Source: Ophelia neglecta (Eukaryota). From it: a stretch of DNA of 64,000 nucleotides. Each line of letters begins with the position of its first letter. Positions within the stretch are counted from its first letter, which is position 1. The position numbers were made by a program, and so were the translations under genes. The stretch covers positions 89,342,001-89,406,000 of the forward strand of contig OZ260663.1 in assembly GCA_965285935.1 (NCBI GenBank), read 5' to 3'. The notes below the pieces were generated by a model. The model was not told the origin of the DNA, made no database searches, and saw nothing but the letters and a program-made list of their open reading frames with translations. Shown here piece by piece: positions 1 to 64,000 of this stretch.

Positions 1-979
1 GTCCAATATTGTCGGGGAGGCATAAAACCAGCTTCAGGGAATTGAAATCACATATCTCATTACTTTTTGATATAAGGGGCCTTTTGTTGGTACTAACAAA
101 ATGCCTGTTACTACTACGCCATGTGTATAAATGAATTAAGTTCGGGTTATTTGTATCAAATGTGCCTTGTATGTATGTGGCGTATATGCTTCCCAGTGAA
201 AGTGTACAATGACATTAAGGATTTGAATAAATATATATACAATATATCAGTGTTATGAAACTTTCTTTTGAAACCAAAAATAACGGACAGGTGAAATTCA
301 ATAACATGAACGGACAGAAAATAGAATACTTAGCTGTTAAAACTTAACAATAAATATATGATATTACAAGCCAAGAATAATTCTACTCAAGATGTTTCGT
401 CAAACGGACATTTACGGCAGAACAACAAGTCATCTCATGGGGCAGACTGTTAGGTTCCGCAGATTTTGCATTCGCATACCTTTCTATGCTAAACCTTGGA
501 ACACACTGTGTGTCAGCAGACCGTAGACCTCTAGAAGGAGAAAATCGCACCAAATATTCATGCACGTAGCGCGAAGAAAGCCAACGTATTATGCCAACGT
601 AAATGATCCCTGCCTTCACCGCGAGTCACTGTGTCTGGTGAAACGGAGGAGGACACAGCAATCACGTGAATGGCTTGTAACCAATATAGATACACTCAGC
701 ATTCTGTTCCTTTTGAGGTTGACAGAGTAATTGTTCCAGCATAACATGCATTCATATTGACTAATCTAGAGGACACACAGTTCAAAATCCTCATTCAACA
801 ACTACATCTAAGCTTTTGGAAATAACTCTTTTAAAACATATTTTTTATTATTTCCAAAGAGTCATTATATTCACTGAAATCGCTAATTTGTTTGGGCACA
901 ATTTGGTGCTTTCACTTTGGCAGCCAGGCGCTATCGAGTCTAGCCATATGGTCGTTTGCTTTCCAGGTTGTGAAATATG

Positions 980-1800
980 GCGAAATTCAGTTTTGAATTA
1001 TTCACAATTAAACGCTATCCATCGGTGTACATCCTCAATGCATGTTTTAGTACCAGCCCTTGCTGATTCACTTGTGAATTAAGTTCATAGGACGCACTTA
1101 GTTGTATGTCGTATGCATGCCAATGACACGTTGATCCATTTTTGTTCACATTATATTACCAGTTGTGAATAAAGAAAAGCAGTGGACCCAAAACTACTCT
1201 TACACCAAATGCAGGTTTCCATATGTCAGCTGATGCCTAACAAAGACTCACATAGGGCACATAGCAGTCATTTGTTTACCAAACACCTCTAATCCTGCTC
1301 TGGGATTGCAAACTTGTTGTCCCTATTTATAGATCAGGCTGGAATGTTCTGATCATATAGCAGAAGAGACAACGAGAAGCTATTACCTTGGCACGATTGC
1401 TATCAGAAATAAATCTTATTTAGGACCTATATTTGGCCCAATTGTTAAATATGCATGATGACTGGTTGAATAGTAAAACAAAATTATCGTTTGTGATAAA
1501 TTTTTCCAATTTTGTCAATTTATAACATTTTAAAATACCACTTGTCTAATGAATTGGCGCTAATTCGCAAGTCTTTATATAACGTGACATTTTATTTCAA
1601 ATGTTGTGAGGGGGAGTTTTAATTAGAAGACGAAGCACGGGCTTTGATCTTAGTGTTCTCTTTTATTTTTAGTTAATAATCTGACTTCGCCTTCTCTGCA
1701 ATGAAAAGAGTGACATTAGACTATGAATACTCGTCAGAAAAATCTTGTACAGCTCATATAACCCCGTTCTTTCCCACTAGCGATGAATGGTTTTTTTGGA
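980..1800 (-). mobile_element. Decayed L2-clade non-LTR retrotransposon ORF2 (RT) relic
   Basis: Minus-strand translations give, in the expected order, NVTLFIAEKAKSDY*LKIKEN, LLFNQSSCIFNNW, GVRVVLGPLLFFIHN (cf. GVPQGSVLGPLLF), CHWHAYDIQLSASY (cf. HxYADDTQLY) and CIEDVHRWIAFNCE*FKTEF (cf. L2 CIxDIxxWMxxNxLxLNxxKTE). Many stops and frameshifts; boundaries approximate. Confidence 0.7.
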
Positions 1801-4055
1801 AATTTCGTTTCTTCTGGCTATTCATTTGGGGTATCCGACAACTCAATTGGCGTCTATTGTAGCTTAAATTTCTGTACTTGATATTGTTAGACCTTAATCA
1901 GGTTACATCGGGAAAAAACGACGGTAATATATTTGCCACCTAGTAAAGGCAATTCTGCAAACAAACAAAAAATTCTCTCTGATTCATAGTCATGTAACAG
2001 CCAGTTGTCAGGCAGCCCTCATAAAGAAAGATGATCACTTGCTAATCTCCGTAGGTTTCCTTATTTCATGATGTTTTGGAAGATACTAACATCATTATGT
2101 TCCCAAAGACACAGCTGCACTTTTGGTAAAGTATCCACTTTGCAAACTACTTTAATTATTGACTGTATCTGGATAGCGATTCCAAGCATGGTCCGCCGCT
2201 AGTCCATTCTGTTCATCATATTCAAGCAGGACACATTCCACTTAATCAAACAAGCTCCACCTCGGAGGCTGTGCCTTTAATAATACCAGCAGCATTCCAA
2301 TCGGGCAAGATATATCTAATCCACTTGTAAGTATTGAAACTTTCGGTGGTCTCAAGATTACCTTGCCTCAAAAACCTGTATAAGATTCTGGGTCAAGGCG
2401 GTTTGGTTATTGCCTGCTAGTTTTTTAGCGGTATTAATAATCAATTGATCATATTTGGATACAAAATAAAACATGCCATGGTTCATCTAGCTGTTGTGTG
2501 TACAAACAAATTTGACGCCGATATGATACCTCCGATAAAGTTCAACGGCTTTAATGAGTGTATTCATGACCAACGATTTTCATGTTCTCTCTGTGAGGAA
2601 TGCATTCATACTGGCAGGAGTTCGCGTGTGTAGTCGCTACTGGTACTGATTAATAACATGCCCTGGGAATTCTACTGCAAGGGTTCAATCCCATTGATTA
2701 AGGGAAGAACACCAAAGGCAATAGATGAATCACAAAATATATCGGCGTGACTATTCCCTGAAGATCATGAAGGCTTTTGCCATAAAACATATCCATTTCA
2801 TGAAGCAAGCACGGAACCATTACAGATTAATAATTTTAGTGAGTGTGTCCTTGGGGGAAGTGGCTATTCAAGCTGATGCAATTAATCACTTAATATATAA
2901 GCGACAGTACAGATGCTAGAGCAGATATTGGGAGCTAGGTTGTAAGTATCTATATTAAATTGTTTTATTGTTGTCATGGGTAAAAGGTTGTCATGTGCAA
3001 ACTGTATTGCCAGCAGTAGCAAATTCAAATGCCACATTTACCTACTCATCGCAAATGTGCGGAAAAACAGTATAAAATCCCGTCTAATAAGAAATGATCA
3101 ACCGTTACAAACAAGATGGCAAATCCAAAATCAAACAAGTAAGTAATCAAAGTTCAACGATACTGAGCAATCCTGTCTCAGAGTCTGAGACGGACTTACC
3201 TATATTAACAATTAATATGATTAATTAGATATCATTATCTTCATATAAACACCAATACGAGACATATAAACGTTCTCCAATATGTTGAAATAATACAAAT
3301 ATGAATGATTGGTTACGTGCACTGCATGCGGGGAGTGAAACAAGCATGCAGAAACAAACCCTGTCAGTAAAAGCACAAAGTTGACCAAAAGTACTTTGAA
3401 TATAAATACGTTGACAGCTACGCTAGAATGAATACTTCGGTTATAGAGGTGTTTATATGCATTTAACCGGGCATAATGCATGTCTTTCCGCTCTAAACCG
3501 CATCGGAGTATAAGCACATTGGGCCATAGGCTGTCTATTACGGCGGAATCTTCACCATGGGCTCATAAAATTCCTGGGACACAACATTAAAGTATGTTGA
3601 GACCAGGAAATATAGTGAAATATTTCCAGGCGGGATCCCTAGCCAGGGCACTATCAGATTGGGGTGAGTAGTAAAAGCGGTCTGTGATGATCTTCGAACC
3701 AGGGACTCTCATTACTTTTACACCGAGTTTATATTAATAAAGTGGCATAAGTGGAAGCCTCGGGAGTTTTACGGTTTCGAAATACTAGTATGAAAGGTCC
3801 GTCGGTCTATAACTCACATTGCATCACGGATCTGGCCTTGGAAATCTGGGTTATCATGTCACTCAGTAGCGTAAGGCCCCCGGGCTTTTGTTATCATAGG
3901 GTTTTGAGTTTGGGGGACCTTTCCAGCCATTACACCTGATAATTATTTACAGCGGAATATTGATCTGCATGACTGAGCCAATCATAGAGCTTTATAATCG
4001 AAGTCATTATCAGTGGAAAGTGAATTAAATTCGAAGGACACCGTTGTGAATAAGT

Positions 4056-4290
4056 CCGGAGGGGGGGGGGTGGAGGGAGGGGGGTACTACCTACGGCCAA
4101 TGGTGGGTATGCTGCACCCAAGGGTCATATATGGGTCCCAAAACGGGCGGAATTAGTAGACACATACCGAACCACATAGAGCAGCAAATACGGGTCAAAG
4201 AGAGCGGTCTGGGGAAAAGAGGGCTTAAACAGCTGCTTGCTAGAAATGGCGGAGCATATCCGTATGGAAGAAAGCCCCCCCCCCCCCCCC
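4056..4290. mobile_element. MITE-like element with G-run and C-run termini
   Basis: GC-rich ~235-bp block starting CCGGAGGGGGGGGGG...GGGGTACT and ending in a 16-C run (4275-4290), giving complementary termini in an AT-rich background; no credible coding capacity. Confidence 0.4.
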
Positions 4291-4549
4291 TATACCGCCC
4301 GACAAATAATTGGCTTAAAAACGAATCGTGTTTCAAGTACAATTAGTCTAATAGCCGTGATCTTGTAATTACCATGCATATGTGCAACTGATGATTGAAG
4401 CTTTGAAGGCAATGTTTCATTTTATTTGCCGCAATCCAAGAGTAGAAGAAAATGGGATTATTCTTTTTATACGGCATTGATCTGTCTACGGCCTCACACG
4501 ATACCGAGACATGTTGCCTTTTGTCAGACGATCATGATAGTAAATGTTT

Positions 4550-5671
4550 TGTCGGGTTACAATATAGGTAGGAATTGAAAATGGGTGCACAATAGAATGG
4601 TACTCGCACCTTATCATCAATTCCACGTCGACCTATTTTGTGAAGTAATTTCCCACATGGCAAGTTTATCTGAACACATCGTTAGTTTTCCAAGTGGCCG
4701 TTTATTTCCAAGATAAGATATATGGATAGTGATATACCCTGTGAATGTCATTTGGGCTTGGACTATATAATTTGTGTGAGAATCCCTGCTGCTGCAGATC
4801 CACTTGAAACAGATTTAATAGGCCGGTTGGCATGTATATAGCGTATCTTCTGGTCTGTGTGACCTCATGACCAGCAGCTGGCTATACATCGCTACAGGGG
4901 GGTAATAATACGGCCTACTCTCCAGTACAGCAACGCAATTTTTTCATTCACGAAGTTGATTAATATCTGTTTGAGCAATATAACTCTGATAAATGGACAT
5001 GATTTGGCCTCTTTGTCATTTACCGTCGAGTGGATCTTATTATTTGAGGTATCCCACTTTAGCGGATAAAAAAGGTTACTTTGCTGATAAGCTATTATCG
5101 TGTAGCCTGCGATGCGACTTCTATGGGACTTAACCAACCGATGGCGGTTTAGGATCCAGATACTTAGCACTTACTGACCCATTATTCAAATCAACAAACA
5201 TCCTGAAACTAAAAGATTGATTTACAATTCAATGCCTTAAACTATATTTTTCAATTATCAGGCATAAGTGCCCTCTACATCCTATGCAATCTGTTAAACT
5301 AAAAAAAGACATTCCACATGCCTATAACACGAGAAACATTGAAGTTATTCAACTGAAACCCGTCAGAACAAACATTATTAAACGAGTTAGTGGTAAAAAC
5401 TCTTACTAACTACCAATTTGATTTTATACGAAATAAAACAATCTTTGTCACAAAATGTTAATTACAAAAATATCTTTATTAATCAATACTTGTCACATAA
5501 GAAATTGTTATATATTTTCATCGTCATCCGTCGTATTTCTATATTTCTCTAAGAATAATGTTATTATATAACATAAATGTACTCCCATGTTTCTTCAATA
5601 CGGCGGCCAGCAGAAATAGCTTCGGCCATTGCTGGCGTCCTCTAATAAAATGATTTCAATCAATCAATAAA
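4550..5671 (+). mobile_element. Decayed CR1/L2/Crack-like LINE 3' portion with 3' tail
   Basis: Plus-strand fragments YLALTDPLFKSTNILKLKD*FTIQCLKLYF (cf. YNAHTEPLFKxLxILKLxDxF..CLKFY) and DIPHAYNTRNIEVIQLKPVRTN (cf. HxYNTR...RT), followed by a short stem-loop (CCAGCA...TGCTGG), AATAAA and a (CAAT)n tail at ~5655-5671. Left boundary approximate. Confidence 0.6.
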
Positions 5672-8600
5672 ACCGAACAGTCGGCTCCTCACCAGGCAGC
5701 TGGGTGATGCAGGACGTGGGAATAAGACCAGGGCCGAAAACTGCCCGCAACATCAGTTGCAAATAACAAATCCAAGAATAATATTTCCTGAGCACGTCAC
5801 CTGTTCGTAATATCGTTGCCCACTCTCCGTTTTCTTTCGTAAACTATATTTCCAGTTTTGTCTTTAGTCCAAAGAGAATTATGGCAATACATTCTGTGTC
5901 CGTGCAGATGGATTCTCTAGCAGTGTATCGCTCACTTTTCACATTAAATATCAATCCTATTAATAAATAAGTGGTATTATAGTCTATTTTAACTGATTAA
6001 CTTATATATAAGCAGCTTACGTTTATATATGGATCAGTTGCATAAGCCACTACGGTACATTCTTTGCCTCAGTTGGCCCCACAGCATGTTCTGGCTACAG
6101 CAATTTATTCTAACAGTCTAATAATAATGTATATCAATGGCTCACGTTTTAATCTTCTAAATGATTTGCTAACAATAATGATGCAGGTTCATTCTCGAGG
6201 AGTTAGAGTACATTATTAAGCTGTCTTTCATGAAACTTTACTATATGTACATTTCTTTAAGTGATTTATTTGATTTTCTTTCTAACTAGTTTCACTATGT
6301 ATTGTAATAAATAAGCTAGTGGATTAGCTTATACTAATACAACATATTATTAAGAATAGTTATGTAGTTTTCAGGCTTTCCTCAAAGTCGTATCCGCAAA
6401 ATTGCATTTATCATTACATGTTGGAGTAGTAAAAAAGGAGGGTACATAACCTTACAACTTAAAGCAATTTAATATAAATCTGAGTGTGCAGGCTCGCTTG
6501 CTCGATAAGCATGTAAATATACGGTCATGCCACTGGTTCGAACTTTGGCGGGGTAACCAGTGGCTCCAATGCGATGATGAATTTATAGCATCTCATGGGG
6601 ATGAATTCACGCTAGACATGTCAACGCTACACTCCTCAGCACAAACGCCACTTAAAACCATATCTAACCGCCACACAAGTCCGGTGATTCCACAGGCCAG
6701 ATATAAGCATTCGTGCCGCTGAACTGAAAGATAATTAGCATATTAATTATGCCAGGAGCAGTAATAGGTGAAACACAACTTCCATTACTGTTGGGGATTA
6801 GTCACACGCCATTGACAAGCACATAGTAAAATATTAGCACTCTACTGTGTAAATAACGGGTATAGAACGGAAAATAAGGAGAACGTTCATGTATTTACCA
6901 AAACAGATAGCAGTCAAACACTATTGTCAATGTACTACTCTTTCTTTTTCATCAGTTAAGCACTACATGTAATATACATGTATAACCACTTGCCAATCTA
7001 AAGAAAAGAACCGTGCGAAATACTATTGGTCAATAGTAAAATGGCCCATGTACGCATTCTTCTATGATACAAAGTTCTCCCTGATGTGTCACTTTAATTA
7101 CCTGCTCTTGAAATATATTCTGCGAGTGGTTCATTGTGAATACAAAGTCCAGAGGGGCCTTGACTCAGAAATAAACACTCCTAGTTGACAATTTCTGGGA
7201 CACCTTACATCTTTATTTGCTATAATTTGTTTTTGTTTTTTAAACGGAAAATCATAAATGGTATAGATATATTATATTATTATTATTTGAATTATATTAT
7301 TATTGTTTAAATTGATGCCACATAATATGCAGCCTCAGGAGTGAAGAACATCAAACTTATTCCGGAAAACTGATTCTCGAAGAAACCGAGGAAAGTCAAA
7401 TGCTTTAAAAGCATTCAAGCTGGAAAGGATGGGGTTTACAGTTATTCAACATGAAAGAACTCTAAGAACGATAAACGGAGGAAACTAGGGTAGCCGTTGA
7501 AAAAAGCATCCTCGGCTTTCTCAAGATTACACCATTGGGCATCGAGGGAACCAGCTATAGAAGTATCGGGGACTATATCCATTTTTCCTGGTTCTACGCT
7601 TCATGCTAGCACATAACCAATATGCATGTACATGCCAATGACGGGATTTCGGGAGGACGTTTATTTTTGACACAAGGACTGTCTGCGGAATTAATAAAAA
7701 TAAATCTTCGACTGACAAATCTAGAACCCGTATAGTAAGACAAGTATCAAAGATAAAGCGGATCACTCAAAGTGAGAGGGGTACCAACTATGCTACAGAA
7801 CCAATTTAAAGTGGTAAATCTGATCTTAGCTTAGTATGCAATTTTTGACTAAATGCTGTTTGAAAGCTGTCAGATTATTTCGCCGACCTTCGACCAAAAT
7901 AAAGCATGGGAACGTGAAATATTATCGGAGTACAAGAAACGAAAGAAGGATTGCTTCTGTCTAAATTGAGGAATCAACAGAAAGAGACGGAGTGAGGGAT
8001 GCCATATGTGCTGAATGTTTTCAGATAGTAGTTCTTTGATTACCTTAATAAATGTACCGATGTGTGTGGAGTAATGAAGACCTCACACGGTAAACAAAAA
8101 CATGGATATAGACAGCTTGCCTGGTTTTACAAGCGGTCTTTGACGCATGGTTTCATCGTAACTTATAGAATCCAAAGCAGCCTCATATTATAACGGAATT
8201 GTGTAAAAGGTTGACAAATGAATAACACAAAGAATATTCATACTCAATTATCATCCGTGGACTATTAGATACAACTGATAGCAGCTTAATTCAGCGACCA
8301 AACAAAGACGATAACCTCTCCTTACAGCGGCGCAACTTGGTTGGTCTATAGCTTAATGTTCCTGATGATTTCATACTTATCAAATGGACTATATTTTATT
8401 GATAATTTGGCCTTTGTCTTCCGGGTATGCGCTCCAAAGTTTTCACTTACAACTCATTCTAAATCACTCACAACTCATTTAACTTATTCAAGTTCTGGTT
8501 TTACAATCCCACTATTAACCACATTTCTTATACTATTTCTCGACCGCAAATACACTTGTACGGGAATAATAAACAAGGACCTGTAAAATATTCGTTCGTT

Positions 8601-11600
8601 TGTTGCAGGCTCCAGCACAAAATATAGTACATCCATCTTGCATCAATTGGTATGCCCCAATATACTATACGTGTTATTTGATCGCCGTGAAACATGTCTT
8701 GAAGAACCACAAGGAAATATTACATTGCACTCGCTTGCCTCAGCGGGTTAACTTCATGAGTGCTAAATATCAACGTCAGACACTCTACTTCAGCTATGTA
8801 TCTGAAGTATAGACATACGCCAGTTCAAATGATCGAGCAAGCTGTTGGTGTATATGTGCTCTTCATACCTACCAGGAAGCGTTAATCTTCACTACTCATC
8901 GTCTTGCGCTTGATAGCCTGATGGTAGGCTGAAATTGGCAGATTCAAGGCGCCCGTAGTGGATTAGAGGCCCAGGCCCAGCGTAGATGCATGTGGGATAA
9001 GCTCAAGGAGATAAAATGCTCACACTTGGTGCAATAACATCTATTGATGATCATGTACTAGATTCATTGACAATAATCTGCCTTTATCGATCCAAAATAA
9101 AATACACAATTTATTCACTGTGTGCAAAATGCGATCTCTTTTTCCCACCAAGTAAAAATGCTTTTTAAAAGTACGGTTCTGAAGAGTCCTTTTGCAATTC
9201 TGTGACGTCTATCACTGATAAAAATGTGTAATCTTTTATGTTAACTTGTATGGCGCCCATGTGCCGGATATCAAGCATTTTATGTTTATATTATGTCTTC
9301 TTTAGTTGTTTCAAGTTTAGTTGGCTAGGTGTCTTTTACATGGTCCTGAACTCACAAAATTTAGTCTAGATTGTCGTTGTATCTGTTCCAAATAAAACGT
9401 TGCTTTTCCAATGGAATGACTAAGATGAGACCGATGTGCTTATATTTCAATTTGGTGTAGAGTCTTATAAACAAATACTAACACTCCTGGACAGTTTCCA
9501 TATCGAACACAAGCAGACATCGGTAAGCGCACGTGACGGTTAATCTAGCAACGAGCTCGATATTTTTCATGAGAATAATATTAAGCAAGCTGGCAGGTCA
9601 GGCTAAGCTGTTTAAATAAAAGGTACGCTAGGACCTCATGGAAACACCGCATGGCTGGCCTTATAACTACAGCTTGTCAAACCTATAGTTGAAAAGACAG
9701 CTGAAAACTGTAATGACACAAAAGTGCAGATTTGAGACACATATACGAGAAACGAGGTATTACAATCTTAGCTAAACGGCCAGGTTAGCAGATTTGTTTT
9801 ATGTATCTCGTATTTCCGTCATATATAGTGCATGCTTTTAATTAACAATTCTATCATAGTATAATTCTGTCGCGATACAAGACCATTGTTTTCTACTTTT
9901 GGCCCAAACAAACGTATTTCTTCTTCTTCATTAAATTGTGCACTGCCACGTTACCGAACATGGACGATACGCATTTTAGTCTCTAACCCTCCCCCTCTCC
10001 CCAACTCATAGTTTTCTAACGGTGCGTCCCGAAATGTATACCCAAGGAATTGGTAGAAGGGTCTATACCCTCATCATCCAAAAAAAAACACGGAAACTCT
10101 CCATATAAAATAGTTAATTGAACATGGTTAATTATAATTTTATATATTTATATATGTCGTTTTGGCGTAGAAAGTTCAGAAGCCCAATTTTTAGAAAAGT
10201 GCCAGTGATGAACCAAGTGGTTTTTAAGAATTTGGGCAGCAAATAAAAATGGTTATAGAGTTTAATTTATTTGGATTCTTAGGCGAATAACATTGAAAAT
10301 TAGTCGAATTATATTTCGCTAGTCAGGAAGCTTATTTTAACTAGTAAATTGCCTGTTGGATGTTGTTGGTAAACATGACATGCGCAGCCAGACAAGGGTT
10401 AGCTGATGAACGAATGATACCAAGAGTAAATGTTCCTCTCGGATTGGACCCTTAAGTATGTGATGATTGTACCACACCAGAGTTATTCCAGAACGTGAAC
10501 ATCTGTTGAGGAGCAGACGTGGAGTAACAGGGATATCACCGGGTTAAGATCCGTCTGTGATGAACAGACTAATGCATGGTGACAAATAACGTCAAAAAAC
10601 ACCATACGTACCCTTAAGCATAGTTAATAAAATCATTAACAAGAAAAGCTGATTAAAGCATTGTATTCTCCTCCGATATTGATGTAACGTATATAGTATC
10701 ATTGTTTTGTACTGTAAACATATTTTGGACTTAACAGGGCAATCATCCAATTCAATATGATGATATCCTAAATTAAGTTAATTAATAGTGGATGATCTTT
10801 GACCAATGCTTATCTTTAGGACTTTGTCTAAGTTAATTAAGGAGTCGGGTTGCAAACACATTTTGCAAAACACGATACACTTATTGCTACTAATAATTAA
10901 ATGAAACCCATATGAAGACACGAACAAGACATGTATAAATGCTGGTTTAGATTAAGCTTCGCCATGATCTTTAATGCTGCACATTTATGACGGCTGTTTG
11001 GGTATTTTAGAAATTGTTTATTGATTTAGCTATTTATACTTAGTGATAGAAAAATATTATTTCCGTCTACTTAAATCAAACATTCCTTGTTCCTTATTCC
11101 TGCAGCGATAAACTGGAATCTAATTTTACCCAAATTTAAGTTTCCACGACCTGCTATTAGTAAAGATAACGAACTAGTTATTTTTACAAACAAATAACTA
11201 ATAGCATTAAAGGGAGACAGTATTTGTCGATTAAGGTTAAACATTATATTTTCATTAGAGCTGTATTGCAAACGCCTTTTCGAACTTATCTTGAAAAAAA
11301 AAGACATTTATTGAGTGCATTTACGGCTAATAGAATGTCATTATCGGGATATATTATGTATAAAAATGGAGATTATTGTGCAGTAAAAAAAGAAAACTAA
11401 ATATTTGTGTTCCATGCAAGGATTTTAGTAGCACGCATAATATAATATATGACAACCGGTTATAGTTAAGTTGCTTTTCATATTTATTGCATATATCCTT
11501 TCAAATAAAGTAGAGATATGACGCCAACATTTAAATACAAGTATCTGTTGTAATGAAGTAACTGGGTTTGCAACATTCTCCGGCTGGTTAGGGATACTGG

Positions 11601-14291
11601 TATTTTGTAACATGACCCACCAGTTGTCAGCATACCACAAGGATAGCGGTTCTACAGGTCGCCGAACCAATTTGTCAATATGTCTAAATAACACATAAGT
11701 GGAGGCTAAGATACATGAAGTTTGAGGTCACAAACCTAACCAGTTCGGAAGACAGAACAGCTACATAGTTAACCTTGGCAAAAGCTCTCATCTTAAAGAG
11801 GTCAGCGACCCTAGACTTTGAGGGTAGACCCTGGACTCCAGTTGAGTACTTGATTTTTTCGTATTAACAAAACGATAATAAACACATTTTACATTGTAAA
11901 TGCTGAAAGCATCCTATCCTTCATCACAACAATCTGTAGTCAATATCATACAAAAATATATTAATGGAATGGAACATCCAATAAGTTGTTTTTCCATCAT
12001 CCGAAATATGACCACATGACCGCTTGAGTTCACTTTTTGTTTGTTCAAGGATTCTAAGCACTTCTCTTGTTTATATTATCAGAAGTTGGGGCTATACTTT
12101 ATCATATTTCTTAATAATATGCCGATGCATATTTCATTAACTGTGAACTCATTCTTTATAGCTGATACGAACGCCAAACGGGTCCTAGGGACGTGAACTG
12201 TGCAATTATAATATTACAAAAAGCCAGCGACGTCGCTGAGGCGGTAAAGGGGCATCTACTCTGAACTCTGTGATATAAATATAAAGCAGCCTTCTTCAGA
12301 TGAATGGAATAGGAATGAAAGGGTTACTTGCACCCCGTCGTTGTATAGCACCATTCTGCTTTATTTCTCGTGTGACAGTGCCTTTTGGGGTATTCTTTAT
12401 TTTCGGCTCCGACAATAATGTGTTTATTGCTATTTGTGGGGTCGCTGGTCCTGTATGCTGGTGATTTCAGATATGATCAAGAGAAAGTTTCTTGTTAATG
12501 ATTTTCCAATATCTGCCCGATTTCCTCTGTATTTTTTTCGGTGCAATCAAATATATCTAGTTGCTTAAATCGCCAATATTATAATATTAAACAATGGTTT
12601 CACCAGCAAAATGGTATGAGTAAATGAAGCTCAAGATCTCATTTTTCTTCTTTGACTGATGTACCTAATATACCTACGAGTGGACCTTAGAAATATTTTT
12701 CCAATGGTGGGGAAACATATTTTGTTCTTCAAAATAAATTTCACATACGCGATAAGCGCAACCCCCCCCCCCCCTTCTATTCCCTCGTTTCACTACCCAC
12801 CCATCTTTCATAATACATGATTATTTGTTTTTTTTTCTAAACCAAGGCGCGATCCACTGACGCCTTGTCCAAGTGCGTGTTTGTCTATTTTCGACAGTGT
12901 TTATTTTCTTGCGAATAAATCATATCCTCCGCCTACATTTTAAGAGTAAACTGAACTCTCATTGGCCGCAGGCAGGTATCAATGCCAACATGGCTAGTTT
13001 CAAATGGTTGAACGCATTCCACCTGCGTACTTACTGCCATCCACACCACATTCAAGTGCAAATTAATTCGACCAAAATTATCAACACTCACTACTTTATT
13101 TGGTCTGACCAGGTGCATTTGTGTCATTGGGTTAACTGCAAAGCTTTCTGCACAGAGATGGCAAACAAGCCATATATCGTCTGCCTCAGTGGCAGCTGTC
13201 GGACTCTCCAGTTTAATCTCCCCGCTCCATTGTCCCCGGTGTAAAATATTGCCGCTAAGGGCCTACCAGCCTTGGACATTCAAATCCTGGTGTGTAATAT
13301 TTGACGGGAATGTTGTCAATAGGGTAACTATACAGAATATTTAGCCAGCATTTAGTTAAAAACTTGCAACTTCCGGGAGCCAGATGTAATTTTGTGTGAT
13401 GTAAGGGGGTGCTAAAGGCCCTTGTATTCTGAACAGAATATAGATGGTTAATATCACCAGTAAAGCAATAAATAATATAATCAGATTGTATTTGCGTCAT
13501 TTGACATTATACCAGTATGCCAAACATGGCCGCTAAAGCTAGAATGAACGGAACAGGTCGCTAAACGGAGTCTTTACTGCGATGGTGATGAAAAACGGGA
13601 CTGGATACCCGGTAGACAAAGCCAAATCATTATTCGAGAATCTTCCATTCAATCGGTCCGAAATCACCAGAAACCAGAAGTCACAGCCCCACACATAGAG
13701 ATAATTAATTTCAAGCACCCAATTAGTAAATAAACTTGGTAAGCAAATAATGATTAATAAAAAATAAATATGATATCACTTGCTTTGGGAAGTAGTCATC
13801 AATTTGTCATGATGCCGGCCAGAACTCAAAACAAATGAGTCAGTAGTCAAGGTAGGGCATAGATGAAATATTCCCTAGCAGAGTCTATTATGGTCCACGC
13901 TAACACAAAATATTGAGACTAATGATGAAATTGTTACTAAAACGGGTATCAGCACCCGGCGCCACGTACGCTGTATCTCTGGCCCTGCCATCCAATGTGA
14001 GCGGCTTGCGGCCAGCGTAGTGTAGGGCTATTGTGAAAATTGTCTGCAAAAAATGACAATTAGAACCCATACAAGAACAGTCTAAAAGATAGACATCGAT
14101 TGTATACTGGCTCTGCATTTTGGAATTCCAGAGACCATCAACTTGTGCGTAATACTTATATAATAAGGGGAATATGTGTCTGTGGGAGAGGACTTTCAGG
14201 AGGGGACTTGCCGATGTTTAGAATAAATAAAGCCTAACCGCCCTGTTTGTTTGAACTCGACCTATTGCTTACTTCCTGTGGCTATTCATAC

Positions 14292-14464
14292 CCTATGGAA
14301 GACTGCTATAGAGCTCCCTCGTCCCGATAGAACCCCTCTCGCAGAATCTTCTGAAGGAAGGAACTGTTCCTTTTCTGCAGATGATTCTTCCCAGTGAACT
14401 TGCTGTTTGTTTTATGAAATACCATTTTGATAGCGGCCAAGTTTGACAACAAAGTGTGATGTAC
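14292..14464 (-). other. Orphan exon-like segment (non-coding; possible 5' UTR or lncRNA exon)
   Basis: Strong acceptor TTTTTTCTCTTTCAG| at 14465 and donor AGG|GTATGA at 14291; 173 nt; stops in all three frames. Confidence 0.3.
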
Positions 14465-17400
14465 CTGAAAGAGAAAAAAACGACCATAAAATATTAATTA
14501 GAATGTAAACTTACATTTTGCACGAATCCACCAATAAACGTCATATATAGGCTCATAAGATGTTAGGAATATTAAATATTAAGCTGTCTTCACAGACCAA
14601 TATAATAAATTCCAGGAAACTAGCCCCTTTTTTTCAGTAAACTTATTCGAATGGTGGAAAAACGTAAAACCTACTGCATATGAGACAGATAAAGACACGA
14701 CGACCTTTAACGGTCAAACGGAATTAAAGATCTAGCCGGAAGATCAAAGCTGTACTGCTTAACTGTCAGGCAACTAACGGTGTCATGCGAACAGCGCATT
14801 AATACCTCTAAGCCTACATTCAGCTACAGGCCAATGTGTACGTGAATTAACTGCGAAGACTGGAGAGAATTCATCAATGGGCAATGTAAAAAACACAGCA
14901 TGTAGCTGTACGGTCCTGATTTATTTCCTGACATAATAAGAACCGCCAAGGGGCTTCTTAGCTGAATGCAGACTCAGAATTGACTTATGTTCTACTGATT
15001 TCACAATGTTATGTGAAAGTTTAATCAACAAAAAGAACAAATAGGCGTGTGGGACACTTCTTTTACCCGATTAGCGCTTTTTTATTAGTGTGTTCTTTTC
15101 TGGATTTGACCGTAAAATATCAAAATGTTAACTTTAGAATTCGGCACTAAAGCACCAAATACGCACATTTTACAATTCTTCTGTCCTGCACAATGATAAA
15201 GTCAATACTTTTCTAAAAAGCCGGCCTTAGCCGCGGTTAGAATACACTGTTCATGTTTTCTTCTGCAAACGCACAAACTAAGAGCAAATCTAGATCTGTG
15301 TTATGCTACGGAGACCGCTATGCACAGTAATCTGGAAACTATATTTTGGAGTCAATATAAAAATGAGATAAGTGGATCAAAGAGCCAATTAGTGGTAATT
15401 ATACTCTATCGGGAAAACTGAGTACAACGATTTTAGGAAAAATGCCAAGTATGCAGCAGTTCTCCCAAAGGGTTGATATACATTGACAAATTGCAATCAT
15501 GTTGAACAAACAGATGACGCTGGTATGTCTCAACTAAATGTGCAAAACATTTGATCAAAGTTGATAGTTGGCGGAGAACTGTTTAGAGCATGTTGTATTA
15601 TGTTTCCTTCACCAGGAAGCAGGCAACAAAAATAACCTGGTTACTGTGAAATATCTCCGGTGCACAGCTGCAGCATACTTCACCAAAGAGAGTAGCGCTT
15701 CTCGGATAAAATATCGGCGTCCGCGGTTATGTTTACCAGCTCGTTTTATCACAACGACTTTAACATCTGTTCAGGAGGCGTGGAGTAATAGGGGCGTCAC
15801 GTGGTTAACATCCATCAACTGGGCGATTTGCTGTGCTAGACAAGCCGATGCACAGTTACTGTCAAAAGCTAATTGGCATTACACACCTGCATGTACGATG
15901 CCTATCCCTAGTAAGCCTGCTGAGTCGGTGTGATAGCTGTTTTCGCTCCTCACCTATTAGGATCAGGAATATCTCATGTGATGCGTACAAATTATAATTT
16001 AAGCACATTGGCAGCCAGAATCTTCACATTAAAAAAATGTTTAGTTAATAGTATATTGGCTTTCTAATAAAAATACATTTGATTTGATAAAGAAAGGGGA
16101 ATGGATAAAAGCCAAATTTCTAGCTATTAAATCGTTTCAAATTCATGTCTTTTAATATGTAGGTTTATTGGTTCAAATTCAATCTTTTGCTGAGTAGGTG
16201 TTAAAACAATGGCAATTAGATCTTGCATAGGAGTAGTGTAAAGGAAAGTCACCTTTCGTACTTTGAGTCTCCACGAGCCTGATGATATCGTCCTCAAGGC
16301 GAATATTATTTTTGGATAAAATTGCACGAATATCTTTCGTGCACTCTGCATTCAGCGTGAGAAAAGGAAGTTTTTCTATTGCTTCCATTTATTAAACAGG
16401 TATCCTGTTTTAGCAAATTTGTTTTTTTTATCGGTTCTTTCAGCCGCAACTTTAAATTAGCATGGAAGTATTTAGTATACATGATAGAGACGTACCAGTT
16501 TAAAATAAAACGATATCAAGTTTAACGGCGATCTAAATGTTGTTTTACTTCCTAACTGTTTTTAAAACTCGACGTCTGGGTTTTGACGGAATACAACAGC
16601 ATACCCAATATTCCTTAACAGCTTGGAAAGCTTCCGTAAAAGCAGTGCAGAAAGAAATTTGGTAGCGTATTTTTAGACTCCGCCATTAAACGGTGTTTAT
16701 CTGGATTTGGCTTTCTACTTCCCATAAGATTCGTTCCTGCTCCCTGTATTTTGGGACCTTTTGAAATAATTGTTACAAGCTGAGTATAAAAAGGGAAGTC
16801 GAGGATACCACTAATAACATGGTTTATAGTTTAATATCAAAAACAGTGTCATTACACAAGTAAGGTATTGTACATGTTCCCTATCGTATTAAGTGGATGA
16901 ACGTTTTACCTGACCGAGCAAATATATATGTACAACTGACTATTGGTTGCGATATGTACTGAAAATAGTTGATTTTTTGCGTTTTAAATTAGCATGTTGC
17001 AAAGAGGCGAGCATGGTCAATTCCTTTAGCTCTAAAGTAAGTAAGCAGAAAACCGTTTATTTCTGCTTTAACGAACCAGTTGTTATTAAATTATCTGAAA
17101 AGCTGAACGTCGCCTAACCTGTTTTATATTGAAGAAAATAGAAAATGGAAGTTCATACAAAGCTGTTCGGTCACATATGTGGTCTGTCAGTTTAATCTTG
17201 TTTTCAGATAAGGAATGGGAACATGATTGTTTATGTCCACATATTTTGATCATGAGTTTTAGGGGAGAGCTGCTGACGGTTTAGAAGCAATGCAAACCAT
17301 CAGGCTTATTGATGTGAACTAAACACATCGCCTACTCCCAAAGCCTAATTGTTCAGACCACACGGGACGATGGTAACGAGTTCCCTCATCCAGAAAGATT

Positions 17401-19917
17401 CCTAAGAAATCTGTTACTGAAGGAACGATCATTCGCCCCATATTTTCGACATATGTTCTCAATGACCTAACTAACGTCGGTATAGTGAAGTTCTCTTGAA
17501 TCGCCAAATCTTTTAATAAGAACAGAAAAACAAAGTGGACATGTGCTTTAGGTGAAAGAAAATGAAAAATCAGGTGAAGTTTTATTGGACATGTTTTACA
17601 ACCTCTGGAGTTGCAAACTGAAAAGCACTCCGGGGCAACTGGAGTTAAACAATCGCTTTACTATAAACACACGATACCATTGGAATTAATGGTTTGTTGA
17701 CCGGCCTCCGTAAAAACTAGCCCGGGGCAGAATTAATCATTTTAGCTTTGACCTTGGTCCAGTTATTCTCGTTTGTGCAATGAGGGCCTGGACTTTATAA
17801 ACGTGTTCAGTTAAATAAATCATCGAGCATTACTTGACTATTTGGCCCGTTAATACCATTAATCTTTCTTACGGAAAGGTCGGTATCAACATGTATACGA
17901 GTAAAGTAAAGCCTGACACTCCCATACAAGGGTTACCATAAAATGGAAGACAAACAAGGCGTTTAGATTGGAATGGCCTTAGCATTTGTTGTAGAGATAG
18001 TATCCGCACACCCATTAACTTCGAAATGAATAGGTTTTCCATGGTTATTATGCAAATACATCCTGCGGCGACGGTGGTGACCAAAAACATTTGTCCCTAC
18101 AACAACGATGTGAATAACACTTTGATTTACATCATTATTGCAGAGCGTGTAGTTAAATCAGTCTAGGACACTTGTTGCATTCAATCTCAGCTAGCTCATT
18201 TCTTATAATCACTATTTTCAGAAAGTTCTGACATTTTAATAGTCCGTTGCTGGGCATTTCTAACCCAATACATTTATAGTCTGGATTGGTCAGAATGTAT
18301 CCAGTTGGTTGCTTACTGGCAGCATGTAAGTACCATCAATTCGACATGAGTCGTAGAGATTTGATTTAACCCTACAGCATCACATACTTTCACCAAAAGA
18401 CATGATCATAAGTTGATTTATGTATTCGTTCACTTCAAAGAATTATCGTTCATCTAGATTAATCGAATGCCTAGAATTCCGAGAAAATACTTTGTTTACT
18501 TTATTATATAGCCAAACATCAATCAGCCAAGGGTATAACACTATTGGGTCATCCCTAGAAGTGATCCATGTTCATTGCTATCAGAATTGTAATCAGATAA
18601 TAAACCGCGTTATACATAGCCCTGCACTGCTATTTCTGTTGGACAATTTTCTGAGATATTTGATTCTAAACAAACATACGAATCTCTCACCACCATATCA
18701 TTGTTTGACATACAGCGAACTAGCCCAGGTGTACTTGTCTGTCACTCTAAAACTAACAAAATAGTACAACTGGCTACATACAATACTGTTCGAGAGTTCT
18801 TTCAATTTTGAACTGGTTATCTGGAACAAAAATTAATATCGCATTATAATATACTACACTGGATACATATTGCAGTTCTTGTTATTAAATGACATCAGTG
18901 TGTTGGCATTTTAATTCATTGCTGGCATGAATATGAGTATACTGTTTTGCATAGGTAATAATAATTGCGCATGTTTAGCAAGAAGTATGCACAATTTAGT
19001 GAATTCAAAGTGAATCGGCAATCCATATACAATGGTCACACATTTTGGAGGGTTCAGCAAGCAGTGTAATGAACCCATGGAACCCCAAGTTTCCACTGAT
19101 TTTATGTTTGAATCAAAAGAAACAATTACTAATGTTTTATTACTGTACTTGCATACGAAAATTAACCAACTAATGTGTAATGTCGAGTTCAACAAGTCAG
19201 TGCTGGGTATTATTGCAAGATGTTTAAGTTTGATTGGAGTGTTGAAAATATAAATTCAATGTTTTACAGTACATACTAAAGTTTGCAAAACAGGTTCTAG
19301 CTCAAAAGATAGGCACGCGCACGACTAGTTATTCTAGTAAGATCAGTGTGATTTTTCTGAAGTTGTGCTCCCTCTAAACGCCCGATTCACTACGGGTATG
19401 AGTCGAGATAGAGGTAATTGTACAGACCTCCTGCGCCGTTGGCAGACTGGTGCATTTATGCTGTGAGTGCCAAACGTGGGGCATTGCTACCCAATAACTT
19501 TTCATCTTGCATAGGTTAGTCAGATGACTATGTGAATTTAGCCGTTTAGAAGCTCCTATTTGGGGAGTTGTAACAACGTAGATTGATTCATTTTTAGGTG
19601 GACCAAGCTTACCCATTGTAGTGTATCGCTCATGAAATAAACATACTCGCACTTATTTGGAATACTGGATACTGGAAAGATGTTTTTAATTCAGAGAAGT
19701 TTCGTAATGGGGCGATAGCATATGCCAATAATCGGATAAGGAGCTTCTTGACTGTTTTGTTCAATCGAGTGCTGCGCATGACACGCTTGTAAATGAGTAC
19801 GCTACCGCATGCTGCATAACAGGCTTTCAATTATTGAAAACCTGTTAATGTATGTACTTTAATCACAACACTCGATTGATAATCGTATATCAAATGGAAT
19901 AATAACGACACCTGGTC

Positions 19918-22449
19918 ATGACGAATATACTGAACTCAACTAATATATATACGAGTACATTAAAACCTACTCCTCCATTGGACGAGAGTCTATTTGATCA
20001 TGTGCATTATGTGTCAGACATCAATCGGGTGAGAAAAGGCTGGGAGCAAAATGCGGCTTTTATTCCTACCACTTTTATATACGCTCTTACATTTGCGATA
20101 GGTGTAATTGGGAATGCATTAGTCATTTTCGCCCTTTTTGGAGACAGAAAGGCTCGTAATGTGACGTCATCCTTTTTAGTCAGTCTTGCTGTGGCAGATC
20201 TCGTGTTTCTTCTCGTTTGTGTGCCGTACGAGACAGCAGAATTGGTGGTCAAGGACCGGTCCACGGGAAAGGCATTTTGTAAACTGGCCCGGTTCACTGA
20301 AATGCTATCGGCAGCTGCGTCTGTTTTGAACCTTATAGCTGTGGGCATTGAAAGGTGAGCGCCTAATATTCTATGGCATAATCATTATTGGTGAATATAT
20401 GCGTCGTGTGTTTTGATATTACTGGCGTGATATGAATATTGCAGCTCACATGGAATGCTTGGATATTGAATTGTTGCTGCAAAATAATAAAATATATTGC
20501 CAAATAGTTTGCTTCATAGACTACCAGGTGCTTATTTAATTGCAAATTCGAAGCTAGTTTGTGGTATTTTCCCAGGCCTTTGAAGTATCTGAATATACCA
20601 ATGCAAAGCTCTTCTTACTTAATCTAGATAACAACCTTGATTCATTTAACCTTGATTCATACACACGTTTCTTTCCTTCAGGTACATCGTGATTGTTCAT
20701 CCAATCAAAGCTCGTTCTTACTGCACAATAGGCAAGGCTCGGAAGTATATTGCGGCAGTGTGGATAGCAGCATGCGTTCTTGCGTCACCAGCCCTGGTGA
20801 TCATGGTAATGTTATTAAACTATACACTTGGCAATTACACAGTGTAATAGTATTGTTGTAAAAATACATGCCAAGCCTCAGTTTGTTGTATTGGCCCATA
20901 GTAGGATTCTTAAAACCCAATGATGAAACATCTGTTAGCAATATCCCTTTGCTACTTTTCTTAACTGTGATTATACTCGAAAGTATACCGACTGGCAATT
21001 ATATTGTTATCCGTAACATATTAGTCAACTGGGATTGCGACATTTAAATCGTCGCTTCCATTCATCCTGTATGGTGTGTTTAATATCACCCTAGATAAGA
21101 TTAGATTTGTTTTTGTTCTAAGGACACTAAGACCAGGTTGTATTACGACGGTGAAGGTTTCTACGAGACACGTATGAACTGCAAAGACTACAATGTGCGC
21201 TCCAAATCCGACAAGATTCTGTTTGCGTGGTACCAGTTGCTTGTCATGTTTATACTGCCGGTAATCATAATGGCCATATCATACTCCGTGGTTATATACA
21301 CACTCTGGATCAGTAACAAGGAGCTCGCCATGATGACCAAAGTACATCGAACTAACGAGTAGGTTTTGCAATATAAGGTTACTAAGAGTGTTGTCCACGT
21401 TCGGTCAGACAGCTATTTGTATAAACTCACATAGTCATAGGCGTACTAGGACGATATTGTAAGTGTGCTGGTAAAGGATTTATTCATAGCATAGTTCGCT
21501 CGACATTTTTGATTGCAGTCGTGACATGGCCGTCCCTGCAGAGGCAGAGACAGGGGCCAGACTGACAGTCCCGGGTAGCAGCTCGACAAGACATACAAAC
21601 TCCGGCCTGCAGGATACACACAAAGACCACACGGCCGTTGTCAGGGAAGCAAGAAAACAGGTCAGATGCTTAACAGTGCTAGTATTAGGATGTTATACAT
21701 ATAGTGCAATCCTTTTGATATACAGTGAAACCTGTAAATTAAGTTCAATGATAAATAAATTCTGATTTAGACAGGTTTTTTTTACATTGAAATTATATAA
21801 TATGGTAATACTTAATGTTGTGATCTGACTTGGTAGGTGGTCTTCATCAAGAGGTGGTCTTTAAGGCACTTTTCACTGTATATAATAGCCAGATATTTCA
21901 CATATCAATTTAGATGTATTTTTCTTCTCCAGATAATAAAGATGTTGTTGGTGATACTTGCCATATTCTTCTGTTTTTGGGGACCTAAACTTGTTCTGAA
22001 CCTTATGAAGAAGCACCAGCTAAGGATTTTACACTCGAATGAGGCATTTTTTGCTATAGTGAGTATTTGTGGAGATCATTAAACTCTAAAAGAATCCTAA
22101 TGAAAGAGTTTTATTCGTAAGTCAAAATTGGGCTAATTCAATTATTCTGCAGTGATTGTACAAATAACAGTTCTTACTATTCTACTTTCAGTTATTTATC
22201 AACCTATTACCATTCATTCAGAGCTGCGTTAATCCATTAATATACTGCTACATGTCAAAGAACTTCAGACGGAGTATGCGCAGGTCGTTTCGAGAAAGAT
22301 GTCACTGTGACCCGGGAAGATGTTGCAGACGTCGTCATCGTGTGACACTCTCATATGACCTTGACCATACTTCACCTAACGGTATGAGTGATTCAGCAAC
22401 TGAAAGTGAAGGGGCGGGTAATGGCGCTACTGTTATGTCGGAATGCTGA
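19918..22449 (+). CDS. Class A (rhodopsin-like) neuropeptide-type GPCR, paralog A, ~440 aa, 6 exons
   Basis: Exons 19918-20354, 20682-20805, 21123-21358, 21519-21660, 21933-22058, 22192-22449; all introns GT-AG, phases 2,0,2,0,0; 1323 nt total. Motifs: TM1 GN, TM2 SLAVADL, C3.25, ERY, TM4 W, ECL2 Cys, TM5 FILP..Y, TM6 FWGP, TM7 NPLIY then MSKNFR. Resembles invertebrate QRFP/CCK/galanin-like orphan peptide receptors; ligand not assignable from sequence. Confidence 0.93.
21723..21878. mobile_element. Tc1/mariner/pogo-type MITE in intron 4 of GPCR A
   Basis: TA|CAGTGAAA...TTTCACTG|TA: terminal inverted repeats flanked by a TA duplication, with internal GGTGGTCTT repeats; 156 bp. Confidence 0.7.
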
Positions 22450-22844
22450 ACTAAAACCCAAACGCACCGGTCAAGGTGGTGAATGTTGGATATTGTTCGG
22501 AAGAATGAAGTTTGGCTATCACACATTTTGATTTGTAGTTGCACATTCATGAATGCAAAGATAAAAAGCTCCCAAAGCAGCATGATCTGTTATAGCAATA
22601 TATTTGTAGATGGAATTATTTACTTTCATTATGCCATTAGTCTCTGCAATGCGCTTAAGGATATAACATTTCCAAACTAATATTGTTTCAATTGTGTTGT
22701 GAGCAGGGTGATTCTACTGGATTTTTAAGTGGCTTTCGTGAATGTTTAAGCATGTTAAGCCTCATTTATTAAAGTGGCTGTTCGTTTTGCTTTTATTTTA
22801 GTGTTGGCTTTTTATGTGTATGACTGTCTGGCATCTATGCATAC

Positions 22845-22850
22845 AATAAA
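22845..22850 (+). promoter_or_regulatory. Candidate polyadenylation signal of GPCR A
   Basis: AATAAA ~400 nt after the stop codon, with a second AATAAA at ~22884. Confidence 0.35.
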
Positions 22851-25619
22851 GAGACAGTTAAATTTTGTACGCATATGTCCTTAATAAATACATGCATATA
22901 TTCCTCATATTTTGTTTTGTTTAGCAAGAGTAAAATCTCAACCTATCACTTCGTTCTCATTCCTGTACAAAATATATTACAAAAATAGTAGCCAAGTGTG
23001 TTGGTGCTCAGTTAATTTGCCTGCGGCTATACGCTTTATATTAATTTACTGTTTTAAACCAACAGGTACCACCAGCACCCAGAACACTTTCTCCGGGGTC
23101 CGACGGTTGAGTAATATGGCACTGTTGTAGTTGAAACTTGTTTGGACATTAATAATCACCAACGGTTCAATGTAATAGCTGGACACACAACAAACAATGC
23201 ACCATACAAGAGTGTCTTTTTTCCCGTAGAAACGAATACTGGGGCTTTGTTTGTAGCCGGTGTATTTTCAATGTTTTTGTAAGTCATTAAAAGGAAACAG
23301 TTACTATTACAGATATGCAATGACCATTTTGAGGAATTTGCATTTATGTTGAGTTTTTTTTTTATAATGGAAACATTTATATGCGCTATTTCACTAATCA
23401 TATGTTTTGTTAATACAACACTTTAATATGCATATTCTTAGCAAAAGTAACCGAGTAACAATTAATAACGTGTTACTTAAATCATGTAAAGGAAAGAGAT
23501 TGGAGATAATTAAATTCAATGACAGATCAAGGTAGGAAGAAGTGGATAAATAGCGATACTGACAAAAGAATGAGGAAACAAATGCCATTCGCCTTTCATA
23601 TGGATCGCTTGCGTACTGTTTGGACGGACACCTGGTGAAAGAAATCATGGTAACTAGTCCTTAAGCAATTACCATGGAATGTTCTTGATCTGAGCGCCTG
23701 ATACACACTATGAGCAAATTACTCTAAGTAGTTGTTTTCATGATATATCCGCGCATAATAACGAGAACTCTTGACAACTAGCTGTATGTCAACCAGTCAG
23801 AAATCAGGGTGGATCCACTAGGGACGCATCTGTGGATTGGCTAGGTGGGTTATTAAGTTAATTTCGAGACAAAACCACTTTTTTTTATAAGTTTGGCCTA
23901 AACAAACTTTATTCTCTCTCATGAATTTTTCCCTTGCACAAATTGCTGGCAAACATGTTGTTTCTTACTCTGTTTTCTAAACCCAAGTAGCCCCCAGTAA
24001 GCTAATGATTCCTTAAATGCTTCACATGTTTGAGCATGAACCAGATAACTGGCACTGTAAATCCGATGAATATTTCCTCTTTGCGAGATAGGTTAGTGAA
24101 AAATGCATGTTCACATAATTGACATTTATCTGGAAATCTTCAAATATTTATCACTGTTACTGGGCTAAATGTGATTCCATCTTATGGCGACCTTCATTCG
24201 TTCAGGAACATACGTTATATGTCAAGTTATATGTTAAAGCAATCCCCGTTTCAAACATCAATAAAATAGTTTTAGCATGTGCGGACATGCCACGCTTCGT
24301 TTATCTATTTAAAATGGTCCGTCATAACCTACAATATCTGACTGTGCAATATTGCTAACAGTATGCCAAGCTTAAAAACTTACTTAAAAAGAAGAAAGCG
24401 ACTGGCATTGACCCCAGCGTAACCTTTTGATTGAAACTGTTATGCATAAAGGTTGTACTACTATCATTTTTCATTTGTATGGCAGTTATAGTATTTACTC
24501 CCATTATACCACCTACTATATACTGGAAGCGGGATATGTTAAATGCTCATCATGCTTAGGTTTTGTTGTGTGGTTTACATTATTGGTGTGAGGACGTTCT
24601 GATCAGTCGGTGAGATCTGTTTAGTGCATCAGTATCAGCAACGTATTAATAATAATATGTACGGTGATTCATAGCAGGAACCCAAAAGTTACTAGATCGT
24701 TAGTTCGAAGAGGCAAACAAAGCCATCCAAAGATGAGTGACTTTCTAGAGCTAAGGTTACTAGTGTGGAATCTCCGAAATAGGCAGGATGAATAAATAGT
24801 AGTTCACAACCCTTTAGGTAAGAAGGATGAGACGACTGTTTTGTTATCAGAAATCCTACAGACCACATTCCCTCAAAACTCGAGCTTGGGGTATCGCGAT
24901 AAGGATAATTAAAAGTCCAACTATGGCTAGAATCGAGCACCAGGGAAAACAACCACTAGTACATGCCAAGCTGCTGAAATGGTCAAATATAGATACAAAT
25001 TTCTTAAGTCTGGACTATACAACATAATAGGCGTTAGTTGGATCTTTTTAAAAGAAGACCCCAAAACAGGTCAACCGACAACCCACCGCACACTCTATGA
25101 AACTGTTTGACAACCCTCAAAGCGTTCTCTGCCTACAAATCAATTTGTGGCTAGTGACCAGCATAAACGAGAAGAGTAAAACACCCAAATACACAAATAC
25201 GCGCGCATGTATAATTTTAGACCGGCGACTAAGGCGTTCAGTACGGAGATATCATCCGGGTACATTAACTTAAATAAATTTGGAAAATCTTTGGTTACCA
25301 AAGTTCCAAGGCAAAAATTCTCCTCACATATTTTGGACCTTCTTGAGTTAAAATATAAAGAGGACCGGGCTTAACATGCAGCCCTTCTTAGTGCTCGCTG
25401 AACATCCAAATAACGCAGATAGACTTCGTGTACATTTGACACAAGACTTCAGTTTCGAAACATAGAACCCAGAAGATTTATTATCCTGCCACGTATGCCT
25501 TCGTCAGTTAGTCTAAACAACAGTTGTAAATGAGGAATTCAATCAATAGCTTTATTGCAATCAATAAATGCTTTGTAGCAATCCTGCCCCCCCCCCCCAT
25601 CTCGTTTAGATAAAGGCAC

Positions 25620-25890
25620 CCATTCTTCCAACCCGTTGTTCAAAATCATTGCCAATTGTGCAAACTAGTGACATGCCCCTATAGTTACCAGGCCTAGTTT
25701 TCAACCTGCCATTGAATACTGGCGCATAATATCGCCACACCACTCTTCCGGATACACGCCTCACCACAAGGTAAAATTAATAAGTGTTCGAATGAATGAC
25801 TCTGGCATATCAAGGCTACCCTTAAAGATTTCATAGGCCAAACCATCCGGACAACCAGCCTTATCATTTGACAATCCCTTTGCCTGTGTA
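25620..25890 (-). mobile_element. Decayed non-LTR retrotransposon RT fragment (RTE-X/CR1-like)
   Basis: KGLSNDKAGCPDGLAYEIFKGSLDMPESFIRTLINFTLW*GVYPEEWC, then after frameshifts APVFNGRLKTRPGNYRGMSLVCTIG and MILNNGLEEW, matching the KAxGPDG...PxxW...NYRGISL...ILNNRL pattern of LINE RT domains 0-2. Confidence 0.75.
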
Positions 25891-26449
25891 ATATCTCATC
25901 CAAAGTAGATTCAGAATTCGGTTCAGTGCCGCTGGTGGATCAGGCTCGCAGCTAAAGCGGGACCAGATCGGCACCAACATCGGTATAGTTGGGGTGCACC
26001 TTAAAGAACAAGACGCATACGTGGATTTATGTGGTGACTGTTTCATAGTTGTTGGTAGCATTATACGGTTAATACCATTCACAAGTACACAATGCCGCGA
26101 GGCAGGTTAATAATCCTACACTTATCGTTTATTTAGTGAAAAAGTTATGGGCTACTTGTTATTACTCAATCAATGAATCATTAGCAAATGTCCGTTTTTT
26201 TAACAACTTAATAATTTAATACGGTTCTCTTGTCTGATTATTTTGCATCCTATTAATTCGACAGCTTACACTGGTCACTCTTTGCCTTAGAGGAAACATA
26301 CATAAGTATATGATGATCATTGAAAAAACAATAGAACGGCAATATTCACATTTTTCCTGAATTATTTGATGAATTACAATAAATCATATATATAAATACA
26401 TAAAATTGAAGATAAATATCAGACTATTTGTACTGTCCGATCCTATACC

Positions 26450-26800
26450 AAATTATTTCATATAATCCTTTTTTTTGCAACTGAACTGATACAAATCGGC
26501 TATCAACGGAACATAGTTCGTTCCCACCAGAATGCCAATGATTTGGCGAAACGCACTCCCCAGCTGAACAAAATATAGGTAAATGAGACAGAAGAGTAAG
26601 TGGATGATCAAAATGAGGCCAGGAGGCGGTGATGTGATCGCTGCCATCTCCATGCAGTACAAATATTGCTACTTCTTTCTGATATACGGCATACGAAATA
26701 TAATCATGCCATATGGGTTTTATCCAATGCATACCTGCTGGTATACCCACCAAGTAGATAAGTCGGATAATATCCATATAGGACTGCTTATTATTAAATA
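26450..26800 (-). mobile_element. Penelope-like element RT relic
   Basis: LYFVQLGSAFRQIIGILVGTNYVPLIADLYQFSCKKKDYMK matches the PLE RT motif FRQxIGIPMGTNCAPLxADLFLxxYExDFM (Naiad/Chlamys-type from memory); degenerate. Confidence 0.7.
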
Positions 26801-29800
26801 ACATATGATAAACATCCTAGTTTATGTTTATTACAATACGGTAGTAGGTGATTGGACCTTGGCGAAATCTCAACTTAGGAAGATTGATCAAATTGGTGGC
26901 TGACGTTATTTCATTGAAAAGTAGACGATGATGAAATAAGCCTACAAACTTAAGGTCAGAAACGCCTTCCTTAAGTCAACCGGTATTGCAGGCTAGTCAG
27001 GCTATTAAACATGCACGGCTACCAGCAATAGAATTTGCCAACAAATTGCCCATGACTGACAAACCAAAGTTATGTGTACTGGATCGCCCTTACATACAAC
27101 CGTTGACTTCAGGTCGTCCAAGTACAGATAACCCGGACAATTAATAAGCTTAAAATAAATCAGTTAGTTGCGATAAGCGAGTGAATTCACATCCCCAGAC
27201 GCCATTGGGTATATAAATGATGCCTGTCTTAGCTGGCACCGTCTTATCTGTGTCTGACATCTCAATGTAAACTTTACATAGTTAGATTGATATGTTTAAT
27301 ATTCCTTCGATGATGTTCCTATTTCATTTGGGTGATATTCGTTTATATTGTTCTTATTCATTTATTCTTTACCACTGCTTTTGATTGTTCTCAAACACAC
27401 AAACAACAGACGAAACAAATAATTAATCAATAATTATCAACACGGTCCGAATCCGCCAGGAACATTCAGTTGCATGCACACATACATCTATCCCCTGTAA
27501 ACAGGTTCCATACGTAATTCACAAAACTTACAGTGAGAAGCAATCGACAGGTTTCCATGATGTTAAGTCAACGCACAACACACACAAGCTTTCTAAACAG
27601 GTGAGGATGGAATATGCCTACTAGTTCGATTTTGAAATAAAATTTCAAATCTAATTAAATGAGAACCGATCTTAAGAGTCCATTGTAAATTGTTATATTT
27701 GCCTGTCACTTTAGTTAAAATCGGTGTGGAAATCAAAAGTATGAGTTAGTATAAAAGTATTGCCGATATAAACATTTAAATGAAAAACGGACTAGGAGCC
27801 AAAAGGCTAATAATGTCTCACTAATAACAAAAGATATTTACATGAGGTACGAAAATAGCTAATAACAAATATTAGTCGTGACATTATATACAAACACACA
27901 CATACACACGCGCACACACCCACTGTTCATTTAGAAGTCCAATTTTTGTATTTGAAAACGGATGACTACTTCCCTTGACAAACTCCATAATCAAGTTTAT
28001 TCTTATTATTTTACTTATGTTCATAATATTATAGGGCTTTGTTTTTTGCTCTGCATCATGCGGTTCTTAATGATTTTGATTTGATTCAGTTGATAAATGC
28101 CTACCATATACTTTAGATTATATACCAGACATGCACACCCATTTGCATGCAACCAGAACCTTTTGTGGTGCCGAGACCTTAACGTGTAAAGCCGGGTCAG
28201 ACAGACATCGAAATAAATTTACTAATACTAACAGAGCTCCCCAATGTGTATTGCATCTGAATTTGTTATTAGATTGACAGTTCTTCTTGCTATTGACTTC
28301 AGAGCATTGCAAAGCCAATAGCTTTGACAGGAGGTATTTCAGCGAGGATAGTTCACTAGCAAGACCGAAATGACTTTTAGTAACCTAAAATAATTCATTG
28401 TGTTGCGATAAATCAAGAAAACTTCACCTTAATAGCCGGCGTGGGGTGACAAGATTACAGTTCTTAAGATGCAGATGCTCACCATGAACTGATTCACCAT
28501 GAACTGACCATACAAAGTTCGGTGCTTAATGCTAGCAAAGAAATAGCCAGAAATTTAAAACTCAATCAAGACCTTTAATAAATGTAATTTAGAACCAACT
28601 TAACATTCCTATTTCAGTTTCATGCTTATCATGCGCCTTGTCAGGAAAAAAATTCAATTGTCAGGAAACAAAATTCGATTGCCCAATGGTTACTTCTAGT
28701 GTCCAATTCATCATTGGCGTGCTCATGTAGTATTACTACGACCGGAGTGTGAATGTTGGGGGCGATATATCTTGAAGGACTCTCATGCAATGTCAGGAGA
28801 TTCAACCAGGGCAATATGCCAAGCGACACGAAAGCAACTGTCGTGCCCTGCTCTTCCAAGTTGTGTTTTAGCTTTAATGTGTTATACAGCACTGTAACTA
28901 ATGAAAAGTGTTTCAATTGAAATATTTGCCCCTATTAATACTACAAATTGTTTCTCCTATTAGTACTAATATTTCCTATTCTCCCAAGGTCCCCCCTAGG
29001 GATATCTTCGATCGTATGTAACAACGTCTCTTCAATTGTACGAGAAAATTACCTAAAACGGAATGACGTTGATAAAAAAAGATGAATAATTCATATCTTT
29101 ATGTAAGACGCCATGTTTTTACGAGTCGATATCGAAAATGTGTGTTAAAAATGGTGAAATACTGGTTTAAACTTGTGTAAGAGGGCATATTAACTCTGAG
29201 TTGTTACTAAATGTCAAAACAATTTATGAAGCAGGTAGATTTAACTGGAATTTGAATGGCTGATAATTATTTATGACAATGACAAAAGAAGCATGTATGG
29301 AACATTTAAATATGAATTAATTAAAGAGGCCTAACTTGATATGTTTGCTGACATGTACCTGTAGGCCAGTGGACTAGTCAATTAAAATTTCTTATTAAAA
29401 TATATTACGCCTTTGAAAAAAAAATCAGTATCCAATTTATCATAGAAGTGTTCTTCATTGTGTATGTATGTGTGTGTGTGGGGGGGGGGGTGCTATTGGC
29501 AATATCTGGGTGTTCAATTCGTTCTCCGTGGGATGCAATGAAGATGGACGAATTACATTTCTTGTTAATTTGTGATAGGGTTGTGGACCTTAGTTGGCCT
29601 TTCTTAAACAGGGTATGTTCTTTAGTCCCTTTTCTATAGAGTTTCTGTCTTCCGAACATTACCTTCTTACCCCGTGGCTATCAGGTTTTATCTTGAATGC
29701 ATTCATTAAACGAGGATATATAATAAAGCCTCAGTTAATAGTTCGATGCATGTATCCTGACTGGAATAGTGTAAGATGTTAAAATGGGCCTACTCTTGTT

Positions 29801-30261
29801 TATCCTAATCATGTAGGACAAAATGATGCTGAACCACTTAATCGAGTCGTCAGATCTATGCATGCCTGCTGTCTGAACAACCTCCAGATAAATATATTAA
29901 CTCGTGCACGGATGATTTTTACATTTCGCTCGCTTTTTTTGCAACATAGATGCATTCACCTCACCCACCACAACCCCCCCCCCCCTCATCACCACTACCA
30001 CCAAAACGACCATCCCGCCCCGGCCCCTCTCAACAAACCCAAAGGAAAGAAAATTTCGCAATTTTAAATAGGTCTCATTTTAAGCTACTTACTCCCTTCA
30101 ATTCTTTTTAGCAGTCGTTAATATTTCTTTTTATGAACAATTTTTTCTGTATTAACAGTTATATTGTACATACATATATGTGATTTACACTGACATACGG
30201 GTAGGAAGCCAAAAAGTAAATAGTAAAAAAAAATGCCTAAAGTTAATGAAAATGGAATCAA

Positions 30262-30292
30262 ACACACACACACACACCCACACACACACAAT
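30262..30292. repeat. (CA)n microsatellite
   Basis: ACACACACACACACACCCACACACACACA; similar short tracts near 27895, 46763 and 60268. Confidence 0.85.
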
Positions 30293-32997
30293 CACAAGAT
30301 ACGAGAACGAGAAAGATTAAAACAAAAACAGAAAACGCCAACATATCTTGTCACTGAATACACCCATATTATTATGCAGTATTAGATTATAATGCAATTT
30401 TGTCTGGAAAATTAATCAATAATTGAACAAAGTTAAAATTAAAGCAAGTTAAAGTTAAAGGAAGCTTGCCCAAAATGCAACAATATAAATTATTTATACA
30501 AATTTAAAATACACTTTTGACACTATTGACACGACATACTTTTTTATATACACGATTTTCACTACTTTTTTAAGTGCGTCTATACTACTGAATTGTGCAA
30601 TATCGAGAAGGGATATCGTCACACATACCCATTATACAAATTACACGCCTTAACGACCGACTCCGGGCTTTCGCTAATGGCCCTGTGCGCTAGCAGTGAA
30701 AGGCGATTTCCTTTACACCTTAGTTCGCATGGGAAGGGACCTTTCCGTTCACATGCCGATCGCCCAGTTTCTCTGTCACATAAGAAATCCATCACATAAA
30801 TGTTATGTGCTGTACGGTACATCAGACGGGAAACACTTTGAGAGCTTCACCAGATGATACAGCTGACTGATGATATGCCTAATGGAATTCATAACATTTT
30901 AGTATAAAAATGCATGTCCTAATGGAGTAGCGATAGAGAGTAGCCGTTGTGTCAGATCAGTAACAAAGCAAAGCAGGAACGAAGGGAATGGCTTCCCCCT
31001 TGAACTGTTTTAGAACAAAAAATAAGCAACATCAAATTTCATAAAATAGTAATTGAAGAAAAAAGACAATTTGTTATAGTAAATGAACTAAGTCACACAG
31101 AATTCACGATTAGCTTTGGGCCACATTCAGCGACTGGTCTGTATCTAAAGTCTCTCACGTTGCTTAATTATGCACACTGAAAGATAAGCTAACCAGACTT
31201 TCTTGTTGGTAGGCATATTTGTTTTGTTAAAACACTTGCGCCGCCTGCGCATGCGTTAATGCCGGTTCACGTAATAATGACGTATCTTTGACGAAATTTA
31301 ATGAATAGCAGGTAATTTTATGAAATATTGTTGCTGTCCAAATGGTTGTAAATCAATTTTATGGATTACAGTTTGAAATCGCTAGTCCAGCATTTTAGCG
31401 GTATGAAGTTATTGTTGTATGCGTAATGGCGTTGATTTATTCTTTTTTAATTAAAGATTAACACATTATTTTCCAACGAAAACAAAATTTATTTAACAAG
31501 GAACATTAACAAACCCCATTTTAACAATCATTGGAAGAAATGGGTTTAAATTGTTATGACGGTAGGCTGTAAATGTACTTTTAAGGTTTTGTTTGGCATC
31601 TCCACATGTTAGCATACCGCGGTTACGCCAAACTGATTGTCTGAATAAGTTTATTAAGCTTATTTGTTCACCCAATGAAATAGGCTTATTTTACACTGGA
31701 TCATAATAACAGCTGAATATGTACAAGACATCTACTGTTCGGGAAAGCTTCCAATGTAGCGACATGGTATAGACGTTTTTGAATTTGATAATAACATTTT
31801 GTAAACTACACTGTGCATGTAATAAGACACGAGTAAATTCGTAAAATATTATTTAAAACATCCCTACAGGACATATTTATATACCATACCTAGCTTTGGC
31901 ATAGTCAATTGCAAACCTTTTCTAACCTGACAAATAATCTATCAGCGATAATCCAAACACTTCTTTGGCAGCTCTATATATATTTCAGAAATAGAAATGA
32001 ACAGTACAAGTTTTGGTCAGGCAAATACGCGTAAGTCCACGGGAGCATAATTGTTTTAGAGAATTGTACGGACACGGCAAATGCGGTACACGATGTTGCC
32101 TGTGATTTATGTGGTGAGTTATAAAGCAAATTAGATATGAAACGTAAAAAGGCTGAGGTTCGTAACATTGAAGCGTGTATTGTTATTACTTGGGTGATGT
32201 TATGTTTAATATATTTTGTTATATTGCAACTAGCAGCGCCCCGCCGATGACAGGTAGTCTTATTTTCGTACATGCAAAGTGAATCACTTCTTGTGCGAAA
32301 GAAAACAATCACTTTGTGAAAGTAGCCTGAAATAAGAACCTAGATTTATTGTTGGTTTTTCCCTGATATTCGTAAAAGGTAAAAATCTGACATTATTGCG
32401 GCACTTTTATCTTGGCTAGTCCCCATCCTCGCGAATATTAATTACCGTTATAGTATATTATTTTAGGATAGAAGCATATGAATTTACAATTTTAATGTTA
32501 CAAATGATACGTACGAAAATACATTTTCAGAAAAGATTCAAAAAATATATCAAATGCAACACACATAGCTTATAAGGTTATGAAGGAAAACATGCAACAG
32601 CACATGAAAATATACAATATTTAATCATTTTTTTAATTACTCATTCAAAACGTGCCTGTCTCCTTATCACTGAGAGCGCGATGTTCATGACTTCACAATC
32701 CAATTCAAGCGTTCACCGAACATAAACTTACGTTACCCTGATCCACTGTCGACAGTTACATATATATTATAAAACAATAGAATTGCACATTACGTTTGCA
32801 ATTTAAATACATTGTCAATTAACAAACACATTGAAGTCCAAACAATGATCATGAGTGGGTGTTTTACCGTTCGTAACAAATTCCCTTACTTGGTCATTCT
32901 TTGCCATTACATAGGGCAATGTAGTTAACACGACACAAACACCTGACATATATTGACGAGACGGTATGACTGATAAAGTAGTGGGACGATGTACCAT

Positions 32998-35900
32998 TTA
33001 ATAAGCTAATGCACAACTTTCTTTACAGTCTAAGGTCACAGTTGAAAAAGACGTTGATCCATCAATTCCACTGAAGGAGGTGCTTCGTGCCATACCATTT
33101 TGCGACCGCGAACCCATGTCAAAGTTCAAGGTCGCCAAACTAGGGCGTCTGCAGTACTTGGTAGGGTCACAGTTGCAATTATCAATGAACGATGTGCGCA
33201 TGCTCCTGCGGATGTTCTTCGACATGAATGAGTATATTATAGGGTTTATACAGCTTTGAATAAAGGGCAGCAGATGAATCAAGAGCTGAAAAGTTAATTA
33301 TTCAAATGTAACCATCCTAGATATGCAATAGTCTTCTGAGATATAACACAAAGTTTGGTCTCGCTAGATTGGTCGAATATATACAACATTTGCGAACAGT
33401 TACTTTGGCGGGGCCCAGAAAGGCACTGTGAATGATTCGCTGTATATAAATCGTTAATGAGTTATAAAATATAACCATAACAGGGTAAGATATCAGATAT
33501 TGTATATAGTAACTATATTATAACCATGATGGTTCGCCATTATTATTATTATTATTATTATTATTATGATCCAAAATGCTTCAAGCGTATGTAGTATGGT
33601 CAACGCGTGTCTTTTCATCAATGTCAGTACCAGTTTGGGTCCCCAACAGAAGAAGAATATCCCAATGATTGTCAACAGCATCTTTATTACCTAATCAATC
33701 ACCAGCGTGCGTTTGATTATAATGAGTGTATACGTCACTTTGAAACTAATTTAAAAAGTAACGTCATAGAAAGCCTTATGGCATTACACTCCTTTTCCAT
33801 TTAAATACTGGTATATTATTTGTTATTGTCAAAAAAGAGTAAAATACATGATGACATGAGTATTGTCCTCTCGATGATCCATGATAATCTGATTTACACT
33901 GTTATATAAATCCTTTGGGGATTCGTACCTGTTTTCTTGCCTCCCTGATCACGGCGCTGTGATCCCGGCCTGAATCATTGGATGACATTCCAACCTTTCC
34001 GACAGCTTTAGAACTCGACACTGTAAGCCTTTGTCTGCTTTCGTCAGACTCTTGAGCTACTGTGGTGTTGCTAGTTAAAGATCAAACTTACTTTGTACAT
34101 ATGATAACTAACGCCATCTTCTTTTATAATAATATTCTACTTTGATAATACTTTGTTTATTCAGAATTTAACTCTTTTTGTCTGGAAAGTTATAGCTCAG
34201 TGAAAATCTAAGACAATAACCTTGTGCTCTGAGTCATTTCTGCGAGCATCTTGTTGCTGACCCATAGGACCCGGATGACCATTGCGTAACAGACGATCAT
34301 GACAAACACCGGAAGTATGAACATTACAAACAGCTGGTACCAGGCAAACAATATCCGGTCAGTGTTAGACCTAATGTAATTTTCTGCGCATATCATAATA
34401 ACAACACTGCTCTGATTGTTATAGAATTGAGTCGTTTCCGTGTCCTGCCAATAGAAGATTGGGCCTTAGATACACAATAATAACCAGGACCGTGATTGTG
34501 GATAACGGCACTCAAGCACGACAAACAAGACAACACAGGTTTTTACACTTCACACGAGTGGATATGTATTAAATATAAAGAATTAGGCAGACAGCAGATG
34601 TAAAATACCGGTTATCAAGGGAAAATATACCAATGAAAGTCAGGCCTACATATAGACAAAACTAGACAAACAAATGATTATACTGATATTGAACACATGT
34701 ATCTATAGTCAATTATAAATTTGTTTGTTTTTAATACATACTCATCCAACATAGCTCACTTCAAGCTCCCGCCCTAAAACCTAAACATTACGTTGCTATT
34801 AGGAAGAACCATTATAGCAAAAGAGCGTGTTGTGTTTTCATCGCAGCATCTCAAAAACCAAAATATATTGTGCTATCGGAAAAGTTCAAAGAGGACTATC
34901 AAAGCTGAAAGTTGTATTGCTGAAGCAGTATTATCTAAACAGAATTTATTCAATTTAGTTCTAAGTGTGTGTACTGTGGTTCTGGAGAGAGCTAACATGA
35001 CGTTAAGTCCTACATTTACAGGTTAATGTTTGGGCCTTTGAAACTAGTCATAAAAATGCTAAGATGTAATTCAAATAACCGACCACGAGGGAAACATTTC
35101 ATATTGAGTCAGGGGGGTTCGCTTTGGTACATTTATAATACCATCATTTTATGCTGACATTTAACATGCAAATATATCTTACCCCAGGAAGCAGGATATA
35201 TGCTTGTCCGCATTGGCCCCTTGTACGGCCAATAGGTTGGGTAATTTGGTTTACACTGCAGTATAAAACGAAGACTTACCATAATAAGCAAAGCTGGGGA
35301 AGCCAGAAGAAGGGACGCGACCCAGACACATACAATGAACTTCACGGATTTCCCCATAGTACAATACAGTCGTGCTCTCATTGGGTGGACAATCACTATG
35401 TATCTATAAAATGTGGGAACAGAAATATGCTGTTAATGTCTTCATATTAGATATGTCAATCCTTTTAGACGGAACTTTGTTTGATGCTATGTGCAGGGTA
35501 ATGTAAGTAGAATTTTCATTAGTTATATCAGTGTACACTTTAACTTGAAATAATTTGTCAGAAAGGTTTAATGCCGTTAAACATCAATTCCTTAATCTTT
35601 TATTTTTATCAAATTGTATTTATTCTTTTTTATAGATCCTATATCAAATAAGCTGGCTATTGTTTAAACGCGTAGGCTAGGCGGAGGCGGAGGTCATGGT
35701 TATTTCTAAAAAGCACAGACCAAAAGATTCGTCAGCAAGGCTCGGGTAAATCGTGTGGTTCATTTTTACGGTTAGGAAGAGGGCGAGGGCAAGGTTATAG
35801 ATGTCAAGTGTTGTGGCATAATCTCGGAATTCACATTCACCAGGCTCCGCGCCTCCGCTTTTAATCAAAAGCCAAATAGCCAATTAGTTCAATCACGACC

Positions 35901-37524
35901 CACCCACCGTCAATGCTAAGGCTGGAGAAAGATGTCGACATTTCATAATACGAATAGTCCTTAAGCGACGACTTCAAAACTTATACTGGATTGATAATTT
36001 GTTGTAGCAGCTATGTGGCTAAAAGTAATATTCGGCTCCCTTCATGCAACATATAAATTCAAAATAAGCGTAGCGTTGGCATTCAGTATGTGGCTGTTCA
36101 TGAACGGTAGTAAAGAGCAAATACATGACATGAGAAAGGGATAATACGGCTTTGTGTTAACGGCGAAAGCGAAAGCTTAGGCGAAAGGACTGGAAAACAA
36201 TAATTTAAAATATCAGTTATTTTATCACCCAACCCTAACCCAGACATCTCAATTTTGTTTCTGATATGAATGGGCAAGGGTAGGCTTATTATTGTGTTCT
36301 TATTAGCTCAATCCATGCGGCTTTCGCCGAAGCTTTCGCTTTCGCCGTTAGCACGAAGCCGAAAGTACTTGATAGAAAGATAATCACATATGTATTGGAT
36401 GAAATAAGTTTAGAGTGGTATTCTAGCCACCTAGCTGAAACACTATCCTTATCCCTAAAGGTGCGTATCATTCCCTCGTTTCTTGTTTTTTTTTCGCGTA
36501 TCGAACTTTACAACGTGCTGTTTTGCTATGGACTTCTTACATGTTCTTCATACATTTGGATATATCTAAGCTTTTTGTAAGGAAACCTGTCAAATATAAC
36601 CCATCGTCCCACTTAGAAACAAGACGCTGGCAAACATTGCCATTGGCGGCTGACGCACCTATAGAAAGGCCCCTTATTTAGTGTCATGCTTGGTCGCATG
36701 CGCAAACACATAAATAATTACTAGTATCTATATATCTCATTGACACGGAATACTTTCCTAATAAAAAGGAGAGGGAATGGTGTGGGATTTAATGGCGTTT
36801 GTTGATTAGTTTGCTGATGCCTAGTTTGACGAACCATGTATTGTTGAGCAACATAAGACATCGATATTAACATTATTTTCGTCAGGTTGTGGCAAGCTAT
36901 GTGGTTATTGAAGCGCAAACTGTATATTCTGATAAGTTTGTACTTTGTTGTTGGATTTAATGAATAAATATGCAGGCCTGATTCCAGCAAGAAACCATGT
37001 AACGGGAATCACCTCAAGCTATACCTTTGAAGTTAGATTCTGATTTTATCGTTGTAAGCAGACCTTTTAAATTAGATGCTAACGTGCCAAACGTACCTTT
37101 CAATACTGACCGCTGTCAGATTGAGGACAGATGCCACAGCTGACAGCATTTCCACGAATCTAGCCAGTTTACAAAGTATTCTACCGCCGGTCCAATAATT
37201 CAGGAATTTCTCTGCTGTCTCGTACGGCACACACACGAGAAGAAAAACGAGATCAGCAATAGCGAGGCTCACCAGAAACGATGACGTCACATTGCGGGCC
37301 TTACGGTCACCAAGCAGGCCAAAGATTACTAGTCCGTTTCCGACTATGCCCAATGTGAAAGTAAGTCCGTAGGTAAGTATGCTAGGGATGAAGGTAATAT
37401 CATTATGCCAATTCGCTTTGACACCACTCAAGTCTTCTAGATAATAAACATTGTCATACATGCTGATCCCCTCTGCGGTCGTCATATCCTGCTTGGTCTC
37501 GATTGTGGATTGGACATCCATCAT
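32998..37524 (-). CDS. Class A neuropeptide-type GPCR, paralog B (~443 aa ancestral), exon 5 interrupted by a 40-bp insertion (possibly a disrupted allele)
   Basis: Exons 37524-37097, 35403-35280, 34444-34221, 34070-33929, 33690-33525 (126 nt plus 40-nt insert), 33285-32998. Exons 2 (124 nt) and 4 (142 nt) equal paralog A in length and all phases match. Motifs SLAIADL, YWTGG..CKL, SIERY, FAWYQL.VMFILP, FCWGP, QSCINPIIY, MSKNIR. Confidence 0.88.
33531..33570 (+). mobile_element. 40-bp insertion GGTTCGCC(ATT)n with ATGAT target-site duplication
   Basis: ATGAT at 33526-33530 and 33566-33570 brackets GGTTCGCC plus nine ATT units; removing 40 nt restores a 126-nt exon equal in length to paralog A exon 5. 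Confidence 0.6.
35675..35860. mobile_element. Short inverted-repeat element with GGTTAGG-like core (HINE/MITE-like)
   Basis: GCGGAGGCGGAGG and CTCCGCGCCTCCGC arms around GGTTAGGAAGAGGGCGAGGGCAAGGTTA; intron 1 of GPCR B. Confidence 0.35.
36147..36361. mobile_element. Fold-back non-autonomous element with 41-bp inverted arms
   Basis: 36147-36187 CGGCTTTGTGTTAACGGCGAAAGCGAAAGCTTAGGCGAAAG is the reverse complement of 36321-36361 with 3 mismatches; central CCCAACCCTAACCC; intron 1 of GPCR B. Confidence 0.75.
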
Positions 37525-38912
37525 GAAGCGTATATAACATTAAAGTTGTGATAACCAATGTAACAGGTAATATTTGCGTCAGAAAACCACATCAAATGCA
37601 GCTGTAAAACACACAGCACGCCCTTACGCAATCACATTTATCCGTAAGTTATCACGATCATCTTCTAAGGCTAGTTTGGTTGTACATCGTCACACTCTGA
37701 TAAATTTGAGGAAGGAGATTATACAATCCATCCTCTATCAGACAATTTCGGAACAAGCATAGTTCCTTTCCAGTATGCACATGGTGAAATTTTGAAAACC
37801 CGCACTTGCCTGGTCTAACATATGAATTGCGGCAACGCGCTAACGTGCAGTTCAAGTAATGGCCTCCAAATTTTCATCGGTCCTGCTGCCATGGGAGACG
37901 TCTTATGCCAGTGCCCATCGCTCATGCCATCGGACAAATGAAGGCACATCTTATAAACACACAGACAAGTAAGACCGCTCAACACCAGTGTTCAGGAGAG
38001 GCGTCGATCACTAAGTGCAGAGCACTCTCTGCAGTCCCAGCTGGGGCCAGCAGCCATTCGTTTATAAATACAATGACCTTTAAAAGGTATCCAGCGTTTT
38101 CAATAAACTGTGGAAAACGCTATTTATGCCATGTGCAGTAACCACCGGGGGAAACGAAGAGTAAAAAATGCAGTGTAGAAAGTTGTTCTCCTTTTGGCTT
38201 TATACTTTACAAAGGCCAGCCACGCTCTATTCATCAATCTAATTTATTCGGCGCCTAAACTTTTAAATATAATTCAGAAATATTGAATGCCCCTTTCAAA
38301 GCCGTTCGGGTGTATACATCTTCTCTTGTTTCCGATTGGACTAAACTATATGTATTTGTCGTTTTATTTTCTTTACAATTAAAGAAATACACTGTAGGTG
38401 TAAGGTAAAACCCGTGACTGACCTTTAGGGGGTATCCAACCTTGCAAATGAAGGCAGCTGAACAGTGTCGGGCCACTCAGGGTCGTATGGTTGTCGCGAT
38501 ACGTGTAGTTAACCAATTACTAACCAAATACATTCAGTAGGCTGTTATAAAAGCAGTCAACATACATAATATGCAGAGCCGCTCGCTATGTTTTATGTTT
38601 ATACTGTCATGGTCAGCCTAAACTATGTTAAACTATTATTTATTTAAATTTTAAATAATTGCTCCTTTCAATGACATTATTAGTGAACATTTGCAACGAA
38701 TTCGGTATTATTATATTACATATTCCGGTCGTTCAATTGATTTTGTTCCATTTGTAAACCCGATCCTTCAGCACGAATTGCTGATGCGTGGGTCATGACA
38801 GCATGCAAATCGAAATTCAGAATTTACGATGTGCAAGTATTTGTTCATTAATTCGACATTTTAAATGATTTTGCGCAGGTTTCCTACAGCAACGTCCAGT
38901 CAGATCGTAATC

Positions 38913-39020
38913 GGATACTTTGGTCCAAACATGTCGGTCCCGGAATTTTTGATCCTGGACACTTTCGTCAAGGGTTTTTGTGGTACAACATAATTATGGG
39001 GACATATTGGTCCCTGGTAT
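38913..39020. repeat. Degenerate short tandem repeat (GGACAC/TTTGGTCC-like units)
   Basis: Recurrent ggatactttggtcc, acatgtcggtcc, ggacactttcgtc and ggacatattggtcc units. Confidence 0.45.
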
Positions 39021-39558
39021 TCATTTTATGTTTAAGTAAAAAAAAAGTTCGTATGTAGATTAATTACACTTGCGCTGACGCTCGCTTAGCTGGTCTCATT
39101 ACGCATACTGTCATTTATCTCATTTTTCCAGAAATATATATAATTGAAATAATTGACCATGTAAATAGTTTAACAGACATAAAGTATGTAAAAATTATGA
39201 TTTTTATATTTCAACCATATATAGACATGCCTATGATATGCATATGGGAATGCCCCTATGAAGGAAAACGATATAATATTCTAATTATTCTGGTTATTTT
39301 CCAAGAAACAAGCTATAGGATTTCAGCTGATTTTGAAGTCTTGGCTTTTGCAGTAGATCATTGTACTGGCCCGTTGTCAACACGCAATTTTTTTGTCTAA
39401 TTGTCTCGGAATAAATGATATAAAAGTCATTGACCACTGTTATTTTTGTATGCAGTACACCCACACGTAATATCAAAGATCATTGCGTATGATTGTTAAA
39501 CTATTTCCATGGAACACAATTGGTGTTGAGGCTTGTAATTTGACCAGTTAAGCATAGT

Positions 39559-39667
39559 TTGTTTAGCAAAATTCAGATTAGCAAGCGTGTTCCCTTCTAC
39601 ATGTACACCATAATTGGTTTAGCATAATTCAGATTACCAAGCATGTTTTTCTTCTGCGTGTACACCT
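39559..39667. repeat. Diverged tandem duplication (2 x ~56 bp)
   Basis: GTTTAGCA(A/T)AATTCAGATTA(G/C)CAAGC...TGTACACC occurs twice head to tail. Confidence 0.75.
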
Positions 39668-41038
39668 TAAACATGACTTGATTAAATACACATGTTCTAA
39701 TATTACTACCTGCTCGTTATACTTATATGTATGTTGTTTATATTATGTCGTATTGTAATGCATTTAAATCCTAAAATGTCGACTCATGTCATCCCGGAAA
39801 GCGGTGTAACTGCAATTATTCAGATGCAAATTAGCATAGAAATACATTCCACAGATCACATTCAAATTGGTCTATTGTACAGTTTATGCCTTAACATAAA
39901 TAAAGATATTTGAGATGAATAAATATTTCCTCGGTCGTAAACAGCTACCAATTATATAATCGCAATTAATTTGGATCATCGGTTTATGTTGGTATAAACA
40001 ATGTACTGTCTTTATAAAAGTCTATTGTTTGTGTGAGACCTAGTATTGGATATTCTTAGCTTGATTTCCAATAGATTAAGCTGTGCATTAATTATGCAAT
40101 TCAACTTTAGATCTAGGCATGTTTCCACTGGGATGCGGCGTCTTGAGTATTTATTTCCACAAATATATTCGATAAACGTCATTCGTTCGTTCAGTGTTGT
40201 GAAAGTCCCCTGTATTTCACACAATAATTGGGAACATGGTTGAAAACTTTAATGGAATATATTATACGTTGGATTCATAGCTTGAATAAGTTTATTTATT
40301 ATCAACGTTAAATGATATAAAAAAATCAGTGTTATATATTTATAAAGGTGTATAATTCAACATGAATAAAATATAATCAAAAGTTGAATTACATTTTAAA
40401 TAATACACGAGGAGTTACACATGTTCATGGTGGACCTTCCATGATCAGTCTCGAACCAGAACATTATATAAATTCATCTCCTACATGATTCATAGGATAT
40501 TACTTATCACTTGCTACTTTGTGTTGTACATTCCGGCTAGCAAGGGGTATTATACAAAATAAACATATTTAACATATATCTTATCATGACATAATATTAG
40601 TAATAGTTTAAACGCTATGAATGATACAACATATATTAAACACTAATCATGGTGTAGACCGCATCCAAAAGAAGCCACTTGTTATCGACCACAAGGAGGA
40701 GATTTCGGATATCCGTCGGACAAAAACATAAACACCAATTGCAAAGATGGCAAGCAAATGATCACGTATATTAATAACAATGAATTACTTTTCTTATGAT
40801 TAGTCAATTGATATACACTGAAAGGTATATGAGGGGGGGAAATAAGAGGAATGAGTTTTCCAATATTATTATAAAGAGCAACTATTAAAGAGTAGGTAAA
40901 TTGTTGCCTTTGTTCGCTGTATATATTTGAAGCAAAACTTAATGAATAGTCCATCATAGCATATTATCGTCACCAATATCTTCATTTTGACACATTCTCT
41001 TGGGCTTCAGGTCCAGATTTCATGTCTTCATCATGTAC

Positions 41039-44000
41039 CTACTCACTTGTTGACTTGCGTATTCCGTACAGGTAAACGCTGCAATTCAGTTTGTTATGAA
41101 ATGGCTTTGTAAAGAATTTTTTGATCAAATTGATCAATTGAATTTATTTTATAAAAACAGTGACTACGTGTTCTATCGGTGATTATATCTGAAATTGCTA
41201 ACGAACCATATCAAGATAGCAGCCATCATCAGCGTCATTGCCATGGTAACGTAGGTTAAGCCGATCCACGCGTTGAGTGACACGGAATAGATAAGATTAA
41301 AAAGCAGGCTGCCAATGACCATTCCCGCCATTTCTACCGATGCCAGCGCCCCAAACATGCGACCTAAAATATATATTATACAAAATAAGCAAGTCTGAAT
41401 CGAAAATAAGTAGGAATTACCAGTTTAACCATGTGAATAGCACCATCAGAAGATTAACACAAACTTGTTACCTGAAGAAACGAGTAGGTACTTTTTGTTA
41501 TCAATAAAATATTCTTGCTATTCAGTTTTCTAACTGATGGATAATACTCTTTCTTTATGATTTCTGTGGCTAGAAAATCACGAAGAATCACCTTGCTGTG
41601 TGGCAGGCACTAATTTAGAAAGAAGAGCACGAACTGTTGGCGAAAGAAGGTATCCGAACATGCCAAAGAATGAAGCTATGTAAAAAAACGAGACACATGA
41701 AAAGTAATTAACGTGAAGTGTTGTCAAATCCAGATATAGCTCAAGGTAAATAACTAGCAGAAATATTACCACTAGAGTTAAACAAATCCAGGGGCCGGTT
41801 GTTAAAAGATTTTTGACTTCAAGCCCTAGTCAGTTTCCATGGATATATGCTCGAGATTTTCACTTTAGGGTTGAGAGAAAATGGCTTAGATTTGGACTTT
41901 GTCAAGTCAGTTGTTGAAAGATTCTTAGACGTAAGACCAGTCTGTTTCAGACAGATTTGCGTATGTTTTGTTTTATCACGACTCCCGTGTAATATTAAGA
42001 AGCTCTCATGCTGAGGGAGAATTATAAGCTCGGGCACGAAGCTGAGGTACCATGCCGAAGTAGTAACTCGCCAATTTACGATGTCAACAACTTCGTCCCA
42101 AAGAAAATCGCGTGCCTAGCTGTCACTGCAATGACCCAGTGCCGCATCAACAGCCGTCGACCACACAACTTTCACCTCACACATCCTGGCTGGTAGAGCA
42201 GAGGAACGGACTAGCAGGCGAACAGGAAGGCGGACACTGTCGCTTACGCATGCGCGGCCCCATCAACAAGAACAAATCGAAGTTCAAGTCAAAAACTCTT
42301 CTTTTGATTTAGACTTCAATAAGTCTCAGTCTGTTTCGTTTATAGCGACTGTCTTAAGACAAAAAAGTCAACTCTGGCAAGTGTAAGAATTTTTTGTGAT
42401 TCAAGTCAGGATCCTTTTAACAACCCGGCACAGGTGCACTTTCAGTTATTACTGAATTTAAAACATATTTATTGTGATAAAATATAAGTGATAAAAATCA
42501 TATTCAACAAATTCACAGATTCTTTTTTATCTCTAATTTGTATACTCACAGCAGAACATCATGATTGTGGAGGTTACGGAAGCTTTGTACAGGTATAAAC
42601 ATATAGCTCCAATAACAGCAATAATGGCGATCGCATGGTCAGATACACATTTCTTGAGAGTGGCAGCTAAAATGATGGCACCAGCGGCCGAAACCCCGGT
42701 GAAAACAGCCGTGTAATAGCCCAGCAGGACAGAGTTCCAACACAGCGGTTTATTCTTGGCGAAATGGGAATAAATCGTGACATAATATATATATGAACGG
42801 ATTTGCAATTGTACCTGCGACAGAAAAACTATTTTTTACCAATAAACCAAACACCTTTTCCTGGTAAAGTGTTTTGGATCGGATACATAGGTAAGATAGT
42901 CGTTCCCAAAGCTATTCTAGATCGGTTAAGGATAAAGAAGCTTGGATACCCGTCAGGAAAAGCTTAACCCTTAATCCAGTCTAGCCCTTTACCTTCACAA
43001 ATAGGGTGTCAATGTTAATTGTCGATATCACCATAGTAACAAATAGGAACGCGCTGGTCAGGATAATTAGCTTCCATCTTTTCCCTTTCCTTATTTCCGC
43101 CTTGTACATGTTCAACAACTCCTTCAGAGAAATAAAACGTTTATGATTGAGACACACACCAATGCTTGAATATTATGCGTTTTATATCAAATAATGATAA
43201 TGAAAATTTGAAACAGGATTGTTCAACGCTAGTGTTTGCACAATATATTCCAGATTATTAATTTACGCCGAACCAAATAGATCCTCTAGACCAGAATTAT
43301 TACCAGCAAATTAAGATGAATTTTCCTATAATTAGAAATATTAACATGAAACGAAATGGATGGCATGTAAGTTATTACGACAAATAAATCAATCGTTTGC
43401 CCATTTAATTAACTATGAGAAAAATTTTGCTTATCTAAACAGCATGTCTAAAAAGGAACAAAGGCATTATCTCACGTTGAATTGTATTGTTGATGCTAGT
43501 GATATCTGTATCAAAAAGGCATATCCGATTTTTTGATGGGCCAAATTTAACACACTGTTTTATTTAGAATAAAAGTCTACAAACCTTGATGTGACTGGTT
43601 GTGAAGAAAGTGGCTTCGGCATCTTTATGCCTGGTCTCCGGAACAAAGAATATAACGTAGATCAAACACGCCATAAAACCACAGAGAACGGCAACATAGG
43701 CATATATGTAGCCAGTTTGTTGTATTAGGTATCCAAGACCTACTGGGGTGAACAGCATGCTGATAACTCCGCACATCTCAATAATAGTTAAACGTACGAT
43801 ACGCTTTTCGGGGGTTGTGACGTCAGCAATGTATGCGGAGCACCCGCCTTTAAGTGTTGTTATGAAACCTCCCAATCCATCCAGTAATGAGCCTACTAGA
43901 AACCACCACACATTGAGGTCAAAAATGACAACCAGTACATAGCAGGTTGCTCTAAGAACAGCACCAGCTAGTGGCAGAATCAACGCCCATTTACGTCCAG

Positions 44001-45148
44001 CTTTATCACTGTACGGTCCCAGAAACATCGACACAGCGAAAGCGGAAACACCTGTTATTGCCATGAGGAAGCCCAAGAACGTCGAAGTTTTAGCCTGTAC
44101 CCTATCCAGAAATTCGGTTAGATTAGTCTGGTTCCCTGCACATCCAGGTGACTCCCCTGGAAGTGACGTTATGTTGTGTCCTTCTTCAGATGCGACAGAC
44201 GCTAAAAACGCGTCGTAGACATACAGCTACACCATAAAAGAAACAAATTTATTAATACAATAAATGTATTTCTGACTCTCGTAGTTAATGTCAAGTCATA
44301 GCCACTAAGGCCTTTATTGTTAGTCTTTACAGACCAGAGCACAAGGGTGAGTGAAATTGCTTATGTCAGGCCTACTGTATAAAATGTTCTAGGAGATACA
44401 ATGTCATATAGCAGTATTTGCTGTGCTGAAAGGGTACCTGAGTAAGATCAGCTGTCAGCAATGTGCCTGGGCCAATTAGAGTCATCCAATCGGAAACCTA
44501 ACTGGAACTACTGTTGAGCAGTCTTTCAAGCAGCTAACCTGGCACAGTGCACGTGGCTTTTATAAATACCATCTCCCACCCACTTCACCTACCTGTTCAC
44601 TTATTATTCCACTTTGCCTAAATTTCATCCAATGTAATCATATACCAGTTGTAGTGGGTTTCCCCCACCTTTGTAAATTTGCAATATGTTATATCACAAG
44701 AATATAACCATCTCAACACAAAGATGTGTTTGTAATGTTTCATTTACAAAGTAAACTCCAAAACGGTTAACACGCAGAGATAGAAATGACATTTACGTTT
44801 ACTGTTAAAGACTTTGTGTATAGGTAAATTTCTATATGTATAAAGTTACACCAAAGTTGGGATTCAAAACAAAATCATCCTCAGTTCACTATTTGTTATT
44901 CAAAATATATTAACACATGTACAAACCTGTGTGGCGAGGGTCATGGGAAAGATACACATTACATATATGGCCATCACGGGCTCCACAATAACAGTTCTCC
45001 GTGGAATAGCTTTGATTGTCTCCCGGCTTCTTTGGGCTTGGGGACTGGCGGTTGAGGCCATATCTCGTCCATTATCACAGACCATTAATGGCCTGGCTTC
45101 AGAGACATTCGTAATATTGTCGTTCAAGTTGTTATTTTTCTGCGACAT
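41039..45148 (-). CDS. MFS transporter, SLC46 family (PCFT/SLC46A3-like), ~492 aa, 7 exons
   Basis: Exons 45148-44927, 44226-43585, 43121-42993, 42754-42550, 41675-41592, 41363-41207, 41078-41039; GT-AG introns, phases 0,0,0,1,1,2; 1479 nt. SLC46 hallmarks: VEP in TM1, Cys in the first luminal loop, GPYSDKAGRK (MFS motif A), SAYIADVT..EKRIVR, FFVPET, PLCW...GYY, RALLSKLV..QQG.MFG. Confidence 0.9.
41792..42430. mobile_element. PIF/Harbinger-like MITE in intron 4 of the SLC46 gene
   Basis: Left end GGGCCGGTTGTTAAAAGATTTTTGACTT and right end AAGTCAGGATCCTTTTAACAACCCGGCA form imperfect ~28-bp TIRs, flanked by a 3-bp CAG duplication (41789-41791, 42431-42433). Confidence 0.65.
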
Positions 45149-46262
45149 AACTGTTTTTGCTGTTGATGATATATTTTTCCAATTCAACAAATATATATAG
45201 TCCAGAATTGTGTCAATTGTGAAACATTCAAAGCTAGTATGTCGTTTATAACAATCCAGTATACATTGCCGTATGCATATATATTCGTTTATATCTGCCA
45301 GGATCTTGAACTTTGAACCGGCCAGGCACTTATCTGCATTTTATGACCAAGCTAGTATATGTCAATATGTAGAGATCAAGTAATCATTAATCCTCAAGCC
45401 ATTTACAAACCAAATGCCCTTAGGGCCTTAAAGGTGTATCCCAACGGAAGCACCGAAAAAAGGCCAATTGAGTTTACTCTTGCGAACGTCTTCTCCAATA
45501 CTCTTGCTATTCTGATATGTGAAATGACAGCAAGTTGATCAGTTTTACCGCAACTTTTCAGTAGTAACCCCCCTCCATTGGGGTCATAGCCTTACAGATT
45601 GACGGGTTTCGATAAATCTAATCTTCCTTATCAGTGATCAACCAAGTTATCTCCTTAAACCAGACCAGGGTCCGAAACCGACCAAGATACAATTAACACA
45701 GCAAACGTTCAATGCGTTTTAATTAGGTCAAATCACTGGAGCGTCTATGTTATAGATAGAGTACCACCTGTCGTGGATTACGGATTTGATTAGCTCCAAG
45801 GCCGTCAGTTGATTAGCTTCAAGGCCGAAGGCCGCGGAACAAAGCTACTGACGGCCGCGTTTGGCTTTGATGAAGAATGGTTATCCCAAATAATTGTTGA
45901 TTTAAATGACATGGATAATGATGCAGGCATTCAATCAAGTCCGGGGGAACCAGGCAGGTGCACTGTTTCATAGTTTCGAGCCACTAGCCCCAAAACAGAA
46001 GTACGTGTGTTAAAGGCATAATTCACTCACCTATACACCTATTTAACGGTTTTGGTTCTAAGGAATTAAACGTTTGATATGACAAATATGTTGGTCCATT
46101 TCGTTTATTACATTCATTTGATATCACATTTCATTGACATAGGAATGATAATATACGTCTGCATGTAGTTGGTGAGTTCCATTTAATAATGACAGTAATC
46201 CCTTCATATTTAATTATTTTACTTTTTTTTCTTGCATACTTTGTTTCCTTTATAGAGGTGCA

Positions 46263-46334
46263 TATCTAGTCAGGCATGAGTGAACCAGTAGATTATTTCA
46301 ATAATCTCCTATGTTCACTCATGCTTGAAAGATA
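46263..46334. other. Compact ~70-nt near-perfect hairpin
   Basis: TCAGGCATGAGTGAAC pairs with GTTCACTCATGCTTGA (one G:U on the + strand); inner AGATTATT pairs with AATAATCT. Confidence 0.6.
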
Positions 46335-47308
46335 GTCTCCGGTAAGGCCATTGTTCGCGCGTCAAAGTGTCACAATATCTGACACATGAGCTTATGTAGT
46401 CTCCTACTGCAAACACTAGAACCGTATACTAAAGAGTATAAAGCTTACCAGGCGCTACCACAGCAGCGGAGCATATGTATAGGTAGCCTCGGGCATTTAC
46501 TGTGGTCCAGATTGCAAACTAGGGGGACCAATTTTGTGAAGTTACATAATAAGGTCTAGGTTCAGCATATCTCAACTCTCATCCCTCTCTATTCGCACAA
46601 GTTTTCCGTGAACGATATTCTGCTGCGGGTACTGTGGGGAAGTGAGGTTCTAATGTAGCAAGTAACTGCCAACAGGACAGCATTCCTGTATACCCCCCTT
46701 TGCTGCGCTGCTTTGGTATCACCATGCAAGCTGAAATAGCTTGTTGACAATCCCCCCCCCCCCACACACACACACACACCCCACACCCGAAGTTTCGCAG
46801 TATATTCGACATATCGTACTTCCTCCATTTTGTCCCCGATCATGCGTTTTTTATTCATGCCACAAGACCGGCGATATCAGCTACCGAGTATTTAAAGTGC
46901 AATTATCAACGATCTGAAGATGGGGGGGGGGGGGGGGGGGCAGCAAAAATAAAAAAATAGCGAGAATGTTTTAAAAGAAAGCCTATTGTTCTGTTTTGAT
47001 TACTATACTATTGCCGTCAGATTGATATTTTTGAACCTGATGATTTCAGGCCGATTTTAATGGTCTATATTTGAGTAATGATTTCCCTTTATCTACCGGA
47101 CATCCACTCCCGTATCTGAATGGTAACATAACATTATCTAATTTCTTTCCCTTATAAAAACTTTATAATGAATATAACCCAAAACTATATGATCCACACA
47201 ATTCATGACTAGTCAAGTGTTTACGCACAATTCATGACCAAACAAATGGTTAAATCTAGTCCTCCATCATGTGCGCAAAAGCAAGTCATGTACTGCCTAG
47301 GTCTCTGA

Positions 47309-47955
47309 TCATGACGCTAGTAATTCCGACTTCAAGACTGTTCCATAAAGCAATTCACTTTCTAAGTCGCGTATTCGCAATCCTAAATATAAAATGACTT
47401 GGTATTTGTCAATCAGCAATAGTAAATATTCAAATGACTGCATCACTATAAGCTGTTAATAATCTAATAATCACTGGCTTGTCAATGTTCTTCCATGTAC
47501 GTATTTTATTAATTGGCAACCTACCCAATCAAGATGGCGGCGACGAGCATTACCAATGCCATGATAAGATAAGTAAAACCACTCGCAATCTGGAGCGTTT
47601 CATCGTAGACAGAGTTAAAGATTGTCACTCCCAAGACCAGTTCTACAATTTCTACTGCCACGAGGACCCCGAAGAGACGACCTGACACATAATTATATGT
47701 GCATTGAACTTAACAATATCATGGCATGAATATGAAACTTTGCACATGGGTGGTATCATCGACACATAACCTAAACAGTTTTTCTGTTTTGATGCCAATA
47801 GATCGGTTGTCTTCAGAATTCAATTCCCGATTTTTTTCTCTTATAATCTTATAATATTCCTTTCATGTTACCTTGATCATTTACGGACACCAGTTTAGAA
47901 AGTATAGCTCGAATCGACGGCGCAAGTAGAAAGCCAAACATACCTAACGTTGCAG
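47309..47955 (-). pseudogene. 5'-truncated SLC46 paralog (exons 5-7 only; last exon frameshifted)
   Basis: 47955-47872 (84 nt; ATLGMFGFLLAPSIRAILSKLVSVNDQG) and 47681-47525 (157 nt; GRLFGVLVAVEIVELVLGVTIFNSVYDETLQIASGFTYLIMALVMLVAAILIG) match exons 5 and 6 of the neighbouring gene in length and phase, with canonical splice sites. Exon 7 (47382-47309) lacks ~8 nt relative to the neighbour. Exons 1-4 not found. Confidence 0.82.
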
Positions 47956-48943
47956 CTATGTAAGCAATAAAAACAAGGGAGTAACACAAAATGGAAAGTC
48001 CTCCTCATTACTTACATTTCAAAACATGGATATGTGCAAACTAACCGTTATGTCGACAGTTGCTATATATTTTTAAAATAATGTAAATCAATGAATGGAG
48101 CCTCAAGCAATGACCCAACATATAAACTACTGAGACCGGATTTCAGTGTATGGATTAACATAATATCCTCACTTCCTACTTATATATTTGCCCTTTTGCT
48201 TACAACTGACACTTGGGAGACGGAATCCCATCCCTCTAGTGTATAATACCAAACACAGCTTAAGTAACATTAAAAAATACATAACACAACCCAGGAATTT
48301 AGCGATGAACACAGAACTCTCTATATAGAAATTTAAACTAGGTCCCAACTAACACGTTTTGCCCGGCTTCACTGCATCTGTTGCAAGTATTTGTCTGAAT
48401 CTATATTTGCCTACTCATTGTTAAAGGAGCTGAATGTCACCTTTGGCCCTTTGGATATTTCTCTAATTTTGACTGAACCGCTTTAATAGTAATATACGTA
48501 TGTTAAAGGTTTCAAAATTCAGCAAAACCAGTTGAGTATCGTTATTACATTGAACTGGATTCAGTGTGTCACCATGTCTGGGGCCATTTGCTGTCTTCTG
48601 GTTTATTTTGTAGCTCTGCATGCTTTTGATGGCAACTACTTAAAGCCTGCAGAAGTTTTGTGCGTAAACTACTCTATCCAAGGCAAAACAATATGTGATT
48701 TTGCGAAGCCCAGGACGTATGCAGATTTCCTCAAAGAATTAAGAGAGGAAAATGTTGAAAGCTGCAAGTCTCTGAAAGAAGTTAATAGTATAGTCGATTA
48801 GTTCAAAGATAACGAGACAGTATTTGCAGAAAAAAAAATCTGTGATTAGTTATGATTCTATTGTTCGCTATTGTCCCTGTATGGTTGACTTCACAGAGCG
48901 ACCTAGTTATTAGATCATTTAGATTAATATACTTCATTGAAAA

Positions 48944-49223
48944 GGTCAACGAGCTACGACCGTTAATGCCGAAACAAACATGTCAAAGTATGGGGTCAGA
49001 GATGTATCGGAACTATTAACCGTGGAAGTTCCTTTGATAAGTATCGCTATCTAGGTGGGTGGATATATTTCATTCTAAATATGGGTCAACGAGCTACGAC
49101 CGTAAATGCCGAAACAAACATGTCAAAGTATGGGGCCAGAGATGTATCGGAACTATTAACCGTGGAAGTTCCTTTGATACGTATCGCTATCTAGGTGGGT
49201 GGATATATTTCATTCTAAATATG
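48944..49223. repeat. Recent tandem duplication, 2 x 140 bp
   Basis: Units start GGTCAACGAGCTACGACCG at 48944 and 49084; about 3 substitutions between copies. Confidence 0.92.
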
Positions 49224-50437
49224 TATGTTAAATGTTTCCTTTTGCCACTGAACCCTAGTGGATTGTGTGATAGAAAAGAACATACAAGTAAAACTTCTCA
49301 TATTAACTTGTTCATCATTCTATCCTTGAATGTATCAATATTACAGTATTTTGTGTTTTATGTTTAACCAACTGCACAACTTTTTAATTGGTAGCGGACA
49401 GTCAAGTTGTAGCAAAAAAGGTTCAATTAAAAGCAGAATGCACCTTGCTAATCTACCAGTCAAACAATCTCATTGGTTATTGATGAAACATCAGACTTCC
49501 CTTATTTTTATTTTTATTTATAAAAGATAAATCGGTATTATAATATTACATGTTAAAAGTTCAATGCTTTAAAAAAGTCTATCATATCTCACTTAACTAC
49601 ATTGTGAGCAACACACATGGTTCAGTTAATTATTGCACAGAACCGTCATAATGGTACGACCATTAAGTTCCTTTCAGTAGTTATCAATTTTAAGGTATAA
49701 ACAAGCATTGGTGACGATTGTGGTGTTGCATTATAAAATACTACTATTGCTACTAAGTCACAAATGTATCACGTTAACTATAGAGATGTTCTTTTCAATA
49801 AAACAAAATGCCAGTCGGAAACATTATAAGTATATAATATAGATACATAAAGCACACGCTATCAAACTTTTTACGATTGAAATAAATATACAACAGCAAT
49901 AATAGTTAAGTTTCAGGTATATGTAAAAATGGTTTCGCTTGTTGAAATTTCTTTCGTAAATTTCCATCAGTTATCAGTTATCATCAAACATTTAAATACT
50001 GACATTGTCTTGTTGAGTCTTTGTCTATATAATGTATGAACATGCAACAAAGCGAATACTATATGTTACCTACTGATATACATGGTTATTCAAACTAACT
50101 GTATGAAGTGTAACCAAAAGTTTATATGCGTGTTATTGTGTGGCCAGCTCGGAGGACGAAACTGATTACTCCATAACTCCACAAGTGACCTGTTCTTTTC
50201 CATGTCTACTGAATCAGTGTAAGTCTCCGGAAGTAAACACAAAGCGGTTAAGTTTCTCGCCAATGATAATTATCTTGTCTCCAAATAACAAGATAAACTA
50301 TTATAATGTTTGTATCAAAATCTAAGAATCCACAATAGATAACTTTGTTCAATAGTACCAGTTTTGCCGAAATAGACTTCCAAATTGAACTTTGAATTAT
50401 GTTCAACCAAAAAATCAGAAGCCCCCACTGACATATG

Positions 50438-53400
50438 CTAGAAGGTTGCAGGTATGTATAAAACACCGGGTCCTTCATGCCCTACCAGCCTCTCTGGAGT
50501 CTGTAGAATTCTAATCTCATGGACCTTTGTCGGTCTACAAAGAAAATTATATCTTTTACAAAAATGATCATTACTAATTTTTACGGGTTTTCAATTAGCA
50601 ACATGTATTTGGTCGAAGCTCATTGATGATGATATTGATTAACATATATGTAATATAAGCACAAAAGAATGAATGATAATAACTCATGAATTTGTAAATA
50701 CCTTTTAGTCACAACCAGAGCAATAACGATGATAATCACAACCAGCAATAGGGTACATAGCACAATGAGAATGATCATCCAGGCCTTTAACCCGTTTTCA
50801 GAGGTTCTATTGCCTATATTATTGCCCGTCTGTAGATGAATGTCGAGACCATATTCATTATACTTTAGATATATAAAACCTATGGTTTGTGGTAAACATA
50901 TTAAGTTAAATATCCAGTGAACAAATATAATCAATTGTTCAATGTCCGACCGATAATAGCGATTCTCAATGTTGCCATTCCAAATTTTTTTGTTCTTTCT
51001 ACGGATGCGCTGTTTGCCTTGGTTAGTATCCCATATCACCGACTAAATATATCGAACGTTTTAGAAGATACGTTCCGAATGGTCTTAAATATATTTGCAA
51101 AATATTCTCACAATTATTTATTAACCACTTTTGGAAGATATGAACGTAAATTTATATACTCGCCGATGCAGTGGTTAAAACATCTCCGATTCTATTGGCA
51201 GGGAACACTGCACTGATTGTAACGTTAACAGAAATTCCAAACGATGACATAACTGCTTCTTCCAAGGTGAATGCGAGTTCAGATGTCGTGCTTGTAAAAG
51301 AAGCAAGGTAATGACATAAACTCTGTTATGCTTACCAGTAAATACGATATTACTTACGAATATCCGTGAATTTAAAGTCTAATCTAATAAAGGTATATAA
51401 TTGGTGCATATGGCATAGCCATCAACATGACTCACTTGCTGGATTGGATGATAAGTTGGAATACAGTCGGACTGAGAATAATATCCTCGGTAGCGCTGTA
51501 TTCGACGGCCCTTCTTCGTCTATGATTGTCCACCTTAGCTGCCTTACACAATGCATTGTCCTTGGATGTCACCGCCACTAATATCGTGTCAATAGATACC
51601 ATGTCTGGGTTACGAGGGTAGTATTCCGCTTGTTGCACTCCGGTCTTATCAATATATTTCTTACTAACAAGGGGCCTACATTGTGGACAAAGAAACAATA
51701 TACAAGCCATTATCACAGGTGTCCGTCTCATACAGTGATTCAAGTCTGATTTGGCCAATTTCTATAACACAAACATAAACAACTCAAGTCGTTTCGTCGC
51801 AGGTTAAACAGAATCGTCAATCAGCAATATCATTTACATAAGTTCGCAATCACCAGGAAAAGCGCCAGCCGCATGCGCACAATAGTCAATGCTCGGTTCT
51901 TAACTGTAAATAAGCTTGCAACAAAATCAATAAGTTTGGTATCACTTACAACCGGAACAGGTAATAATTGACCTTGATGTCAGTGAGTCAGAGCATAAAA
52001 TAGAGAAACAGTGGGATCATAGGCCATAGATGAAATAAGCGATAGAATAATCTAAAATTGTTTAAGCGCACTCTTAAATGTGAGACTAAAGCTGTATTTT
52101 TCTTCGTGTGCTAAGGCCGTTATTTTCAATGGGTTGGTGTACGAACAAATCATTAGGAAAGACGAAGGAGACAAGTATAAAATAAATTAGAAACAAATAA
52201 CACAGTGGGACAAAAATACAAATAAAAATACACGTTTTGGGATCATCATCCTGAGCAGGAAAATATGAAAATGGTGATTTCCAATTTAAATCTTATTCCA
52301 ATCACAATACACAATGGAATTGACCAGGCCGGTCTGGTAAACCAGCATATAAAACATGATGGGCTAAATTGTTAAACACGTAAAGTGAATTACGCCATAG
52401 ATGTGACTGAAAATGTGCAGTTGCGTCTGAAAATGAAATGTGTTATATATGCAATAACCGATCTATGGACAACCCAGTCAAGGCAATGACGATAGTTCGA
52501 ACTTAAACTTTAGATACAATACACCTCATTACATACGAACTATAGAAAACCTTTTGAATATCGAACATAACCGTTTGTTTACCTGTAGCTGGTGGTGATA
52601 TCACAACATGCCCTAACGTTCCCTGTGTTAGTGTTACAGTATGAGTTGATCTTATCGCTTAGAACTTCTTGAAATTGTCCAAAAACGGCATCAAACTGGA
52701 GAAGAAAATGCAGCAGTTTCAGGTAGTGTCAGTTGAAATAATATTCGAAAATAATATCTGGGTCACATTTATATCCCTACGATAAAACAAATTCTGCTTT
52801 AGCTTTGTCCTACTTACAGAAATTTAATGACTACTAAATAAACACGGAGGGCGGGATATTTCACGGATATTTTTGGCAGATCTAAAGCATAATATATAGG
52901 AATTGGTTATTAGAAATCATTCAGGGATTCATATTGTGCTTGATAAGAAGGTTAGGGTCTTCGTTGTTCGTGTATAGTGGTGTGTAGGGTATGGGTGTTA
53001 AGGGTATGAGTGTGGGGTTGGGGAGGGGGGGGGGGGTAAAACTGTCTGCTGTATTAGCCATACTCCCACCTGCGTAATGGAGATGCCGTGCATTTGGACG
53101 TAAACACCGTAGAAGAACTCCACCTCAGTTACTGAAAGAGTAATGGTACGAATTAACACACCGGCACAATTATATTTATATCTAACATTACCTATCCAGT
53201 CCAGTCAGGGAATTAACAATAGAATAGGAGCTTGGGTAGATATGCCAACTAATATCAATCGACCTAGTTGTTTAGTGACGTAACCAGGCCATTTCACGAA
53301 AGGCTTCACAGTAGCTGCTTGGCAGTTATATTGGCATATGGGTTAAACAGCTCTAAATCTAAACAGCTCCGGCTATACAGGTGTCATATTGAACACTGAT

Positions 53401-56400
53401 GACAATGGCTGCTCTGAGTTGTCCGAATGAACATTATCGCATTCGAAGACATGCTATATACTGTAAATACTTACAATCACACTGGTGGGTGTTGCATTCC
53501 CTGACTTCCGTTTGGTTACCTGGACAGACGGCTCCGGACGCCATGGGTGATGGAGACGTACAGGTACGGGTCCGCCCCTGTTCACCAGTGGAACAATTCC
53601 GATCACAATTACTCCAATTACTCCAGACACTCCAGCCCCCATCACGGTCTACAGTACAAGTCACGAATATATAAAATTTTTAGGGAGCCCACATTGGCCG
53701 AATACGCTACATCAATGAAGGCTGTTGATATTTAACCAAGTCAACTTTCCTCCCATGTGTCTTAAACAATAAATATGCTTATATTGCAACTGGTATTCAT
53801 CCCCCATTTTCTTCCATACCACCCTGGTACATGGTCTTTTAAAAATATAAGTAAACTTAGCGAAATATTCATGGTTGTTTTTCAGACATATACCGTTTTT
53901 AACAATAACCCTGTTTAGAAACAAGTATGGTTTTAATATTTGTCTTGCTAACGATGATGCAAATAAAAAAATAATGTCATCAATTACTTAATCTTAACAA
54001 GCTTTTAAATAGGAGGAACGATAGACACGCATTCATTAAAAGATGAGCACATTTTCGTTTTTCTTTTGTGAAGGAGAATATTTTCATTCCAATTTGCGAG
54101 TGTAAAAGTACACACGCTGTGCTATCAATCTATGCTATTTCATGTTACTCATGTTGGTCAATTTATCTATCTTCTAAAGCAAGGCATATGGCATGACAAA
54201 GCCAACTGTAAGTTCATATCACGGATTGTTAAGCAAATGATAGATGCAACAATAAGTACAAAGGTATTAGAACTATATGGTCACTGTTTTGCTTTCTACT
54301 TAACATCAAGTTATTTTATAGTAGTGGCTTCTTATATGGTGTACAGCTAAGGAAGTAAAGTTGTTTTGACTTATAGGCATATTGTCCGGACATGTGTACC
54401 GCATTTGAATAACCAAGTCGCAGTAATTTGGCGATTTACTAACTTTCTTAGTTGCCCCCTCCTCGTCCTCCCCCTCGAATATTTCATTAGATACTAGATG
54501 TAGACATGAATGGCTTTTGAGTTCAAACAAGAACCGTGAATTTTTATTCACCCTCATAGGACCAAAATATTGCTGGTAACACTTGTGCGGGAAAATATAT
54601 GCATTGCAGCTGTGTTGAATGTGTTCCTACCTCTGCACATGTTATTAAGTCCCACTCTGTACCCGTCCGAACATGAACAGTTGTATCCCCCGATGGTATT
54701 GATACAGACTCCGAATATTGGATCACAACTGTAAGTTCCTATCACACATTCATCAATGTCTGTAAAATGAAAGGCAGGATACACGATGCGTTTGGTAAAA
54801 CATCGAGACGGAATTTATGTATGCCATAAAATCACAGTATAGGAGCGTAAACTGTACGGGCAAAAACGAAAAGTAACTGGTAAACCATTGAAAGCTATTT
54901 CCTGTACGGGTATGTTCACCGTTCCTGTACGGATACGCTTTCAGTCACGTGACTGGGTTATTGGTGGATAATTGCTCAACATGCATTTTTTGTGGCTTAC
55001 GTAATTGAACAGCTGTGCACTGTACACCCGCTTCCATACTGTGTAAATATTGGCCATATTTGTACCATACAGCAATATCGTCATGGTGCTCAATATATTA
55101 GGAAATAATAACCATTGATATTATAGCAAATGAAAGCGCTTTACCTTTACAGCGTGTTTCCTCGAATAATTCATATCCCGGTCTGCAGAGACAAGTGTCG
55201 TTACCCCTTATTAAAGCGCATTCATATTCACACTGCAGAGAATTCTCACCACACCGCTTGTCCACTGTAAATACTTTAAGGTATTAACAGCTTATCTCCT
55301 TTAAGAGTAATTAAGTAGGTGATTAGATAAGAATGTTACAATGAAACCTGGTGGTAATATCTTATCCCTCATGTTAACCAGGCCTAGTAAGAATGTTCAG
55401 GGGAGAGTACAACTATAGATAATTGTGTGCATTTATTGTGTTCTTTTCAAATATTGTGCTCAATATCCATTTTCCGTTTCTTTCATCTTGTGAACATTAT
55501 TACTACATGAACTGAAAACTGTTCCCTGATTAGGGCAGACATTATATGTAAGAAGATTTCATTACGATTATAAGATCCATATAGAAATGATAGTTTACAT
55601 TTTCATCAGAAAAGTGTCACAAATGTGGGAATAGTTGTGTGTGTGGAGGGGGGGGGGGGGGGGACAAGTGATCAACTGGTTCAATATCTGTATTTGATTA
55701 TAACTTTGGACACCTACCGAGGCATGTTCTGCGGTCTGCGGAGAGCCTCATGCCTTCCTGACACCCACACAAGTAACCCCCAGGGCTATTCTTACATATT
55801 TCGTCACAGGTGTGTTGATTTGTACTACATTCGTCGATATCTGTGCAGAAAAATTTAAATAAATATCACATCAAATAAAAACACGAGGATGAGCATTTCG
55901 GGGTTTTCGTTGCCTTCCAGTACATGAACATCCAAAAGCATTAATAAAATATATAAGCAAATTACAGAATAAGATGACACCAAACACTGTGCTTTGATTT
56001 GTCTTGCTTGACCTTTACTCTCAGTAATATAAATGTTAATCATGATATTGCGAAAACTGTGGGCGAATTCAAATATCTGTCACAATCACCATGTTGACGT
56101 GCATAATTGTTTGTTATGGTAGCGTATATAATTCGTGTAGGCAAGACATAGAACTAGAAATGTTGTATTACCAATTTCATAACCGGAGTATTAACAGTTA
56201 GGGAACGAGGGAACTGGATATTGATGCTTGCGGGCCTGCAGATGTTGTTTCTTGATGAATACGGACCGAGTGAATGAGCTATTTATGATTCATTCATGTG
56301 TTTCATTCACCAGGTATCTAATTCCGACTGTCATATAAAAGACTAGCATTTTAAACTCACCAAAGCAGTCATAACCATCTGATCCCAGTTGGTAGCCAAC

Positions 56401-59400
56401 CGCACAACTACACTGATAGCTGCCAAAGTTGTTGTTACATATACCCACCCCAGGCCGGGCGTCACAATTGTTATTTTCCTCACATTCGTCAATATCTAGT
56501 AATAATTCATGAATTTATACTCATATTACCAAAAAAAATAAGAATGGTTATATCAATATTGAAATATGCATGCCACACGCAGGCTAAATAATAACTGGTT
56601 GACTTTTGGCGAATCTACGACAAAAATAACCCGTATAATAATGTGTATATCAATGTATAGATCTTCTGGTAGTGTCTTTAATTGAAATCAGAGGCTTATT
56701 AAAACAATTCACGAAAAAGAGCAGAAATAACCAAATATTCAGGCGAGTCCAGGAGAACTTTCTATCCAGGGCTATTGTATTAAATGCCTACCATTATTCG
56801 GGCTTCGGTTCGCAAAAAAAGAGAATAAAACTGATATTAATTGTGTTTACCTTTACATGAGAAGCCATTACCAGTAAAACCATCCTGGCAACTACAGCTG
56901 TAGGCACCCTTGGTGTTTGTACACACACCCAGTTCAGGATCACATTTGTGGGTTCCATCGGTGCATTCGTCTTGGTCTTGAAACATTTAGCACAATTAAT
57001 TATTAATTGCCATGTGGTACCAAGCATTGCATACAGATGTTATTAGTGAGATTAACAGAAGGCAAACGTTTTTTGTTCAATTGCAACTGAGACTACAGCG
57101 GCTTGGAACTTCCGGCGTGATTATTTGTTTGAATACATTTCTTATATCGGGATAGCGAATATAGCACCTCGCATAAACGAAATATTGAAAACGTGACAAC
57201 ATCATATTGGAACTGAGCATTCGTAGGTACGAAATATTAAAATGGGCGGAACGAAATGTCATATGATAGCATCGAAATGTATTCTTTTTTCATAATGAAA
57301 TACTTTTCCGTCAAAACGTAAACACATATGCAAAGCAATAATCAGCCTCCTATCTAATGTCGGAAATAGTAAACATTAAGGAATTGAATATCTACCGTAG
57401 CACGTTTGCCCATTTAGCGTATATCCTCTTTCACATGTACAATTATACCCTTCGTTGAAGTTTACACATCGAGAATGCGGCGGACAGTTGTTAGCACCAC
57501 TTGTGCATTCGTCTATATCTTGAAAATGATAATAAGTAATTATGGCACTTATATTAATACCAGATTGTGTGCTGTGAACTAAATTGAAGGGGTGTATTCA
57601 CCGTCGAGTAATTTCTATTGCCATTCATGTTTTTATATGCATATTAAATCTTCTAACCGTGGTGGTTAGGGCCCTCTATTACTCCTATCCATTATATTTG
57701 ACATAAGAGTTATATGTGGTTCCATATGTGGAACTCGCGGAATGAAAAAGTATTATGTATATGGGTAAATCCTACCTATACATCGGTACGCCTCCACTTG
57801 TTTATAGTAACTATTCTTACAGACGCATTTGTATCCACCATCTATATCATTGCAGATAACGTTATTGGTTACATTGCAGTTGTTCAACAGCGGATCATCG
57901 CATTCGTTAATACCTGAACAAGTTAAATGTGAATTTAGATATAGCCTAGTATTTCAAATATAATTTTCCCCTAAAGCTATACATCTGTATTTGCTATTTA
58001 TGGAGGTATGATAATTATACTGCGCTTGGAATAATTAAGCCCAGAGAACAAAATCTTTGATTATTTGTTCCTTTTTCTATTCAATTCTTTACTTACCCAA
58101 GCACAATTTGCCGTCAGTGCCCAGTTGCTTTCCTTTAGGGCAGGTGCACTCCTCGTTTCCATTAAACCGGGCGCATCCGTACTGACAACCGAGGTCGCTC
58201 ACACATGTTTCATCCGCTAGATATCGATGAATACAGATACACCTTATAACATTTGAAGTATTATTTATGATAGAACAGTTGCTAAAATCTCTCGTCATAT
58301 GTATGATACAAATATAATACATCGATATATAATTTGATTGAAAGTAGTTTTTCCAAACCGTTCCTAACGATTGTACATACATCTACAGCTGTGTAAATCA
58401 GACAAAAGGCTATATCCTTCTGGACAACTGCATACATATCCTCCTACAGTGTTGTTGCAGTGTTTAGTCTGGACACATAGATGATAAGCATTGCTTTCAC
58501 ATTCGTTGATATCTAAAGAAACTTATTATTGTAAGTATTATTATAATGAAAGGGTAGTATACGTTGATGTATTCTCTCATTTGGACATTCAAATTGAATT
58601 GATTTGTTATCTACACATAAATGAATTAATGAATCATAAATGGCTGCAAAGGGTATAATCTCCTGCATTTTTCCACGGAGCTTAACATATAATGGTTTAA
58701 TGAAACAGCAATAGCTTTAATGTCGCACACAGAACAAAACAATAGCTAAAAAAGTGTCTCGAAAACCTCTAACGTCACTCTATTTTGTTTTGTTTCTAAA
58801 AAGAAATAACCATTTAGAATATGGCTCGGATAGTTAAAAAGAACCTGGTTTGAACTTTTGTTAAAATAATTCATTCATTAAGAATGCCCCTCAATGATCT
58901 TTCTTGGAAAACTGTATTTTTCAAGGTTATATGCGCCTGGTTGCCTAACTTTTTTTATTTTTTAAACCATAGCAGTGAATAGCAGGCAGACATACCCGAG
59001 CAGGTCATAAGGTTCCCGTCCAGTTGATAACCCTTCCGACAGAAACATTCCCATCCTCCTTGCGTGTTTATACAGCCGTGTTCACAACCACCCTGGCCAT
59101 TAAGAGAACACTCGTTCAAATCTGGGGACAAAATTACATATTTTATTGTAAATTCCTAGGAGTGATATAATAACGGCTCGATGTACTTAATAAATTGTGT
59201 TTGTGGTCACACATTTATATATATATTAACATATCCGCCTGACATTGTACCTATCGCCATACCTGTACATACAAAACCGTCGCCTGTGTATCCGGTTTCA
59301 CACAAACACGTATAACCCAGAGGCTGCAAATCTGCGTTCCAGTCAACACACATTCCATGTTCTTTGTCGCATTTGTTTGCTTCTGCCACACTGCATTCGT

Positions 59401-62400
59401 TGAAATCTACGTCCAGCAAAACATAAACAAAGATCATTAAATTGAACGAATCTAAATTCTAAATTCGTATTTCAAAAAGCAGGACTAAGCGAAATAGAAT
59501 GCTGTAATAGCAATGGTCCCATGATGAGGTTCTCACTTCGGCAGGTGACACCATCGTCGTCCAGGACGAATCCGCTGGGGCAAGCACATCTAAACCCGCC
59601 CGCTCTGTTTATACAGACTCTAGTACAGTTGTGGCTTGTCGGACTGGCACACTCATCAATGTCTAGATATGGAATTGATAGAAGAAAAAGGCAAGACAAT
59701 TAATTAATAAAAAGCATACTTCAAGTATGAGTACAATGGAACATGTGTTTTAATGTTGAAAATATAGCAGGAGGAAAACCACTTTGAGCATGTGCGGAAT
59801 TTTCCATTTTACAAAGTTTACAATGCGTCTACAATTAACGAACTATTCTGCGATAAATGAATTATGTCATACATCATTGCTTGAATATTTCCTTATATCT
59901 ATTGGTTTTATAATTGGTTGTATCTAAATAAACTAAATAATCTTAAGATCTTTTGGTTTTGATCATTAAACATACCTTGACACATTCTTGCTGAATTATA
60001 TTTTCCTAATTCGTATCCCGCTTTACACTGACATGCATAATCTGGCTCCTTGTTCACGCAAACACTAGTCTCGTCCCAGCATAGATTGAAATCTGTCTCA
60101 CACTCGTCAATATCTTCACAAACGTAAATGCATACATAAATCTATGATGTAAGGTAACGTTTTAATTATAATGCGGTTATCCAAAATTTACTCAATAACC
60201 ATAAGCAAGTAAGAGGATGGGTTCCCAGTTTATCCGTGCTCCAACAAAGGGAGAACTAATGATACAACACACACACACACACAGTTACGCCTTTTTTACC
60301 TGCACATGTGTTATTGCCGTCCAGCACGTAGCCAATTGGACAGCCGCAGATGATCCCCCCGTTTATAACATCCCTTGCACATGTGCTGCGAGTGCTCCCC
60401 CCGTCACACAACATGTTCTCCTCGACCGAACATTCTATTTCAGCTTTTAAAGAAAAATAATTCTCGATCATATGGAGATACAAAGGTTGTGCAAAAGATT
60501 GTGAAACATGAATAAAAATTATATATTTGATACTTAATTGAAAAACAATTAAAATAAAGTAACGTTATTACAAAACCTACAATATGATTCATTGCCTCCT
60601 GTTCTTCTAAGACAAAACCAACACAATCTTTTACTTGTAAACGTAAAAAAACAGTTGAAAAATTATTAACGTTATGACAAGACCAATGATTTTGTTTTCT
60701 TGGATATCACAAACCAATTTTTCTCTAAATTAATTATCTTTCAATATTCGTTTTAAAGTGCCTAGAGGTGTTATTGTTGTATATTCTTCAGTGATTTAAG
60801 CCGCGAATAAAGCCTAATCTTAGATGTACTTTTCATTCAGTTTCAAACTTACCGACACAAGTGACGCCATCGCTTTCGTTAAGTCGGAAGCCAGGAAGGC
60901 AGTCACAAGTGTACGTCGCCACACCGGGCAAGCAGGTATGCTGACACTTGTGGTCCAAGAGACACAGGTCAATTACTGTCGTCGAAATAAAACATTGGAT
61001 ATTTACAATTAATAATTAAGCTAATAATCTTTATAAGCCTACGAGTATTTCCCAATGGGAAGTTATATATAAAACATGTTCTTGGTATTTAACTTCATAT
61101 AGTGCTCTTTCAAACAGAACGAGGCATCTTCCATTACTATACAATCAATGACAACAAGGATAGCCTGGAAGGCCTGTCAACGGATGTTGATTCAATGCAG
61201 GGGTTAAATTGATCAAAACAATTGAATACACCTACTTACAAGAGCAAGTCGCGGCAGTTTTTTCATAACCGAAGTCACAGCGACATTCGTAGGATCCTGG
61301 CATGTCATAACAAGCGGAGTGGTTGGGACATGTGACATTGCTGCATTCATCAATATCTATAATCGAAAACGATGGTAGACTTGTTTTGGTTTAACACCTC
61401 ATTACGCACATCATTGAAAATATGTTGTTTTGGCGACCTTCGTATTTCATAAATCTGGCACATTTTGTAATTGTTCGTATTGAATGAAGAATGTTAGCCA
61501 ATACTGTATAACAAATTCTAATCATGATGTGTAAATATGTTAATGTGTTGTTCCTCGATATACTGTCCACAATACTCAATAGTGTTGGATGCTAAGACCT
61601 CGGTGATCTTATGCACCAGTAAATTGGGATCAAAAGCACATTGAACCTGAATTTTCACAACCAAGTGCTTAATGTAGGAACATCTCTCAGCCTGGCTACA
61701 GGATGTTTCCTCCTGTCAAAACGTGACGTTAGCTAACAATGGTTTATTCTTACTGATGAATGTCTGCCAAAGTAGAGATAACGATTGATGTAATAAAGTG
61801 GATCCAAAAGTTTTCCTTACTATAACATGGAGAGGTATTGTCTTCTCCTGTGTACCCCTGTCTACATTGACACGAGTAACCTCCGTTCAGATTCTCGCAT
61901 CTAGTTATTGTGGAGTCACAGTTGTCTAGTTTTCTTTCACACTCATCTATGTCTGCAAAATAAGGAATTTTACCAATTTTAGAAGGGATGACAAATTTAC
62001 CCTTTGTCACTGTTACCTTTTTCTTTCAGCTACTCCAGTGGGATGTTCTGGAAGTTTCTTATACCATTGGTTGGATTGCGAAACTTCGAATGATCTATGA
62101 AGTATAACCCTAAACACACCACGCGGCAGCTACCACTAAGTCATCGAGTTTGAGTGTACAAAACATTTTTTATAAACAATGTGTTAAGTTTGCCGGAATA
62201 CTTTGTTATATTGGTTGTTGGCAATGGTTCGATAAGGGCAATTTTTGGAAGTGCGATCGTAACAAAGCTTGGTAGGCATAAAAATGGGACCTACCTAAGC
62301 ACGTTTTTCCGTCCAAAGCGAGGTTGAAACCGGCGGCGCAGCTACACATATAACCGGTGGGCAGGTTGTCACAGAATTGGTCACATGGTTGGTCTAGACA

Positions 62401-63665
62401 CTCATTGATCTCTATAATATTAAAAACGTATGAACCAGCAAGGCAAATGAATTAAAAGAGGCAGTTATATTTATAAATTCATTCTTTATTTCCCTTTAAT
62501 GTATTAGTTTCAACAATACTGGTTTTTCCCTGAAGGTATATATGTATGTGTGTCTATATATATATATTTATATTAAATCTAGCGTAGATGTATGTCGTCA
62601 TTTAATAAGTGGACACACTTGATAATACGCTATTTATTTTATGGATAGAACAATATTGTGTCTCTATAGGTAGTGATGGAAGACCAAATGTAGTCCATCA
62701 AGTAAAACAAAACCAAGTTTACCATCACTTCAAGCCCACACGCGAGAGAGCTAACGTTCCAACTGAGGATATGAGGATGTATAACGCGTACTTGCTCGGC
62801 AATTGAGCGGGCAATTATTGACAAGGTACGAGATGAACTTTTTATGTTAGTAAATATAAGCTTTAGGTCGAGTCTGGGTTCAGGATTTGTGTTAAAACTG
62901 GCTTTGGCATGGGTTTGGGTTGGTTATGCCACAAAGGACTGGAACGAATATTTGGGGGTCGAGGTATGGCAGACGTAAGAGTTAGGTATGTGTTAGAGAA
63001 CGTTAGTTTCAGCTTTTAAAGCCGATATATCTGAGTCTCTTACCCGCTTGAGGGGTCCCCCGCTATTCCGCCTAGCAATCGGGTAAAAGATATTATTTCG
63101 CAAACTCAATGGCTTAAGCCAGCCGGATTAATACAAGGTTGGATCCACATTTTTGGGCATAATCAGGCTTCGTTCCTGTGATATATTTATAAGAACATGT
63201 GTGTCTACATTTATCTGGATCATATTTATCAAAAAAAAATTCTACTAGGGCTCCTTACAAGGCATTTGAAGTAGTTCAGGTCCCGCTATTTAGTTGGACA
63301 ATGCCATTTCGCATAATGCTATATGTATATTCTTGCAACCCCCGTTGCTAGTGACATCTTTGGTATGGGTTAATGGCATGGCACAGCAAAAGAACAAAGT
63401 CTGGACCGTTTAAACCCCTCTTACCCGAGCAGGTTTGACCGTTTCCCTCGTAGCCTGTAGGACAGTCTCCGCACACAAACCCTTCAGGATTGAGACTTAG
63501 GTCCGCCACAGCTACATCAGAGCAGTCGCTGCCTGAAAAACAGGGATATTTGGCACAGCCATCTTCGTCCTCTTCACACAGTGGTCCAGCTCTACCCAGT
63601 GGGCACAAACAGCGCACCACCACAAATGCTTGGCCGTATGTTGTCCAATCACACGTGGCGCCATT
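50438..63665 (-). CDS. Large type I membrane protein with ~20 EGF/cbEGF modules, TSP1, juxtamembrane domain and TM (fibrillin-like / mucin-like VWDE-type); 5'-partial
   Basis: Exons (minus): 63665-63425, 62411-62295, 61952-61821, 61356-61240, 60975-60853, 60443-60300, 60113-59976, 59662-59537, 59406-59263, 59121-58996, 58512-58381, 58216-58097, 57913-57776, 57518-57396, 56976-56851, 56495-56361, 55840-55718, 55264-55145, 54759-54631 (symmetric phase-1 EGF exons, most starting D[IL][DN]EC), 54493-54440 (tentative linker), 53648-53475 (TSP1, [12 protein letters not shown]...RTRTC), 53131-53070, 52695-52583, 51675-51436, 51290-51164, 50829-50702 ([26 protein letters not shown]), 50534-50438 (tail ending YIPATF*). 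Sum 3549 nt, in frame (~1182 aa within the window). Confidence 0.88.
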
Positions 63666-64000
63666 CTGTAAATAGAGCTAGTTACAGTAGCAGACTACTC
63701 ATAATTCAAAATCGCCATGTTTTGTATAACTTTAAACTGTCTTAAACATTTGAGAAGCAATCATCTTATCTTATGCTTTTAGAAATGCAATAAAATACGG
63801 TGAATGGTATATATTGAATTTAATCTCTAACATGTGTAAGTCCAGTGCGAGAGTGTGCGTATTTCATGTCTAGAAGGTTTGACCCACGAAAAGGCTTGAA
63901 CCACTAAATTTATTGGTCTTATTTTCATTTCTTTAAATAGTAGACTAAATGGGAAAGTATAAAAAAATTCTAGCTGTTTTAGTTATGATTTATCTTTTAA

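What the first reader, a model, noticed from the sequence alone, without database searches (positions are those of the whole stretch)
33508..33570. 40-bp (ATT)n-tailed insertion at the exon 5 end of GPCR B: frameshift or poly-Ile rescue
Seen: where paralog A has its donor (after codon 42 of exon 5), B reads ATA ATA... with no GT. GGTTCGCC(ATT)9 sits between two ATGAT copies, and deleting 40 nt yields ...TGG ATC ATG|GTTATA and exactly 126 nt. Using that donor now gives 166 nt, a frameshift that loses TM7/NPxxY. A weaker in-frame donor ATA|GTTACT (exon end 33514) would instead add 17 residues including a 10-Ile run before TM7. Inference: an extremely 5'-truncated retrotransposon insertion, probably recent or polymorphic. 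A -1 change would restore the frame, but 3-nt microsatellite slippage would not.
Basis: partly seen in the sequence, partly recalled or inferred. Interest (0 to 1): 0.7.

Follow-up and report, generated by a model that had tools for sequence, protein, structure and literature searches.

The report
Repeat insertion breaks a receptor gene
A 40-base insertion, likely the bare tail of a jumping gene, sits at a splice junction of one of twelve neighbouring peptide-receptor genes and likely disables that copy, which is an ordinary kind of gene loss.

Summary
An 8-nt head plus (ATT)9 (33531-33565) lies between two 5-nt direct repeats at the end of exon 5 of GPCR B. Nine of 11 paralogs have a 126-nt exon 5 and none lacks a GT there. 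Contig ends from three runs of one sample fit the insert exactly, show no empty site, and point to both haplotypes carrying it, so it is neither an artefact nor clearly new. The head is not a LINE 3' end: head plus tail occurs once in the assembly. A young (ATT)n-tailed LINE family does exist, so a tail-only insertion with filler bases is likeliest (about 0.55); local repair is the rival. The displaced donor frameshifts the gene (395 aa, no NPxxY). The in-frame donors (+17 aa, or +9 aa through a GC donor) are equally weak and put the TM6-to-NPxxY spacing at 58 or 50 residues, against 40-45 in relatives. B was under purifying selection until recently. No transcript was available. Verdict: probable young loss-of-function allele in a birth-and-death cluster. 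One oddity: the poly-Ile run is hydrophobic enough to stand in for TM7. Interest is low.

The parts
33531..33538 (+). 8-nt head of the insert; with the tail it is single-copy in the assembly; probably filler (5' extra nucleotides)
33539..33565 (+). (ATT)9 pure array; read on the gene strand as nine Ile codons
33526..33530 (+). left copy of the 5-nt direct repeat (target-site duplication)
33566..33570 (+). right copy of the 5-nt direct repeat; its first two bases continue the ATT phase (3' microhomology)
33519..33527 (-). displaced original donor (exon end 33525): 166-nt exon, frameshift; 4 of 9 consensus matches
33508..33516 (-). in-frame GT donor (exon end 33514): +17 residues; 4 of 9 matches
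33532..33540 (-). in-frame GC donor candidate (exon end 33538): +9 Ile; 3 of 9 matches
33525..33690 (-). GPCR B exon 5 (TM6, ECL3, first turn of TM7) including the insert
32998..33285 (-). GPCR B exon 6 (rest of TM7, NPxxY, tail, stop); open in the ancestral frame
33929..34070 (-). GPCR B exon 4
34221..34444 (-). GPCR B exon 3 (weak 7tm_1 match)
35280..35403 (-). GPCR B exon 2
37097..37524 (-). GPCR B exon 1 (7tm_1, E 8.8e-20)
21933..22058 (+). paralog A exon 5, 126 nt, GT donor directly after codon 42

Best explanation
A 35-base piece flanked by a 5-base duplication sits between the last codons of exon 5 and its splice donor in GPCR B; it is likely the bare (ATT)n tail of a LINE joined through filler bases, and it likely abolishes signalling by this receptor copy. 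Shown: the anatomy, the conserved 126-nt exon in paralogs, the frame arithmetic, a young (ATT)n-tailed RT-coding family in this genome, and purifying selection on B. Inferred, step 1: a LINE endonuclease nicked the site, the tail primed on two bases of microhomology, reverse transcription stopped inside the tail, and the 5' end was joined through 8 extra bases, leaving a 5-nt duplication. Inferred, step 2: splicing now uses the displaced donor (frameshift, 395 aa) or fails (intron retained, 371 aa). Both products lack NPxxY and helix 8. Inferred, step 3: the allele drifted to at least appreciable frequency because the gene is one of twelve tandem paralogs. Odds: real insertion 0.95; loss of signalling 0.8; LINE tail as the source 0.55.
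For: Anatomy. Exon length conserved in 9 of 11 paralogs. An (ATT)n-tailed family has 38 exact 3' ends, control 0; in the 30 copies fetched the best pairwise identity is 97.7-100%, tails are 7-30 nt, and 20 of 30 end in the same phase as this insert; it has an RT match (E 5.4e-5). 32 of 87 (ATT)8+ arrays abut a LINE-type end motif, against about 9% background for that test. L2/CR1 duplications peak at 3-5 bp and about half of ZfL2-2 copies carry 5' extra nucleotides (PMC4245944), often copied from flanks (PMC4760211). Tail-only inserts are described for L1 (PMC3812793). CWxP-to-NP spacing is 40-45 in 11 of 11 paralogs and 6 of 8 listed homologs, against 58 or 50 for the in-frame options. Contig ends match the insert allele. 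B has dN 0.12 against saturated dS with its nearest paralog and no excess of changes. A neighbour is already broken.
Against: No LINE body is present, so the source cannot be shown; the head matches no family end. The one family tested shows no clear duplications: 4 of 17 truncated copies have a 5-nt repeat and 0 of 17 a longer one, against 11% in mismatched controls; its shortest copy is 116 nt (the pattern could not find tail-only copies). No second tail-only insert with a duplication was found among 19 isolated arrays. The donor matrix cannot separate the frameshifting donor (0.22) from the in-frame ones (-0.31; 0.46 ignoring the C), and 3 of 46 paralog donors lack both -1G and +5G as 33514 does. 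No other lesion has accumulated in B's coding exons, which also fits continued function. No transcript was examined.
Confidence: 0.55

Rival explanations
1. Same damage, different origin: a staggered break was repaired by templated end joining (polymerase-theta type) that copied short local pieces and slipped on ATT, with no retroelement involved.
For: The first 4 head bases are the reverse complement of the 4 bases before the left repeat (0.0034 for that exact register, post hoc), forming a 5-bp hairpin. The head has no source elsewhere. The intron beside it is AT-rich.
Against: By a looser test a 4-mer shared with the flanks arises in 75% of random heads. Flank-templated filler is also expected at LINE 5' ends (PMC4760211). 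Nine perfect units are hard to build from a site with no pre-existing repeat (inference).
Confidence: 0.28
2. Functional rescue: the in-frame GT donor at 33514 (+17) or the GC donor at 33538 (+9) is used and gives a working receptor with a poly-Ile extension at the top of TM7.
For: Both are in frame and score like the old donor. Exon 6 and the other exons are intact, B shows no excess amino-acid change, and the allele seems to be on both haplotypes. Two paralogs tolerate +2 and +4 residues in this loop.
Against: Spacing of 58 or 50 is outside the 40-45 seen in paralogs and homologs. In the +17 form the poly-Ile window (hydropathy 2.8) outweighs the remaining TM7 (1.7), which would likely invert TM7 (inference). 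GC donors normally need a strong context (recalled); this one has 3 of 9 matches.
Confidence: 0.12
3. No insertion: the Ile codon expanded in place and the original donor decayed to the GC at 33538; the downstream repeat copy is a coincidence.
For: The GC site follows a Met codon as in several paralogs, and differs from the nearest paralog's donor hexamer by three transitions. The donor at 33525 is weaker (4 of 9) than all 46 paralog donors (5-8 of 9).
Against: It needs a 6e-4 coincidence and birth of a nine-unit array from no proto-repeat inside a constrained exon.
Confidence: 0.05
4. Assembly artefact.
For: The letters inside the repeat were not displayed; the runs are one sample, possibly the assembly's own source.
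Against: Left records end at the equivalent of 33565 in 3 of 3 runs and right records start at 33541 in 2 of 3, exactly where other (ATT)n loci break a 31-mer graph of the insert allele. No gap or joint was listed or dropped.
Confidence: 0.03

Closest known systems
5'-truncated L2/CR1-clade LINE insertions with 5' extra nucleotides (ZfL2-1, ZfL2-2; PMC4245944, PMC4760211, passages read)
   Same: 5-nt duplication, short extra bases at the 5' junction partly matching the flank, simple-repeat tail.
   Different: No LINE body at all, so no family can be assigned; the local family tested did not show clear duplications.
Pure poly(A) inserts from severely truncated L1, a route of microsatellite birth (PMC3812793, passages read)
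   Same: Only the tail is integrated, giving a mature microsatellite at once.
   Different: Trinucleotide tail, short duplication, 8-nt head, and a coding-exon target.
Truncated 6TM GPCR splice variants (PMC3477067, abstract and passages read)
   Same: Loss of the TM7 motif and tail; such forms are mostly non-signalling and often dominant-negative in vitro.
   Different: Here it is a genomic allele, apparently with no intact copy of B in this individual, and a poly-Ile segment could fill the TM7 position.
Class A peptide receptors (Pfam 7tm_1); homologs auto-named allatostatin-A-like, QRFP-like, CCK-A-like; nearest solved structures galanin, NPY and CCK receptors
   Same: 7tm_1 match above cut-off in exon 1; ERY, CWxP and NPxxY motifs; conserved loop spacing.
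   Different: Names disagree, so the ligand is unknown; this genome has 12 tandem copies; B's NPxxY is out of frame through the old donor.

Membership tests
LINE insertion by target-primed reverse transcription | Short target-site duplication | tested here: met
   5-nt direct repeat whose removal with the insert restores the 126-nt exon
LINE insertion by target-primed reverse transcription | 3' simple-repeat tail of a type carried by a resident young LINE | tested here: met
   (ATT)n tails of 7-30 nt on a 97.7-100% identical RT-coding family, 38 ends
LINE insertion by target-primed reverse transcription | Sequence before the tail matches the 3' end of a family | tested here: not met
   Head plus tail is single-copy; the one other locus sharing 6 head bases is not a repeat family
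LINE insertion by target-primed reverse transcription | The resident family makes duplications of this length | tested here: inconclusive
   4 of 17 truncated copies with 5 nt, 0 of 17 longer, control 11%
LINE insertion by target-primed reverse transcription | Empty site in another allele or ortholog | tested here: inconclusive
   No empty site in 3 runs of one sample; no ortholog above 64% identity; paralogs show the empty-type exon
CR1/L2 clade (for the resident family) | RT phylogeny places it in the clade | not tested
   Only a partial RVT_1 match below the curated cut-off; the clade label is recalled from the look of the 3' end
Class A GPCR | 7tm_1 domain and TM3/TM6 motifs | tested here: met
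   71.7 bits against cut-off 30.5 in exon 1; ERY and CWxP in the model
Class A GPCR | NPxxY in frame after TM7 | tested here: inconclusive
   Out of frame through 33525, in frame through 33514 or 33538; donor use unknown
Unitary pseudogene | Disabling lesion in all transcripts | not testable with these tools
   No transcript was examined
Unitary pseudogene | Neutral decay (further lesions, raised dN) | tested here: not met
   No stop or frameshift in the other five exons; branch dN 0.050-0.072 for B against 0.045-0.087 for its sister; power is low if the allele is young

The most novel reading that the evidence does not exclude
The insertion swapped TM7 instead of deleting it. Every likely transcript (frameshifted or intron-retaining) has its stop in or before the last coding exon and encodes TM1-6 followed by a poly-Ile helix. 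The product would be a stable seven-pass, NPxxY-less receptor that binds peptide or dimerises with its paralogs as a decoy: a membrane helix born in one step from a retroposon tail and carried on both chromosomes.
Probability: 0.07. Interest if true: 0.6.

Novelty: new member of a known kind. Interest (0 to 1): 0.24.

Why it matters
Most likely it is one more gene loss in a tandem receptor cluster, useful as a clean example of a microsatellite born inside an exon with its duplication still readable, and as a warning for annotation, since a gene caller could pick an in-frame weak donor and report an intact receptor. It would matter more if the poly-Ile segment really replaces TM7 in a stable protein, because that would show a de novo transmembrane helix made by a 40-base insertion and give a natural decoy receptor to test.

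Tried and rejected
Head as a LINE or SINE 3' end: rejected. The C8 locus sharing 6 head bases as a family or donor: 2 matches only, one a 40-nt low-complexity piece. Alternative acceptors that repair the frame from 33525: none among 11 AG sites tested against all GT/GC donors. Upstream in-frame donor 33631: lowest score (-2.4), and it removes 22 codons. A second haplotig in the assembly: only one 100% exon-5 match among 12. A close ortholog: best identity 64% among 10 hits (weak evidence by the tool's own note). No RNA holder listed. A direct view of the letters inside the repeat in the runs was not obtained, so the junction evidence rests on record lengths. No fold was run, because the spliced isoforms are not contiguous in the window. 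Earlier scan findings: none. Literature searches for a matching case gave 0 papers, no listed paper with 'polyisoleucine' among 12 and nothing on this receptor cluster; the library lacks most subscription papers, and PMC1716264 was not held. One search's exon-6 translations used a start one base off and were replaced; one search failed on a wrong option and was replaced.

Full report
Observation. The window holds a six-exon GPCR gene (B) on the minus strand, 37524 to 32998, and a paralog (A) on the plus strand. At the end of B's exon 5 an 8-nt head (33531-33538) and nine ATT units (33539-33565) lie between two copies of a 5-nt repeat. After codon 42 there is no GT. A search of the own assembly with exon 5 gave 12 matches, all on C5 between 89.2 and 95.5 Mb, only one at 100%. 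Exon 5 is 126 nt in 9 of the 11 other genes and 132 or 138 nt in 2, always with GT. Without the 40 bases B's exon would be 126 nt and end Trp-Ile-Met, as its nearest paralog does. The chance of the restoring 8-mer within 30 nt of the array is about 6e-4.

Is it real, and is it polymorphic? Three runs hold the stretch; all are one sample, kept as contigs, and may be the assembly's own source. The 45 letters at the repeat were not displayed. No gap or joint was listed, and none was among the dropped rows. The left records match through 33531 and run 34 letters further in 3 of 3 runs; the right records begin 36 letters before 33577 in 2 of 3. A 31-mer walk along the insert allele, using the other (ATT)n loci fetched, predicts breaks at exactly 33565 and 33541 (k=31 assumed from the 61-nt bubble records). 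The sample is heterozygous on both sides (33476; 33747-33809). In run X3 the record that joins both 33476 alleles and crosses the left junction has depth 14.2, against 7.9-10.4 expected if one haplotype were empty. So both haplotypes probably carry the insert, and it is old enough for a variant 50 nt away. Against this: contigs show presence, not absence, and run X2's right record begins at 33566, the first base of the right repeat. That could be a variant at the last tail base, an error branch or a rare empty site; it is unexplained. Other individuals were not available.

Origin. Head plus tail occurs once in 762 Mb. Shorter or mismatched patterns gave 4, 11 and 2 places, and no family ending in this head. 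The genome does have LINE-like elements with such tails. One family has 38 exact 3' ends (control 0); of 30 fetched, best pairwise identities are 97.7-100%, tails are 7-30 nt, 20 of 30 end in the same phase as this insert, and long copies carry an RT frame. Of 407 (ATT)8+ starts I examined 87 from the first 100 listed (C1 and part of C2): 32 abut a LINE-type end motif on one strand or the other, 36 lie in AT-rich low-complexity DNA and 19 are isolated (the motifs are recalled; background about 9%). Published work gives 3-5 bp duplications for L2 and CR1 and extra 5' bases in about half of ZfL2-2 copies (PMC4245944), often copied from the flank (PMC4760211), and notes tail-only L1 inserts (PMC3812793); I read passages of each, no supplements. 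A tail-only insertion with filler fits all of this. Against it: only 4 of 17 truncated copies of the local family showed a 5-nt repeat (control 11%; 13 of the 30 were long copies and left out), and 0 of 19 isolated arrays resemble this one. The head's first four bases mirror the flank (0.0034 in exact register, but 75% by a loose test), which fits either filler or pure repair. I put the LINE tail at 0.55 and local repair near 0.3.

Consequence. The displaced donor gives 166 nt, a frameshift and a 395-aa product; retention gives 371 aa; neither has NPxxY. Of all GT/GC donors against 11 acceptors, only 33514 (+17) and a GC site at 33538 (+9) keep the whole exon in frame. A matrix from 46 paralog donors (55 possible; 8 exons not found, 1 broken, B's own left out) scores the three at 0.22, -0.31 and 0.46, each above only 4 of the 46, so it cannot say which is used. 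The old donor is itself weaker by consensus match than all 46, so it was weak already or has decayed. The protein argues against rescue. CWxP-to-NP spacing is 41-45 in 11 of 11 paralogs and 40-42 in 6 of 8 listed homologs with CWxP (one partial model 35, one frameshifted), against 58 and 50 here. The poly-Ile window has hydropathy 2.81, equal to B's strongest helix and above the sister's native TM7 (1.78). In the +17 form it would likely take the TM7 slot and invert the real TM7 (inference). In the frameshifted form it could stand in for TM7. The stop lies in the last coding exon, with polyadenylation-type hexamers at 32637 and 32625, so junction-dependent decay would not be expected (recalled). 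Truncated GPCRs are mostly non-signalling and often dominant-negative in vitro (PMC3477067, passages).

Age and context. B against its nearest paralog has dN 0.12 and saturated dS over 283 codons; branch dN is 0.050-0.072 for B and 0.045-0.087 for the sister over nine outgroups, with 26 against 21 assigned changes. The other five exons are open. B therefore worked for nearly all its history, and the lesion is young in neutral terms; this test has little power for a young allele. The cluster turns over: the gene at C5 89.248 Mb is a partial copy of a neighbour with no exon 1 and a frameshift in exon 2.

Comparison and verdict. The gene is a class A peptide-type receptor of uncertain ligand. The insert works like a severely truncated LINE insertion but cannot be filed under a family, because the family-end test was not met. 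It is a new member of a known kind: a short insertion that probably disables one paralog. Four searches found no matching case, in a library that lacks most subscription papers. The boldest reading left open is a stable decoy with a poly-Ile seventh helix (0.07). Interest 0.24.

Noticed in passing
G000:C5:89244000-89249200 (L107): Partial duplicate of the paralog in L105 (85-97% DNA identity) that begins after exon 1 and has a 2-nt frameshift in exon 2: a second broken gene in the cluster.
   Followed up: yes
G000:C5:89.2-95.5 Mb (L006-L017): Twelve tandem members of one orphan peptide-receptor family; B's nearest relative lies 1.9 Mb away, not next door.
   Followed up: partly
P0007: A brachiopod homolog annotated as isoform X2 changes frame at about the same exon 5/6 junction and lacks NPxxY.
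   Followed up: no
L069-L098: Young LINE family with (ATT)n tails, an RT frame and a G-rich 3' region; 38 exact 3' ends.
   Followed up: partly
L031, L033, L035, L037, L038: A 338-bp repeat (96-99% identical) ends at an (ATT)n array in 5 of 8 loci; in 4 of them a LINE-type end follows on the other strand, suggesting a composite element.
   Followed up: no
window 33100-34000: Ten differences between haplotypes or from the assembly in 901 bases; the one in coding sequence (33259) is synonymous in the ancestral frame.
   Followed up: partly
window 36147-36361: 41-bp inverted repeat pair in B's intron 1, possibly a small non-autonomous transposon.
   Followed up: no
window 48944-49223 and 39553-39670: A 140-bp tandem duplication (97%) and a 56-bp-spaced direct repeat.
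   Followed up: no
window 33566: Run X2's right-hand record starts exactly at the right repeat copy, unlike X1 and X3; cause unknown.
   Followed up: partly
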